DNA of 64,000 nt from positions 1,152,001 through 1,216,000 of the forward strand of contig CBDCOH010000002.1 in assembly GCA_965219685.1 (NCBI GenBank), read 5' to 3'. Within the stretch, counting starts at the first letter, position 1. Every line of letters starts with the position of its first letter. Both the position numbers and the translations under genes were made by a program. Below, piece after piece: positions 1-64,000 of the stretch. Below the pieces are notes generated by a model. It was not told where the DNA came from. It was given only the letters and a program-made list of their open reading frames with translations, and ran no database searches. The stretch comes from Candidatus Spongiisociaceae bacterium. GTDB lineage: Bacteria; Actinomycetota; Acidimicrobiia; Spongiisociales; Spongiisociaceae.

Positions 1-344
1 TCGTCGGCCGCCACGAGGGCGATGGGTTGACCCCAGTACTCCACAGCCTGCGAGCCGAGGATGGGCTGGTCTGCGTCCTCGAGTCCGAAGGTCTTGCGGC
101 CCGGAACATCATCTCCGGTGAGAACGGCGTGCACGCCCGTCATGGCCACGGCGGGACCGATGTCCAGCTTGGTGATGATTGCCTTGGGGTGGGGGCTCCG
201 CAGCGTCGCCCCCCAGAGCATCCTGTCCATGTAGAGATCGGACGAGTAGGTGTAGGTGCCGTCCACCTTCGGGATCCCGTCGGTCCGGTGGGTCGACTCG
301 CCGACGCCACCCCGAACGGTGGGGGTCCTCACGCGGGTGGTCAT
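1..344 (-). CDS. Xanthine dehydrogenase-family molybdopterin-binding subunit (PucD/XdhA-like), N-terminal part, runs off window
   Basis: Manual translation from ATG at 344 (overlaps upstream stop, ATGA): MTTRVRTPTVRGGVGESTHRTDGIPKVDGTYTYSSDLYMDRMLWGATLRSPHPKA...HAVLTGDDVPG, typical a/b hammerhead start; follows the FAD and FeS subunits. Confidence 0.85.
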   Translation of the reverse strand, partial: MTTRVRTPTVRGGVGESTHRTDGIPKVDGTYTYSSDLYMDRMLWGATLRSPHPKAIITKLDIGPAVAMTGVHAVLTGDDVPGRKTFGLEDADQPILGSQAVEYWGQPIALVAAD

Positions 345-808
345 CGGCTCTTCACCAGAGTCTCGAGGCCGCGGAGGATGGCCCCGTACCCGGTGCAGCG
401 GCAGATGTTCCCTGCCAGCGCCTCCCGTATCTCGTCCGACGAGGGAGCCGGGTTCTCGTCGAGGAGGGCGGCAGCGGCGACCACGAACCCGGGGGTGCAG
501 AATCCGCACTGGACCGCACCCGAGTCAACCAGTGCCTTCTGAACCGGATGGAGTTCCGGTCCGCCCAGCCCTTCGACCGTCACGATCTCCGATCCCTCGA
601 CGTCCACTGCCATAACGAGGCAGGCGCACACGAGGGCGCCGTCGAGGATAACCGAGCACGACCCGCACTCCCCTTGCTCGCACGCGCCCTTCGACCCGGG
701 AAGGCCGAGTTGTTCCCTCAGCACGAACAGGAGGCTCTCCGGCCCCTTGACGTCGCACACCCGCGGTTCCCCGTTGATCGTGGCTCGTACCCTCACGATG
801 TCAGGCAC
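341..808 (-). CDS. Xanthine dehydrogenase-family (2Fe-2S) subunit (PucE/CoxS-like)
   Basis: GSKGACEQGECGSC, QCGFCTPG and GNICRCTGY motifs. Confidence 0.93.
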   Translation of the reverse strand: MPDIVRVRATINGEPRVCDVKGPESLLFVLREQLGLPGSKGACEQGECGSCSVILDGALVCACLVMAVDVEGSEIVTVEGLGGPELHPVQKALVDSGAVQCGFCTPGFVVAAAALLDENPAPSSDEIREALAGNICRCTGYGAILRGLETLVKSR

Positions 809-1596
809 CTTTCGAGGAGGCGCCGCGCCAGCACGCCCGAGGCGTGGCGGCGGTAGTCCTCCGTACCCCGGTGGTCTGTTATCGGGCGCACCTCTTTGGA
901 CACCAGGCGGGCGAAGTGGTCGAGGGCAGCCGGTCCGGGACGTCTCTCCGAGGAGATCATCCGCTCGGCGCGCCTGGCCCTGATCGGGGTCGGCCCGACG
1001 GAACCGAGAGCCACCCGTGTGCGACCGTCGTGCCAGCGGAACACGCAGGCGGACACCATCGAGATGACCATCGCGCTGCGCTGCCCTATCTTGGCGAACT
1101 CCTGGCGGTCCGGTAGATCGTCAGGCAGCAGGACCGCGGTGATCAGTTCGTCCGGCCGCCTCGAGGTGCGTTTGACGCCTGTGAAGAACCTGTCCCAGCG
1201 CACCGTCCGGGTACCGGCGACGGAGTGGAGTTCGATCTCCGCGTCGAGCCCGGCCAGGAACGGCAAGGCGTCTCCTGCGGGGCTGGCCGTGCCGACGTTC
1301 CCGCCGATGGTTCCCGCCGCCCGTATCTGAGGCGAGCCGATCGTGCGGGCCAGTTGCGCCAAGGCGTTGTGATCGCCCGATTCGAGCCGCCTGAAGGTGA
1401 CGCCCGCTCCGATCCGCGTGCGCGAGACCTCCTGTAACTCCCTGACCCGGCGTAGCGTGATCACTGACTGCGGGCGCAGCGTGCCGAAGTTGACCTCCAC
1501 CATGAGGTCGGTGCCTCCGGCGAGCGGGACAGCATCGGGGTTGGCAGCCAGGGCTTGGGTGGCGTCCTGGATGCCGACTGGGTGAACTACCTCCAC
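793..1596 (-). CDS. Xanthine dehydrogenase-family FAD-binding subunit (PucC/CoxM-like)
   Basis: LAGGTDL, IGSPQIRAAGTIGGNVGTASPAGD and PITDHRGTEDYRR motifs. Confidence 0.92.
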   Translation of the reverse strand: MEVVHPVGIQDATQALAANPDAVPLAGGTDLMVEVNFGTLRPQSVITLRRVRELQEVSRTRIGAGVTFRRLESGDHNALAQLARTIGSPQIRAAGTIGGNVGTASPAGDALPFLAGLDAEIELHSVAGTRTVRWDRFFTGVKRTSRRPDELITAVLLPDDLPDRQEFAKIGQRSAMVISMVSACVFRWHDGRTRVALGSVGPTPIRARRAERMISSERRPGPAALDHFARLVSKEVRPITDHRGTEDYRRHASGVLARRLLERCLTS

Positions 1597-1766
1597 TTAT
1601 CGCTACTCCGCATCGAGTTTTCTTTGGTCCGTCGGATAGCAGAGGTTAGTCCATCTTCGACTCACCGCTGTTTAACGGGGATACCGGCCTCCCTTGCAAC
1701 GTCCGCCGGGAAACGTGTATCTGCCCGTATTTCCGATGGTTGGCTCGGCTATCTACGCTGCTCGCC

Positions 1767-2693
1767 GTGAAGCGTATCCTGCTGTGTGCCAACCCTGCGG
1801 CTTCGGGTTTCACCGGGGGGCTCCATCGCGCGGTCGTCTCCCGCCTTCGGCGGACCTTCGATGTCGAGGCGGAGTGGCCGAGGAGCGCTTCCGACACCCG
1901 GGCGGTGAGTGCGGCTGCCCAGGCCGAGGGGTTCGATCTCGTGGTCGCGATGGGAGGCGACGGGATGGTCCACCACGTGGCCAACGGGATTGGCGGCACC
2001 GGTCCTCCCCTGGGCATCGTCCCCGTGGGTACGACCAACGTACTGGCGAGATTGCTCGGCATCCCTTCGAGGGCCACCAAGGCCGCGGATCTCATCTGCA
2101 GCCGTCCCCCGCCCCGGCCGGCCCCTGCCGCGATGCTGGCCATGGACCACGGAAGCGGGCGTCTGGAAACCCGGCTCGCAACCTTCGCGTGCGGCGCCGG
2201 GTTCGACGCCGCAGTCGTGCAGCGGGCGGAGCAGGAACCCTATCGCAAGTACCGGCTCGGCGGCCTTCACTTCGCGCGGTCCGCCGCTGCATTGGCATGG
2301 AGTGACTTCGCAGGCCGCCCGGCCGGGCTGGTGGTGAGGTCCGGGGACCGGAAGGTGTCCGCCGCGGCGGTTTTCGTCCGCCTCTACGACCGGTACACGT
2401 ATTTCGGACGTGTACCGGTGCGTTTCGGGGCCCGCGTCCCGGACACGTTGGGCGTGCTGGTGGCTCGGTCCATGAGCCGCCGGCGGATCCCCGCAGTGCT
2501 CTTGCGGGCCATGGCTGGGCGCGACATCGGGAAGGTCGACGGATTCGAGGCATGGAGCGGAGTGTCGGCGTTGGAGGTAAGTGCGTATTCCACCGGGTTT
2601 CCGGCCCAGGCGGACGGTGAGTTGCTCGGGTCGGGCCGGAGCCTCTCGGTCTCGATCCAGCCCGACCACCTGCGTGTTCTCATGCCCGTCTGA
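1767..2693 (+). CDS. Diacylglycerol kinase-family lipid kinase
   Basis: ANPAAS, MGGDGM, GIVPVGTTNVLAR, GAGFDA and QADGE motifs; GTG start chosen at 1767. Confidence 0.88.
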   Translation: MKRILLCANPAASGFTGGLHRAVVSRLRRTFDVEAEWPRSASDTRAVSAAAQAEGFDLVVAMGGDGMVHHVANGIGGTGPPLGIVPVGTTNVLARLLGIPSRATKAADLICSRPPPRPAPAAMLAMDHGSGRLETRLATFACGAGFDAAVVQRAEQEPYRKYRLGGLHFARSAAALAWSDFAGRPAGLVVRSGDRKVSAAAVFVRLYDRYTYFGRVPVRFGARVPDTLGVLVARSMSRRRIPAVLLRAMAGRDIGKVDGFEAWSGVSALEVSAYSTGFPAQADGELLGSGRSLSVSIQPDHLRVLMPV

Positions 2694-2782
2694 AACGTCC
2701 GTTCTCCTCCTATGAGATCGTCGGAGGTGCGCGGTTAGTTGTTGCCCGGCACTAGTATCGCGCTCGGTGGCGCCTCGTTCAC

Positions 2783-4657
2783 ATGTCTGAGAAGTCGTTT
2801 CGGGTAGGTCTTTCCGCGCTTGGGCTCGTAGCCGTTGCAGTGGCGGTCCTCCTGCTGGTGAGGGGATCCGACCGCGACGTGTCGGGGCCTGCAACCAGCG
2901 ATCCGGCCGCCACCGGCGAGCAGTCGGCCGGTCATCAATCCGCCCTGGGCGCATTGATGGACCTGGAGTTCCGCCTGGCCAACCAGCCGATCTGGATCGA
3001 CGTAGCGGGAACCCGCTTCAACCTGGTCCCTGCATCGATCGGCTTCGACCTCGATGAGCAGTCCGTGGCGCAGAGCGCGCTCGCTGCCCACTCACCCGAG
3101 GATGTGATCGAGATTGCCTCGTCATGGGACGAGCACGACGACACGCCTGCAGACCTGGCGCTGGTCGGGACTATCGACGAGGAGGCTCTGTCCAGGGTGC
3201 TGGACCGTTACGACGCGGCCCTCGACGGTCCGTTCGAAGGGGGGATCGTCATGGAGGGCACGACCCCGATCCCCGTCTATCCCCGCCCGGGACTGGTGAT
3301 CGATCGGAGCACCGCGGCGCAACTGATCCTGGCGGAGTTGCTGCAACGTCCGATGCCCGAAGTGGTCGCGCTCGACACCCTGCAACAGCTACCGATCCTG
3401 TCCGCCGAGGCTGTCGACACCGCTCTCCACGAGGCGCTCCAACTCGTGGGGGCCCCGATCATCCTGAGCCGCAGCGATCCGGATGCGACCCTCTACCTGG
3501 ACGAGGGGCGACTGGCCAGAGCCCTGCTCACCCGGGCGGAACGGGATCCGAGCCCCCACATCGTGGTCACGTTCGACCCGGTGGTGTTCGACGAGTACCT
3601 CCATCCCCTCAGGGCGGGGTTCGAGGCGCCGCCCGTCGACGCCCGGATCGTCATCGACACGGATGACAACGTGACCATCCTCCCGGGCTTCCCCGGCGCC
3701 CGGATCGATACCGATCTGGTGGTCGAGGCGGCGATGGACGCGGCCCGCCGGGCGTCCAGGACCAACGTGCTGCCGCTTGACACCGGTGTGCAGCCCACCA
3801 TCAGATCCCAGGACCTCCTCCGGGTGAAGGAGAAGATCAGCGAGTTCACGACCCACCACCCCTGCTGCCAGCCGCGGGTCGGCAACATCCAGCGGTTTGC
3901 GGCCGAGATGGATGGGAGGATGCTGCTACCGGGAGAGGTGATGTCCCTCAACGATACGGTGGGCAAACGAACCAGGGAGAGGGGATACGTACCGGCGCCC
4001 ACGATTATCAAGGGTGAGATCACCGATACGGTGGGCGGAGGGGTGAGCCAGTTCGCGACCACCTTCTACAACGCGGTGTTCTGGGCCGGGTTGGAGATCC
4101 TGGAGCACCAGCCCCACAGCTACTACTTCTCGCGCTACCCGGAGGGAATCGAGGCCACTATCAGTTGGAGAGAGCCCGATCTGGTGTTCCGCAACGACAC
4201 GGACACGCCGGTGGTGATCAAGACCTCCTCCACGGGCACGTCGATCACTGTCAAGTTGTTCGGCGACAACTCCGACCGGGAAGTGAGTGCCTCGGTGTCC
4301 GGCCGGTACGACTGGACCGAGTTCCCCACCGAGTACGTGCCGAACCCCGAGATGATGCCGTGGGACGAGGAGGCTGAGGTCCAGGAGGGTGCCAACGGGT
4401 GGTCGGTCACGGTCACCCGGCAACTGGACTTCACGGACGGGTCCTCCACCAGCCAGAAGTGGACCGTGCGCTACCGGCCGTGGCCGCGCCAGTTCGAGGT
4501 GCATCCGTGCCTGCTTTCCGAGGAGCACGAGGAGTACACCGGCGAGGAGTGCCCCGTCAACCCGGACGGCCCGTCCGAACCGGGCACGGAGCAGCAGGAC
4601 GGAACCAACGTACCCACCGACGACCCGCCGGACTCAGGCGACGGCGACGACTCGTGA
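2783..4657 (+). CDS. VanW-family membrane-anchored protein with putative peptidoglycan-binding repeats
   Basis: N-terminal TM helix; VanW core SLNDTVGKRTRERGY...GGGVSQFATTFYNA...HSYYFSRYPEGIEAT...DLVFRND. Confidence 0.88.
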   Translation: MSEKSFRVGLSALGLVAVAVAVLLLVRGSDRDVSGPATSDPAATGEQSAGHQSALGALMDLEFRLANQPIWIDVAGTRFNLVPASIGFDLDEQSVAQSALAAHSPEDVIEIASSWDEHDDTPADLALVGTIDEEALSRVLDRYDAALDGPFEGGIVMEGTTPIPVYPRPGLVIDRSTAAQLILAELLQRPMPEVVALDTLQQLPILSAEAVDTALHEALQLVGAPIILSRSDPDATLYLDEGRLARALLTRAERDPSPHIVVTFDPVVFDEYLHPLRAGFEAPPVDARIVIDTDDNVTILPGFPGARIDTDLVVEAAMDAARRASRTNVLPLDTGVQPTIRSQDLLRVKEKISEFTTHHPCCQPRVGNIQRFAAEMDGRMLLPGEVMSLNDTVGKRTRERGYVPAPTIIKGEITDTVGGGVSQFATTFYNAVFWAGLEILEHQPHSYYFSRYPEGIEATISWREPDLVFRNDTDTPVVIKTSSTGTSITVKLFGDNSDREVSASVSGRYDWTEFPTEYVPNPEMMPWDEEAEVQEGANGWSVTVTRQLDFTDGSSTSQKWTVRYRPWPRQFEVHPCLLSEEHEEYTGEECPVNPDGPSEPGTEQQDGTNVPTDDPPDSGDGDDS

Positions 4658-4681
4658 GCCGGATCCCGGCGTCAGTAACCG

Positions 4682-4987
4682 TTACTGCCGGTTGCTCGCG
4701 TAGTACACCAGGGAGTTGCGGATGATCCCGGCCGCGGCTTTCGCCCGGTCCTCGCTCCAGCCACCCGAACTCCTGACGGAAACGGTGTTCGAAAACACGT
4801 ACACCGACACTATCGAGGGGAACTCGGAGAAGAGCGCGCTCGCCACCAGGCCGGGGAAGGTACCCGAGGCGTCGGCGGCTGCGGCGCTGGCGTAGGTCTC
4901 GCCTTCCTGGCCGGAGAAGCTCCGGTCGGTGTCGAACACGGCTACGTCGCCCAGCACGACGCTGTCCACTTCGATCAACTGGCCCAC
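4682..4987 (-). CDS. Small conserved hypothetical protein, possibly Nfu/NifU N-terminal-like fold
   Basis: AAGGA RBS-like sequence before GTG; LF....IVSVYVFSNTVSV...GW pattern resembles Nfu_N. Confidence 0.6.
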   Translation of the reverse strand: MGQLIEVDSVVLGDVAVFDTDRSFSGQEGETYASAAAADASGTFPGLVASALFSEFPSIVSVYVFSNTVSVRSSGGWSEDRAKAAAGIIRNSLVYYASNRQ

Positions 4988-5123
4988 ATTCGTCCTTTCA
5001 CGACCGGCCGGGTCTCCCGGGAACCTCTGAAGTGCCCGCCGCCGGCGCGGGCCACTCTAGTCAATGTCCGGCAGACCCGACTTGCGTCTGCGCCCATGCG
5101 CGCCAGGGGAGGCGCCGCGGGGA

Positions 5124-6605
5124 TCACCGGGGGACGGTCCCGAGCCGGCCTGCCCGCCTGTCCCGGCGCCTGGGCTGGAAGCTGAGACGCTCACCGATCA
5201 CGTGAAGTTTCACCATGTTGGTACGGGCACGGCTGTTCGGGGGGACGCCGGCCACCATCACGACGCCTTCGCCGCGCTCGCATATCCCGGTCTTCTCCAG
5301 GTGCTTCTCGGCAGCTGCGAACATCAACTCGATCGACTCCCGCGGTTCGAACGGGATCGGTCTCACCCCCCAGTAGAGGGCCATCCGGCGGCGGATCCGG
5401 GCGCTCGGAGCGAAGACCATGATGTCGGCCGATGGCCGGTACTTGGACAGGAGTCGGGCGGTACCGCCCGACTCGGTGAAGGCCACGATCGTGCGGAATC
5501 CGAGGTCGCGGGCTGCCTCGGTGGCTGCTTTGGCGGTTGCCGAGGCGAAGTTCATCGAACTTTCGAGGAACTCGATCTCCTCATGGTCGGCGATGTTGGT
5601 GTCGCGATGCTGCTCCGCCTCCCTGCAGATGGCCGACATAGCCTCGACGACGGGTACGGGGTGGCGCCCGATGGCGGTCTCGGCGGAGAGCATCACGGCG
5701 TCGGTTCCCGAGGCCACTGCGTTCGCCACGTCGGTCACTTCCGCCCGCGTGGGGCGCTGGGCTGTGATCATCGACTCCAGCATTTCGGTAGCGGTTATCG
5801 AGATCAGCCCGGCACGGTTGGTACGTCTCAGGATGTCGGCCTGGATGTGGGGTATCGACTCCAGGGGGAGTTGCACCCCCAGGTCGCCGCGCGCCACCAT
5901 CACCCCGTCGGCCGCATCGAGGATGGAGTCCAGATTCTGGTAGGCCAGGGCGAGTTCGACCTTGGCGATGACCGGCACGTCGGGTCCGGCCAACTCCCGC
6001 ACCTCGTTGATGTCGTCACCCTCCTTCACGAAGGAGGCGGCGACGTAGTCGACGCCCAGTTCCCGTCCCAGTTCGAGGTCCCGCCGGTCCTTCTCGGTGA
6101 CCGGGCCGACCTGCAGGTCGCTGTCCGGGAACGCGACACCCTTGCGATCTCTGAGCGTGCCGCCGCGCCGGATCAGCAGCTTCAGGGTCTCGCCGGTGAG
6201 ATCGGTGACCTGACCGGCGATCAACCCGTCCGACATGACGACACGGTCACCCACCCCTACGTCGGCCGCCAGCCGGGGATAGTCGACCGGGATGAGACCC
6301 GGCTTCCCCTGCATCACCGTGGAGGTCATCCATACCTCGTCGCCTTGACTCAACTCCACCGCTCCCGCGGCGAACCGACCCACCCTGGTCTTCGGTCCCT
6401 GGATGTCCTGGAGAACCGCGATGGAGCGGCCGGCTTCGGCGGCCGCCTGACGCAGCCACCGGATCATCCAGAGATGGGAGTTGTGATCGCCATGGCTGAA
6501 GTTGAGTCTGGCAACATCCATACCGGCCTCTACTAGGGCCTTCACCGTGTCGGCATCGGCGACAGCCGGGCCCATGGTGGCCACGATCTTCGTTCTGCGT
6601 AACAC
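5124..6605 (-). CDS. pyk: Pyruvate kinase
   Basis: RRTKIVATMGPA, ARLNFSHG, DIQGPK, DGVMVARGDLGV, RPTRAEVTDVANA, MLSAETA; GTG start at 6605. Confidence 0.97.
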   Translation of the reverse strand: MLRRTKIVATMGPAVADADTVKALVEAGMDVARLNFSHGDHNSHLWMIRWLRQAAAEAGRSIAVLQDIQGPKTRVGRFAAGAVELSQGDEVWMTSTVMQGKPGLIPVDYPRLAADVGVGDRVVMSDGLIAGQVTDLTGETLKLLIRRGGTLRDRKGVAFPDSDLQVGPVTEKDRRDLELGRELGVDYVAASFVKEGDDINEVRELAGPDVPVIAKVELALAYQNLDSILDAADGVMVARGDLGVQLPLESIPHIQADILRRTNRAGLISITATEMLESMITAQRPTRAEVTDVANAVASGTDAVMLSAETAIGRHPVPVVEAMSAICREAEQHRDTNIADHEEIEFLESSMNFASATAKAATEAARDLGFRTIVAFTESGGTARLLSKYRPSADIMVFAPSARIRRRMALYWGVRPIPFEPRESIELMFAAAEKHLEKTGICERGEGVVMVAGVPPNSRARTNMVKLHVIGERLSFQPRRRDRRAGRLGTVPR

Positions 6606-6729
6606 CGGTCCCCAAGGTAACCGGCCGGGTCTACACGTCAAAGCCTCTTGGTCGGCGCTGGTTGCCGCACGGCGATGCAGTGCACACCCAATCCGGCTCG
6701 TGCGCCGATCAACCGTGGAAGCGGGCTGG

Positions 6730-6757
6730 GCTCCGGGGGTGGGACTTGACCCCAAAA
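6730..6757 (-). repeat. att-like duplicate of the tRNA-Asn 3' end (distal island boundary)
   Basis: GCTCCGGGGGTGGGACTTGA (6730-6749) is identical to 10256-10275; the match extends to 28 nt with 2 mismatches. Confidence 0.85.
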
Positions 6758-6797
6758 TGGCTCATCCCGTCGAGGCGGGTCAACCTCAGTGGCTCCT

Positions 6798-8831
6798 TCA
6801 GTTTGGTAGCCAACCTAAGAGCGTGATTCGGCCGTATTCAGGTTGGGCAACAACCCTCCATCGGTTACTGCCGTCGCTATCCGTTATCCATAGCGAGGAG
6901 ACAGAGCCTGGTAAGGGTCCGGCTTCATCGAATCTGACTGGGGCTAGCATCGAGTAGGCTATACGGTTACCGTCGGGGGACCAACGAAAGTCATGTCCTA
7001 CGTTGTCAACCAGTTTCCTCTTGTTCTGTCCATCAGCGTCCGCTATCCATAGCTGCGTAGAAACGGGGAAATATGGTTCGGTCCACAATTCCCTGGAGAT
7101 GTCGGATACTTCTGTGAAAACGTCGGATGGTAGTACTGGACTGTTGGGGTCTTCTTCTTCCAGAATGTAAGCAAAGGACTGATTGTCAGGCGACCATCGG
7201 ACATTCAGAATCCGACCGTATCTCGGGTCTCCTGTGTAGAGGTCGCGCTGCCTTATCGTATCCCCGGTTAGCGTGTTGAACACGAACCCTTCACTGTTGT
7301 CAGATACTAGATGTGCACTATCCGGTGCCCAGTCCAGGTAGTTACACTTGCTTATACCTAGGTTCATGATCGTTTCACCGTTGGTGGCGTCCGCCACGAG
7401 GAACTGGGTTCCGATACCATAACCCTTCACGTAGGCGAATCGGCTACCGTCGGGCGACCAGCGTAGCTTGGCCGAGCCGGGAAGGTCGCCCAAGCCTGCC
7501 GTCAGTAACTTGACCCTGTTGCTACCGTCGATGTCCATTATCCAGAGATCCTGGTGAACACCGTTGGGATTCTGCGCTATCCAGGACACTCTCCGGCCAT
7601 CGGGTGTGAACTCCACGTATCGGGCATTGGACTCATCAACATCGATCGTGACCTGGCTACCGCTCTCAAGGTTCTCGACAACGGTATGGGAGTAGACACG
7701 TTCGTTACTGATCTCATCGAAGACACTGTAGAGACCTAACGTCCCGTCAGGAGAGAACCGCCAGAAAAGACCGATGGACCGCTTGTCCTCCCCATCACTA
7801 CCCTCGATCCAGCTCGTGCCTCCGGTACCTTCAGCAGGGTTGTACACCAGGTATCTGCTGTCGGGCGACCACCGGAAATTAAAGGACCATCGGCCCCGAG
7901 CACGGACCTCGCGAACGTTGCGCCCATCAGTGCCCATAACAAGGCCCTTATCGCTTGCCCCGTAGGCGACCCACCTACCGTCCGGTGAGAATATCGGATG
8001 AGCACCACCATGACTGCTGTACGATCCTATAGCCTCCCTGCCGCCCTGCAGCCGGACCATCCATATTCGGTTCCCGAACCCATAACTGTCCACGTAGTTC
8101 GGGTCTGCCGTGGAGTAGGCAAGGCGGTAGCCGCCGGCAAGCGACGTGGCGGCGGGAAGGGGCACGAGCTTCAGGGCGCGAGCCAGGAAAGTCGCCATCT
8201 CGGCCCGGGTCACCGACCGGTCGGGACAGTAACGCCCCTCACCGCATCCGGCGGTGATCCCCGCCGCGGCGAGCTTGTCGATGTTCTCCGCGTGTGCGCT
8301 GCTCGCAGTGTCCGAGAACCGACCGGGCGTCCCGCCGGGCAACTCAAACGCCCGCGCCAAGAAACTCGCCATCTCAGCGCGGGTCACCGGCCGGTCCGGG
8401 CAGTAAAGTGGAGGGGCGTCAGAGCACCCTCTGGTGACTTCGAGATCGGCCAGCCGGTTCGTATAAGGCGCCCACCATAGAGCGGGACTCACATCGGTGA
8501 AGCTCGACACGCCGGACGGACCAGGATCCGTCCCATCCAAGGCCCGCACCAGCCACACGGCCATCACCCATCTCAGCAGCGGATCTTCAGGACAGAACAA
8601 ACCCCCGTCGCAGTCGGTGCCCGCGAGGATGCGCCGACCATCAGAAGCCACGGCAGCGATCGACCTCGCATGAACCCCTCCCTCAACATCGGGATAGCCG
8701 CCCGCCTGGGCCGCCGCGGGCAGACCGGGCGCCAGCGGTACCATCATCACCACGATCACGGCCCCGATCAGCCGACCACGCGCTTTCGGTCGATCACCCC
8801 TGCGCCCCGGCAGGAACAGTTGACTAGGCAC
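6798..8831 (-). CDS. Secreted S-layer homology (SLH) domain protein with TolB/PD40-like beta-propeller
   Basis: Signal-like segment ending PAAAQA; three SLH-like repeats (FCPEDPLLRWVMAVWL, YCPDRPVTRAEMASFL, YCPDRSVTRAEMATFL); repeated FSPDG/WSPDG motifs; GAGGGAG before GTG at 8831. Confidence 0.85.
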   Translation of the reverse strand: MPSQLFLPGRRGDRPKARGRLIGAVIVVMMVPLAPGLPAAAQAGGYPDVEGGVHARSIAAVASDGRRILAGTDCDGGLFCPEDPLLRWVMAVWLVRALDGTDPGPSGVSSFTDVSPALWWAPYTNRLADLEVTRGCSDAPPLYCPDRPVTRAEMASFLARAFELPGGTPGRFSDTASSAHAENIDKLAAAGITAGCGEGRYCPDRSVTRAEMATFLARALKLVPLPAATSLAGGYRLAYSTADPNYVDSYGFGNRIWMVRLQGGREAIGSYSSHGGAHPIFSPDGRWVAYGASDKGLVMGTDGRNVREVRARGRWSFNFRWSPDSRYLVYNPAEGTGGTSWIEGSDGEDKRSIGLFWRFSPDGTLGLYSVFDEISNERVYSHTVVENLESGSQVTIDVDESNARYVEFTPDGRRVSWIAQNPNGVHQDLWIMDIDGSNRVKLLTAGLGDLPGSAKLRWSPDGSRFAYVKGYGIGTQFLVADATNGETIMNLGISKCNYLDWAPDSAHLVSDNSEGFVFNTLTGDTIRQRDLYTGDPRYGRILNVRWSPDNQSFAYILEEEDPNSPVLPSDVFTEVSDISRELWTEPYFPVSTQLWIADADGQNKRKLVDNVGHDFRWSPDGNRIAYSMLAPVRFDEAGPLPGSVSSLWITDSDGSNRWRVVAQPEYGRITLLGWLPN

Positions 8832-9439
8832 TGAATGTTCTCCCTCAGTGATCCAACTACCGCATCGGCCCCCCAGCCACAACCTCCGTCTCCGAGGCCC
8901 GCCGCAGTCTAGCCAACCGCACCCAACGACACTACGACAACCCCAGGAGGGGACGACGCCGACCCCTACGGCTAGTCCTCCGAAGTGTCCTCGGACAGAA
9001 AACCGGCAACGTCCAGGGATGTGATCATCACCTGAACCATACGTACCGGCCAAGACGCACAGTTTCAGTTGGCCCTGACACTCCTTTCCTCAATACTGTC
9101 CCCCGTCCCCCAAAGCCTCCAGTCCGGCAAACGGTCAACTGCGGGGGTGATAGCAGCAACGGGAGCCGGGTTAGCAGAAGGGTTCGGGGCTGTTATCGAG
9201 ATGTTGTCCCGGATGAGTGTGGTACTAGAAGTGGGACGTATCCTCGTGATCGTCGTCTAATCTGTCGATCTAGCTCAATGTTTCAATAACCTGGGCAAGG
9301 GACAGTCCTTCCGCTGTGCACCCGAGTCGAACACTGCGCCTACGACGAGGGCTCTGTGCCGGCGGTCCTGTTCGGCATAGAGCCACATTCGTGATGCGAC
9401 CAAGACCGGCTTCGAGAGCATGAGTCGAACATCGGACGA

Positions 9440-10060
9440 CTAGCGCCTTGATGTGCTAGCGCTCGGAAGGTGTTTTCTGGCTCCGGTTTGTTTCGGCAAA
9501 GCGGCGGTCACCGCGTCGCCTGCTGGGTTGTCCTGGCGGTGTCCCTGGGCGATGGCCCATTTCATGACGGCTGCAATGCGTTGGCGCACCCGCTTGGCTG
9601 TCTCCGGGCGGCTGGTCCAGATCGGAGGCAGACAGTCCATCACATCTGCGGACGTGACCTCGTCCACCCGCATCGAGCCGATGGCTGGCAGCACATGGGT
9701 GCCCAGGAAGGATCGCTACTGCGCCTCGGACTTGCCGCCCGGGTTTCCACTTTCCCGCATACAGGGCGAGCACTGCTTCGGTGGCGGTTGCGAAAGTGGG
9801 AATGGCCCCGTCACGCAGGGTGGTGGGATCGATGTCTTCGTGGGCTGCTTTGCGGTACTCGAAGGCTTGCTGGCGTGCTTGGGCGAGGCTGACATAGGGG
9901 TAGCGGCCCAGGCCGAGGTCGCGGCGGCGGCCGTTGACTGTCCCCCGCCATATCCACGCCTTGGAGCCGGAGGGTTGTACTCGGAGGATCAGGCCGTGCT
10001 GGTCTCCGTACTTTCCTGGTCTGGTTTCTGATCGGACCCGGCTGCTGCCAGTTTTGGCAA
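9440..10060 (-). pseudogene. P4-like tyrosine integrase remnant (arm-binding and core-binding domains only)
   Basis: PGKYGDQHGLILRVQPSGSKAWIWRGTVNGRRRDLGLGRYPYVSLAQAR, then frameshift near 9740 and in-frame TAG, continuing LPAIGSMRVDEVTSADVMDCLPPIWTSRPETAKRVRQRIAAVMKWAIAQGHRQDNPA; no catalytic domain. Confidence 0.88.
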
Positions 10061-10256
10061 TTCCCTCTCCTTCCGCCCCTCTGAGCGTCCCGCACCTGAT
10101 TGAACTACCGCCCCAATAGGAAGAGTCAAGCAACCAGCGTGAAGCTGACGGGTCTGGGCTGTGCGTGGATGAGGTCGGTCGGAAAAGGTATCTGACCTGG
10201 GAGTATGTTCAGTCCTGAAACGACCGGGGACTACAAGGAACGTCGTGGAATGGGAG

Positions 10257-10330
10257 CTCCGGGGGTGGGACTTGAACCCACAACCAACGGATTAACAGTC
10301 CGCTGCTCTGCCGAATTGAGCTACCCCGGA
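10257..10330 (-). tRNA. tRNA-Asn(GTT)
   Basis: TCCGGGGTAGCTCAATTCGGCAGAGCAGCGGACTGTTAATCCGTTGGTTGTGGGTTCAAGTCCCACCCCCGGAG folds as a cloverleaf; anticodon GTT; CCA not encoded. Confidence 0.96.
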
Positions 10331-10379
10331 TAGTGGATCGGGCTGAGATGGTACCAGTCTCCCGGCCGGTGCCGGAACA

Positions 10380-11525
10380 TCACCCGTCCCTCAGGTAACT
10401 CTCCAGGCGGCGGCCCTCACTCTTCCTACGGAGCTTGTACAGCGCCCGGGTCTCGAGTTGGCGTATCCGCTCGCGGGTGACGTCGAAATGGGTGCTCAAC
10501 TCTCCCAGGGTCCGGACCCGGCCGTCCTCGAGACCGAAACGCATCAGGATGATCTGGCGTTCCCGCTCGGTGAGTCCCTCGAGAGCGAGGGCGACGTACT
10601 CCTGTAGCAGCTTGAAGGCTGCTCCCTCCACGGCGACCTCCGCTGCCTTGTCCGGCACGAAGTCACCGAGGGTCGACTCCCCCTTGTCGCTCACGGGCGT
10701 TTCCAACGAGACGGTTCCCTGGGAGATCCTGGAGAGTTCCCGGACACGGCCGGGGGTCAGCTCTATCTCGTGGGCAATCTCCTCGACGGTCGGTTCCCGG
10801 CCTAGTTCCTGGAACAGACGGCGCTGTGCCTTCGACACGTTGTAGATGGTCTCGACCAGGTGGACCGGCACGCGGATGGTCCGTGACTGGTCTGCGAGCG
10901 CCCTGCTGACCGCCTGGCGGATCCACCATGTGGCATAGGTCGAGAATCTGTAGCCCTTCCGGTAGTCGAACTTCTCCACGGCCTTCATGAGGCCCAGGTT
11001 TCCCTCCTGGATCAGGTCGAGCAGGGGCATGCCGTTGCCCACGTAGCGCTTGGCGATCGACACCACCAGCCGGAGGTTGGCTTCGACGAGGCGCTTCTCG
11101 GCGCGTTCGCCGGTTCGCACGGTGCGTAGCAGGCGCACCGTGCCGTCCGAGGGCCGAGGCTTGGCCTTCGGACCGGACTGCGACAGCTTTGTCCCGGCCT
11201 GCCTTCCGGCCTCCAAGGCCATCGCCAGCTCCACCTCCTGCTGGGGTGTGAGGAGAGGGACCCGGCCTATCTGCCTCAGATACATGCTGACCGGGTCCGA
11301 CAGGCCGACCGCGCCCTGGTCGATGTGCAGGGAGTCGAAGTCGTCGTCGCTGTCCTCCCGAACGTCCAGGCCGCGTTCGCGGATCGCTTCCATCGCTTCG
11401 TCGAACGCGGATCCAGGCGCTTCGGCCTCTTCGAGTTCCTGCTGGATCTCGGCCATCGTCACGAAGCCGCGCCGACCGGCGCGGGTCAGGAGCTCATCGA
11501 TTGCGGCCTTGACTACAGGCTCCAC
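10380..11525 (-). CDS. rpoD: RNA polymerase principal sigma-70 factor (RpoD/SigA-like)
   Basis: [57 protein letters not shown]; lies downstream of dnaG. Confidence 0.88.
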
Positions 11526-11527
11526 GC

Positions 11528-13285
11528 CTACTCCTCAGCGATCCGGGGTTCCCTTTGCAACAAAGCTATCAACTCCGCCACCCTTTGTGAATACCCTTCA
11601 GGGTCGGCGCCGGGATCCATCGACTCGAGTCGCCGGCCCAGTTCATCCTTCCGGCGGTCCCTGTAGCGGGTCTCCAGATGGGCCAGCACGTCCTCGACGG
11701 GGTCGGGCGGTTCCTCCATGACGGTCAGGCGCCTTGCCGTAGCCGCCATCCCATGATCCTCCATGCCGTCGAGGGGGATCGGGACTCCCGGCTCGAGGTG
11801 TCGGCCCGCGTCCAGAAGCCAGGCTGCGAGGCGGTATGCATGCTCATCCTGAAAGAGATTCTGGGTGATCCGTTCTCGCGGTGCGTTGCCCGCAAGGAGA
11901 TGGCGCAGCAACTCCCGTTCGGATCGGTCCAGCCGGTGCCTCGTCCCCCGCCCGACCGGGACCATTCCCTCGTCCGGCGGAGCCTGGTCGTTGCGGCCAA
12001 GGATGTTCTGGATCTCCCGCAGGACCCTGTCGCTCTCGAAATGGGTCCTCCCGGCCACGTCGATGGCATGCTGGTGGCGGTCGTCACGGTCGGGGTGGCG
12101 GGCGATCAGAGCCGCCGCCTCGCGCATGGCTCGGGTCCGAGCGGCCAACTCGCGAAGATCGTGACGGCCGAGAACCTGGTTGATACGGAACTCGGTGATG
12201 GGTCTCGAGCGTTCCACCGCTTGCTTCAATCGTTCCGTCCCTCCCTCCTGGACGAGGTCGGCAGGGTCCTTGCCCTCCGGCATCTCGGCGACCCGCAGAT
12301 CGAGTTCCAGTTCAGAGGTGATCCTCAGTTCGTCCCCGCGGATGGCCGCCCCCGCTCCGGCCGCGTCGGCATCGAAGGCGAGGACGATGCGGGAGGCGAA
12401 CCGGCGTAGCAGATCGAAGTGTTCCTCCCCGAGGGCCGTACCGCAGGTGGCCACCGCCAGCGGCATCTCAGCCAGGTGGAAGGCGATGACATCGGTGTAT
12501 CCCTCCACAACCACCGCGGTGTCAACCCGGCTGATGGCGGACCGGGCCCGGTCCAGCCCGTACAGCAGTTCGCTCTTCTTGTAGAGCGGCGTCTCGGCCG
12601 TGTTCAGGTACTTCGGGCCATCCCCCTGCAGCAGGCGGCCCCCGAAGCCCACCATCTCGCCGCGCACGTTGTGGATCGGGAACATCAACCGGCCCCGCAT
12701 CTGATCGAAGAGGCGCCCGGTCTGCGCCCGCCGTCCAAGGCCGGAGTCATGGATCTCTCGTTCTGTGAAGCCCTGGCCTCGGAGATGGCTGATCAGGGCG
12801 TCGAACTCGTCGGGGGCGTAACCGATCAGGAACTGGTCCACGACATCGACGTCGTAGTCCCGGCTCCTGACGTAGGCCCGGGCGTGGCCGGCGTCTGCGC
12901 CTCCCTTCAGCCGCGAGTGGTAGAACCGCCCGGCCGCTTCCACCGCTTCCACCAAGCGCCCACGCCGCTCCCTCCGGCGGGCGGCGCCGGGGTCTCGGCG
13001 GACGACGATGCCCACCCGATCCGCCAGCATCTCCACCGTCTCCCCGAAGTCCAGACCCTGGGTCTCCTGGACGAAGGTGAACACGTCTCCGCCCACCCCG
13101 CACCCGAAGCAGTGGTAGAGCCCCCGAGCAGGATCGATGGACACCGACGGGGTCTTCTCGGTGTGGAACGGGCAGAGCGCCTTGAAGGTGCCGCGGACCT
13201 TCCGCACCGTCGTCACTCCCTCGAACAACTCGACCAGGTTCACGGCTTGGCGAATGCGCTCCAGGTCATCTCGGTCGGCAGCCAT
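11528..13285 (-). CDS. dnaG: DNA primase
   Basis: [10 protein letters not shown]...HCFGC zinc finger, [29 protein letters not shown]. Confidence 0.97.
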
Positions 13286-13307
13286 ACCGCCCTGAGTGTA
13301 CGCGGGG

Positions 13308-13340
13308 TGGTGAATGGTGAATGGTGAATGGTGAATGGTG
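13308..13340. repeat. Heptamer tandem repeat (TGGTGAA)x4.7
   Basis: Read directly; intergenic. Confidence 0.9.
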
Positions 13341-13410
13341 CCAACTCTTGACGGTACTCGACTGCCGAGCTAAGACCGGGCCACGACGAGCCGGATGTGG
13401 TAGCCGTTCA

Positions 13411-13440
13411 CTGGCACCTGGCACCTGGCACCTGGCACCT
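13411..13440. repeat. Heptamer tandem repeat (CTGGCAC)x4
   Basis: Read directly; abuts the YceI stop codon. Confidence 0.9.
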
Positions 13441-14284
13441 AGCCTGCCACTGCCACCAACTCGATTGCGAGGGTCACTTCGTCGTCGACGTCGCTGACGC
13501 TCGGAACATCGGGGACGGTCAATCCGAAGTCCGACCTGAGGACGGTGGCGGTGCCGCTCACCTCGATACGCTCGGTCGACGCCACGGCGACCTCGACCGC
13601 GAACTCCACTGGAAGGGTCACGCCGCTCAGCGTGAAGTTCCCTGACACCGTCAGAGACACCCGATCCCCCACCGCAACCTGGTCCGGGACGCCCGCGATA
13701 CTGGTCGGCTCGAACGTGGCGAACTCGTTCTCGTCCCTGGCCGAGCCGAGGATGGGACCGCGCATCGCCCGGTCGCGGAAGCTGGAATCGGTCTGGAGGG
13801 TGCGGACGTTGATCACGACTGCGCCGAGGCTGGAGGCGGGCGGGTTGTCGAAGTCGATCAGGATTTCGCCGGCCACCTCGCTGGTGGTTCCGACGACCCG
13901 CTTGGGACTTCCGTTCAGGATCTCGTCGATCTCGAAGCGGACCGTGGACTCGGCCTTCTCGATCCGGTAGACGACGGCCGCCGACTCCTCGCCCGGATCC
14001 TCCGCCGGAGCCGCGGAGGTGGAAGTGGTTGCCGCTGACGTCGCGGTGGTGGTCGCGGCGGTGGGGTCCGGCTCGGCGGCCCCGGTGTCCGCGACCTCGG
14101 TGTCCGCGGCGGTCTGCTCTTCCTCCGCCTCGGTGTCGGGCGGGGCCGGAGGCGCGGTGGTCACGGGCGGAGCGGTGACCTCGGTGCTGGGTTCGCCGCT
14201 CCCGCCCGAGAACCAGACGTAGGCGAGTCCCGTCACTACCAGCACCATGACGATGCCTATCCCTATTACCAACTTCTTCACCAT
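13439..14284 (-). CDS. YceI-family protein with N-terminal TM anchor and T/A/P-rich linker
   Basis: [43 protein letters not shown]. Confidence 0.88.
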
Positions 14285-15615
14285 ATCCCCCTTCCTGCGC
14301 CGGGAACATCAACCAGACGTCGGGTCAAGTGTTCGACCAAGGAGTCAATTGCGACCCGATCCTGATGCATCAGGTCCCTGTCACGGACCGTAACCGCGCC
14401 GTCGTCGAGAGTCTGGAAGTCGACGGTCACGCAGAGCGGAGTCCCGATCTCGTCCTGGCGCCGGTAGCGCCTGCCGATCGCCTGGGTGACATCGACCTCT
14501 ATGTCCCAGTGGGAGCGGAGCAGGGACGCAACTCGGTCCGCCACTTCCAGCAGGTCTGCCTTGCGGGACAGCGGGAGGACCGCCACCTTGATGGGCGCCA
14601 GCCGGGCATCGAGGCGCAGCACGGTCCTGGTGGCGCCCCTGACGATGTCCTCATCGTAGGCGTCGATCAGGAAGGCGAAGGCGGCCCGGGTGACGCCGGC
14701 GGCCGGCTCGATCACGTACGGGTAGAACCGCTTCCCCTGGGCCGGGTCGAAGTAGCGGAGGTCCTTTCCGGAGTGTTCCGAGTGCCTGCGGAGGTCGAAG
14801 TTGGTCCGGTTGGCGATACCCTCCAACTCGTCCCAGCCCCACGGGAACCGATACTCCACGTCGTAGGTGCCGGCTGCGTAGTGGGCCAGTTCGTCGTCCA
14901 GATGTTCCCTCAGCCTGAGGTTGGAGGGCTGGATGCCCAGATCCAGGTACCATGCCTGACGCGCTTCAACCCAGTAGTCGAACCAGCGGTCCGCGTCTTT
15001 GGGGTGGGTGAAGAACTCCATCTCCATCTGCTCGAACTCGCGGGTCCGGAACACGAACTGGCCGGGCGTGATCTCGTTACGGAAGGACTTGCCGACCTGG
15101 GCTATTCCGAACGGGAGCTTGCGTCGCATCACCCTCCGGACGTTCTCGAAGTTGGTGAAGATGCCCTGCGCGGTCTCCGGCCGGAGGTAGACGAGGTTTC
15201 CCTCGCCCGCCACCGGTCCCATGTGGGTCCGGAACATGAGATTGAAGTCCCGCGCCTCGGTGAAGGAGCCCCGGATGCCACACCTCGGGCACTGGTCCCG
15301 GTCATCGAGCTTGTCCAGCCGGTGCCGGCTATGGCAGGAGGTGCACTCGACCAGTGGATCGTGGAACTGGGAGACATGACCCGACGCCTCCCATACCAGC
15401 GGCGACTGGATTATGGCCGAGTCCAGTCCGACCACGTCGTCCCTTGACCGGACCATGGATCTCCACCAGGCCTCCTTCACGTTGCGCAACAGGGCGACGC
15501 CTAGCGGTCCGTAGTCGTAGGCCGAACGGAGTCCCCCGTAGATCTCGGACGCCTGGAAGACGAACCCGCGTTTCTTGGCCAGGTTTACGATCGTGGCGAA
15601 GGTGGGTTCCGGCAT
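14278..15615 (-). CDS. glyQS: Glycine--tRNA ligase (homodimeric type)
   Basis: [61 protein letters not shown]; ATG at 15615. Confidence 0.96.
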
Positions 15616-15659
15616 CGGCGGTCTCCTAGGCGAGGCGCAGGGATGGTACCCGACCCCGG

Positions 15660-16448
15660 TCACCCATCTGTTTCCTCAGGATTGCCGGGCGCGACGGCCC
15701 CTCCGAACCGCCGCCCGCGCATCTGGAATTCGATGACGGCGTCCACCAGATCCTGCGCGCCGAAGTCGGGCCATAGGGTGTCGGTGAAGACCAACTCGGC
15801 ATAGGCGCTGCCCCACAGCAGAAAGTTCGAGATCCGCATCTCCCCTGAAGTCCGAACGATCACATCCGGGTCGGGCATGCCGGGTACGTAGAAGTGACCG
15901 GCCAGATCGCTCTCCCCGATGGAACAGGCATCCCGGTGACCGGCGGCCACCTCGGTTGCCAGGATCCTGATAGCTCTTATGATCTCCGCCCGGCCTCCGT
16001 AGTTGAAGGCCAGGACCAGGTCGAGCCGCTCGTTGCCGCAAGTCCGGGCAACCGCGTCCCGCATGTGGCGCCGGTTCCGTTCCGGAATGCGCTCATCGGC
16101 CAGGTCTCCGGCGAAGTGCAGCCTCACGCCCATCCCGTCGAGCGAGTCGAGGCGGCGCAGCAGGATGTCCTCGTTGAACCACATCAGGAAGGAGACCTCG
16201 TCGGGCGACCGGGCCCAGTTCTCGGTGGAGAACGTGTAGGCGGACAGCCAGCGCAGTCCGACCGCCACCGCTCCTTCCACGCATTCGAAGAGAACGGCCT
16301 CCCCTGCCGCATGTCCGGCGGTCCTGGGCAGGTTGCGCGCGGTTGCCCACCTGCCGTTGCCGTCCATGATGAGTCCGAGATGAGCCGGGATCCGGTCCGG
16401 GTCTACCCTCGTCAGGTCGAGGCGGGCTGCGGTTTCCTCGGCGCCCAT
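15660..16448 (-). CDS. uppS: Polyprenyl (undecaprenyl) diphosphate synthase
   Basis: [39 protein letters not shown]. Confidence 0.95.
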
Positions 16449-16451
16449 GGT

Positions 16452-17180
16452 TCATACCCCTTTGACGTTGCTGTAGGCGAGGCCGGACAGGCCCACCTCG
16501 ATGTGGAACTCGACGAAGCGCCTGGCCAGGCCCACTGCATCCGCTGCGAGGTCGCTGTCAGGCTCCTTGAGGTCGAGGAAATCGGCATCGGACAGCCGGG
16601 CCAGGTGAAGTGTGAGTCCCTCGCGCAGTCGAAACGCACCCCCGATGTCACATGTGTTGCATACGAGTCCCCCTCCCACCAGGCTGAACCGGTCCAGCGT
16701 GTTCTTCCCGCCACAGGCGGCGCAGTGGCGCAGGGCCGGGGCCTGTCCGAGTGCATCCATCAGCTTGAGAAGGAAGGAGGCGACCAGGTCCAGTCCCCCC
16801 GATCCGTGCTCCAGCGCCTGCAATCCCCTCTGCAGGAGGAGGAAGAGCCGGTGGGAGGGCTCACCTTCCACGATCACCTTGCCGATCGCCTCCGCCATGG
16901 TCCCCGCGACCAGTACCGCGTCGAGATCGCCGCGTAGCCGCGGGAAGGGCTCTATGACGGCGACCTGTGTGATGGTGGCGAGGTTACGTCCCTGGAAGAG
17001 CACCAGATCAACATGGGTGAGGGGTTCCAGGCGACCCCCGAAGCGACTCTTCGTCCTGCGGACACCCTTGGCCACCGCCCTGACCAACCCGTGGTTGGGG
17101 CTGATCAGGAGGACGATCCGGTCGGCCTCTCCGAACGGGTAGCCGCGGAGGACGATTCCCTGGTCACGCCGGAGCGTCAT
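16452..17180 (-). CDS. recO: DNA repair protein RecO
   Basis: GIVLR...GEADRIV, AVAKGVRRTKSRFGGRLEP, CAACG and CNTC zinc ligands; ATG at 17180. Confidence 0.95.
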   Translation of the reverse strand: MTLRRDQGIVLRGYPFGEADRIVLLISPNHGLVRAVAKGVRRTKSRFGGRLEPLTHVDLVLFQGRNLATITQVAVIEPFPRLRGDLDAVLVAGTMAEAIGKVIVEGEPSHRLFLLLQRGLQALEHGSGGLDLVASFLLKLMDALGQAPALRHCAACGGKNTLDRFSLVGGGLVCNTCDIGGAFRLREGLTLHLARLSDADFLDLKEPDSDLAADAVGLARRFVEFHIEVGLSGLAYSNVKGV

Positions 17181-17259
17181 CGTCGGCCGGGGCGACGGAG
17201 TGCGGACATCATCCGGCAGGGTACCCGGCGATGGGCGATCCGAGGGTAGGGTGAGCCCC

Positions 17260-17547
17260 GTGGCCCTACTCGACGAATCCGCCCGCCGGGAGTTCCTGGG
17301 TTCCCACCCCGGGTGGGAACTCTCGGGCCAAACCATCACCAAGACCTACCGGTTCGCAGGCTTCGCGAGGTCGATCGGCTTCGTGGCGTCGGTCGGCGTG
17401 CTGGCGGAGAAGGCCTTTCACCATCCGGACATCGACATCCGCTACAACCGGGTGAAGATTTCGCTCACCACCCATGACCAGGGAGGCCTCACCCGAAAGG
17501 ACACGACGCTGGCCGCCCGCATCGACTTGCTAGTTGCTAGTTGCTAG
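17260..17547 (+). CDS. Pterin-4-alpha-carbinolamine dehydratase
   Basis: AEKAFHHPDIDIRYNRVKISLTTHDQGGLT motif. Confidence 0.92.
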   Translation: MALLDESARREFLGSHPGWELSGQTITKTYRFAGFARSIGFVASVGVLAEKAFHHPDIDIRYNRVKISLTTHDQGGLTRKDTTLAARIDLLVASC

Positions 17548-17554
17548 TTGCTAG
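17527..17554. repeat. Heptamer tandem repeat (TTGCTAG)x4 spanning a stop codon
   Basis: Read directly; faces CATTCACCACTCACCACC at ~17592-17609. Confidence 0.88.
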
Positions 17555-17610
17555 GTATATTACTTAGCACTTCCGAACGATATGTAGAACCCATTCACCA
17601 CTCACCACCC

Positions 17611-18501
17611 CTAGAGTCCCAGCCGTCTGATCCGGTCGGGGTAACGCTGCCAGTCCTTCTCGACCTTCACTCGAAGGTCCAGGTACACCGGGCTGGCGAG
17701 GGTCTCCTCGAGCTCCAGGCGGGCTTCCATTCCCACCTGGCGGATCATCGATCCGCCCGCGCCGATGACGATTCCCTTCTGGGACAGACGCTCCACGTAG
17801 ATGGAGGCCTCGATCCTGATCGAGCCGCCTTTCCGTCGCTCGATGGTATCGGTCTTGACCGCCACCGAGTGGGGAAGCTCTTCACGCATCACGGCCAGCA
17901 ACTTCTCGCGCACCGTCTCGGCTACCAGCACCTCCTCCGGCTGGTCCGTGCTCGTGCCCGCCGGATAGTGGGCAGGCCCTTCGGGTAGCCGGGGCACCAG
18001 TTCGCCGACCACACGGTCGAGGCCGTCGCCCGTCAATGCCGAGATCGGCACGTAGGCTCCGAAGTCCCACGGAGCGGCTTCGCTCAGGCGCTCTGCGACC
18101 CGGCCCTTTCGTACCAGGTCGATCTTGTTCACGATCACTATCACCTTGTCGGCCGGACCGATCCTGATCAGGCGTTCTGCGATCCGGCGGTCACCGGGAC
18201 CGACCTTGCCGGTAGCTTCTATGACGAAGAGGAAGCAATCGGCCTCGGCCAGGCTCCGGTACGCAATCGAGTTGAGGCGCTCTCCCAGCGCAGTGCGCGG
18301 GCGGTGCAGCCCGGGCGTGTCGACCAGGACTATCTGGGCTCCCCCATCCGGACCTTCGATGGTCAGTATCCCGCGTGCCACCAGGCGGGTGGTCTGCGGG
18401 CGCTTGGAGGTGATCGATACCTTGCTACCCACCAAGCCGTTGATGAGAGTCGACTTGCCGACGTTGGGGCGGCCGACCACGGCCGCGAAGCCCGTCTTCA
18501 T
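17611..18501 (-). CDS. era: GTPase Era
   Basis: GRPNVGKST, PQTTR, DTPG, NKID, KH domain SQKGIVIGAGG. Confidence 0.97.
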   Translation of the reverse strand: MKTGFAAVVGRPNVGKSTLINGLVGSKVSITSKRPQTTRLVARGILTIEGPDGGAQIVLVDTPGLHRPRTALGERLNSIAYRSLAEADCFLFVIEATGKVGPGDRRIAERLIRIGPADKVIVIVNKIDLVRKGRVAERLSEAAPWDFGAYVPISALTGDGLDRVVGELVPRLPEGPAHYPAGTSTDQPEEVLVAETVREKLLAVMREELPHSVAVKTDTIERRKGGSIRIEASIYVERLSQKGIVIGAGGSMIRQVGMEARLELEETLASPVYLDLRVKVEKDWQRYPDRIRRLGL

Positions 18502-18518
18502 CCATCAACCGGAGCGGA

Positions 18519-19715
18519 TCATCGCTGGGTGCCCACCAGGTGACTTACGCGGACCCTCTCCACCCGCCGACCCTGCACGCGTTCGGGGATCAGAACGGCG
18601 CCGTCGAACTCGAATCGCTCACCCACGATCGGAACCCTCCCGGCCATACCGAGCACCAGTCCGCCTACCGTATCCCATTCGCCGTCCGGTAGCTGGGTGT
18701 CGAGCAGGCCGGCCAGGTCGTCCACCGGGAGACGAGCATCCACCAGGAAGACGCCCGCCTCGAGGGGTTCCACCATGGGCGGTTCGGTGTCGTACTCATC
18801 CACGATCTCTCCTACGAGCTCCTCGATGAGATCCTCGATCGTCACGAGGCCGGCGGTACCGCCGAACTCGTCCACGGCGACCGCCATGTGGAACTGCGAC
18901 GACTGCATCTCTCTGAGCAGATCTCGGACCGGTTTCGTCTCGGGAACGAAGTAGGCCTGCCTTATGATCTCGGCGAGGGGTGTGGCCTCGGGGGGCTCTC
19001 CCACCAGGTGGAGCAGGTCTTTGGCATACACCAGACCTACGATGTCGTCCGCTCCCCGCCCCGTAACCGGCACCCTTGAGAATCCGTACTCGAGGATCAG
19101 GTCAAGGGCTTCGGTCGTGGTGAGGTCGGCGCCGATGGTCACCATGTCGGTGCGTGGGGTCATGACCTCCCTCACGATGGCATCGGAGAACTCCAGTACG
19201 GACGAGATCATCCTTATCTCCTCGCGATCGGAGGCGTCGTGGTCTCCGTTCGCATCGACGCGCGAGTTGGCGTCGTCCTCTTCGTCGTTTATGAGGTCCA
19301 CCGCGCGCTCGCCCGCCCTGACGGCCACCCGGAGTAGGCGAGCCAACCGGTAGGCGATGACCCTCGGGCGTTCACGCCCGAGGGATCGCGGTAGCCACTC
19401 CCCGAATACGACGAGCGCCACTCCGGTGAGGATCAGAGCCGTGACGAGTATCCAGCCGCTTGAGAGGGTGGCGATGGCCCATGCGGCGCTCAGCGCGGAA
19501 GCCACCAGCAGCGCGGAGTGGATCAGCGAGATCGACGGCTGGATGCTGGCACGGTCCTCGAGCAACTCGGCCACGCTGACCGCGCCCGGTACGCCGTCGG
19601 CGGCGTCGTGTAAAGCGTCGGCTCGCGGCGTCCGGACGAGCGAGGCGCCCGCAACCCGGAGGGCGGCCGCCAGGATCAGCACTCCGCACGAGATGCCCCA
19701 TGCCAGTTCGATCAT
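18519..19715 (-). CDS. Hemolysin-family CNNM/CBS/CorC transporter-associated protein
   Basis: TM region, VREVMTPRTDM, FSRVPV, VDEFGGTAGLVTIEDLIEELVGEI, DTVGGLV. Confidence 0.92.
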   Translation of the reverse strand: MIELAWGISCGVLILAAALRVAGASLVRTPRADALHDAADGVPGAVSVAELLEDRASIQPSISLIHSALLVASALSAAWAIATLSSGWILVTALILTGVALVVFGEWLPRSLGRERPRVIAYRLARLLRVAVRAGERAVDLINDEEDDANSRVDANGDHDASDREEIRMISSVLEFSDAIVREVMTPRTDMVTIGADLTTTEALDLILEYGFSRVPVTGRGADDIVGLVYAKDLLHLVGEPPEATPLAEIIRQAYFVPETKPVRDLLREMQSSQFHMAVAVDEFGGTAGLVTIEDLIEELVGEIVDEYDTEPPMVEPLEAGVFLVDARLPVDDLAGLLDTQLPDGEWDTVGGLVLGMAGRVPIVGERFEFDGAVLIPERVQGRRVERVRVSHLVGTQR

Positions 19716-20182
19716 CGTCGGTCGACTCCCACCAATGCCAGCAAGGAACGCTCCCTCTCCTCCATCACCTCCGCCTCGGGCTCAGACTCGTGGTCGTAAC
19801 CGACCAGGTGGAGCAACCCGTGCGTGATCATCAGGGAGATCTCGTCGTCGGGATCCGATCCGAGGTCACGGGCTTGCCGATGCACGAACCGGGGCGCCAC
19901 GAATACGTCGCCGAGGCCGAAAGGAACCCCGTCGGCGGTGTCGCTCCCCGCCTTCGAAGGTTCGTATCCTTCAGGCGAGATGGGCAGGGCCAGCACGTCG
20001 GTCGGTCCCTCCTTTCCGAGGAACCGCCGGTTGTACCGCGCCATGGTCTCGTCGGTCACGAACATGATGCCGACCTCGGTCCTGTGTGGAAGCCGTTCCT
20101 CTTCCAGCACGATGCGGGCCAGCCGCCGGAGCGGCTCGATCGATAAGGGAACGTCCTGTTCGTCTTCCATGTAGATGTCCAC
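19712..20182 (-). CDS. ybeY: rRNA maturation RNase YbeY
   Basis: PTDVLA and HGLLHLVGYDH motifs. Confidence 0.94.
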   Translation of the reverse strand: MDIYMEDEQDVPLSIEPLRRLARIVLEEERLPHRTEVGIMFVTDETMARYNRRFLGKEGPTDVLALPISPEGYEPSKAGSDTADGVPFGLGDVFVAPRFVHRQARDLGSDPDDEISLMITHGLLHLVGYDHESEPEAEVMEERERSLLALVGVDRR

Positions 20183-20228
20183 GGGCTGTCCTCACCCTAC
20201 CCGAGTAGACGGGGGTATCGGGCGACAA

Positions 20229-22844
20229 TCACTCGGCGTCGGGAAAATTGGGATAGGGAATACGCTGGTGGTAGTGACCCACCAGGGCATCCACCATGGC
20301 GGCCTTGGCGCTGGTCAGGTCTCCCAGCGTGAGATGGGACTCCGACAGCTGCCCGTCGCTCACCTTCTCGCTCACCACCCGTTCCACCAGTTGTTCGATC
20401 CGTTCCGGCGAGGGCTCCTCGTTCTGGAACACTGCACGGCATGCGCCCTCGACCGAGTCGGCCATCATGACGATGGCCATCTCCTTGCGGACCGGTTTAC
20501 GACCCGCGTGACGGTAGTCCTCCATGTCCACGACGTCGGGTCCGTAGCGTTCCTTTGCCCGGTTGTAGAAGAAGTGCATGATTCCGTCGCCGTGGTGAGT
20601 GATGACCGACTCCGCAACCTCACCGGGGATGCGGAACTTCCGGGCCAGGGTGATCCCATCCAGCACATGACGGCGGATCACGTCGGCAGAGCGTTCCGGT
20701 GCCAACTGGTCGTGGGGATTCTGGATACCGAACTGGTTCTCGATGAAGAACTGCGGGTTCTCGGTCTTCCCCAGGTCGTGGTAGTAGGCGGCGGCCCGGG
20801 CCAGCAGCGGATTGGCGTCCACCGCCCGCGCGGCCCGGTCGGCGAGGGTTCCCACCATCAGGGAATGGTTGAACGAACCGATCGCCTTCTGCTCCAGTAA
20901 CCGGAGAGCGGGATGGTTGCGGTCGGTCAGGTCGAGCAGTCGCAGGGAGGTGGTGATGTCGAACATGATCTCGAGTACCGACAGCAGCGAGCTCCCTACC
21001 AGCCACGAGATGGCGCCGTTCCCCAGCGCGAACGCCGCCGCCTCGTAGACGGGTAGGTTCTCGTGGAAGAACCAAGCAATCACCGAGGCAAGAGCAGCGG
21101 AGATGATCATGATGTACAGGGCCGCCCGGCGCAGGTCGCGACGCGCCGAGATGGATGAAACGAACGGCACCGGGGCCAGGGTGGACAGGAGCGCGAAGAG
21201 GGTGTAGCCGGGATCGGTTGTGGCAACGGCCGTCATTGAACCGACCGCCACCGCCATCAGCACCGCAGTGCGGGCGTCGAACAGTATCGCCGTCATCAGG
21301 CCGAACGCCGCAGCAGGAACCAGGTATCCGATCGCCGGGTTGGTGTCCACGAAGACCGCCACTCCCCGGGCGGCCAACGCGGAGAGCATGATCAGGAGGC
21401 CCAGCAGGGCGATCCGGCGCATCGAGGCCCACACCGGAGCCTGGAAGCGGTACACGTACAGCATGATCAGGCCGACTATGAACAGGGCGGCGAGAGCGAG
21501 GGCCACACGATGCGGAGTCTTGAGACCGAGCAGTCCTCCGGCCACCAGGGCCCGTTCTATCTGTTCGGTGATCTCCTCGCCCTGCTCGACGATTATGGTG
21601 CCTGCCGGGTACTCGATCTGCTCCGCTTCCACCTGCTCGGCCGCCTCGGCTCTGCTGCCGGCCATCGCTACGTCGTCGAGGGATTTGTTGGCAGCCAGGA
21701 ACTCTGCGGCGACTTCGTAGACCACCGGCGCCACGGCCTCCCATGCGGCCGAGTCGACATCGGGGATTGGAATCAGGATCGTCCGGGATCGGATGCCTCT
21801 CTTAACCTCGAGAAGGTCCTCGCTGAGAATGCCTGCGTCGAGTGTCTCGGTAGCCAGGCGGACGACATCCTGCTCGATCGACGGAAGCCAGGCCGCCTGT
21901 CCGAGTATCTCCCGCACCACGTCGCCGGTGGCGATCCTGACCAGCAACTGGATAGTGGTGTCCGAGAGCGAGTACCCGGCTCCGCGCAGGTTGGCGACCT
22001 GGATGTCCTGCGAGACGACCACCGGCTCCATCCGGAGCGCCTCGAGTTCCAGTTCTCGCTCGCCGACCAGGACGACCTCTCGCAGGAGGAGGTCCTCGTG
22101 AGCGGTGAGTCGCTGGGGTACCGACTCGGTATCCACGAGGATCGTGGCCGGTCCCGCAGCCATGCCGGTGAACGAGAAACGGCCGCTGTCCAGCGTCCGG
22201 TCCACGAACTGCATACCCGTCGAGTCGTAAGCCACCAATCGGATGTCACCGAGCCCCTGATCCCTTGGAACGAGAACACCGTCTCCGCCGGTTCTGATCA
22301 GCACCTGGCCGGTTACACCCGAGGTTCGCGGGACCTCGGGGACGGTCGTAGGCGGTACCGTGGTCGGCGGCGTGGTGGTCGTCGCGGCGGGCTCCTGGCT
22401 CTCCACGAATCCGGGCACCGTGGTCGTGAGTTCTGCAGGTATCGAGGTTGTGGTGGTCGGAGGGGTCGTGGCGGTGGATGTACTCGTGGTGGAAGGCGGG
22501 ATCGTGCTGCTGGTGGTGACGACCGGGAGTGGCACGGCTCGCTGGTCGACGGTGGCGGTCCTCACGGACGCGAAGAACCCGAGGATGTTCTCCACCACCA
22601 GCGCGTCGATCGCGTCGTCGGTCTTGTACTCGGAAGCTACCGCCGCCATCGCCTCCTGACGTTTCTGTTCGGTCGCCTCGGCATCCTCGACGCGGAATGG
22701 GGTCTCGGCGATGAACGTCTCGGGGGAAGGCTCGCCGACAGTCACGTCCACCGATTGCTGCAAGATCAGGAGGGCAGCCCAAGAGAGGGCGACCGTGGCC
22801 AGGAGGATCACTCCCCTGATCAAGATCCGGACTTTGGGGCTCAT
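20229..22844 (-). CDS. 7TM-HDIG membrane HD phosphohydrolase (PgpH-like putative c-di-AMP phosphodiesterase)
   Basis: Extracellular domain, about 7 TM helices, then FNHSLMVG, AYYHDLGK, FIENQ, HHG, MMADSVEGA; lies between phoH and ybeY. Confidence 0.88.
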   Translation of the reverse strand: MSPKVRILIRGVILLATVALSWAALLILQQSVDVTVGEPSPETFIAETPFRVEDAEATEQKRQEAMAAVASEYKTDDAIDALVVENILGFFASVRTATVDQRAVPLPVVTTSSTIPPSTTSTSTATTPPTTTTSIPAELTTTVPGFVESQEPAATTTTPPTTVPPTTVPEVPRTSGVTGQVLIRTGGDGVLVPRDQGLGDIRLVAYDSTGMQFVDRTLDSGRFSFTGMAAGPATILVDTESVPQRLTAHEDLLLREVVLVGERELELEALRMEPVVVSQDIQVANLRGAGYSLSDTTIQLLVRIATGDVVREILGQAAWLPSIEQDVVRLATETLDAGILSEDLLEVKRGIRSRTILIPIPDVDSAAWEAVAPVVYEVAAEFLAANKSLDDVAMAGSRAEAAEQVEAEQIEYPAGTIIVEQGEEITEQIERALVAGGLLGLKTPHRVALALAALFIVGLIMLYVYRFQAPVWASMRRIALLGLLIMLSALAARGVAVFVDTNPAIGYLVPAAAFGLMTAILFDARTAVLMAVAVGSMTAVATTDPGYTLFALLSTLAPVPFVSSISARRDLRRAALYIMIISAALASVIAWFFHENLPVYEAAAFALGNGAISWLVGSSLLSVLEIMFDITTSLRLLDLTDRNHPALRLLEQKAIGSFNHSLMVGTLADRAARAVDANPLLARAAAYYHDLGKTENPQFFIENQFGIQNPHDQLAPERSADVIRRHVLDGITLARKFRIPGEVAESVITHHGDGIMHFFYNRAKERYGPDVVDMEDYRHAGRKPVRKEMAIVMMADSVEGACRAVFQNEEPSPERIEQLVERVVSEKVSDGQLSESHLTLGDLTSAKAAMVDALVGHYHQRIPYPNFPDAE

Positions 22845-23818
22845 CGCCTCTCCCGCGCCGCCCCGGCTGCTTCGTAGGCCTGGACTATGGCGGCGACTAT
22901 TCGATGACGGATCACGTCGGCGGCCGTCAGGTGGACGACCGCCACGTCTCGAACGTTACGAAGTATGGACTCCGCGTGCCTCAGGCCGGAGTGGCGCTCC
23001 CTCGGCAGGTCCACCTGGGTGACGTCGCCGGTGATGATCATCTTCGAGTTGAACCCGAGCCTGGTCAGGAACATCTTCATCTGTGCACGCGAGGTGTTCT
23101 GGGCCTCGTCAAGCACCACGACCGCGTCGTTTAGCGTCCGTCCCCGCATGTAGGCGAGGGGTGCTATCTCGATGGCTCCCTTCTCACTGTAGGCCGCTAC
23201 GTCGTCGGATCCCAGCATCTCGTAGAGAGCGTCGTAGAGAGGGCGCAGATACGGGTTGAACTTGGCTTCGAGGTCGCCCGGGAGGAATCCGAGCCGTTCG
23301 CCGGCCTCCACGGCCGGCCTCGTGAGGACGATCCTCCTCACCTTGCCCGTGGTGAGAGCCTCCACCGCTGCTGCCATGGCCAGGTAGGTCTTCCCGGTAC
23401 CGGCCGGACCGATGCCGAACACCAGGGTGTGATCGCGGATGGCTTCGACGTAGCGGAGTTGGCCGACAGTCTTCGGGCGGATGACCTTGCCACGCCCGAC
23501 CTGGATCGCCGTCCCCAGAACCCCGCTCGGTGAGGGAACCGATGCGTTGACCATCTCGATCACCCGGTCCACAGCCTGCGGTTCGAGACTGACTCCTTGC
23601 TGGATCAGCATCAGCAGCTCTTCGACCGCCTTGTAGGCGTTGGCGGCAGACCGCTCCTCGCCACCGAAAGTGATCTCGTCGCCGCGCGCCACGATGACAG
23701 CCTCCGGGTAGGCGGACTCCACCTTCCTCAAGTGACGGTCACGTTCCCCGAGCAGGTCGAGCATCAGTCCGGTACCGGGAACGTGCAGGAGGAGACGCGA
23801 GGCGACGGGACCCATCAT
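22841..23818 (-). CDS. phoH: PhoH-family ATPase
   Basis: GIGPAGTGKTYLA, LTRPAVEAGERLGFLPG, YMRGRTL, DEAQN, GDVTQVDL; ATG at 23818. Confidence 0.94.
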   Translation of the reverse strand: MMGPVASRLLLHVPGTGLMLDLLGERDRHLRKVESAYPEAVIVARGDEITFGGEERSAANAYKAVEELLMLIQQGVSLEPQAVDRVIEMVNASVPSPSGVLGTAIQVGRGKVIRPKTVGQLRYVEAIRDHTLVFGIGPAGTGKTYLAMAAAVEALTTGKVRRIVLTRPAVEAGERLGFLPGDLEAKFNPYLRPLYDALYEMLGSDDVAAYSEKGAIEIAPLAYMRGRTLNDAVVVLDEAQNTSRAQMKMFLTRLGFNSKMIITGDVTQVDLPRERHSGLRHAESILRNVRDVAVVHLTAADVIRHRIVAAIVQAYEAAGAARERR

Positions 23819-24018
23819 TGACCCATGATGGACGTGCAGAGCCTCGAGTCGATCGCGGTTGGCGAGACGGTCAACGGTGATCCCTGGACCCCGGGCGAGC
23901 GCCGCCACCGGACCCGTGTGGCCGAAAGCACGCCAAAAACGATTAGGGCCGGCATGATCGCCTCCCCGCCGGCCGTCGATCGGGCGACCGCTCCAGGGTG
24001 TTCGCCCACCCGTTTCAT
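23815..24018 (-). CDS. Small hypothetical ORF (67 aa) coupled to dnaJ and phoH
   Basis: ATGA overlaps with the dnaJ stop (24015-24018) and the phoH start (23815-23818); no recognisable family. Confidence 0.35.
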   Translation of the reverse strand: MKRVGEHPGAVARSTAGGEAIMPALIVFGVLSATRVRWRRSPGVQGSPLTVSPTAIDSRLCTSIMGQ

Positions 24019-25088
24019 AGTACGTTCTCACCTCGAGCTTCCGCGTACCGGCGTAGGATCTTCCGCTCCGCCCGGCTCAGTCTGGTCGGTACTTCGATCC
24101 CGACCATGACGAGCAGATCGCCGCGGCCCCGCCGCCTGAGGCGTCCGCTCCCCCTGTTCCTCACTCTGATCACCTGCCCGTGCTGGGTACCCGCGGGGAC
24201 CTTCACGCGCTCGGAGCCGCCCTCCAACAGCGGTACGTCAGCCGCCGTTCCCAGGGCGGCCGCCGCGATACCGAGCGGCAGTTCGTACATCAGGTCGTCA
24301 CCGTGCCGGGTGAAGGTCGGGTGTGGTTGCACAGCGAGTTCGATGTACAGGTCCCCGGACGGGCTCCCCCGCCTACCGGCTTCACCGTCGCCGATCTTCC
24401 GGAGGCGGCTGTCGCCGGTGACCCCAGCCGGAATCTCGACGGTGACCGTTTTCTCACCTTCGGTGACGCCTTCCCCCCGGCAGTCGCCACACGGGTCGGC
24501 AATGACCGATCCGGCGCCGCGGCAGGCGCTGCATGTGGTCACGGTCATCAGGGATCCGAACGCGCTCCTCCGGGCCATCCTGACCTGGCCTGTCCCTGCG
24601 CAGATATTGCAGACACGGGTTCCCGAGCCCGACCGCGCGCCCGAGCCGGAGCATGTCTCGCATGCGACCGCCGCCCGGAATCTCACCGTTCTTTCCGCTC
24701 CGAACACCGCTTCCTTCAGATCGACGGAGAGCTGTACCCGGATGTCGTGACCGCGTCCGTTAGCCGGATCCCTCGCGCCTCCGCCGAACATTCCGGCGCC
24801 GAACAGGCCGCTGTCTCCGAACACCGAGCTGAGTAGGTCATCGAACGACCCGGCGCCATGGAACAACCCGCTCAGGTCGAGGTCATCGCCGCGATCGTAA
24901 CGGGCGCGCTTCTCCGGGTCCGAGAGCACCTCGTACGCCTCTGCGACCTGGCGGAACCGCGCCTCCGCACCAGGGTCATCGGGATTGGCGTCGGGATGCG
25001 TGGCGCGTGCCAGGCGCCGGAACGCCCTCTTTATCTCTCCGGGCGTAGCCTCCCTGTCGACCCCTAGGACTTCGTAATGGTCTGCCAC
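24015..25088 (-). CDS. dnaJ: Chaperone DnaJ
   Basis: J-domain HPD, four CxxCxGxG repeats, C-terminal GDLY domain. Confidence 0.96.
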   Translation of the reverse strand: MADHYEVLGVDREATPGEIKRAFRRLARATHPDANPDDPGAEARFRQVAEAYEVLSDPEKRARYDRGDDLDLSGLFHGAGSFDDLLSSVFGDSGLFGAGMFGGGARDPANGRGHDIRVQLSVDLKEAVFGAERTVRFRAAVACETCSGSGARSGSGTRVCNICAGTGQVRMARRSAFGSLMTVTTCSACRGAGSVIADPCGDCRGEGVTEGEKTVTVEIPAGVTGDSRLRKIGDGEAGRRGSPSGDLYIELAVQPHPTFTRHGDDLMYELPLGIAAAALGTAADVPLLEGGSERVKVPAGTQHGQVIRVRNRGSGRLRRRGRGDLLVMVGIEVPTRLSRAERKILRRYAEARGENVL

Positions 25089-25188
25089 GGTCAGGCGACG
25101 CCGCGCATTCCCGCCCGGCCGCTTCTCCGGACGTGATCCCTTGCCTTGTCAGCAAGGTTACGGATGGGTCGGCGAGGCAGGGAGGTGA

Positions 25189-26202
25189 TCACGCCTCGGT
25201 GCTCCCGAGGCTCTCCCCCAAGCCTCCGCTGATCTCCTCCACGACTGAGATCGTCCGTCCGTAGTCCATCCTCATCGGGCCCAGAACGCCGATCCGGCCC
25301 TGCGGCGCACCCTGGTCGCCACCGTAGCTACTCGAGACCAGCGAGATGTCGGTAGTCGAGTCGATCCCCAGTTCTCGTCCGATGCGCACCTCGGTACCCT
25401 CCGGAAGGTGCGCCATCACCTCGAACAGAGCGGCCTCGCGTTCGAGTACCTCGAGAACGCCGCGTACCTTCGAGATCTCCCCCCACGCATCGGTCAGGTA
25501 GCTGGCAGGTCCGACATACAGTTCACGATCGGTCGAACCCGCCCTACCGATAGCCTCGGTGGCCTTCCAGATGATCGCCTCCGCGCCGCTACCGATCTCA
25601 CCGGCTGTAACCTGGTCCCGACCGAGCCCTCGGGGCATGCTCTGGCCGATGTGGTGGCGCCGTAGGAAGAGTTCGGCATCCTCGACCTCCGCCGGGCCGA
25701 CGGGGTTGGGGAAGTCGAGCAGGGACTTCGAGACCCTTCCACCCTGGGTTACAACCACCATGACCACTGCGTCCGCCCTAATCTGGACCAGGTGGATGGC
25801 GCGGACGGTCTCCTGCGAGAGGCCGGGACCGGTGACCACGGAGGGGTAGTGGGTGATCTCGCTGAGGAGTGAAGAAGTCGCCTTGAGCAGCCGGCCCAAC
25901 TCGTTGTGGACCGATGCGAAGAACTCGGACACGCGGGCCGAGGCGTTGGGGAACCGGCTCGGCCGGATCAACTGGTCGACGTAGTACCGGTAGGCGTGTG
26001 CGGTCGGAATCCGGCCGGCGGACGTGTGCGGTTGCACGGCATAACCTTCAGCTTCGAGGATGGCAAGCTCGTTTCGCACGGTTGCGGCCGACACCCCGAG
26101 GTGACCATATTGAAGGATGGCGCGAGAACTTACCGGTTCACCGGTCCGCACGTGTTCCTCGACCAAGATTCGGAGGATCCTGGATTTTCGATCGTCCAGC
26201 AC
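25189..26202 (-). CDS. hrcA: Heat-inducible transcription repressor HrcA
   Basis: GEPVSS, VSAATVRNEL, QPHTSAGRIPT, GVLGPMRMDY; GTG at 26202. Confidence 0.96.
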   Translation of the reverse strand: MLDDRKSRILRILVEEHVRTGEPVSSRAILQYGHLGVSAATVRNELAILEAEGYAVQPHTSAGRIPTAHAYRYYVDQLIRPSRFPNASARVSEFFASVHNELGRLLKATSSLLSEITHYPSVVTGPGLSQETVRAIHLVQIRADAVVMVVVTQGGRVSKSLLDFPNPVGPAEVEDAELFLRRHHIGQSMPRGLGRDQVTAGEIGSGAEAIIWKATEAIGRAGSTDRELYVGPASYLTDAWGEISKVRGVLEVLEREAALFEVMAHLPEGTEVRIGRELGIDSTTDISLVSSSYGGDQGAPQGRIGVLGPMRMDYGRTISVVEEISGGLGESLGSTEA

Positions 26203-26369
26203 GGGGCCATCATATATGGATGGGGAGCGTTGACGCCCGTCGGTTGCCGATCGAGGCCTGCGTTGGAGTCGCCTCTCCGGCCTGTTAGCCTTGAGCGGCT
26301 CCCGGACGGGTTTTCGGGGGTTTTCGTAGCCGGCGCCAGTTCGGGTCGGCCTTATCCCGGGTTCACAGG

Positions 26370-26645
26370 ATGGCACACAACAAATCACAAGAGAAGCGCA
26401 ACCGTCAGACGGTCGTCCGGACCGCTCGTAACAGGTCCTTGCGGTCGGAGCTGAAGACCCGTGCCAGGAGCGCTGTGTCCGCGGCCCGGCAGGGTGATGA
26501 GACCGCGGCCGCCGAGGCCCTGCGGATGGCACAGAAGCGCATCGACCAAGCCGCCGCCAAGGGTGTGCTGAAGAAGAACACCGCAGCCCGTCGGAAGCGC
26601 AAGCTGGTCCGGCGGGTCAGCGAGGCATCACAGAACTCGATCTAG
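26370..26645 (+). CDS. rpsT: 30S ribosomal protein S20
   Basis: MAHNKSQEKRNRQ...IDQAAAKGVLKKNTAARRK. Confidence 0.96.
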   Translation: MAHNKSQEKRNRQTVVRTARNRSLRSELKTRARSAVSAARQGDETAAAEALRMAQKRIDQAAAKGVLKKNTAARRKRKLVRRVSEASQNSI

Positions 26646-26683
26646 GTGTTTGGTACTTGGTGCTGGGTGATCGATGACCTCGG

Positions 26684-27673
26684 TCAGCTACGGTACCAGT
26701 AGCAGAGGGAGACCGTAAGCCGTTCCATCGTCACCAGGTGGGTCTCCTCGGGAAGTGTCTTCAGGGTGGCGTCCGCTCGGCGAACCGCATCCAGCGCCCT
26801 GCTCAGGTTGTCGCCGCTCACGCTATTCCCCGCCCGCCAGATCTTGCGGGTCGGGAAGGCGTCCGGTTTCGATCCGATCCACTTCGCCAACGTTTCGATG
26901 TCAGGCGCGGCCGAGGCTAGTGACCTCCTGCGCAGGTCGTTCTCGATGGCCGCGAGCAGGAACAGGGGATGGATGTGGGTGAGCAGGTCGTGCAGCCTGC
27001 GCAGTGCCTCGTCCACCCGGCCGCCGGCGAGCGCATCGGTGAAGTGCCAGACGGGCTCTTCCGGACGGTTGCGGAAGCGATCGCGGATCAACTCAGCAGT
27101 GATCGGCTCCACGGACATCACCAGTTGTTCCAGAGCCTGGTCCAATGCCTCTATGTCGGACCCGAACCGTTCCACCAGTGCCTCAGCGGCCTTCCCCGGC
27201 AGCCGAAGCTTCCGCTTCCGGGCTGCGCGGCGGATCCAGTCCAGGGCGTCACGCTCCCGGAGCTTCCGTATCGACACCGACTGGCCGTTGTTCTTGATGT
27301 ATGCGCCGAGCGGCGCAGGCAACCTCGCGGTCGAAACGAATACGACTTGGAGACCGGCGGCGTGCGGCTGGGAGAGCAGGTCTGCGACGGCCGTGGCCTC
27401 CGAAGCCCGGAGAAGGTGGGCGTCCTGCACCATCACGCCGGTCCGACCGCCGAACAGGGAACCGGATTGCAGGGCAGGAACGACCGGTTCCACCTCCGGC
27501 CTGATGGTCGCATCCCCCGATTCCGACTGACCCCGGCCGGGCACATGGATCCTGACGATGTCGCCCGGCGCGATCCCGGCCGAGGCGAAGACCTCGGCGG
27601 CCCGGTCCAGCATGTGTTTGCGCTCCCCCGGCCCCGGTTCTCTCGGTCCGCTGATGTGAACGAGGCTCTTCAG
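26684..27673 (-). CDS. holA: DNA polymerase III subunit delta
   Basis: SGSLFGG, AEALVERFGSD..ALEQL, VWHFTDAL; comEC-holA-rpsT synteny; start uncertain (CTG 27673 or ATG 27613). Confidence 0.85.
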   Translation of the reverse strand: MKSLVHISGPREPGPGERKHMLDRAAEVFASAGIAPGDIVRIHVPGRGQSESGDATIRPEVEPVVPALQSGSLFGGRTGVMVQDAHLLRASEATAVADLLSQPHAAGLQVVFVSTARLPAPLGAYIKNNGQSVSIRKLRERDALDWIRRAARKRKLRLPGKAAEALVERFGSDIEALDQALEQLVMSVEPITAELIRDRFRNRPEEPVWHFTDALAGGRVDEALRRLHDLLTHIHPLFLLAAIENDLRRRSLASAAPDIETLAKWIGSKPDAFPTRKIWRAGNSVSGDNLSRALDAVRRADATLKTLPEETHLVTMERLTVSLCYWYRS

Positions 27674-28377
27674 AGGTTCCAGCCTCCCCCTACCTGGATG
27701 AACGACCCGCTGATGTAGTCGGTCTGCTCGCCGAGCAGGAACCTCACCGCGGCTGAGACGTCCTCGAACCTCCCGTGCCTGCGCGCCGGGATCCGGGCGA
27801 CTCCGGGTAACGGGTCGGAGTTCTCGAGAGCCCCCGGGAGGACGGCATTGACCGTTATGCCGTACGGTGCCTCGGTCACCGCCATCGTCTTGGTGACGAT
27901 CAGAACCCCGGTCTTGCCGACGTAGTACGGAAGGCTGCGCGGCCGGGCCGAGAGCCGATCGGCTCCCGAGTCGGAAATGTTGATGATCCTGCCCCCGCCG
28001 TCTCGCAGCATCGGGAGCATGGCCCTCGTCACGTAGTAGGTGGCCGAGACGGTGGATGCTATCTGGGCATCCCACTCCTGCACGGTGAGATCGTCCAGGT
28101 GCTTGAGGATGAACTGCCCGACGTTGTTGACCAGAGCGTCGAGGTGCCCGACCTCGGTCCGGATCACGTCGGCCATGGCCTCCACCTCCGCCGGTGCGGT
28201 CACGTCGGCGCTTACGCAGTGGGCACGGCCACCCCCCTCGCGGATGGCTGCCACCGCGGATCGGGCGGCGTTGCGGCTCGATCTGTAGTGGACGATCACT
28301 TCGTGACCTTCGAGACCGAGATCCACGGCGAGGTGGCGGCCCAGACCCCGGGCAGACCCGGTTATGAGAATCTTCAT
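27670..28377 (-). CDS. SDR-family oxidoreductase
   Basis: ITGSARGLG, LVNNVG, YYVGK, ITVNAVLPG. Confidence 0.92.
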   Translation of the reverse strand: MKILITGSARGLGRHLAVDLGLEGHEVIVHYRSSRNAARSAVAAIREGGGRAHCVSADVTAPAEVEAMADVIRTEVGHLDALVNNVGQFILKHLDDLTVQEWDAQIASTVSATYYVTRAMLPMLRDGGGRIINISDSGADRLSARPRSLPYYVGKTGVLIVTKTMAVTEAPYGITVNAVLPGALENSDPLPGVARIPARRHGRFEDVSAAVRFLLGEQTDYISGSFIQVGGGWNL

Positions 28378-28383
28378 GGGAGT

Positions 28384-28418
28384 CCGTGGCCCGTGGCCCG
28401 TCGCCCGTGGTCTGTGGA
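28384..28418. repeat. Degenerate heptamer repeat (CCGTGGC)x~5
   Basis: ccgtggc ccgtggc ccgtcgc ccgtggt ctgtgga. Confidence 0.7.
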
Positions 28419-28488
28419 CGGTTGCGAGGCCCTCATGGACATCGATCCACGCGCTGATGGTTCGTGGTTCTTGTGGTCGCCGGACCTT

Positions 28489-30636
28489 TCATAGACGTCC
28501 TTCTCCCCGGTTACCCACGTCCGGAGATGGTAGTGCGGTCGGACCGGGACCGGCTCGGATCACGACATCCCCTTCGAGGTCGGTGCGCCTCACCTCCATA
28601 CCGGCGTTGTCCAGTTGTGCAAGAAGTTCCGGGGACGGATGTCCGAATCTATTGGGGCCGACGCTGACGACGGCGCTGGAGGCCCCGGTGGCGACGAGCC
28701 AGCCCGGATCCGATGTGGCAGCGCCCTGATGGGGAACCTTGAGGATGTCCACCCGGGGCGGTTCGATCTCGCGCTGGGCTACCCGCTCGATGTCGCCGGA
28801 GAGGAGGACGCGCATCCCTCCCAGCGTGGCCACCAGGACGATGGACTGGTCGTTTAGGGATGCGTAGCGCCGGATCGGGCCTATGACCTCGAGGCCGATC
28901 GAACCCACCCGGTACCGTCCGAGTCCGGGCGTAAGGATGGGCGTGGCGGCGGATGCATCCTCGACCAGGTTGAGGAACCCAGGTCCCTGACCCGGGAACG
29001 GCGCGTACCACAGGGCGCCGACGGGTACGGAGCCGATCACTTCGTCCAGTCCCCCGTAGTGGTCGTGGTGAGCATGGGAGATCACCAGCAGGTCGATGGC
29101 CCTGATGCCGAATCTTGCCAGCCCGTCCCGTATCCCCAGTCCGCTGCTACCCCCGTCGATGAGGACGGTCTCTCCCCCTTCACCGAGGAGTAGGAGGGCG
29201 TCACCCTGACCGACGTCCAGGGCCACGAAGGCAGGCCGCAGTGAGGAGTCCCCGAGTGCATGAGGGGTGGCTAGCAGCGTGACCGCGGCTGCAACGGTCC
29301 CCGCAGCAATGAGAGCAGCGGGTCGGAGCCGCTGCCGCGTCGATGCGAGGCCCATGGCGGCCAGGAACGCGCAGACGGCCCAACCTACCTGGGGTAGACG
29401 AGCCGCCAGGTGGGCGATGCCCAGCACGGCGCGGGCGGATACCGCTCCCACGGCGATCAGCAGGTCGGCGCCGATGACCGACCCGGCCGCTCCGAGACCG
29501 GTGGCGGCAACGACCAGGGGACCGGAGACGAGGTTGGCGAGAGGGGACCAGAGAGGGACGGATCCGAAGCTCATCAGGAGTACGGGGGCGACCGCCACCT
29601 GGGCGCCACAGGAAGCCCCGAGTGATACCCGCAGCCACTCCGGTCTGAGCTGGCCGAACCACCCGGTGCCGACCACGACTCCCACCGTGGCGGCGACCGA
29701 GAGTTGGAAGGCCAGGCTGAAGGCGAGTTCGGGAGCAGCCAGCAGCAAGACGCCTACTCCTGTGGCTATGACCGTCCAGGTGTCCGGCCGGAGGCCGAAG
29801 GGTCGAGCGAGCAGCACCAATCCCGCCATCACGGCGGCCCTGAGAACCGACGCATCCGGGCCTATCAGGACCACGAAGAAGGCCAGTCCTGCGAGGCCGA
29901 GAACGGCACGGCGTCGCGAACTCCATCCGAGTGGGCCGGCGATCACGAAGAGGGCGCCGAGGAACAGCGCGACGTTGCTCCCGGATACAGCGACGAAATG
30001 GGACAGCCCGGCGCGGCGCATCGATTCGTGGTCGGTCTCGCTCAACTGCGAGGTGTCGCCCAGTAGGAATCCGGCCAGCAGCGCTCGTCCGGGATCCCGG
30101 TCGGGCCTCAGCCGCTCGATGACGAGCGTGCGGACTGCGACGATCCTCGCTCCGATCCAGCCACCCGCCACGCCCGCCGGCCGGGCTCTTGACACGTGTC
30201 CTGACCAGGCCGGGTAACCGGTCGGGACCGCTCGCCCGGACGGGTCGGTGATCGGCTCCATTACCGTCCCAACCCACCATCGGGTCGTGCGTCGCCAATC
30301 GGATACGTCCCCGCGGAGCCAGCCGGCCGGACCCTTCCAGGATCGGATCCGACCGCGGTCCGCCACCGCCAGGACCCGGGCTCGGACCCACCCGTCGCCC
30401 GGCGCGCCACCCCCTCCGGAAAGGACCTCCACCAGGACTTCCACGTCACCGGTGGGAAGGTCGACCTGGAGCGCCCGTTCGGTGCGGGAGGCGAGGAGCG
30501 CACCGCTGACCATCCCAACTGCGGCGAGCCCGACGACCAGGGCGGTGTTCCATCTCCTGGTGGCAAGGACCAGGCCGAACGCGGCGATCCCCAATGCGGG
30601 TCCCCACGGACCGCGCACGCCGGCGGCGATCCCCAA
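28489..30636 (-). CDS. comEC: DNA uptake protein ComEC/Rec2
   Basis: GLSHFVAVSGSNV, SVLRAAVM, FQLSVAAT, DVGQGDA, ISHAHHDHYGG, KVPHQG, SVGPNRFGHP; true start may lie slightly upstream. Confidence 0.93.
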   Translation of the reverse strand: MGIAAGVRGPWGPALGIAAFGLVLATRRWNTALVVGLAAVGMVSGALLASRTERALQVDLPTGDVEVLVEVLSGGGGAPGDGWVRARVLAVADRGRIRSWKGPAGWLRGDVSDWRRTTRWWVGTVMEPITDPSGRAVPTGYPAWSGHVSRARPAGVAGGWIGARIVAVRTLVIERLRPDRDPGRALLAGFLLGDTSQLSETDHESMRRAGLSHFVAVSGSNVALFLGALFVIAGPLGWSSRRRAVLGLAGLAFFVVLIGPDASVLRAAVMAGLVLLARPFGLRPDTWTVIATGVGVLLLAAPELAFSLAFQLSVAATVGVVVGTGWFGQLRPEWLRVSLGASCGAQVAVAPVLLMSFGSVPLWSPLANLVSGPLVVAATGLGAAGSVIGADLLIAVGAVSARAVLGIAHLAARLPQVGWAVCAFLAAMGLASTRQRLRPAALIAAGTVAAAVTLLATPHALGDSSLRPAFVALDVGQGDALLLLGEGGETVLIDGGSSGLGIRDGLARFGIRAIDLLVISHAHHDHYGGLDEVIGSVPVGALWYAPFPGQGPGFLNLVEDASAATPILTPGLGRYRVGSIGLEVIGPIRRYASLNDQSIVLVATLGGMRVLLSGDIERVAQREIEPPRVDILKVPHQGAATSDPGWLVATGASSAVVSVGPNRFGHPSPELLAQLDNAGMEVRRTDLEGDVVIRAGPGPTALPSPDVGNRGEGRL

Positions 30637-30692
30637 CCAGACGGCCGCGGCTCCCGCCAGGTACAGGCGGGCTCGGGGATCCGGGAGCCTCC

Positions 30693-31313
30693 CTATCGCT
30701 TCACCGCTGCGTAGTCACGGAGGCCGGCGAGCCTCCCCTCCCCGATGCCCGGCACGTCAAGCAGGTCCTCCAGAGTCTCGAATGGTCCGTGGGTCTCCCG
30801 GTAGGTGAGGATCCGGGCGGCCAGTACCTCACCCACGCCGGGGAGCTCGGTCAAGCGCTCCACTCCCGCACTGTTGACATCCACGGGGAAGCCCGGAGAA
30901 GTCCCGGAGGGGTCACCGGGCCCGGCCGCGACACCGTCGCCGATCCATGGGACGACGATGTGCATCCCATCCGCCAACAGGGCGGCGAGGTTGATGCTCC
31001 CCAGTTCCCCACCTGGTCGAACGCCGCCGGCTGCTGCCAATGCGTCCGCTACCCGTTCCCCTTCCGGAACCGTCACCAACCCGGGGTGGGACACGGCCCC
31101 GGAAACGTGGACGGTCACGTAGACGATGCCGGTGGTTGCGGGGGTGGCGACGGGCGCGGTTGCGGGAGGGACGGAACTGCTCGGTGGAGGCTGTGGTCGG
31201 TGCCAGAACGCGAACGCCATTACCAGAGCGATCGCGGCGCCCACCACCGCGACCACCCGCCGCGGGACAGTGCCGGAGGGTGGAAGGGGTATGCCGGGCG
31301 GTTCGGGCATCAC
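30693..31313 (-). CDS. comEA: Competence protein ComEA
   Basis: TM helix, SLBB VHVSGAVSHPG, HhH LPGVGEVLAARI and VPGIGE. Confidence 0.93.
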   Translation of the reverse strand: MMPEPPGIPLPPSGTVPRRVVAVVGAAIALVMAFAFWHRPQPPPSSSVPPATAPVATPATTGIVYVTVHVSGAVSHPGLVTVPEGERVADALAAAGGVRPGGELGSINLAALLADGMHIVVPWIGDGVAAGPGDPSGTSPGFPVDVNSAGVERLTELPGVGEVLAARILTYRETHGPFETLEDLLDVPGIGEGRLAGLRDYAAVKR

Positions 31314-31529
31314 TCGCCTTTCTGAGTAGGCCTCTCGAACGACCTTGTATCAGAAGGTGGGCCGGCGGAGAAGGGGGTTGGTGGTTGGTGCTTGGCAGTT
31401 GGTGGATGGTAGGTGGTGGATAGTGAGAGCAGCCTGTAATAATAATTGGAGGTTTACAGTCTCACTTGCCGATGCCCGCTGCGCGATGCCGGCCGGTACC
31501 CTACTGGAACACACGAGGCGGGGACCTGG

Positions 31530-32417
31530 TTGCTGGAACTGGTAGGGCTCAGAAAGCGTTACGGCGAGGTCGTCGCCCTCGACGGGTGTGACCTCGCCGT
31601 CAGGGCAGGGCGCTTGGTGGGGTTTCTCGGTCCCAACGGCGCCGGAAAGACCAGCGCGATGCGGGCGATCTTCGGACTGTTGCGGCTTGATGACGGTGGC
31701 GTGATGTGGAACGGGACGCCGGTTGGGCCGGAAGTCCGGCGGCGCTTCGGCTACATGCCGGAGGCGCGCGGGCTGTATCCCCGGATGAAGGTCCGCGCCC
31801 AGCTGACCTACCTCGGACGCCTGCACGGTCTGGACCGGAAGCGGGCGTCCGGGGCAGCTGATCGCTGGCTCGGGACGATGGGTCTCGAGGAGCGGGCGGA
31901 GTCCAGGCTGGAGGAACTGTCGCACGGCAACCAGCAGAGGGTCCAGTTGGCAGCCTCCCTGGTCCACGATCCGGAACTCCTGGTCCTCGACGAGCCGTTC
32001 AGCGGCCTGGACCCGCTGGGTGTGGAGGACATGGCCCGTATCTTGCGACAAAGTGCCCGGTCCGGCGTGGCGGTCCTGTTCTCGAGCCATCAACTGGACT
32101 TGGTGGAGGACCTGTGCGACGACGTGGCGATCATCAACCGGGGACGGGTGGTGCTGGCCGGTGATGTCAGATGGCTCAAGGATCGGGCCAGGTACCGGCG
32201 CCTGGAACTGGACACGGACAGTCCGGCAGGATTCCTTGAGCGCATTCCCGGCGCGGAACTCGTACAGTCCCGGGGCAGCCGGCACACCGTCCTCGTACCC
32301 GCGGAGGCCGACGTTCACGAGCTCTTCGGCATGGTGCCGGAGAAGGTACGGATGAGGGAGTTCTCCTACCGGCCCCCGACCCTGTCCGACCTTTTCAAAG
32401 AGGCTGTGGCCGGATGA
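31530..32417 (+). CDS. ABC-2 type transporter ATP-binding protein
   Basis: GPNGAGKT, LSHGNQQR, LDEPFSGLDP, SSH; TTG start at 31530. Confidence 0.93.
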   Translation: MLELVGLRKRYGEVVALDGCDLAVRAGRLVGFLGPNGAGKTSAMRAIFGLLRLDDGGVMWNGTPVGPEVRRRFGYMPEARGLYPRMKVRAQLTYLGRLHGLDRKRASGAADRWLGTMGLEERAESRLEELSHGNQQRVQLAASLVHDPELLVLDEPFSGLDPLGVEDMARILRQSARSGVAVLFSSHQLDLVEDLCDDVAIINRGRVVLAGDVRWLKDRARYRRLELDTDSPAGFLERIPGAELVQSRGSRHTVLVPAEADVHELFGMVPEKVRMREFSYRPPTLSDLFKEAVAG

Positions 32418-33619
32418 ACGGTATGCGTGCGATCGGTCTGGTAACCGTACGCGAGCTACGCGAGCGGGGCCTCAGCAAATCGTACCTGGTCAGCTGGTTG
32501 ATTCTGGCCGTTCTGATCGGGGCCGGTTTCGCCGTGCCCCTGCTGTTCGACGGCGGCGCCGACGAAGGGCCCACCTACCGGCTCGGCCTGGTCGGCCAGG
32601 ATGGGACGAGGACCGTCGAAGCGGCGCGCTCGGTGCTCACGGACTCGGGCCGGGCGGGGGTCATCAAGGCCTCGTCCTTCGACAATCGTGAGGATGCGAA
32701 CAGGGCTCTGGCCGAGGAGCAGGTCGATGCGCTGCTGGTCGAGGACCGCGAGCTGGTTGTGGGGGAGTCGGCCGGCACCCAGTTGGAGAGGCTGGTGCAG
32801 CAGGGCGCGCTCCGTGCCCGGCTCGAGGAGATGGCGGCGTCGGGCGAGGCCACGGAGCGGGTGGTCGAACTCCTCTCCGGGCAGGTGATCGAGGTCACCC
32901 GCGCTATCCCGGAGTCCGACGAGAACTCGGAGGCCCGGCAGTTCCTGATCGGTCAGGCAGCTCTCGTGCTTCTCTTCATGGCCATCATGATGACCGGATC
33001 CTGGGTCCTGCTGGGCGTGACCGAGGAAAAGACCAGCAGGGTGGTCGAGGTCCTGCTGGCCGCGGTCCGACCCTGGCACCTGCTCTCAGGCAAGATCGTG
33101 GGGGTGGGAATCCTCGGACTCCTGCAGTTCGGCGTCGTCGCCGGCGGGCTGGTGCTGGGAATCCGCCTCGTCTTCGGCCCTGACCTGATCCAGGAGGTGG
33201 ATGCCGCATTGCTGGCCACTCTGCTCCTATGGTTCGTCCTGGGGTACGCGGTCTACGCGGTCGCGTACGCGGCGGTTGGCGCTGTGACCTCCCGACCCGA
33301 AGATGCGCAGAACGCCGCCTTCCCGATGACGATGGTTGCCCTCGTCGGCTACCTGGTCGGGATCCTCTACGTGGGCAACCACCCAGACGCCCCCCTCTCA
33401 GTGGTGCTATCCCTCATACCCATGACAGCTCCCTTCGTGATACCGGTCCGGGCGGTTTCCGACTCGGTTGCCGCCTGGGAACAGCTCCTGGCTGCGGCAT
33501 TGACGGTCGGGTTCGGCTGGTGGCTCATCAGGGCCGCGGGCCGGGTCTACGCCGGGGGCGTGTTCAAGTACCAGCGCCGCGTCAAGCTACGGGAGGCATT
33601 CCGCTCGGCGGAGTTCTGA
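32414..33619 (+). CDS. ABC-2 type transporter permease
   Basis: EEKTSRVVEVLL...GKIVG; multiple TM helices. Confidence 0.92.
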   Translation: MNGMRAIGLVTVRELRERGLSKSYLVSWLILAVLIGAGFAVPLLFDGGADEGPTYRLGLVGQDGTRTVEAARSVLTDSGRAGVIKASSFDNREDANRALAEEQVDALLVEDRELVVGESAGTQLERLVQQGALRARLEEMAASGEATERVVELLSGQVIEVTRAIPESDENSEARQFLIGQAALVLLFMAIMMTGSWVLLGVTEEKTSRVVEVLLAAVRPWHLLSGKIVGVGILGLLQFGVVAGGLVLGIRLVFGPDLIQEVDAALLATLLLWFVLGYAVYAVAYAAVGAVTSRPEDAQNAAFPMTMVALVGYLVGILYVGNHPDAPLSVVLSLIPMTAPFVIPVRAVSDSVAAWEQLLAAALTVGFGWWLIRAAGRVYAGGVFKYQRRVKLREAFRSAEF

Positions 33620-33624
33620 GGGTT

Positions 33625-33721
33625 GTGGCTGGTGGCTGGTGGCTGGTGGCTGGTGCATCGTGGTAACGTTTATCGTTTGTCACCATTCACCATTCACCAT
33701 TCACCATTCACCATTCACCAT
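33625..33721. repeat. Facing heptamer arrays (GTGGCTG)x4 and (CACCATT)x~6 between convergent genes
   Basis: 33625-33655 and 33681-33721; the second unit is the reverse complement of the 13308 unit. Confidence 0.9.
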
Positions 33722-33724
33722 CCG

Positions 33725-36463
33725 CTAGCCACCAACCACCAAGTTGAGCAGTTTGGGCCGTCGGTCGACCACCCGCCGGACCCGGGCTCCGGCGATGTGA
33801 CGATCGACGTTGGGAGCGGCGAGAGCCATCTCGAGCGCGTCCGATGCGGAAACCTCGACCGGCACCTCCAGGCGGGCGCGCACCTTACCGTTGACTTGGA
33901 CGACCATCGTGACGGTATCCTCGGCGGCTGCCTGCTCGTCGGCTACGGGCCAGGACTGGAGGTGGACGCTCTCCGCATTTCCCAACTCCCGCCAGACCTC
34001 TTCCGAGACGTGCGGGGCGATCGGAGCCAGGAGCAGCGTCAGGATCGAAAGAGCCTCCTGCCAGGCCCCCTGGTCGACGTTGCGATCCGCGAGGGCGGAA
34101 TGCATCGCGTTGCGCAGTTTCATCAACTCGGCCACCGCGGTGTTCCAACGGAGCCGGTCGAGGTCGTTGCCGACTTTCGTGATCGCCTGGTGGGCTGCTC
34201 GCCTCAAGGAAGCGGTGGCGCCGGTGTCGACCGTGTCCGCACTGTACGCCGCCCGGCCGAGCCGCCAGACATCGGCGATGAACCGCTCGGCTCCCCGGAT
34301 GCCGCGGCTATCCCAGGGACCCCCCTTCTCCCACTCGAAGGCGAACATGAGGTAGGTACGGACCGTGTCGGCGCCGAACTCGTCGACCAAGTCGTCGGGG
34401 TTCACGACGTTGCCTCTCGACTTCGACATGCGCTGGACATCGAGCCGGTGGCGGAGCTGCGAAACGGTGTTGGCGCCGGGAATGGCCGGGATCCGGACTT
34501 CCGCATTGAGAAGGACCTGCACCGTCACCGTTTCCTCCGAATCGGGCAACTGTACGACCATCATCCGCTCGGTACGGCTCACTATCTCCCCTGCGACGCC
34601 ATCGGCGGACTGCGGGCGCGCCGCCGTATCCGCAACCACGGTCACCGAAGTGGCTGCCACCCGGTCGCCGTCCCTGTGACCCTCCACCACCACGAGATCG
34701 CCGGCTCGTTCCTCACCCAGGACCTGGCCCTGGTTGCGCAGCATCACCATCGGCTCGTCGAACAGCCCCTCCGGATTCCGTCCATGGGACCGCATGCACA
34801 TCGCGGTCGAGTCGTAAAGGCCCATGTCGCGCATGGCCTTGGTGAAGAACCTCGTGTAGAGCAGGTGCATCACCGCATGCTCGGCGCCTCCCGTGTAGAC
34901 GTCGACGGGAAGCCAGTAGGCGGCCTCCTCGGGGTCGAAAGGACCCTGATCGAAGTCGGGACTGAGGTAACGGAGCTGATACCACGAGGAGCACATGAAG
35001 GTGTCCATCGTGTCCGTCTCCCTGGTGGCGGGCCGACCGCCGGTGTCCACCGTGTTCAGGAAGTCCCCGTGGTAGGTCAGCGGGCTCCTGCCGGTCGGCA
35101 CGAACTCGACGTCCTCGGGTAGCTCCACCGGAAGCGACCCGTCCGGCACCAGCTCCATGGCTCCGTCGTGGCGGTAGACCACCGGTATGGGGCTTCCCCA
35201 GTAGCGCTGCCGGCTTATCAGCCAGTCCCGTAGGCGGTACTGGATCGCCCGCCGACCGTGACCGTTCGCCTCCAGCCACTCGATCATGGCTTCCTTGGCC
35301 TCGGCCATGAACAGGCCGTCGAGGAAGCCGGAGTTGATGGAGGGACCGTCACCTTCATACGCCTTGCCCTCGAACCCCTCGGGCGGCTGAACCGTGCGGA
35401 CGATCGGCAGCCCGTAGCGTTCCGCGAACTCCCAGTCGCGCTCATCCTCGGCGGGGACGGCCATGATCGCACCGGTGCCGTAGCTCATCAGCACGTAGTC
35501 GGCGATCCAGACCGGGATGTCTTGGCCGGTGACCGGATTGAGGGCAGATCCACCCGTGAAGACCCCGTTCTTCTCCCTGGTCAGGTCGGTGCGCTGTATT
35601 TCGGAGCGCTGCCCCGCGTAGTCCCGGTAGTGGGCTACCGCACCGCTCTGTTCGGGAGTGGTCAGCACGTCCACCAGCGGATGCTCGGGTGCCAGCACCA
35701 TGAAGGTGGCCCCGTGGAGGGTGTCGGGACGGGTGGTGAAGACCTCGATGGGGTCCGCTCCGTCCACCGGGAAGCGCACCCGGGCGCCGACGGACCGGCC
35801 GATCCAGTTGGTCTGCATCGCCTTGACCGGCTCGGGCCAGTCGAGGCCTTCGAACTCGAGCAACTCCTCCGCGTAGTCGGTGATCCGGAAGAACCACTGC
35901 TCCATCATGCGCTGCACGACGGGCTGCCCGGTACGCTCGTCCTTCCCGTCGATCACCTGCTCGTTGGCGAGAACGGTTTGGAGGGTGGGCGACCAGTTCA
36001 CCAGCGCCTCGCCCCGGTAGGCCAAGCCGGCTTCGTACAGGCGGGAGAAGAACCACTCGGTCCAGCGGTAGTACTCGGGAGTGCAGGAGACCGCCTCCCG
36101 GCTCCAGTCGATCATCGTCCCCATCGACCGCAGCTGGCGCCGCATCCTCTCGATGTTCGAGTACGTCCACGTCCACGGATGGATGTTGGCCTGCACCGCG
36201 GCGTTCTCGGCCGGGAGCCCGAACGCGTCGAACCCCATCGGGAACAGCACGTTGTAGCCCTTCATGCGCATGTATCGCGCTCGCGCATCGGAGGGGGTCA
36301 TGGCGTACCAGTGACCGATGTGCAGGTCGCCGCTCGGATACGGAAGCATGGTTAGGGCGTAGTGCTTCGGCCGGCTCCAGTCGACCCTTGACCGGTAGAT
36401 CCCGGCCTCGTCCCATTCCCTCTGCCAGCGAGCCTCAACCTCGCGATGGTCGTATCTGTTCAC
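33725..36463 (-). CDS. leuS: Leucine--tRNA ligase
   Basis: MLPYPSGDLHIGH, TTRPDT, GTGAIMAVP, RDWLISRQRYWG, TMDTF, RMSKS, VVQVNGKVR. Confidence 0.97.
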   Translation of the reverse strand: MNRYDHREVEARWQREWDEAGIYRSRVDWSRPKHYALTMLPYPSGDLHIGHWYAMTPSDARARYMRMKGYNVLFPMGFDAFGLPAENAAVQANIHPWTWTYSNIERMRRQLRSMGTMIDWSREAVSCTPEYYRWTEWFFSRLYEAGLAYRGEALVNWSPTLQTVLANEQVIDGKDERTGQPVVQRMMEQWFFRITDYAEELLEFEGLDWPEPVKAMQTNWIGRSVGARVRFPVDGADPIEVFTTRPDTLHGATFMVLAPEHPLVDVLTTPEQSGAVAHYRDYAGQRSEIQRTDLTREKNGVFTGGSALNPVTGQDIPVWIADYVLMSYGTGAIMAVPAEDERDWEFAERYGLPIVRTVQPPEGFEGKAYEGDGPSINSGFLDGLFMAEAKEAMIEWLEANGHGRRAIQYRLRDWLISRQRYWGSPIPVVYRHDGAMELVPDGSLPVELPEDVEFVPTGRSPLTYHGDFLNTVDTGGRPATRETDTMDTFMCSSWYQLRYLSPDFDQGPFDPEEAAYWLPVDVYTGGAEHAVMHLLYTRFFTKAMRDMGLYDSTAMCMRSHGRNPEGLFDEPMVMLRNQGQVLGEERAGDLVVVEGHRDGDRVAATSVTVVADTAARPQSADGVAGEIVSRTERMMVVQLPDSEETVTVQVLLNAEVRIPAIPGANTVSQLRHRLDVQRMSKSRGNVVNPDDLVDEFGADTVRTYLMFAFEWEKGGPWDSRGIRGAERFIADVWRLGRAAYSADTVDTGATASLRRAAHQAITKVGNDLDRLRWNTAVAELMKLRNAMHSALADRNVDQGAWQEALSILTLLLAPIAPHVSEEVWRELGNAESVHLQSWPVADEQAAAEDTVTMVVQVNGKVRARLEVPVEVSASDALEMALAAPNVDRHIAGARVRRVVDRRPKLLNLVVGG

Positions 36464-36585
36464 GGCGGTGATCCTATCGCAGTGCCGGACCCTTGTGATC
36501 GCCGTCCGCGCGATCGGTCATCTCGCGGACCCGGCGACCTGCAGGTACTGTTCCGGTCTGACGGAGTCAAGCGGAGGAACGACAG

Positions 36586-37347
36586 TTGCGGCCCATGGTG
36601 GCGGTCACCACATCGATGAGGGCCCTGGACACCTATCTGGGCCGTGGCGTCGAAATCCACACGTTGCTCGGGACCTACGCGGATGCACTCGACCGGGCAG
36701 GGGCCGCCCAGTTGATGGTGGGTCGTATGCATCCTGGGGACGCACAACGTGTGCTGGAAGGGGTGGCCGGCCTGGTAGTCACGGGCGGACGGGACCTCGA
36801 CCCGGACCTTTACGGGCAGGAGAAGACCGCCAGTGTGGGAATCTACGGGCCCGACGACAGCCGCGACATCGCTCTGCTCTTGGAGGCGCACCGGAGAAGT
36901 ATGCCCGTACTGGCGATTTGTCGGGGCCTGCAGGCGGTGAACGTCGCTCTCGGTGGCGAACTCCACCAGCACATGCTCTCGGATTCGGACCCCGAACACC
37001 CGACCCCTGCCCGTGAGCCCGCCGAACGCAACGCCCATCGGCATTCGGTCCGCCTTCTTCCGGGCAGCCGGCTGGCGTCGATCTACGGCACGACCGACCG
37101 GCAGGTCAACTCGCTCCATCACCAGGCCATCTCCCGGGTCGCTCCCGGGTTGGCGGTGGTGGGGCGAACCCCGGGTGGGGCCATAGAGGCGGTCGAGAGC
37201 ACCGACCCGGCCTGGCCGTTGCTGGCCGTGCAGTGGCATCCGGAGATGCTCGAGCCCGAGGAAGAGGCCGGGTTGTTCGAGGCGTTCGTCGGGGATGCCA
37301 GGGCCTACGCTCTGGACCCGGCGCCGCGGTCGCGCGCGACGGCGTGA
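36586..37347 (+). CDS. Gamma-glutamyl-gamma-aminobutyrate hydrolase family (peptidase C26/PuuD-like)
   Basis: TGGRDLDP, LAICRGLQ, VNSLHHQ, VQWHPE. Confidence 0.92.
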   Translation: MRPMVAVTTSMRALDTYLGRGVEIHTLLGTYADALDRAGAAQLMVGRMHPGDAQRVLEGVAGLVVTGGRDLDPDLYGQEKTASVGIYGPDDSRDIALLLEAHRRSMPVLAICRGLQAVNVALGGELHQHMLSDSDPEHPTPAREPAERNAHRHSVRLLPGSRLASIYGTTDRQVNSLHHQAISRVAPGLAVVGRTPGGAIEAVESTDPAWPLLAVQWHPEMLEPEEEAGLFEAFVGDARAYALDPAPRSRATA

Positions 37348-37501
37348 GTCACGGCGGAAGGAGACACCATGAACCGGACTCCGTTGATCGGTACGTCGAC
37401 ATCCGAGGTCTGCACCTCCCATCGGGGACTGCCGGATTCAGCCGGACACAGGCAAAGCGACAGGTTGAACTCCGGACTCGGGTGCAGAGCGGAACCGAGG
37501 G

Positions 37502-37574
37502 TGGAGCTGACGGGATTTGAACCCGTGACCTCTTGCATGCCATGCAAGCGCTCTGCCAACTGAGCTACAGCCCC
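37502..37574 (-). tRNA. tRNA-Ala(GGC)
   Basis: GGGGCTGTAGCTCAGTTGGCAGAGCGCTTGCATGGCATGCAAGAGGTCACGGGTTCAAATCCCGTCAGCTCCA; anticodon GGC; G3-U70 pair. Confidence 0.96.
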
Positions 37575-37679
37575 GCGCGTGCCCACCGGATTCCTACGGA
37601 ACGAAAGTGAGCAAGCCCAGTCTACCAACCTTGCAGCCGTTGAAGCACAAGCAGGCGGCGTCAGGTGGTTCGCGGGTCC

Positions 37680-38102
37680 TCAGCCGGTCGATGCCGACCC
37701 GTCGACATCCAGGGTAGGGGCCCAGGGAACGCGGGGAGCGTCACCCCAGAGCCGCTCGAGAGAGTAGAGATCCCGCGCCGCCGGCTGGAAGATGTGCACC
37801 GCTAGGTCGCCGTAGTCGAGTAGCACCCACTCCGCGGTGTCCATGCCCTCTAGCCGGAGAGGTGTCCGCCCGTACCGTTCGAGCTCCCCATCCACCTCCT
37901 CTGCGAGGGTCCGCACCTGCCGCTTGGAGGTGCCGGACGCGATGACGAAGGTGTCAACGATTCCGAGGAGATCACCCATGTCGAGAATCACGATGTCGCG
38001 TCCCTGCTTGCCGTCCATCGCATCCGCGGCAACCGATGCCAACTTCTCCGGATGGAGGTCGATCGTGGCTGTGTCCGCTGGTTGCCGGTCTGTGATGCTC
38101 AC
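37680..38102 (-). CDS. rsfS: Ribosome silencing factor RsfS
   Basis: DTFVIASGTSKRQV, WVLLDYGDLAVHIF, YSLERLWGD. Confidence 0.95.
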   Translation of the reverse strand: MSITDRQPADTATIDLHPEKLASVAADAMDGKQGRDIVILDMGDLLGIVDTFVIASGTSKRQVRTLAEEVDGELERYGRTPLRLEGMDTAEWVLLDYGDLAVHIFQPAARDLYSLERLWGDAPRVPWAPTLDVDGSASTG

Positions 38103-38158
38103 CCGTTCCTGGTCGACATCTGTGTGGCTGACACTTCCAGCATAGTGACGTGAGCTTC

Positions 38159-38758
38159 CTACCGGCGGTCAATCCGATTCGATGCCCTCGATGGCACGTA
38201 CAGGCGGTGGGTGACGATGTAGTTGCGCACCGGCTCCCGGACCAGGAACCGCAGGCTGTGGCCGATGGCGGCCCGTCTCCGGAGTTCGGTGCCCGAGATG
38301 GCCAGGGCCGGAACGTCCAGCCAGTGGAGCGACTCTCCCACCGCCTCCTGCACCGTAGCCCTGGCGGTTCCCGTTCGGGGAGCGACCGCGATGCGGGCCC
38401 GTTCCAGCACCTCCTCGGACCGGTGCCATGACCGGATGCGGGCCGCGGCATCCGCTCCCAGGATCAAGGTTGGTTTCACCCCCTCCAGATCCATGAGGGT
38501 GTCGATCGTGTACGAGGACCCGGGCCGCGCGATCTCACTGTTGTCAGCCTTCATATAGGGGATGTCCGAGGTAGCGGCGAGTGTCATCCCCCATCGGTGT
38601 CTCGCGGCCGTTACCGGCGTTCCCGCCTTCTGCCAGGGGATTCCGGCGGGTAGGAACCTTACGTGGTCGAGATCGAGCTGTCTGAACGCGGCTTCGGCCA
38701 CCACCATGTGGGCGACATGGGGTGGATCGAACGTTCCTCCGAGCAAGCCGACCCGCAT
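38159..38758 (-). CDS. nadD: Nicotinate-nucleotide adenylyltransferase
   Basis: GLLGGTFDPPHVAH, SYTIDTL, ILGADA, ISGTELR. Confidence 0.95.
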   Translation of the reverse strand: MRVGLLGGTFDPPHVAHMVVAEAAFRQLDLDHVRFLPAGIPWQKAGTPVTAARHRWGMTLAATSDIPYMKADNSEIARPGSSYTIDTLMDLEGVKPTLILGADAAARIRSWHRSEEVLERARIAVAPRTGTARATVQEAVGESLHWLDVPALAISGTELRRRAAIGHSLRFLVREPVRNYIVTHRLYVPSRASNRIDRR

Positions 38759-38911
38759 GCGCAGAGGCTACCGGTCGAAGCCCCGGTCCCGTTCGTGGCT
38801 GTCTTCGTCCTGCCCGGCATCGGGGTCACCGAAGTCTCCATTGCGTGGATCCAGGGAGGTGCCATCGGTGCCGGAAGACGCCCGACACCCCAGGGAGCGG
38901 GAAGACAGACC

Positions 38912-38928
38912 CCGAGAACGCGAAAAAC
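38912..38928 (+). repeat. Left part of a dispersed repeat interrupted by IS110
   Basis: CCGAGAACGCGAAAAAC is identical to the reverse complement of 56692-56708. Confidence 0.8.
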
Positions 38929-38943
38929 ACTCATACTTGTAGG

Positions 38944-39125
38944 GTCCTCCTCGGCTGGGGGCCGGGTCTGACCCACGCGAAAACTGGCGTTTGGTGCCTT
39001 TCCCACGATCTGTCGACCTGGCCCTAGCCGGGAGCCCTGAACCGGGGAGCGGGGTGACCTTATAGGAGCTTCGACTTCTCCACCTTGAGTGTTCTGTCCG
39101 CCGCTCTGCCCGGCTCAGGGGGACT
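38944..39125 (+). ncRNA. Predicted IS110 bridge RNA (target-binding and donor-binding loops)
   Basis: Stems 38959-38968/39015-39024 and 39035-39052/39101-39120 enclose segments matching the target (38975-38984, 39003-39009) and donor (39062-39072, 39086-39093) junctions; RNA ends approximate. Confidence 0.8.
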
Positions 39126-39158
39126 TGGAATTGTAGGCAGCTAGCGGGAGGTGGGCAC

Positions 39159-40394
39159 ATGGAAGAGCAAGATCGAGCCGATGGCATGGTTGTGGTCGGT
39201 GGGGTGGATACGCATCGGGATACCCATGTTGGGGCGGTGGTCGATGCCGCGGGTCGGCTGTTGGGATCGGCCCAGTTCCGGGCTGATGCCACTGGCTATG
39301 GGCAACTGGTTGCCTGGATGGAGTCGTGGGGTCGGGTCAGCCGGGTCGGGGTGGAAGGGACTGGCAGCTACGGTGCCGGCCTCGCCCGTCACCTCGGCGG
39401 GGCCGACATAGAGGTGGTGGAGGTGAACCGTCCCAACCGGCAGCTACGCCGCCGGCGGGGCAAGGACGACCACACCGACGCCGAAGCAGCAGCTCGGGCA
39501 GCTCTGAATGGTGAAGCAACCGCGGTGCCCAAGTCCGGCGACGGGCCGGTCGAGTGGATACGGATGCTGTCAGTAACCCGCCGCTCCGCCGTCAAGGCCC
39601 GCACCCAGGCCGCCAACCAACTCCATGCCTTGGTGGTTGGTGCCCCAGAGCCGATAAAGGACCAGCTAAAGGGCATGAAACTCAGAGCCCGCGTCCGGGT
39701 GTGCGCCCGGTTCCGACCCAGCGGAGAGTCCTCTGTCAGCTACGCTAAGCAGGCTCTCCGCCGCCTGGCCCGCCGCTACCAGGTCCTCGACACCGAGATC
39801 GCAGAGCTCGATGTCGAGATCCGCCGTCTCTGCGCCAAGGCCAACCCGGCCCTGTTGGCCGCCAACGGTGTCGGCCCCGACACAGCCGCCAAGCTGCTGG
39901 TCGCAGCCGGCGACAATCCCGAGCGTATGAAATCGGAACGATCCTTCGCTGCGCTGTGCGGTGTCAGCCCTGTGCAGGCGTCGTCTGGGCGAAGGGTTCG
40001 GCATCGTCTCAGCCGGGGCGGCAACCGCCAAGCAAACAGCGCCCTGTGGCGGATCGCTACCAACCGGATGCGTACCGACGCCGCCACCAAAGCCTACGCG
40101 GCACGACGCAAGGCCGAGGGGAAGAAGAGAAAGGAGATCATCCGCTGCCTCAAGCGGCACATCGCCCGAGAAACCTACCGTCTCCTCACCAACCCGCCAC
40201 CAACCCCGAACTGCGCCCGGCTACGCAGCCGACGTCAACAACGCGGAATCACCGTCACCGAGGCCGCCCGAACTCTCGGAACCTACCCCAGCCGCATCTC
40301 AGCACTCGAGCTCGGCCGAGACCACAACCACCAACTCGCTACCCGATACCAGAGGTGGCTCCGAACTCCCGAACCGGCCCCGTCCCCGACTTGA
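39159..40394 (+). CDS. IS110-family DEDD recombinase/transposase with C-terminal XRE-like HTH
   Basis: GVDTHRDTH (D), VGVEGTGSYG (E), GKDDHTDA (DD), GVGPDTAA, GVSPVQASSG (Ser), RLSRGGNRQANSALW; GGGAGG RBS. Confidence 0.95.
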   Translation: MEEQDRADGMVVVGGVDTHRDTHVGAVVDAAGRLLGSAQFRADATGYGQLVAWMESWGRVSRVGVEGTGSYGAGLARHLGGADIEVVEVNRPNRQLRRRRGKDDHTDAEAAARAALNGEATAVPKSGDGPVEWIRMLSVTRRSAVKARTQAANQLHALVVGAPEPIKDQLKGMKLRARVRVCARFRPSGESSVSYAKQALRRLARRYQVLDTEIAELDVEIRRLCAKANPALLAANGVGPDTAAKLLVAAGDNPERMKSERSFAALCGVSPVQASSGRRVRHRLSRGGNRQANSALWRIATNRMRTDAATKAYAARRKAEGKKRKEIIRCLKRHIARETYRLLTNPPPTPNCARLRSRRQQRGITVTEAARTLGTYPSRISALELGRDHNHQLATRYQRWLRTPEPAPSPT

Positions 40395-40396
40395 CA
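40391..40396 (+). promoter_or_regulatory. -35 hexamer TTGACA of the predicted circle-junction promoter (-10 CATACT at 38932-38937)
   Basis: Circle junction TTGACA AACATAGGAGCATCACT CATACT has a 17-bp spacer. Confidence 0.75.
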
Positions 40397-40410
40397 AACA
40401 TAGGAGCATC

Positions 40411-40690
40411 GTGGAGATCGGCTTCCACACAGGGCCCGCCCCCACCGCCACCTCCTCGAATCCCGGACGCGTCCTGCCGCCTCCCCCCTACGGGTCGCTC
40501 CGGGTGCATGATCCCTGCCCGGTCCGTTCGGTACCGCCTTCGGACCGTTGGTGTCTACGGCTACTTACCAGTATGCGACGGCGCTGTGACACGGGCCCAT
40601 CGAGAAGCTTGAAACCTCGGAGGGTTGCGAGCGCGGAGGGTGTGCCGTTCTCGGACGGAGATGCTGGCCGCGAGGAACTGAACACCCGCC
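40411..40690 (+). repeat. Right part of the dispersed repeat interrupted by IS110
   Basis: 40432-40455 and 40549-40576 (26/28 identical) match the reverse complements of 56646-56670 and 56533-56560. Confidence 0.8.
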
Positions 40691-40696
40691 AACCCT

Positions 40697-41215
40697 CTAA
40701 GGGTCGACCGGCACCAGGCGTAGACCCATCGACGGGCTCCGGGGCTGGCAGCCCAGGACGGTCTCCGGATCGACGTAGATCCCCCCGATTCGTACCGAGA
40801 AATGCAGATCGTCGTGGATTGGTCCCGGACTCAGGAGTCCCAGCCGGGTTCCGCGCTCAACGCGTTGGCCTCTTGTCACCGTGGGCCCGCCCAGATACGA
40901 GTAGCTCGTCACGAGCTGTCCACCGTGATCGACGCTGACCACCAGGTTGCCGGCGACCTCGCCCGCGAAGGCAACGCGGCCCCTGGCAGCCGCTCCGGCG
41001 TATCCGTCCGAGTCGCCGGAATAGTCGATCCCCCAGTGGCCCTCGTATCCGGGTCCGGGGTCGAACCGGTGGGTGGTCACGCCATCGCTGGGTGGATCGA
41101 GACCGACGCAGGATAGGTTCCCTCCTCCGGTTGTCGGCAGCGCAGCCGGGAACTGACCTACCGACATCGGTAGCGCGATGAGGATGCCCAGGATCGTCGG
41201 GCAGAGTGAAGCCAT
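40697..41215 (-). CDS. M23-family metallopeptidase
   Basis: GHWGID, VSVDHGG..TSYSYL, LHFSVR..YVDP; AAGGAG RBS. Confidence 0.85.
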   Translation of the reverse strand: MASLCPTILGILIALPMSVGQFPAALPTTGGGNLSCVGLDPPSDGVTTHRFDPGPGYEGHWGIDYSGDSDGYAGAAARGRVAFAGEVAGNLVVSVDHGGQLVTSYSYLGGPTVTRGQRVERGTRLGLLSPGPIHDDLHFSVRIGGIYVDPETVLGCQPRSPSMGLRLVPVDP

Positions 41216-41470
41216 GAAAACACTCCTTGCCTCCCGTCGCCTTGCCGAACAGAGTCAGCGCCGCCACGGCATCGCCCGATCTACCGGCGCTCGGGCCCAG
41301 CCGTCTACCCCGGAAGGTAACCCGCAGGGTCGACCTTGCCAAGGGGTCTGTGGGGACCGGTCTCACGGCGGTCGCCGCTGCTGTCGATCGCCGCATGCCT
41401 GAACCAACTCACCGCCTGAACTAACCTGGAAACCCGGGCCATTCTTTCGCGTTAGACGAGGTCGCTCAGG

Positions 41471-42802
41471 ATGCGAATCATCATCGTTGGTGCCGGTGCG
41501 ATCGGCGGTTACATCGCCGAGCGCCTGTCACTGGAAGGCCAGGACGTCGTGGTCGTCGAGATCAATCCCAAGCGCGCCGCGGAGATCCGGAACCGCCTGG
41601 ACGCCCTGGTGATAACCGGCAACGGCGCCAGCGCATCCATTCTGGCCGAAGCAGGCGCCGATGAAGCCGACCTGCTGCTGGCCGTCTCGACCAGCGACGG
41701 CGCCAACATCATCGCCTGTCACACGGCCACGAAGATGGGTGTTCCGCGCACGGTGGCACGGGTCCAGGATCCAGGGTTGAAGGACGGCTTGGAGGGCCTG
41801 GACGTTGACTTCGTGATCGATCCGGTCGAGTCGGCCGCCAGGGAGATAGCGGCTCTGGTAAGCGAGTCGGGGGTGTCCGAGTTGATCGAGTTCGGAGGAG
41901 GGAAGCTCGCCCTCGTGGGCGGTACCGCGACCGCGCTCTCCCCGCTACTCGGCATCCCCCTCAGGAGGATACGCGGCCGCTTCACCGAGTTCCGCTGGCT
42001 GGCGATCGCCGTCGTGCGCAACGGCATCACGATCGTGGCTCACGGTGACACGACGATACGCGAGGGCGACCATCTCCTGCTCATGGTGCGGAGCCACAAC
42101 GTGGAGCGGGCCAAGACCCTCATCGGGATCCGCGGTCCCAAGATACGCCGGGCACTGATCATCGGAACCACCCGGGTGGCGCGTCTGACAGCCGACCATC
42201 TCGTTGAGACCGGCCTACCGATCGTGGTCGTCGACCCTGACATGAGTCGTTGCCGCGCTGTAGCTGAGCGCCATCCGTCGGCCTTGGTGATCGCCGGTGA
42301 CCCGACCGACCCGGAGGTGTACGACGATCTGGGGATCGATCAGGGCGACGCGGTGGTGGCCCTCACCGGTATCGACTCGATCAACCTCATCGGATCGCTG
42401 GTCGCGAAGGCGCTGGGCGCCTCCACGACGATCACGCGCGTCACGCGCATGAGCTACGTGGGACTCCTGGCCGGTATAGGAGTGGACACCACGGTGTCGA
42501 CCAGGCTGGCCGCCGCTGCGCAGATCCTTCGCTTCGTCCGCCGGGGCACCGTCCACTCGGTCGCCACCTTCTCCGACACCGATGCGGAGGTGATAGAACT
42601 CGAAGTAGATCCTGCTTCGGAGGCGGTGGGACACACCCTGCTCGAACTGCCGTTGCCGTCCGGCGCGGTGATCGGGGGAATCCTGAGAGGGGACAGTTCC
42701 TTCGTCCCATCGGGTGTCACCTCCATCAGGGCCCACGATCACCTGATCATCTTCACCATCCCGACCGCGATGGCAAGAGTCGAAACCCTGTTCACTACGT
42801 GA
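41471..42802 (+). CDS. trkA: Trk system potassium uptake protein TrkA
   Basis: MRIIIVGAGAIG; two RCK_N/RCK_C pairs; adjacent to trkH. Confidence 0.93.
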   Translation: MRIIIVGAGAIGGYIAERLSLEGQDVVVVEINPKRAAEIRNRLDALVITGNGASASILAEAGADEADLLLAVSTSDGANIIACHTATKMGVPRTVARVQDPGLKDGLEGLDVDFVIDPVESAAREIAALVSESGVSELIEFGGGKLALVGGTATALSPLLGIPLRRIRGRFTEFRWLAIAVVRNGITIVAHGDTTIREGDHLLLMVRSHNVERAKTLIGIRGPKIRRALIIGTTRVARLTADHLVETGLPIVVVDPDMSRCRAVAERHPSALVIAGDPTDPEVYDDLGIDQGDAVVALTGIDSINLIGSLVAKALGASTTITRVTRMSYVGLLAGIGVDTTVSTRLAAAAQILRFVRRGTVHSVATFSDTDAEVIELEVDPASEAVGHTLLELPLPSGAVIGGILRGDSSFVPSGVTSIRAHDHLIIFTIPTAMARVETLFTT

Positions 42803-42836
42803 GACGGTCCGGGAGCCTGAGCAGGGGTATCCGCCG

Positions 42837-44342
42837 GTGAGCGACCGCGACCTTCCGACCGAGTCGCGGTTCTTCCTGCGACGGCCGGGTCCCACCTTCC
42901 GCCGGCTCTTCTACGTGATCGGAGCCGTGGTGGTGGCGGCCGGGACCGCCATGTTTCCGGCAGCGGTCACCGCGCTCATCTACCGGGAACAGGAAGTTGC
43001 CGCCTGGATCACGTTGTCGGGGGTGCTCACGATCCTGGCCGGACTGTTCGGCTGGCGAGTGATGGGTCGTCCCGGGACCCTCACCACCAAGGAGGGGTTC
43101 GCCTCGGTAGGCTTCGCCTGGTTCGCCATGGCATGCTTCGGAATGCTCCCGTACCTGCTGACCGGAACCATCGACAACCTCACCGACGCACTCTTCGAGA
43201 CCGTGTCCGGCTTCACCACCACCGGCGCCACCTTGATCCCCGATCCGGCCGCTATGCCCCGCGGCATTCTCATGTGGAGGTCCACCACCCAGTGGCTGGG
43301 CGGCATGGGCGTGATCGTCCTGTCGCTGGCCGTCCTCCCCGTCCTCGGAACCGGCGGGGTACAGCTGGCTCGGGCCGAGTCGCCCGGGCCCGAACCCGAT
43401 CGGTTGACGCCTCGATTCCGGGAAACCGCCAAGAGGCTGTGGTACATCTACGCCTTGTTGACGCTGGTGGAGATCCTGCTCCTATGGGCGGGGGACATGA
43501 CGCTCTTCCAGGCCATCAACCACTCCTTCACCAACATGGCCACCGGCGGGTTCAGCACCGAAGCCACCTCCATCGACGGTTTCAGCCCGTACGTGCAGTG
43601 GGTGGTGATCGCTTTCATGTTGATTTCCGGAACCTCATTCGCGCTGCACTTCCGAGCCCTGAGGTATCCCGGCCGGTACCTCAAGAACACCGAGTTCAGG
43701 TTGTTCACCGGGATCGTGGCGGTCGCCACCCTGGTCATGATCCTGAGCCTGTGGGGGCAGGCGCCTGCAGCCGACGTCATACGCGACTCGGTCTTCACAT
43801 CTATGTCCCTGGTCACCGGCACCGGATACGCGACCGCCGACTTCGGCGCCTGGATACCGGCTCTCCAGCTGTTCGTGGTCGGCCTGATGTTCCTGGGCGG
43901 TATGGCGGGATCGACCACCGGCGGCATCAAGATCTACCGCATGGGTGTGCTGGTCAGGGCGGCCGCGGCCGACCTGAGGCGCCTCATCCACCCTCGCGGG
44001 ATCTTCTTGATCAGGTTCGGCTCGAAGCGGGTGCACGAGCACATCGTGCAGAGTGTCCAGTCGTACTTCCTCTTCTTCATGTTCCTCTTCATGACCGGTA
44101 CCTTCCTGCTGGGCTTCCTGGGCGCCATATTCGGGCCCGAACTCAGCCTCGTGGAAGCCGCATCGGCCACCGCCAGCGCGCTCAGCAACTTCGGCCCGGC
44201 GCTCGGTGAGTTGGGGCCGACCGGCAACTATTCCGCCCTGACGTGGCCCGGCAAGTGGCTGCTGGCGTTTCTCATGATCGCGGGCCGGCTCGAGATCTTC
44301 CCCGTCCTCCTATTGTTCACCCGATCCCTCTGGAGGAAATAG
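42837..44342 (+). CDS. trkH: Trk system potassium uptake protein TrkH
   Basis: FETVSGFTTTGAT, QWLGGMG, ATGGFS, TGTGY, GSTTGGIK, SNFGP, GRLEIF. Confidence 0.95.
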   Translation: MSDRDLPTESRFFLRRPGPTFRRLFYVIGAVVVAAGTAMFPAAVTALIYREQEVAAWITLSGVLTILAGLFGWRVMGRPGTLTTKEGFASVGFAWFAMACFGMLPYLLTGTIDNLTDALFETVSGFTTTGATLIPDPAAMPRGILMWRSTTQWLGGMGVIVLSLAVLPVLGTGGVQLARAESPGPEPDRLTPRFRETAKRLWYIYALLTLVEILLLWAGDMTLFQAINHSFTNMATGGFSTEATSIDGFSPYVQWVVIAFMLISGTSFALHFRALRYPGRYLKNTEFRLFTGIVAVATLVMILSLWGQAPAADVIRDSVFTSMSLVTGTGYATADFGAWIPALQLFVVGLMFLGGMAGSTTGGIKIYRMGVLVRAAAADLRRLIHPRGIFLIRFGSKRVHEHIVQSVQSYFLFFMFLFMTGTFLLGFLGAIFGPELSLVEAASATASALSNFGPALGELGPTGNYSALTWPGKWLLAFLMIAGRLEIFPVLLLFTRSLWRK

Positions 44343-44392
44343 TTGTTAGTTGTTAGTTGTTAGTTGATTATGACTAGCGACTAGCGACTAGC
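44340..44392. repeat. Facing heptamer arrays (TAGTTGT)x~4 and (GACTAGC)x3 at the trkH/proB convergence
   Basis: 44340-44367 and 44372-44392; each array overlaps a stop codon. Confidence 0.88.
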
Positions 44393-45495
44393 ACTACCAG
44401 GTGGTCTCGGTGAATGACTTCGCCTACTGAGCCGATCTCTGTGGAACGCTTTCCCATCCGGAGCCGCAGCTCGGACGAGCCGGCGCTGACCAACCCTTTG
44501 CCTACCAGGGAGCCGGCCGGATCGTAAACCTCGACGGCCGCTCCCGCCGCGAAGTCACCCTCCACGCCGACTACTCCCACCGAGAGCAACGAGCTGCCGC
44601 GTCTCACCAAGGCTCGCACGGCGCCGTCGTCGATCCGGAGCCGGCCCTCGGGCTGCTGGCCGAAGGCAAGCCACAGCTTGCGCGCCGGCAGTCTGGCGGT
44701 TCCCGGCAGCACGTAGGTCCCCGTCTCCTCCCCGTCGATGATGCTCCGGACCACGCCCGGTCGGGCCGACCGGGCGATGACGGTGGGGATCCCGGACCAG
44801 GCCGCCATGCGGGCGGCTTCTATCTTGGTCCCCACCCCTCCCGATCCGATCGGCCCGGCGGATCCCGGAGCCAGCCGGTCCAGCAACGGATCGCTGTGCC
44901 GGATGACCGAGATCGGTTCGCCCTCGCCGGAGCGGGGATCCGCCGAGTAGAGGCCGTCCGTGTCGGTGAGAATCACCAGCATCCCGGCTCCTACCAGGTG
45001 CGAGACGATGGCCGCCAAGCGGTCGTTGTCCCCCATCTTCAACTCTTCGACGGCCACGGTGTCGTTCTCGTTGACGATCGGCACGATGGAGTTGTCGAGC
45101 ATCCTCTGGAGCGCCCCTCGGGCGTGGAGGTACTGGGAACGCATCGACAGGATGTCCAGGGTTATCAGTACCTGGCCGACCGTGAGTCCCAACTCGCCGA
45201 AGGAGCGGTTGTAGCGGGCCATGAGCAGGGTCTGGCCGACCGCGGCGGCGACCTGCAGGCCGGTGGTGTCGCGGGGCCGGCGTCCCAGTACGGCCGAGCC
45301 TGCCGCTACCGCACCGGACGAGACCAGGACGGTCGGGAACCCGGCATCCCACAGCGTTCCGACCTGCTCGGTCACCCTGACGATGGCGTCGCGGTCGATC
45401 CCGCCTCCCGGCAGGGTGAGGCTGGAAGAGCCTACCTTGAGCACGATCGGCGTCCTGCCGGGGGGCTTGGCGCGGCCGTGCAGGATGTCAGCCAT
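44374..45495 (-). CDS. proB: Glutamate 5-kinase
   Basis: LKVGSSSL, LVSSGAVAAG, AAVGQ, NENDTV, GDNDRLAA, PUA domain; ATG at 45495. Confidence 0.96.
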   Translation of the reverse strand: MADILHGRAKPPGRTPIVLKVGSSSLTLPGGGIDRDAIVRVTEQVGTLWDAGFPTVLVSSGAVAAGSAVLGRRPRDTTGLQVAAAVGQTLLMARYNRSFGELGLTVGQVLITLDILSMRSQYLHARGALQRMLDNSIVPIVNENDTVAVEELKMGDNDRLAAIVSHLVGAGMLVILTDTDGLYSADPRSGEGEPISVIRHSDPLLDRLAPGSAGPIGSGGVGTKIEAARMAAWSGIPTVIARSARPGVVRSIIDGEETGTYVLPGTARLPARKLWLAFGQQPEGRLRIDDGAVRALVRRGSSLLSVGVVGVEGDFAAGAAVEVYDPAGSLVGKGLVSAGSSELRLRMGKRSTEIGSVGEVIHRDHLVVLVASR

Positions 45496-46747
45496 CCTCG
45501 GACTCCCAGAACTCGAATAGGTGAGCGCCGATCCGGACCTCGTCCCCCTCCCGAGCCCCTGCCCGGCGCAGTGCGCCATCCACGCCCAGGCGCGCGAGGC
45601 GCCGGGCGGCCAGGCCGGCGGCCTCCGGTAGCGTGAGATCGTTCAAGGCCACCGCTCGCTCTGCATCGCGCCCCTCCACGACCCACGTACTGTCGACCCG
45701 CTTGACTGAGAAGGTCGGGCCGAGTGGTCGGTGCAGGATGAAGCCCTCGCCGCCCTCCATGTCCCGGTCGGCGAGTTCTACGGTGTCGGCGATACGGTGG
45801 AGCAACTCGTTTATGCCCGTTCCCGAAACGGAACTCACCACCATCGCGTCGGGAACCGTCCGGCGCAGGGCGTCCTGGACCGAGTCCTCGACGCCCAGGT
45901 CCGCCTTGGTCAGGGCCACGATCCTGGGCCGGTCGGCCAACTCGGGGTCGTGAGCCCTCAGTTCGCGGCGCAGCACCTCGTACTGGTGTTCCGGAGACAG
46001 TTCCTGGAGTGGGGAGGGATCCACCAGCACCACCAGCACCTTGGCTCTCTCGCAGTGCCGGAGGAACTCGTGACCGAGACCTTTCCCTTCGGCGGCGCCT
46101 TCGATCAGGCCGGGGACGTCGGCCAGAACGAACTCCCGGTCGCCGATCACCACCACCCCGAGATTCGGTTCCAGCGTGGTGAACGGGTAGTCGGCGATCT
46201 TGGGTCGGGCCGCCGATACCCGCGAGATGAGAGTGGACTTCCCGGCGTTCGGAAAGCCGATCAGTGCCGCGTCGGCGACGAGCTTCATCTCGAACGTGAA
46301 TGAACTCCGCTGCCCGTACTCCCCCTGCTCGCAGAAGGTCGGCGCCCGGTTGCGAGGGCTGACGAGCGCGGCGTTACCCCTGCCACCACGGCCACCCTCC
46401 AGCACGACCACCCGTTGTCCATGTTCCACGAGGTCGGCGAGCAGGGTCCCGTGGTCGTCGAAGACCACGGTTCCCGGCGGGACCTTGACGATCAGGTCCT
46501 CGCCCCGCCGGCCGTGCCGCAGGTCGGATGATCCATGGGTTCCGCTCCCGGCCGTACGATGGGGGCGGCGCCGGTAGGTCTGCAAGGTTGCCCTGTGGTT
46601 ATCAGCCGCGACTATCACCCTGCCGCCGCGGCCACCCGAGCCGCCGGCGGGTTTCCCCCGGGGCCGCCGTCCTTCCTTGATGAACGACACCGCTCCGGCC
46701 CCGCCGTTGCCAGAGCGGAGATGTACGCGGACATGGTCTACGAACAC
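45488..46747 (-). CDS. obgE: GTPase ObgE
   Basis: Gly-rich Obg fold, GFPNAGKST, YPFTTLEPNLG, DVPGLIEGA. Confidence 0.97.
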   Translation of the reverse strand: MFVDHVRVHLRSGNGGAGAVSFIKEGRRPRGKPAGGSGGRGGRVIVAADNHRATLQTYRRRPHRTAGSGTHGSSDLRHGRRGEDLIVKVPPGTVVFDDHGTLLADLVEHGQRVVVLEGGRGGRGNAALVSPRNRAPTFCEQGEYGQRSSFTFEMKLVADAALIGFPNAGKSTLISRVSAARPKIADYPFTTLEPNLGVVVIGDREFVLADVPGLIEGAAEGKGLGHEFLRHCERAKVLVVLVDPSPLQELSPEHQYEVLRRELRAHDPELADRPRIVALTKADLGVEDSVQDALRRTVPDAMVVSSVSGTGINELLHRIADTVELADRDMEGGEGFILHRPLGPTFSVKRVDSTWVVEGRDAERAVALNDLTLPEAAGLAARRLARLGVDGALRRAGAREGDEVRIGAHLFEFWESEDG

Positions 46748-46829
46748 GGCGCCAGTCCTTGGTCGACAGGTATCAGCCGGTAGTCTGAAGTGGCAGTGAA
46801 TACTACTGGCGGCTACCGACCAGCAACGA

Positions 46830-47078
46830 CTAGCTGAGGACGCTCACCCGCCGGCGACCGTGCCGCATGTGGTACTTGACCGTTCCCTCCTTGAGGGCGA
46901 AGAGCGTGTCGTCGCCTCCCCGGCCAACGTTGTCTCCGGGATGGATGCGCGTTCCCCGCTGGCGCACGAGGATGGTTCCGGCGTTGATGTACTGGCCGTC
47001 GAAGACCTTCGGACCGAGCCGCTTCGCCTGCGAATCGCGCCCGTTCTTGGTCGAGCCTCCGCCTTTCGTCTTGGACAT
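46830..47078 (-). CDS. rpmA: 50S ribosomal protein L27
   Basis: [16 protein letters not shown]...RQRGT...GGDDTLFA. Confidence 0.97.
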
Positions 47079-47094
47079 CCTGGCCTCCCTAGGG

Positions 47095-47406
47095 CTATGC
47101 CGAACCGATCCGTAGGATCTCGAGCCTCGTGTAACGCTGACGGTGCCCCTTCCGCCGACGGTAACCGGTCTTGTTCTTGTACTTGAAGATGTCGATCTTA
47201 CGGCCCTTCACCTCGCCCAACACGCGGGCGGTGACCGCCAGGCCGCCGAGAGTCGCCTTGTCAGTGACGGCGGTACCGTCGTCACCGACTACGAGCAAGG
47301 GGGTGAACGTCACGTGGCTATCGGCGTCCTTGAGCAGTTCGACATCGAGGACGTCTCCGGCCGAAACCCTCGCCTGCTTGCCGCCGGAGCGGATGATTGC
47401 GTACAT
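47095..47406 (-). CDS. rplU: 50S ribosomal protein L21
   Basis: [11 protein letters not shown]...[16 protein letters not shown]. Confidence 0.97.
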
Positions 47407-47607
47407 GTCAGACCCGAGCCCTTTCGCCGGAGGGAAGTCTAGGAGAGTGACGGGCCGTAATCCAGCAGCCTGCCGATCCGGAGACAACATAACCGAACCG
47501 GGTCGATGGTCCAAAGCAGGACGACCGAGTTCGGCGAGGGTCGAGTTGCTCCCTTCCCTTCCCCATACGTCACGATCCGTGCGGTTACGGCAGCCGGCCC
47601 CTGCAGG

Positions 47608-49152
47608 CTAGCTGCCAACCCTGCTGATCGGGGTTCCCGCCGTGGCGGCCATCTCGTGGAGGACGAGACCCCTCCCGTCACAGGTCGGACAGGAGTCGGA
47701 GAAGGCCTCCACCAGCCCGCTCGACACGTTCTTGCGGGTCATCTCCACCAGACCGAGACTCGAGACGGAATGAACCTGCGTGGTGGTCTTGTCACGGGCC
47801 AGAGCGCTGCGAAGCCGGGTCAGGACCTCCTCGCGGTTCTTCTTGATCTCCATGTCGATGAAGTCGATCACGATGATCCCGCCAATGTCGCGCAGCCTCA
47901 ACTGGCGTGCGATCTCCTCGGCGGCCTCCAGGTTGTTGTGCAGCACCGTGTCCTCGAGGTTCTGCTTGCCGACGAACTTTCCGGTGTTCACATCGACCGC
48001 TGTCAGAGCCTCGGTGCGATCGATCACCAGATGCCCGCCGGAGGGGAGCCAGACCTTGCGATCCATCGCCCGCCGCAGTTGATCGTCGACCTGGAACCGT
48101 GTGAACAAGGTCTGGTCGCGTTCCTCGCTGTAGTGCACCTTCGACACCAGGCTCGGCGCCACCTCTTTCAGGTACTTGAGCAGTGCCTGGTAAGCGTCGT
48201 GGTCGTCGATCAGAAGCCTCCTGAACTCCTGGGTGAAGTGCTCCCGGATGGCCCGGATCAGCAGGCTCGGCTCCTTGTGAACGACCCGCGGCGCCGAACC
48301 GCCCTTCCTGGCCTCTTCGATCTTCCGCCAACGGGTGACGAGCCGCTCGATCTCGGACGCGATCTCCGCCTTGGAGGCCCCTGCCGCGGCGGTGCGGACG
48401 ATGACCCCGAACTTGTCGGGCTTCTGCGTCTCGATGACCTGGCGGAGGCGCACACGTTCCTTCTGCGGCAGCCGCCGCGAGATGCCCATCATGTTGTTGG
48501 ACGGGGACAGGACCAGATGGCGGCCCGGCAGGGTCACCTGGCTGGTCAGGCGGGGACCCTTCCCGCCCATCGCATCCTTGTCGACCTGCACCAGCAGACG
48601 CTGGCCCTGCTTGAGCAGTTGCTCGATCCGAGGGCCGCGTCCATGGGTGCGGCGCCCGGAGTTCAGGTCTCCGGCATAGATGACACCGTTCTTCTCGGTG
48701 CCGATGTCGACGAAGGCTGCTTCGAGGCCGGGGAGCACGCTCCGGACCCTGCCGACATATATGTTGCCCACCAGGGTCTCCTGGTCGGACCGGTGAACGT
48801 AGTGCTCCACCAGCAGCGGACCTTCCAGGACGACCACCTGGGTCTGGTGCGGCAACACCCTGACCAGCATCTGCTTGCGCCCGGCCAGCGGCAGCGGAAC
48901 AACGGTCTTGTGTTCCCGGCGATGCCTGGGAGGACCCTGCTTGTGTCTGCTCCTCTGACGGTCCGGTGACTTCTTCTTCCGGCGGCTGGCGGATCCCCCT
49001 CCCCTTGCCGGAGACTTGGGGGAGGGAAGCTCCCGTACTCTCCGGACCTTGACCGTCCTACCGCCGATCTTCCTGGTAGTCCGTTCTTCGGTGGATTCGT
49101 TGCCGACTCCGCGGCGAAGTACTTCGGCTGTTCTGCGCCGAAATAAAGGCAT
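47608..49152 (-). CDS. Rne/Rng-family ribonuclease
   Basis: GNIYVGRV, EAAFVDIG, KGPRLT, DVNTGK, LRLRDIGGIIVIDFIDM, CPTCDGRG; AGAAAGGAG RBS before ATG at 49152. Confidence 0.95.
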   Translation of the reverse strand: MPLFRRRTAEVLRRGVGNESTEERTTRKIGGRTVKVRRVRELPSPKSPARGGGSASRRKKKSPDRQRSRHKQGPPRHRREHKTVVPLPLAGRKQMLVRVLPHQTQVVVLEGPLLVEHYVHRSDQETLVGNIYVGRVRSVLPGLEAAFVDIGTEKNGVIYAGDLNSGRRTHGRGPRIEQLLKQGQRLLVQVDKDAMGGKGPRLTSQVTLPGRHLVLSPSNNMMGISRRLPQKERVRLRQVIETQKPDKFGVIVRTAAAGASKAEIASEIERLVTRWRKIEEARKGGSAPRVVHKEPSLLIRAIREHFTQEFRRLLIDDHDAYQALLKYLKEVAPSLVSKVHYSEERDQTLFTRFQVDDQLRRAMDRKVWLPSGGHLVIDRTEALTAVDVNTGKFVGKQNLEDTVLHNNLEAAEEIARQLRLRDIGGIIVIDFIDMEIKKNREEVLTRLRSALARDKTTTQVHSVSSLGLVEMTRKNVSSGLVEAFSDSCPTCDGRGLVLHEMAATAGTPISRVGS

Positions 49153-49820
49153 GCGTTCTAACTCCTTGCGTGATTGTGGTGGCCGCGCGGGCAACCCTCG
49201 GAGGTCCGATGGGTGATGGAGCGGCGAGACAAGAGCCTCCAGACCTGCCTTCATGCACTCTGGTTGCATCGGCTGGACCCGGTCGCCCGTCAGCGCGGTT
49301 CTTTCTACTTGTACCCGGTGGTCCGGACTCGCTCCGGACGGGTTTGCTGAGCCTGCACTCCACACCGGTCCCCGCTGCTGCAGCCGGTTCCGCGTGTGTG
49401 AATTCGATTAAGCAGCCCGCGCGGACCCGAACTATCGACGAAACGTCACGCTGGTCGGGGCTGGTCTGGGTGCTCACAGGTCTTCGTGTTCCACAGTTCC
49501 TCGTGATGCCGGGCGTGCGCCGAATCCAGCGATGAATCGGAGTGGGCCTCCAAGCGTGGACAAGGCGGTCATCGCGGGCCAGGCTCATAGCAGACCGCAC
49601 GAGCGGTCCTGAGCAGCCTAGCAGCCCGCTCCGGACTGAGGATCATTCGACTCTACCGGTACGGTCCCCCGCCGGCGGATGACCTGCAACGGTAGTTCCA
49701 AGCCATCCGAAAGAAGTGATTGCTCTTAACTGTTGGTAAACAAAGACATTCGCTAAATCCTTGACCCCAGATAAGTCAGTCTTATCCAATTATCAACTAC
49801 CAACCAATCAATCAATCGGT

Positions 49821-50990
49821 CTAGCGCAGTTGTTGGAACTCCCCCACCGGCGTCCGGGAGCGCCACACGGAGTTCACGATGCCCAGGCCGCCCGCCATGG
49901 CGATCATCGCCGAACCACCGGCGCTCAGGAATGGCAGTGGCAGACCGGTCACCGGTACCAGCCCGATCGTCATACCGATGTTGACGAAGATGTGGAAGGA
50001 GAGCAGGGAGGCCATTCCCACGGCGATGAGGACGCCGAACCGGCTGGGTGCTCCGGCGGCCACCATCAGGACCCGCCACACCAGGATCGAGTAGACGATG
50101 AGCACCGCCGAGCCACCGATGAACCCGAACTGCTCCCCGACGGCTGTGAAGATGAAGTCGGTGGTCTGCGACGGGATGAAGCTAAGCCTGGTCTGGGTCC
50201 CCTGGAAAAGGCCTCGACCGAACAACTGGCCCGACCCGATGGCGATCTGGGACTGGTACAGGTTCCAGTTGACGCCCTGGAGGTCGTAGGTCTGGTCGAA
50301 GTAGCCGGCGAGTCGCTGCATCTGGTAAGTGCGCAACACCTCCAGCTGGAACACGGCTACGATACCGGCCGCACCGGCGATCAGCAGCACCACAATCTGC
50401 CTGATGCCGGTTCCGGCCACGAACAGCATCCCGACGGTGATGAAACCGATGACCAGCATCGTTCCCAGGTCGGGCTGCCGGAAGATCAGGAATCCGGGAA
50501 TGGCGGTCAGCAGCAGCGCCACCCCCAGGCGTCTCCATTTGAGCCTGCGCTCCGACTCGGCGGCCAGGAACGCGGCCAGGACGACGACCAGGGCAACCTT
50601 GGCGAACTCGGAGGGCTGGAACTGGAAGGGTCCTATCGGGATCCACCGGGAGGCGCCCTGGTGCGGAGGGAAGAACAGGACCGCTACCAGCAGGAAGACC
50701 GTCGACACGTAGATCGGGATCAGCAGGCGCCGGTAGTGGCGGTAGTCGAACAGCGATCCGGCGATGAACGCGGCTAGGGCCAGACCTGCGAACACGAACT
50801 GCCGCCGCATGGCTGCTGAGGGATCTCCGATCTCAGCCTCCAGCCGCACGAAGGTAGCCGAGTACACCATAATCCCGCTGAGGGCCATGAGGCCGGCCAT
50901 AAGGATGAACATGACCACGTCGGGCGTGGGTCTGGGGCGGTCCCGGAAGAGTCCGCCCACCCCTTCCAATGTGCGACTTACGACCGCCAT
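49821..50990 (-). CDS. rodA: Rod shape-determining protein RodA
   Basis: FQPSEFAK, QPDLGT, QSQIAIGSG, TDFIF, PVTGLPLPFLSAGGS. Confidence 0.95.
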   Translation of the reverse strand: MAVVSRTLEGVGGLFRDRPRPTPDVVMFILMAGLMALSGIMVYSATFVRLEAEIGDPSAAMRRQFVFAGLALAAFIAGSLFDYRHYRRLLIPIYVSTVFLLVAVLFFPPHQGASRWIPIGPFQFQPSEFAKVALVVVLAAFLAAESERRLKWRRLGVALLLTAIPGFLIFRQPDLGTMLVIGFITVGMLFVAGTGIRQIVVLLIAGAAGIVAVFQLEVLRTYQMQRLAGYFDQTYDLQGVNWNLYQSQIAIGSGQLFGRGLFQGTQTRLSFIPSQTTDFIFTAVGEQFGFIGGSAVLIVYSILVWRVLMVAAGAPSRFGVLIAVGMASLLSFHIFVNIGMTIGLVPVTGLPLPFLSAGGSAMIAMAGGLGIVNSVWRSRTPVGEFQQLR

Positions 50991-51035
50991 CGGTCCTGCG
51001 GCCTGACTGTCGAGCGGTTCATCTGCCCGCGCCTC

Positions 51036-52985
51036 CTAACGTTCCGTGTCCTCGCCGGCCTCCAGGGCGGTCACCGGCTCGCCCAGGAGGTACTGGAAGA
51101 TAGCCCGCGCTGCGGGGGCTGCGACCGCCCCGCCTGATCCTCCCTCGTCGACCATTACGACCACCACCCACAGCGGGTCGTCGATGGGCGCCACCCCTAT
51201 GAACCAGGCCGTGGAGTCGTGGAAGGTCCCGTCCTGGTCCGTGAAGGCCTGGGCGGTGCCGGTCTTGCCGCCGATCTGCCCGGCCACGGGTCCCATGTTG
51301 GCGAAGGCTCTCCGGGCCGTCCCGCCGCTGATCACGGAGGCCAGGTCGGTCCGCAGGTTCTCCACCGTGTCCGCATGAATGTCGACCGTGCGCAGCACGC
51401 GGGGCTCCATCGTGCGGATCACCTGGCCGTCTGCGGACTCGAGACGATCGGCTACCCGAGGCTGGTAGACGGTTCCGCCGTTCACAGCCGAGGCATACGC
51501 CACGGCCATCTGTATGGGTGTGGCGAGGATCGGCCCCTGGCCGACCACCAGGTTCATTAGGTCGCCCCCCAGCCAGCCCTCCCGGCGAACGCGCCAGGGC
51601 TGGCTCTCACGCCACTCCTCGAACAGTTGCCGGTCTCCCAGTATTCCTTCGTTCTCGAAGGGAAGGTCCACCTGGGTGGCCCTTCCCAGGCCGAGGCTCC
51701 GCGCCCAGTCCTGGACCATTCCCTCCTGTGGGGTGAGCTTGTAGGCGTCCCATATGGAGATGGCGATCTCCCAGAAGTAGATGTTGCAGGAACGCCGGAT
51801 CGCATCGTGGAGGTCCTGGTATCCGTCCGCTTCGGGGTAGGTCCAGTTGCGCCAGACGAGCTGGGAGCGATCGACGAAGTCGGCTTCGAGTTGGGGCGAA
51901 CACTGGATCGCCTCGTCGGGGGAGGACACTCCCTCGGGGAAGATCCCCTCTTCGAGAGCGGTCACGTACGTGATCGTCTTGAAGGTGGACGCCGGGGGCT
52001 TGAGACCCTGGATGACCAGGTTGTTGAAGGCTTGGCGGCTGGACAGCTCCTCGAATGTCTCGATGTCGATGCCTCCGACGAAGGACTCCGGTTCGAACGT
52101 CGGGTAAGACGCCATGGCGAGGATCGCCCCGGTCTTGACCTCCATCACCAAAGCCGCCGCTCTCTCCGCCGGCCCGGGTATACGCCCCGAGTCGGTGGGT
52201 TCCCGCTCGTCCTTCAGGGTGTTGGAAAGCTCGATGGCCTCGACGAGTATCCCCTCCACCGCCTCCTGGATGGGTATGTCGAGGGTCAGGCGCAGCGTCG
52301 CGCCCTGGAGCGCCTCCACGGGATCGCCAACCACGTCGAGGACGTCGCCCTGGGCGTTGATCCGGTAGGCGACCTTCCCGGGCGTGCCTTGGAGGAAGTC
52401 GTCGTACTCCCTCTCGACGCCCAGCTTCCCGATGGGCGTGTTGGCGTCCATCTGCGGGAGCCTTTCCAGGTCGGCGGCCGAGGGTAGCCCGATGTGGCCG
52501 AGAACGTGTCCCATCAGCTGCCCGCGCAGATACCCGCGGACCGGAAGTGCCTTCACGGTCACGCCGGGCAGGCTGCGACGTTGCTCCATCACCACGTACG
52601 CCGTGTCCGTGTCGACCAGGAACTCGGTCAGCAGAGCCACCTCTCCCGACCGGGCCCGTTCGACCTGGCCCCTCACCTCCACCGGTGACACGTCGAGGAT
52701 GGCCGCCAGTCTCTGGATGACGTCGTTCTCGACCTCGATCGGCAGCTCGGCCCGATCGACCTCCAGGACTAGTTGGGGGCGCGACGTGGCCAGCAGGATC
52801 CCGTTCGTGTCCACGATGTTGCCCCTGGGCGCGGCGATCGATTCGACCCGAACGATGTTCTGGTCGGCCTGGCGGGCCCATTCCGGTCCCACGGCCAGCT
52901 GGACGAACCAGAGCCTGATGAACAGGACCGTGAAACCTGCAGTGAACAGAACCGCCAGCAGCCCCACCCTCAGGGTCGGCTTCAT
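51036..52985 (-). CDS. mrdA: Penicillin-binding protein 2
   Basis: APRGNIVD, PASTFK (SxxK), SCN, KTGTAQ; within the mre operon. Confidence 0.93.
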   Translation of the reverse strand: MKPTLRVGLLAVLFTAGFTVLFIRLWFVQLAVGPEWARQADQNIVRVESIAAPRGNIVDTNGILLATSRPQLVLEVDRAELPIEVENDVIQRLAAILDVSPVEVRGQVERARSGEVALLTEFLVDTDTAYVVMEQRRSLPGVTVKALPVRGYLRGQLMGHVLGHIGLPSAADLERLPQMDANTPIGKLGVEREYDDFLQGTPGKVAYRINAQGDVLDVVGDPVEALQGATLRLTLDIPIQEAVEGILVEAIELSNTLKDEREPTDSGRIPGPAERAAALVMEVKTGAILAMASYPTFEPESFVGGIDIETFEELSSRQAFNNLVIQGLKPPASTFKTITYVTALEEGIFPEGVSSPDEAIQCSPQLEADFVDRSQLVWRNWTYPEADGYQDLHDAIRRSCNIYFWEIAISIWDAYKLTPQEGMVQDWARSLGLGRATQVDLPFENEGILGDRQLFEEWRESQPWRVRREGWLGGDLMNLVVGQGPILATPIQMAVAYASAVNGGTVYQPRVADRLESADGQVIRTMEPRVLRTVDIHADTVENLRTDLASVISGGTARRAFANMGPVAGQIGGKTGTAQAFTDQDGTFHDSTAWFIGVAPIDDPLWVVVVMVDEGGSGGAVAAPAARAIFQYLLGEPVTALEAGEDTER

Positions 52986-53046
52986 CGGGTTCTCCGTGCT
53001 CGGCGAGTTCGATGCCGGACGCGGCAACAGCGGGGCCTTGGTCGTC

Positions 53047-53568
53047 TCATATCGGCGTTCCGGGCCGGGAGTACCTGGGCGCCAGGCGGGTTCCGTACAG
53101 CCAGGTGGTCATCGGGAGCACCGCGAGAGCCAGGACCGTGTTGTATGCCGGCACCAGCACCAAGGTCCTGACGATTCCCGGCGACGCCAGCGTGCCCTCG
53201 CCGAAGAGCGTACCGATCAGGGCCACGGTGGCGATCCCGATAAAGGTGATCCCGCCGACTGCCGAGACGGCGAAGTAGAGCCCGTAGTTGAAGCGGTCGC
53301 CCACCCTCACGGTTGCATAGGCTGCCAGCGTGTAGGCCAGGGCATGGAGTCCGAGTGGCGCGGTTCCGAACAGGTCGAGCATCAGGCCTCCGATGAAACC
53401 CAGCAGGACGGCCGCCTCCGGCTTCGACCAGTGCCCGCAGGCGATCACCATCAGCAGCAAGACGTCGGGACTCGCGCCGAACGGGCGCACCGCGCGGAAT
53501 ATGGTGGTCTGCACCAGCACGGCCACGAGCACGAGGGTCAGCGAGACGACCAGGCGCCATACGGTCAC
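53047..53568 (-). CDS. mreD: Rod shape-determining protein MreD
   Basis: Hydrophobic; PDVLLL and GFIGGLMLD; synteny. Confidence 0.9.
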   Translation of the reverse strand: MTVWRLVVSLTLVLVAVLVQTTIFRAVRPFGASPDVLLLMVIACGHWSKPEAAVLLGFIGGLMLDLFGTAPLGLHALAYTLAAYATVRVGDRFNYGLYFAVSAVGGITFIGIATVALIGTLFGEGTLASPGIVRTLVLVPAYNTVLALAVLPMTTWLYGTRLAPRYSRPGTPI

Positions 53569-54539
53569 TGGCCGCCCTCCTCCTCGAGGCCGGTGGAGGG
53601 ATCCACCGGGACCGGGTCTTCCGTGTTGGCAGGAATCTCGGTCTCGCTCTCCAGCTGGTCCGGAGCGGGAGGCCAGGGGATCACCACCACGTACTCGACA
53701 TCCTCGATGTCGCCGATCGGGTCCACGTCGACGCTGAGGACGCCGGACCGGGGTGAAGCCGAGTCGGCAACCAGCCCCACGTCGAGACCCTTCGGATAGG
53801 AGACGGATTCGCCGTACGGGCCGAAGGTTGTGAGAAGCTCACCCTTGCGGACCGGGTACCGCGCATTGAGGATTGTCAGGGACAGGGCATCGGTGCCCTC
53901 GCCCTCCACTATCCCTCTCCGTCCGTTGGCCAGCCGGACCGTCACTCCTGGCGCTTTGCGCGATGTGATCGGGATCACCGTCGCGGTCTGCTCGCTCGCC
54001 TCGGAGACGACGCCTATCAGAGCACCCTTGCCGTCCAGTACCGGCTGGCCGGGGTGGACGCCGTCGTCGGTTCCCCGATCGATGAGCATGGTCGGGTCCA
54101 GCGTGCCTCCCCGACCGGTGACCTCAGCGTTCACCGCCAACTCGTGCAGGTTGTCCTCGAGACGCAGGCCGAGCAGCACGTTGAGCTGATCGACCTGGTC
54201 CTCGAGGTGTCCGACGCGAACCACCTCGCGCTCCAGTTCCCCGATACGGGTCCTGAGCCGTTCGTTCTCGTCGCGCAGGCCTGCAAGATTGGCGACCCCG
54301 TCGGTGAAGTCCACCAGCGGCGTCACCACCGCATTGGCCCCCGCCTGGACGGGAGCAACGATGTATTGCGCCGCGTTGCGCAGGGTGGTGCCGATCCCGC
54401 GGTTGGAGGACCGGATGTCGTACGTCATCAGTATCAGGGACACGATCAGCAGCCCGATCGCAACGTATGCCGATCGGTCGGTCTCGATCCGAGATGACCT
54501 TGGTCTGGCGATCGGGTGCCTGGAGGCGGCCGCGCCCAT
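53565..54539 (-). CDS. mreC: Rod shape-determining protein MreC
   Basis: TM helix, coiled coil LRDENERLR, IDRGTDDGV, YPKGL; start uncertain (54539 or 54572). Confidence 0.92.
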   Translation of the reverse strand: MGAAASRHPIARPRSSRIETDRSAYVAIGLLIVSLILMTYDIRSSNRGIGTTLRNAAQYIVAPVQAGANAVVTPLVDFTDGVANLAGLRDENERLRTRIGELEREVVRVGHLEDQVDQLNVLLGLRLEDNLHELAVNAEVTGRGGTLDPTMLIDRGTDDGVHPGQPVLDGKGALIGVVSEASEQTATVIPITSRKAPGVTVRLANGRRGIVEGEGTDALSLTILNARYPVRKGELLTTFGPYGESVSYPKGLDVGLVADSASPRSGVLSVDVDPIGDIEDVEYVVVIPWPPAPDQLESETEIPANTEDPVPVDPSTGLEEEGGQ

Positions 54540-54665
54540 GCCCCGGCGTGCGGATCCGAACCGCGATCTCACGGGTGCGGGCTGTGGATGTGCGGGGTCG
54601 ACCTGCGGCGGGGGGAGGTCCTGTGGATTCCGGGTAGCCGACGATGGCTACGGTCCGGCATCCCG

Positions 54666-55697
54666 TCAGGGACGACCCGACGAGTCGAGAACCGTGTGCA
54701 GCACGTCGTACTCCTCGAGACACTTCCCAGACCCGATCACGACGGACTGGAGCGGGCGTTCGGCGGTGCTCACCATCATCCCCGTCTCGAAGGCTATGCG
54801 GTGTGTCAGGGCCTTCAGCAGAGCGCCGCCCCCTGTGAGGACGATTCCGATGTCCATAAGATCCGCCGCCAACTCGGGGGGCGTGTTGTCGAGGGTCACC
54901 CGTACGGCATCGACTATCGCCGACACCGGCTCCTCGATCGCCGTGCGCACCTCGGAAGCACTGATGAGAATCGTCTTCGGCAGCCCGGACATGAGGTCCC
55001 GGCCACGTACCTCGGCGCTCGGCTCGTCCTGGAAGGGGTATGCCGAGCCGATGGTCATCTTGATCTGCTCGGCGGTCCGCAAGCCCAGCAGGAGGTTGTG
55101 TTCCTTCTTCACCCACTCGACGATCCGCTCGTCCATCTCGTCGCCGCCCACCCGGATGCTCTTCGACACGACGATGCCACCTAGCGCGATCACCGCGACC
55201 TCTGTGGTGCCTCCCCCGATATCGACCACCATCGACCCGATCGGTTCGTTGACGGGCAGCGCGCAGCCGATGGCAGCCGCCATCGGTTCGTCGACTGTGA
55301 AGGCCCTGCGCGCCCCGGCGTGATAGGCGGCCTCCTCGACCGCTCGCCGCTCGACTCCGGTGATACCCGAGGGTACGCAGATGACGATCCTCGGCTTCGC
55401 CCAGCGGCGCCTGTGTACCCGCTGGATGAAGTACCGCAGCATCCGCTCGGTGATGTCGAAGTCGGCGATCACCCCGTCGCGGAGAGGCCGGATCGCCTTC
55501 ACGTAGGAGGGGGTGCGGCCGATCATGCGCTTTGCATCCATCCCCACCGCCAAGGCCTCGTTGGTGTGGGTGTTGATCGCCACCACCGACGGCTCGTTCA
55601 GGACGACACCCCGGTTCCGTACGTACACGAGGGTGTTGGCGGTCCCGAGATCCACGGCCATGTCCTGGCCCGCGATAGTGAAGAAATTATCGGGCAT
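54666..55697 (-). CDS. mreB: Rod shape-determining protein MreB
   Basis: DLGTANT, RPLRDGVIADF, DIGGGTTEVAV, LTGGGALL. Confidence 0.97.
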   Translation of the reverse strand: MPDNFFTIAGQDMAVDLGTANTLVYVRNRGVVLNEPSVVAINTHTNEALAVGMDAKRMIGRTPSYVKAIRPLRDGVIADFDITERMLRYFIQRVHRRRWAKPRIVICVPSGITGVERRAVEEAAYHAGARRAFTVDEPMAAAIGCALPVNEPIGSMVVDIGGGTTEVAVIALGGIVVSKSIRVGGDEMDERIVEWVKKEHNLLLGLRTAEQIKMTIGSAYPFQDEPSAEVRGRDLMSGLPKTILISASEVRTAIEEPVSAIVDAVRVTLDNTPPELAADLMDIGIVLTGGGALLKALTHRIAFETGMMVSTAERPLQSVVIGSGKCLEEYDVLHTVLDSSGRP

Positions 55698-55790
55698 ATC
55701 TAGACCCCGGGTAAGCGGTGCACGTTGATTCTAGCCGGTCCGCCGGCCTGACCCATCCGGGGAGAGACACTTATCCGCGGCGCTCACCGG

Positions 55791-56195
55791 CTAACCGAAC
55801 CATATCGCGAGTTCCCGCTCCGCGCTATCGGGGCTGTCCGACCCGTGCACGATGTTCTCCTGCACGTCGAGTCCGAAGTCGCCCCTGATCGTTCCGGGCG
55901 GTGCGTGGACCGGATCGGTGCTCCCGATCATGGTACGGGCGACCGTCACGGCCGACTCTCCCGACCACTGCATGGCGACCACCGGTCCGGAGGTGATGAA
56001 GTCGATGAGGCCAGTGTAGAACGACCTCTGCCGGTGCTCGGCGTAGTGGCGCTCAGCGATCTCCCCTCCGGGGACGGACAGCTCCATACGCTCGAGCGAC
56101 AGTCCCTTGGCCTCGAATCGTGCGATCACCTCCCCTACGAGACGGCGCCGGACGCCGTCCGGCTTGACCATTATGAAAGTGCTCTGGTGGGGCAT
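55791..56195 (-). CDS. ndk: Nucleoside diphosphate kinase
   Basis: MVKPDGV, PGTIRGDFG, NIVHGSDS; ATG at 56195. Confidence 0.96.
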   Translation of the reverse strand: MPHQSTFIMVKPDGVRRRLVGEVIARFEAKGLSLERMELSVPGGEIAERHYAEHRQRSFYTGLIDFITSGPVVAMQWSGESAVTVARTMIGSTDPVHAPPGTIRGDFGLDVQENIVHGSDSPDSAERELAIWFG

Positions 56196-56394
56196 CCTCG
56201 GGCGTTCCTCCCTTTTCGGTCGGTGAGCGGTGCCGGTCGGCGAGCGTCTCCCCGGGGCGTTCACGCGAGCAACAGAAACCTGGGGTGCATTCTAGGAGGA
56301 CGCCGAAGGACTATCTATCGGGGGTCGCTGCTCGGTGAACCACCTGGTGTCAGCGCTGCCAGTTGCCCGCGAACCCCTCTCGCACGGGCTTTCA

Positions 56395-56710
56395 GCCGCT
56401 GGGGTGCCCCAAGTCCCTGGCCCGCTGTGCAACCGCAGCGCGGTAGACCATCGACCGGACACCCGACCGCTCGCAGCGCCGCGGGTACCGAGCGCTTCGT
56501 AACGAGGGGGTTGTCCGTGTCACGGTCACGCTGCATACTGGTGAGTAGCCGTAAACACCACCGGTCCGTTCACGGTACCGATCGGACCGGGGCGGGGATC
56601 ATCTTGTTGGGTGCCGGGGATGGCCGGGACGCGTGCGGAGACTTCGGAGGTGGCGGTCGGGGGCGGGCCCGCCGGAGGGGTCCGGTCGGGGGTTTTTCGC
56701 GTTCTCGGTT
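56395..56710 (-). repeat. Uninterrupted copy of the dispersed repeat targeted by IS110
   Basis: Reverse complement is collinear with 38912-38928 plus 40411-40690. Confidence 0.8.
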
Positions 56711-56891
56711 GCGCCGGGTTGCCTGGTGGGATGGCCGGTACGTCCCGGAAACCTGCAACGAGTCCAGGAACCAGGACACCCAGGAGGTGCCGGCGGAACC
56801 GTACGTGACTTACTCGTTCGCCGGGCGAACATTGTTGACCCGGCGTCCGGCACGAGGCAGCCGGCGGGATCCGCCCCTACGCCGCTCCCTC

Positions 56892-58202
56892 CTACCGTAC
56901 GAGACACGACCGGGCTTCACCGGCCACGTACAGCGAGCCGGCGACCAGGATGGCCTCGTCCTCCGCGGTCCAATCCCGCGCTATGTCCAAGGCCTGGGCC
57001 ACATCGGCGGCGGACGAGACCGGCACCCCGGGCAGCACGCGGTCGATGACGCTCACGAGCTCGTCGGGCCGGGTCGCCCGCTCGTGGTCGACGGCCGTGG
57101 CGATCACCTTGGCGGCGAGACCGGCGAAGGGGACCAGCATGGCGGTGATGTCCTTGTCGCGGAAGGCTCCGATCACCAGGGTCCATGCCACCGGGGGCAG
57201 TTCCTCGAGCAGCGTCCGGACAAGCGCCTGGCAGGACTCGGGGTTGTGCGCCCCGTCGATCACGACCAGAGGCGAGCGGGCCACCACTTCGATTCGGGCG
57301 GGCACGCGCACCGCGGCCAGACCCTCCTGGACAGCGTCCGGAGCGAGGGGTTGGCCCAGGAGTTGTTCGACCGCAGCCACTGCGATCGCCGCGTTGTCCA
57401 CCTGATGCCGCCCGTGCAGGGGCATGTAGAGATCCTCGTAATAGCCGTGCACACCGTCGAGGTCGAATGCCCAACCGCCGACCGACATGCGGAGGTCCTC
57501 GATACGGAAGTCACGTCCCAGCGAATACCGGGGCACACCCGTCGCTGCGGTCTTCCGGTCCGCGACCGCGGCCACCTTCCCGTCGAGATGCCCGGTCACG
57601 AGGACACTCCCCGGCTTGACAATCTCGAGTTTCTCACGCGCGATCTCCGCACGCGTGTTCCCCAGGTACTCGGCGTGATCGATCGAGACCCCGGTGAGCA
57701 CGGCCACGGCGGCGTCCAGGACGTTGGTGGCGTCGAGCCGGCCTCCCATGCCCACCTCCACAACTGCGGCATCGACCGCCTCGTTGGCGAAGTAGGCGAA
57801 GGCGGCCGCGGTGGTGAGCTCGAAATAGGTGGCGCGCTCCCCTCTCTCCCGCTCCAGGATGTCCACGAACGGTGCGACGTCGGCCACGGCCTGGGCGAAC
57901 TCTCCGGGGTTGGCGATCTCACCCCCGACGGTGAGGCGTTCCTCTATCCGTTGCAGGTGCGGCGAGGTGTAGGTCCCGGTCCTGAGGCCCAGGCGGTCCA
58001 CGATGGACGCAGCGGCGCGGGTGGTGGTCGTCTTGCCGTTTGTGCCGGCGACGTGGATGGCCGGATACCCCAGGTGGGGTGAACCCATGATCGCCACGAG
58101 ATGTCTTATGCGCTCCAGCCCAGGCTTCCATCCGAGCTCGATATGGCGATCCAGGAAGGCGACCGCCTCGTCGTAGTTCAAGCGACCATCACGGGAGGAC
58201 AT
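56892..58202 (-). CDS. folC: Bifunctional folylpolyglutamate synthase/dihydrofolate synthase
   Basis: HVAGTNGKT, YTSPHL, EVGMGGRLDATN, DGAHN, AGSLY. Confidence 0.96.
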   Translation of the reverse strand: MSSRDGRLNYDEAVAFLDRHIELGWKPGLERIRHLVAIMGSPHLGYPAIHVAGTNGKTTTTRAAASIVDRLGLRTGTYTSPHLQRIEERLTVGGEIANPGEFAQAVADVAPFVDILERERGERATYFELTTAAAFAYFANEAVDAAVVEVGMGGRLDATNVLDAAVAVLTGVSIDHAEYLGNTRAEIAREKLEIVKPGSVLVTGHLDGKVAAVADRKTAATGVPRYSLGRDFRIEDLRMSVGGWAFDLDGVHGYYEDLYMPLHGRHQVDNAAIAVAAVEQLLGQPLAPDAVQEGLAAVRVPARIEVVARSPLVVIDGAHNPESCQALVRTLLEELPPVAWTLVIGAFRDKDITAMLVPFAGLAAKVIATAVDHERATRPDELVSVIDRVLPGVPVSSAADVAQALDIARDWTAEDEAILVAGSLYVAGEARSCLVR

Positions 58203-58214
58203 CGTAGTGGTCAA

Positions 58215-58495
58215 TTAGGTGCTAGGTGTTGGGTGTCAGGTGTTAGTAGCGGCTTGGCCGTGTGCCGTGTTGGTTCGGTGCGCTCTGCAGGTGTGGGTTG
58301 CCTGACTGCCCCGCCTTGGGTGCCGCTGGTCATGTGGCAGGCGGTCCGTCATCCTTGGTCGGGCATCCTTGGTGCTTTCAAGGGCACTCGATAACGACAG
58401 AGGCCCGTAATGACGACGGGCTCGCGTGGTCAGGTCCGCCCTTCACGATCCACCACTCACCATCCACCAATCACCAATCCCCATCCACCAACTAC
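58215..58495. repeat. Degenerate facing heptamer arrays (TAGGTGC-like at ~58215-58250; CACCATC-like at ~58443-58495)
   Basis: taggtgctaggtgttgggtgtcaggtgt and cacgatccaccactcaccatccaccaatcaccaatccccatccaccaac. Confidence 0.65.
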
Positions 58496-61128
58496 TCCGG
58501 CAACGAGTCCAACTGCTCGGCGAGCGCTTCCAGGGAATCGCGGGCCTCGGCGGCCTTCGCCTCTTCCTTGGCGACGATCTCGGCGGGGGCTCGCTCCCTG
58601 AAGGAGGGGTTCGAGAGCTTCCGCTCGGCCCTCTGCAGGGCCGACTCGACCTTCTCAACGCGGCCGGTGAGGCGGATCCGTTCCGCTTCGACGTCCACCA
58701 GGCCGGCCACGGGTATGTAGGCGTGTACGGCCCCGGCAACCACCCTCATGTGACCCCCGCCGCGGGGAGGTTCTCCGAGCGTGGGGGTGCTCGACGCGAG
58801 GGCCATCAGCTGGGGTTCCCACCAGTCCTCCCAGACACCGCCCTGGTCGTGAATGACGGGGGTGAGGTCACGGCGGGCGCCGAGACCGTGGGAGGCACGG
58901 AAGCGGCGGAGCCCCGAGACCAGTTCCTGAAGGTTGTCCATCCCCGGCGGCGCCGCGTAATGCGGGACCGCGGGCCAGGATGAGGTGATCAGAAGGGTGT
59001 CCCCCACCAGGTGGCTGTGGAGTTCCTCCGTGAGGAACGGAATCGCCGGATGGAAGAGCTTGAGCAGGTCGCGGAGCACCACGCCCAGTGTCCGGCGAGC
59101 GGCCCGAGCGTCGGATCCGCTATCTCCGAGCGTCGGCTTGGACATCTCGAGATACCAGTCGAACACCTCGGACCAGACGAACGAGTACAGCTTCGAGTAC
59201 GCGTCGGACAGGCGGTGGCGATTGAGGAGGGCATCGGTCTCGGCCGCGACCTCGCCGAGCCGGGCGAGGACCCACCGATCGACGGGTCCGGGCGCCTGCG
59301 GATAGCCGCCGGTCGCGGGGACACTCCCGCGCTCGATGTGGATGAGGGCAAACTTGACGGCGTTCCAGAGCTTGTTGCCGAAACGCCGCGCGGCGTCCAC
59401 CCATCTGACGTCGAAGGGGACGTCATGGCCGGGAGAAGCCGACTGCAGAAGGCTGAGACGCAAGGCGTCGGCGCCGTAGGAGTCGATCATCTCCATGGGG
59501 TCGACGATATTGTTGAGCGACTTCGACATCTTGCGACCGTCTGACGCCCGAACCAGTCCATGGATCACGATCTCCCGGAAGGGCACGTCGCCCACGAACT
59601 CGAGGCCCATCTTCAGCATGCGGGCCACCCAGAAGAAGATGATGTCGTAGCCCGTCACGAGCACGTCGGTCGGGTAGAAGCGGGCGAGGTCCGGGGAGTC
59701 GCCGGGCCACCCGAGCGTCGAGAAGGGCCATAGAGCGGAACTGAACCAGGTGTCGAGCACGTCCTCGTCGGCGCGTAAGTCCTCCGAACCGCACTCGGTG
59801 CAGCCCTGGGGCCGCTCCCTGGCCACCATCACGGCGCCGTCGAGGTCGCAGTACCAGGCGGGAATCCGATGACCCCACCAGAGTTGGCGGCTGATGCACC
59901 AGTCCTGCAGGTTCTCCATCCAGTGGAAGTAGTTCTTCTCCCAGCGCTTGGGGACGAAACGGCACTCGTCGCTGCGGACCGCATCCACAGCCGGACCGAT
60001 CAACTCGCCCACCCTGACGAACCACTGGCGCGACAGGAGGGGTTCGACGACGGCCCCGCTCCGCGAGCAGTGCCCGACCGTGTGGAGGTGCTTGTCGATC
60101 CGCTCCAGGTAGCCGCCCTGCCGGAGCGCTTCGACGACCTTCTCCCTGGCTTCGAACCGGTCCAGGCCGGCGAACCGCCCGGCGGCTTCGGTCATGCTGC
60201 CGGCGGGGCCGATCACCTCGACCGGCGGGAGTCCGGCTCTCATGGCGATCTCGAAGTCGAGCGGGTCGTGGGCGGGGGTTACCTTGACGGCTCCTGTACC
60301 GAAGGTCGGATCCACGGCCTCATCCGCCACGATCGGGATGTGGCGATCCATGAGAGGCAGCCGAACGCTCCGACCGACGAGGTGCCGGTAGCGCTCGTCG
60401 TGGGGGTGGACCGCCACCCCCGTGTCCCCCAGCATCGTCTCGGCACGGGTGGTGGCCACCGTTATGCCGTCGCGGGCGTCGGGGTCGGGGCTCGAGAAGG
60501 GATAGGTGATGTGAACCATCTGGCCTTCCACCTCCTCGTACTCGACCTCGATGTCGGAAATGGCTGTCATGAGTCCGGGCGACCAGTTGATGATCCGGTG
60601 GCCCCGGTAGATGAGGCCCTTCTCGTATAGAGCCACGAACACCTCGCGGACCGCGGCCGACAGGCCCTCGTCGAGGGTGAACCGTTCCCTGGTCCAATCG
60701 CATGAGTCTCCGAGGGCCCGCATCTGCTGGGTGATCGCGCCGCCGGAGCGGCGTTTCCACTGCCAGACCTGTTCGACGAACCCGGCCCGTCCCAGTTGGT
60801 GCCGGGTGAGCCCCTCGTCGGCCAGTTCGCGCTCCACGACCATCTGGGTGGCTATCCCGGCGTGGTCGGTCCCGGGCAGCCACAGCGCCGCGTATCCCTG
60901 CATGCGCTTGCGCCGGATGATTGCGTCCTGGATGGAGTGGTCGAGCGCATGTCCGATGTGCAACACCCCGGTCACGTTGGGAGGTGGGATCACGATGGCG
61001 AACGGCTCGCCGTCCGGGTTGACGTCCGGTTTGAAGGCGCCGGACCTCTCCCAGACCGGGTACCAGCGTGCCTCGACGAGCGCCGGGTCGTAACTTCCTG
61101 CGAGTGGACCGGTGGGGGCGGTCTCCAT
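58492..61128 (-). CDS. valS: Valine--tRNA ligase
   Basis: PPPNVTGVLHIGHA, DHAGIATQ, GTGAVKVTPAHD, WCISRQLWWGH, KMSKS. Confidence 0.97.
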   Translation of the reverse strand: METAPTGPLAGSYDPALVEARWYPVWERSGAFKPDVNPDGEPFAIVIPPPNVTGVLHIGHALDHSIQDAIIRRKRMQGYAALWLPGTDHAGIATQMVVERELADEGLTRHQLGRAGFVEQVWQWKRRSGGAITQQMRALGDSCDWTRERFTLDEGLSAAVREVFVALYEKGLIYRGHRIINWSPGLMTAISDIEVEYEEVEGQMVHITYPFSSPDPDARDGITVATTRAETMLGDTGVAVHPHDERYRHLVGRSVRLPLMDRHIPIVADEAVDPTFGTGAVKVTPAHDPLDFEIAMRAGLPPVEVIGPAGSMTEAAGRFAGLDRFEAREKVVEALRQGGYLERIDKHLHTVGHCSRSGAVVEPLLSRQWFVRVGELIGPAVDAVRSDECRFVPKRWEKNYFHWMENLQDWCISRQLWWGHRIPAWYCDLDGAVMVARERPQGCTECGSEDLRADEDVLDTWFSSALWPFSTLGWPGDSPDLARFYPTDVLVTGYDIIFFWVARMLKMGLEFVGDVPFREIVIHGLVRASDGRKMSKSLNNIVDPMEMIDSYGADALRLSLLQSASPGHDVPFDVRWVDAARRFGNKLWNAVKFALIHIERGSVPATGGYPQAPGPVDRWVLARLGEVAAETDALLNRHRLSDAYSKLYSFVWSEVFDWYLEMSKPTLGDSGSDARAARRTLGVVLRDLLKLFHPAIPFLTEELHSHLVGDTLLITSSWPAVPHYAAPPGMDNLQELVSGLRRFRASHGLGARRDLTPVIHDQGGVWEDWWEPQLMALASSTPTLGEPPRGGGHMRVVAGAVHAYIPVAGLVDVEAERIRLTGRVEKVESALQRAERKLSNPSFRERAPAEIVAKEEAKAAEARDSLEALAEQLDSLPE

Positions 61129-61169
61129 TTCGGCTCGTGCCAGATCCGGTTCAGGGCGAGAACCGGCCG

Positions 61170-62438
61170 CTAGGCGCTCCTCTCACGACGTTTCTCCACC
61201 TCTCGCAGTGGGAGCAGGTTCGGATTGACCTTCTCCTCCACGACTCGCCGGTCGACGACCACCCGCACGACTTCGGGGCGGGACGGGAGTTCGTACATGG
61301 TGTCGAGCAGGACTTCCTCCAGGATGGCTCTCAGCCCCCGCGCTCCGGTGCCGCGGAGCATCGCCTGGTCGGCGATCGCCTCGATCGCGTCGGGCTCGAA
61401 CACCAACTCGACCTCGTCGAGTTCGAGGATCCTCGCGTACTGCTTGACGAGCGCGTTGCGAGGTTCCTGCAGTATGCGGATCAGGGCTTCGCGATCCAGC
61501 GAGTCGACCGTGGCCACCATCGGGAGCCGGCCGATGAACTCCGGAATGAGCCCGTACTTGATCAGGTCGTCCGGCAGGACCTCCGCCAGCAGATCGTCCT
61601 TGGGGCGTTCGGTTCGTGCTCGGATATCGGCGCCGAATCCGACGATACGGTTGCCCACGCGGCGCCCGATCACCTTCTCGAGGCCCGCGAACGCTCCCCC
61701 ACAGATGAACAGCACGTCGGTCGTGTCGATCTGGATGAACTCCTGGTGAGGGTGCTTTCGACCTCCCTGCGGGGGCACCGAGGCAACGGTCCCCTCAAGG
61801 ATCTTGAGCAAGGCCTGCTGGACTCCCTCACCGGACACGTCACGGGTGATGGAAGGGTTCTCGGCCTTGCGGGCGATCTTGTCTATCTCATCTATGTAGA
61901 CGATGCCCTGCTCGGCGCGCTTGACGTCGTAGTCGGCCGCCTGGATGAGCTTCAGCAGGATGTTCTCCACGTCCTCGCCGACGTATCCCGCTTCCGTGAG
62001 GGCGGTGGCGTCGGCGATCGCGAACGGAACGTTGAGCATGCGGGCCAGTGTCTGCGCGAGGAGCGTCTTACCGCAGCCGGTGGGGCCGATCAGCAGGATG
62101 TTCGACTTGGAGAGTTCCACGTCGTCCTTGCGCGGGGAGGCGGCCCGGACCCGCTTGTAGTGGTTGTAGACCGCCACCGCCAGGGCCTTCTTGGCCCGGT
62201 CCTGGCCGATCACGTAGTCGTCGAGGAAGTCGAACACATCGGCCGGCTTCGGCAGTTCCTTGACCCGCTCGGTGTGGGTGCCGGCGAACTCGTCGTCGAG
62301 GATCTCGGTGCACAGGAGGACGCACTCGTCGCATATGTAGACGCCGGGGCCGGCGATGAGCTTCTTGACCTGCTTCTGGGAGTGGCCGCAGAAGCTGCAC
62401 TTGAGGAGTTCGCTCCCCTCGCCGTACTTGATGGCCAC
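61170..62438 (-). CDS. clpX: ATP-dependent Clp protease ATP-binding subunit ClpX
   Basis: CSFCG zinc finger, [29 protein letters not shown]. Confidence 0.98.
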
Positions 62439-62441
62439 GGC

Positions 62442-63104
62442 CTATATCCCCCCCGGCACCGCGGCCAATTCCCTGCGGCTGAGGACATCGTCGACGATCC
62501 CGTACTCGACCGCTTCATCGGCCAGCATCCAGAAGTCGCGGTCGGTGTCGCTCGCCACCTTCTCGTACCCCTGGCCGGTGTGGCGGGCGAGGATCTGGTT
62601 GAGTTGCTCGCGCATCTGGACGATGAGCCGAGCCTGGATCTCGATATCGGCGGCCTGGCCTCTGGCGCCGCCGTGAGGCTGGTGGAGCATGATGCGGGCA
62701 TGGGGCAGGGCGAAGCGTTTCCCCTTGGTGCCGCCGGCCAGGATCACGGCGGCTGCCGATGCCGCCATCCCCATGCACACCGTGCTGACGTCGGGCTTGA
62801 TGTACTGGATGGTGTCGTAGATGGCGAAGAGGCTGGTGATCTCGCCGCCCGGTGAGTTGATGTAGAGGTTCACGTCACGGTCGGGATCCTCGGACTCCAG
62901 ATGGAGGAGTTGGGCCATCACCAGATTCGCCACCGCGTCGTCGATGGCGGTCCCCAGGAAGATGATCCGGTCCTTGAGGAGGCGGGAGTAGATGTCGAAG
63001 GCCCTCTCGCCCCTGCTGGTCGACTCCACGACCGTCGGGACGAGATAGTTGCTGGGAGGGAGACCGCCGGCGGTGGTCGACTCGGGTGATGGTATGGCGG
63101 TCAC
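62442..63104 (-). CDS. clpP: ATP-dependent Clp protease proteolytic subunit
   Basis: [34 protein letters not shown]. Confidence 0.97.
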
Positions 63105-64000
63105 TGGTCTCCTTGCTCGGTCTCGGCTTCCACGACATCGGTCCCGTCAGGGTCCTCGTACCGGAGGTCCACCACGTTCCCGTCGCGGTCGGTTGCTACG
63201 GCGCCGCGCATCAACGTTGCCAGCGCCTTAGAGCGGAGGATATCACCCATCAGGTTCATTTCCTGCACACTCCCTGCCAGCCGCTCGGCGAGTTCGTCGG
63301 CGGTCTCCCCGAGTTCGGACCCAGCCCGCTCGTACGCCTCGCGAAGTTCTGTGTCCTCGACCTCGAGACCGGCGTCCGCAGCTATGGAGTCGAGCAGTAC
63401 CTGACTGCGGATCCGGCCGGTGGCCTGCTCCCGGAGCCGGTCGGCGAGGGTCTCACGATCCTCCTGGGCGGCTTCGAGGTACTCGTCGACGGACATCCCC
63501 CCGTCCTGCAGCCTGGAGTGAAACCGCTCGTACATCCGGGCGGCCGTGGCGTCCCTGACCGCGCCCGGGATGTCAACTTCGATCTCATCCATGAGTTCGG
63601 CCATCACGATGTTCTCGAACCTGGTGCGCAGCACGTTGAGCCGGGTGTCCTCGAGACGCTGGGCGATGTCGTCGCTCAACTCCTCGACGGTGTCGAACTC
63701 TGTGAAGTCGGATGCCCACTCGTCGTCGAGGTCGGGAAGTCGCTTCTCCTTGACCTCCTTGACCAGTACGCGGGCTTCGATCTCCGTGCCGGCTGCAAGT
63801 CCTCCGGCCTCGAAACGCAACCTGGTGTCGAACTGGACGATGTCGCCCGCGGAGGCGCCCACCAGCCGGTCACCGAGGTCCTCGAGGAGGACATCGGACC
63901 CGACCTCGTATAGGAAGTCGGAGACGGACACGGCTTCGAGCGGACGGCCGCCGTAGGAGGAGTGCAGGTCGATGGCCACGTAGTCGCCGCCCGACGCGGC
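63101..64000 (-). CDS. tig: Trigger factor (C-terminal part; start outside window)
   Basis: [24 protein letters not shown]; lies upstream of clpP-clpX. Confidence 0.9.

Follow-up and report, generated by a model that had tools for sequence, protein, structure and literature searches.

An IS110-group element of the Acidimicrobiia with a predicted IS621-like bridge RNA and a putative one-base core

The element, its boundaries and its copies

The window analyzed here, a 64,000-nucleotide stretch of the genome of a sponge-associated member of the Acidimicrobiia, contains an IS110-family element of 1482 bp at positions 38929-40410 that begins with ACTCAT and ends with GCATC. The element and all of its features described below lie on the forward strand. 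A 230-nt left non-coding end (38929-39158), which encodes the predicted bridge RNA, is followed by a recombinase gene of 411 codons (39159-40394) and by 16 nt past the stop codon. This layout, with a long left end, a short right end and no terminal inverted repeats, is that of the IS110 group. To the left lies the target flank ACGCGAAAAAC (38918-38928), the final C of which (38928) is the single core base shared with the element; to the right lies the target flank GTGG (40411-40414), which reads GTGGG in the consensus target. The right end, ATAGGAGCATC (40400-40410), is the left-donor sequence and also finishes with the core C. The donor sequence of the element is GGAGCATCACTCA, and the corresponding circle junction is GGAGCATC joined to ACTCA. 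The neighbors of the insertion are both on the minus strand: a nadD-like gene (38159-38758), whose start faces it, and an open reading frame of 172 aa (40697-41215), whose end faces it. A preliminary description of this locus had paired twelve coordinates with sequences, and all twelve pairs are exact.

The recombinase matches the families DEDD_Tnp_IS110 (PF01548, 4.8e-23; residues 15-159) and Transposase_20 (PF02371, 1.2e-20; residues 232-313), and scores 198.9 bits against the NCBIfam equivalog NF033542, 'IS110 family RNA-guided transposase', for which the cutoff is 140. Structures are available for only two relatives, ISCro4 (E 4e-11) and IS621 (E 1.4e-10), and S276, within an ASSG motif, aligns with the ESG catalytic serine of both. 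The motifs VD17TH, VE66GTG, KDD104HTD107A and ASS276G are present in an uninterrupted reading frame, in agreement with the earlier proposal of an intact recombinase. Based on the family motif we take D17, E66, D104 and D107 to be the DEDD tetrad, the N-terminal alignment to the solved structures being weak. The C-terminus carries an XRE-type helix-turn-helix (HTH) domain at residues ~353-388, with a weak match to HTH_3 over residues 355-387 (4.1e-5). This extension of about 70 residues is common to at least 133 protein clusters, nearly all of them IS110 recombinases of ~409 aa, and is missing from some relatives of 345-366 aa (L084, L087 and L097). It is a candidate for a role in regulation or DNA capture.

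Other copies within the same genome (4.42 Mb, two contigs) helped to define the boundaries. The window copy belongs to a subfamily, A, with two further members, L002 (94% identity) and L003 (91%); a second subfamily, B, is 70% identical and comprises three copies (L007-L009), and many fragments are also present. Similarity between the subfamily A copies spans window positions 38919 to 40414 and so takes in the conserved target bases. The consensus target CGCGAAAACGTGGG has four exact occurrences elsewhere in the genome, compared with none for a reversed-pattern control, and the outer flanks at these four sites are identical to those of L002 and L003. As the sites carry these flanks without the element, they represent unoccupied targets. 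Comparison of occupied with empty sites shows the gain of ACTCAT...GCATC, with one C that can be assigned to either side. Subfamily B provides at least seven additional empty sites, which read GAGTCTCCGG(G/A)G(A/T)AAC followed by CGGGGCGGTTCA, again with a one-base overlap.

An empty version of the window locus itself was found in sponge-metagenome run X5, which belongs to a different study from runs X1 and X2, the likely source runs of the genome. A 4287-nt contig from X5 (depth 18) covers 38600-38927 and 40410-40700 and joins 38927 to 40410, skipping exactly 1482 bases with one ambiguous base; it differs from the window by one letter in each flank. This contig places the element at 38929-40410 and gives the pre-insertion site as ACGCGAAAAAC followed by GTGGAG. 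Since a population with flanks at least 99% identical lacks the element, the insertion is recent. The same empty site was sought in the same-genus genome G378 and in four genomes of the same family, where the intergenic region was too diverged to be compared.

The ends of the element also contain the two halves of a predicted promoter. The -35 hexamer TTGACA (40391-40396) overlaps the TGA stop codon at 40392-40394, and the -10-like hexamer CATACT is found at 38932-38937; only the joining of the ends in a circle brings the two to a spacing of 17 nt. Ahead of CATACT, the integrated copy has ACCCCG (38909-38914) at the -35 position, and no sigma-70-like promoter was found in the integrated region 38700-40600. 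When the pattern was defined as TTGACA with at most one mismatch, followed 16-19 nt later by an xAxxxT hexamer, it was present, as a sequence pattern only, in 18 of the 26 elements for which the two ends could both be defined. Reconstitution of a promoter across the circle junction, and an integrated state that is normally promoterless, are described for the IS110 family in the available sections of PMC11208160.

These data bear on whether the window copy could be a dead relic, immobile and with guide-flank matches that merely record a past insertion. Of the six full-length copies that the genome holds, three are indeed broken: frameshifts limit the longest open reading frames of L003 and L009 to 247 and 236 aa, respectively, and an in-frame TGA interrupts L007. 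The integrated copy is without a -35 element, and among the contigs of runs X1, X2, X5 and X6 none ran from right end to left end as a circle would, although contigs drop rare forms. However, the window copy, like L002 and L008, retains a full-length reading frame; its 411 codons are uninterrupted and include every catalytic motif, and its guides and stems are intact. Its insertion is recent, and the promoterless integrated state is, in the portions of PMC11208160 at hand, the normal one for the family. We consider a relic very unlikely.

The predicted bridge RNA and its guides

Minimum-free-energy folding of 38929-39158 produced two stem-loops with internal loops, as had been proposed for this region with stems at 38959-38968/39015-39024 and 39035-39052/39101-39120; these coordinates are exact. 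The predicted target-binding hairpin (38958-39025) has a basal stem of 38958-38972 with 39012-39025, an internal loop, and an apical 3-bp stem of 38986-38988 with 38996-38998. In the predicted donor-binding hairpin (39035-39120), basal arms at 39035-39052 and 39101-39120 flank the internal loop. The left end folds with ordinary energy (z = -0.54; 60 of 200 shuffles fold as well), which by itself proves nothing, so the case for this RNA rests on comparison. An Rfam scan of 38000-41500 returned only chance-level matches, none of them within the left end.

Relatives were drawn from the same genome, from public genomes (23 loci) and from 401 genomes of the same class. Among the latter, 75 contained a recombinase match at E <=1e-40, a count that includes G254, the locus of which was not used. 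The closest public relatives are Acidimicrobiia metagenome-assembled genomes, several of them sponge-associated, and the assignment of the recombinase to an actinobacterial branch in the preliminary description therefore holds. An nhmmer profile built from an alignment of 22 sequences (A1) detected the RNA ahead of the recombinase gene in most of the added loci, and the final alignment brought together 42 left ends, those of this genome and those of other Acidimicrobiia. Right junctions were placed using the consensus right end only (32 of 42 usable, 22 distinct guides) and left junctions using the right donor guide only (30 of 42 usable, 24 distinct guides). The remaining 10 right and 12 left ends, mostly from the most distant relatives, gave failed or doubtful junction calls and were dropped.

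The 42 left ends share a fixed scaffold. Its 5' half consists of GGTCTGAC, a variable guide, CTGGC, a loop, GTGCCTT, a second variable guide and GATCTGTCG; its 3' half consists of GTGACC, a ATAGGAGC-like guide, a loop, an xGAGTGxx-like guide and CTGTCC. In the stem of the target hairpin 94.6% of cells are paired, compared with 33-48% when the partners are slid; 9 of 16 pairs have changed on both sides, and the covariation score was reached by none of 500 shuffles. From MAFFT alignments, RNAalifold retrieved the target hairpin and missed the donor hairpin, the arms of which are misaligned between subfamilies. The donor stem was instead judged by comparing cognate with non-cognate duplexes. Over 34 distinct arm pairs, the 14-nt basal arms gave a mean of -14.9 kcal/mol for cognate and -11.5 kcal/mol for non-cognate combinations, and the cognate pairing sum was reached by 0 of 20000 permutations.

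Four putative guides can be read in the loops of the window copy. In loop 1 the left target guide, CGCGAAAAC (38976-38984), has the same sense as the top strand of the left target; the slightly longer segment ACGCGAAAAC (38975-38984) had been matched to the left flank ACGCGAAAAAC, and its sequence is exact. The right target guide is CCCACGAT (39002-39009), and its reverse complement consists of AT, the handshake bases and those of the right end, followed by the core C and by GTGGG of the right target. Within it, CCACGAT (39003-39009) is the exact reverse complement of ATCGTGG across the right junction (40408-40414), as first proposed. In loop 2 the left donor guide, ATAGGAGCTTC (39062-39072), matches the right end ATAGGAGCATC at 10 of 11 positions, the same figure as was originally given. 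The right donor guide, TGAGTGTT (39086-39093), is the exact reverse complement, over 8 of 8 bases, of AACACTCA at the left junction (38926-38933); this complement consists of AA, the handshake bases and those of the left target, followed by the core C and by ACTCA of the left end. The single mismatch of the left donor guide, at position -3 of the right end, recurs in the relatives examined and runs against the proposed pairing.

The preliminary description had named covariation between guides and flanks among homologues as a check, and it was found for both target guides. Using a fixed register, the right target guide matched the six bases after its own junction with a mean of 4.23, compared with 1.43 for non-cognate junctions; at least five of six bases matched in 12 of 22 cognate and 2 of 462 non-cognate pairs, and the summed match was reached by 0 of 100000 permutations. 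For the left guide region, scored against the last eight target bases, the means were 6.92 and 4.16, at least seven of eight bases matched in 17 of 24 cognate and 11 of 552 non-cognate pairs, and again 0 of 100000 permutations reached the observed sum. A longest-common-substring test over 27 specificity groups agrees (0 of 20000 permutations), with a high background that results from guides shared between groups and from long search regions; the fixed-register test is the one we trust. As related elements are not fully independent, all of these permutation counts overstate significance. The effect is nevertheless large and is seen in many separate lineages.

Subfamilies A and B provide a direct comparison within one genome. 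Their donor ends and donor guides are identical; their targets differ (CGCGAAAAC/GTGGG for A and CCGGGGAAAC/CGGGG for B), and their loop-1 guides differ to match. Across the family the donor guides covary with the element ends. In 30 of the 42 elements, the 'core + 5' hexamer specified by the right donor guide has a single exact occurrence in the upstream 95 nt; non-cognate hexamers of this type gave 13 hits in 588 trials. The left donor guide varies (GGAG, GAAG, GGGG, GGTG, GAGAG and GGCG), and its variants follow their own right ends; among 12 distinct guides, 2 of 20000 permutations reached the observed value.

An alternative is that the left end is a mere leader or regulatory region of the transposase mRNA, that the protein, for example through its C-terminal HTH, picks the target, and that the flank matches are incidental. 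While the recombinase does carry an extra domain of a DNA-binding type, and the left end folds with unremarkable energy, guides and flanks change together in at least 22 distinct specificities on a scaffold that stays fixed. Moreover, the relatives that lack the HTH (L084, L087 and L097) share this RNA layout; guide matches extend over 9 + 9 bases at the flanks of L087 and over 8 at the right junction of L097, and are poor in L084. We regard a simple leader as highly improbable, and the family-wide covariation favors the IS621-like layout of target and donor guides with handshake pairing that was first suggested for the window copy.

The guides also indicate where subfamily A elements are directed. 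The consensus target lies within the first ~20 nt of a repeat of 1.35 kb with about nine copies; the repeat encodes a 397-aa ISL3-family transposase (DDE_Tnp_ISL3, 1.3e-60) and ends in inverted repeats containing the target. L002 and L003 are inserted in these inverted repeats and the window copy is not. Subfamily A thus has its natural target in the terminal inverted repeat of an ISL3-family IS. Subfamily B likewise inserts in the terminus of another repeat. At the window site the left flank is one A longer than the guide and consensus target, so that the left guide fits either AAAAC only, or nine bases with a one-base DNA bulge; the right guide fits GTGG. The window copy therefore occupies a near-cognate, off-consensus chromosomal site, reminiscent of the relaxed 'half-match' insertions of IS621 mentioned in the accessible part of 10.64898/2026.08.31.748434.

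The core base and the handshake positions

The last base of both the left target and the right end is always C. Position -2 of the right end is T in all 32 usable junctions, whereas position -2 of the left target differs from T in 28 of 30, three of which (L065, L076 and L082) are ambiguous in register. The donor xTC is always present, as its complement, in the right target guide. Compared with its own right end this guide reads ATC/ATC in 28 cases, TTC/TTC in two and GTC/GTC in one, with one mismatch, and is therefore concordant with right-end positions -3 and -2 in 31 of 32, the G and T variants included. The right donor guide agrees at -2 with the target base in 23 of 30 cases and with the donor T in 0 of 30. 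In the window copy the right guides give AT + C + GTGG and AA + C + ACTCA. That the last two bases of each right guide (AT and TT) match the partner DNA, as suggested initially from this copy, is thus borne out across the family. The empty sites, with their single C, bear out a second early suggestion, namely that target and donor share one base at the crossover.

The anatomy and boundaries of the element, its one-base overlap, its intact reading frame, and the covariation of its stems and of its guides with flanks and ends all argue for a bridge RNA system, and we consider it very probable that 38929-40410 is an intact, recently inserted IS110-group element with an IS621-like bridge RNA mechanism. 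By analogy with IS621, the element would excise as a circle, and the joining of right end to left end, with TTGACA 17 nt before CATACT, would permit transcription of the left end. The transcript would fold into the two internal-loop hairpins and be bound by the recombinase. In loop 1, CGCGAAAAC would read the left target and CCCACGAT the right target; in loop 2, ATAGGAGCTTC and TGAGTGTT would do the same for the right and left ends of the element, respectively. Strand exchange, catalyzed by the DEDD/Ser recombinase, would then take place just 3' of the single shared C, the top strand presumably being exchanged first. The two bases 5' of this C differ, AT in the donor and AA in the target, and the right guides are complementary to the bases of the partner; full pairing would be possible only after top-strand exchange, as in handshake pairing. 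From this scheme we infer that the element could recombine and that its guides could be reprogrammed.

An identical dinucleotide core such as the CT of IS621 was not found in these elements, in which only the C is shared. In the consulted portions of PMC11208158, IS621 is described as using 14-nt sites with the CT core at positions 8-9 of donor and target, a top-strand cut after T9, and handshake guides that, once strands have been exchanged, pair with the partner DNA at positions 6-7. Handshake pairing is indicated here as well, one base nearer the cut than IS621 positions 6-7. In this clade the core appears to consist of one base, immediately next to the handshake positions.

The same elements could instead employ a crossover of the IS621 type, with positions -2/-1 as the dinucleotide (TC in the donor, AC in the target), cuts two bases apart, and a mismatch at -2 that is tolerated and later resolved by replication or repair. 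The recombinase domains are homologous, and the geometry of the active site may have been kept; the invariant GA of the right target guide corresponds by position to the core-binding bases of IS621. In addition, the first core base of IS621 is reported to be the less conserved one, and GT, AT and TT cores to work, in the available text of PMC11208158 and PMC11208160. However, the IS621 tests covered in that text of PMC11208160 changed the donor and target cores together and never made them unlike. More directly, a two-base stagger with random resolution predicts that about half of the right ends would carry the target base at -2. T is instead found in 32 of 32, opposite targets that are non-T in 28 of 30, and every empty-site comparison gives a one-base overlap. 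We therefore regard a dinucleotide crossover as rather unlikely. The observed 0 of 32 suggests that the stagger is a single base, that repair is strongly biased, or that only the top strand is transferred, the last of which has been proposed for IS621 excision in the accessible part of a copy-out preprint (10.64898/2026.08.31.748434).

Returning to the one-base core, we tentatively suggest, with slightly less than even confidence, that these elements represent a large and mostly metagenomic clade of bridge recombinases (~409 aa, many fused to an XRE-type HTH) in which a single shared C suffices and the two adjacent positions serve as the handshake. The products observed all show the top-strand outcome, which would then arise either from cuts one base apart or from top-strand-only transfer.

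Relation to known systems and implications

The nearest characterized system is that of IS621 and ISCro4 (IS622), a bridge recombinase with a bridge RNA reportedly described by Durrant 2024, Hiraizumi 2024 and Perry 2025. The element described here resembles these in combining a DEDD RuvC-like domain with a Tnp domain carrying the catalytic serine; in an RNA that lies in a long left end, target loop first and donor loop second; in left guides of top-strand sense and right guides that are complementary, with handshake bases that match the non-cognate DNA; and in a promoter rebuilt across the circle junction, seen here as a sequence pattern. Protein similarity is nonetheless remote (E ~1e-10). 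The core is one base, C, rather than the dinucleotide CT, and the handshake lies at -2 and -3, directly beside the core. The left target guide is ~9 nt long and the right ~5 nt plus 3, and the recombinase has 411 aa with a C-terminal HTH compared with 326-341 aa. The host is an uncultured member of the Acidimicrobiia, whereas that of IS621 and ISCro4 is an enterobacterium.

Similarities to other members of the family are more limited. ISEc21-type seekRNA elements (Siddiquee et al. 2024) depend on a non-coding region upstream of tnp, as is also present here, both to form circles and to insert at their targets, which are not duplicated; lineage and target differ from ours, and the available portion of that report (PMC11187229) does not mention a one-base overlap or an HTH. 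Some IS1111-group elements, like subfamily A, are DEDD-transposase insertion sequences that target the terminal inverted repeat of another mobile element, in our case of the ISL3 family. Their RNA is located in the right end and they have long subterminal repeats, in contrast to the IS110-group element described here. ISPpu9 and ISPpu10 of Pseudomonas putida, also IS110-family elements, are, in the partial accounts at hand, multicopy and directed to a sequence that recurs in the genome, in their case REP elements rather than the ends of another IS.

Bridge RNAs have been predicted in 85.7% of catalogued IS110 elements (PMC11208160), and the kind of system is therefore known. Neither a one-base core nor an IS110 recombinase fused to an HTH was found in the accessible parts of PMC11208158, PMC11208160, PMC11187229, 10.1101/2025.05.14.653916, 10.64898/2026.08.31.748434 and 10.64898/2026.08.14.744561, and the supplementary tables of Durrant 2024 may list the clade. 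The words 'core', 'heteroduplex' and 'stagger' do not occur in 10.1101/2025.10.25.684509. The one-base core, the shifted handshake, the C-terminal HTH and the landing pad in ISL3 ends set this variant apart.

Bridge recombinases are under development as programmable tools for the insertion, inversion and excision of DNA. The design rules for IS621 and IS622, as given in the available part of 10.1101/2025.05.14.653916, demand identical dinucleotide cores in donor and target, whereas the natural clade described here appears to share a single base. If a one-base core is confirmed, it would loosen a constraint that now limits the choice of sites in bridge editing. With at least 22 guide sets on one scaffold, the clade offers a ready-made test of whether the core rule reflects chemistry or lineage habit, and also of whether both strands are truly exchanged. 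For the sponge-associated acidimicrobial host, the findings point to recent mobility of the element, and to one family of insertion sequences that lands in the ends of another, the ISL3 family.

A conserved non-pair in the left donor guide

The left donor guide, the loop-2 segment of the bridge RNA that reads the right end of the element, carries a single mismatch in the window copy. This falls at window position 39070, facing position -3, the third-from-last base of the right end. We examined the matching column in all 42 aligned left ends. In the window copy and the relatives examined, a U or C at this guide position faces an A at right-end position -3. The non-pair is a conserved feature and does not reflect decay. 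In another Acidimicrobiales MAG, a right end together with its right target occurs in tandem beside an IS110 relative, as two copies of a 35-nt unit (L066, 2727-2800).

The C-terminal extension of the recombinase

Residues of about 340-411 of the recombinase (window 40176-40391) form a C-terminal XRE-type helix-turn-helix (HTH) extension, which the IS621 and ISCro4 recombinases lack. The extension is common to at least 133 protein clusters, nearly all of them metagenomic IS110 recombinases of ~409 aa, and is absent from some relatives that are 345-366 aa long. The HTH could regulate the junction promoter, or it could hold DNA.

Target sites and genomic surroundings

The IS110 subfamily to which the element belongs has as its consensus target the terminal inverted repeat of an ISL3-family IS. 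This IS is 1.35 kb long, encodes a 397-aa transposase and is present in ~9 copies, including L121 (G000:C2:107000-108560), L122 (G000:C2:2726350-2727900) and L119 (G000:C2:3144600-3147760). The ISL3 end that contains this target also carries, on the opposite strand and ~35 nt away, the decoded target of elements L059/L060, which belong to a different genome. At L119 this 86-nt end is tandemly duplicated. Most of the source genome's IS110 copies, whether complete or fragmentary, lie in an IS-dense region (G000:C2:3.02-3.13 Mb; loci L002-L006, L008, L010, L011, L013, L015-L017, L019 and L022). Some of the fragments there are solo left ends, and the region includes a copy of the ISL3 element.

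Just to the right of the window element is a ~65-nt repeat (40431-40497) that occurs ~8 times in the source genome and 4 times in same-genus genome G378; sponge-metagenome run X5 contains a length variant joining 40455 to 40541. On its left, the element (38929) lies ~170 nt upstream of a divergently oriented gene, a 199-aa ORF (38159-38758, minus strand) that we take from its translation to be nadD-like, followed by an ORF presumed on the same basis to be rsfS-like. Insertion at 38929 may have cut this operon off from its upstream sequence.
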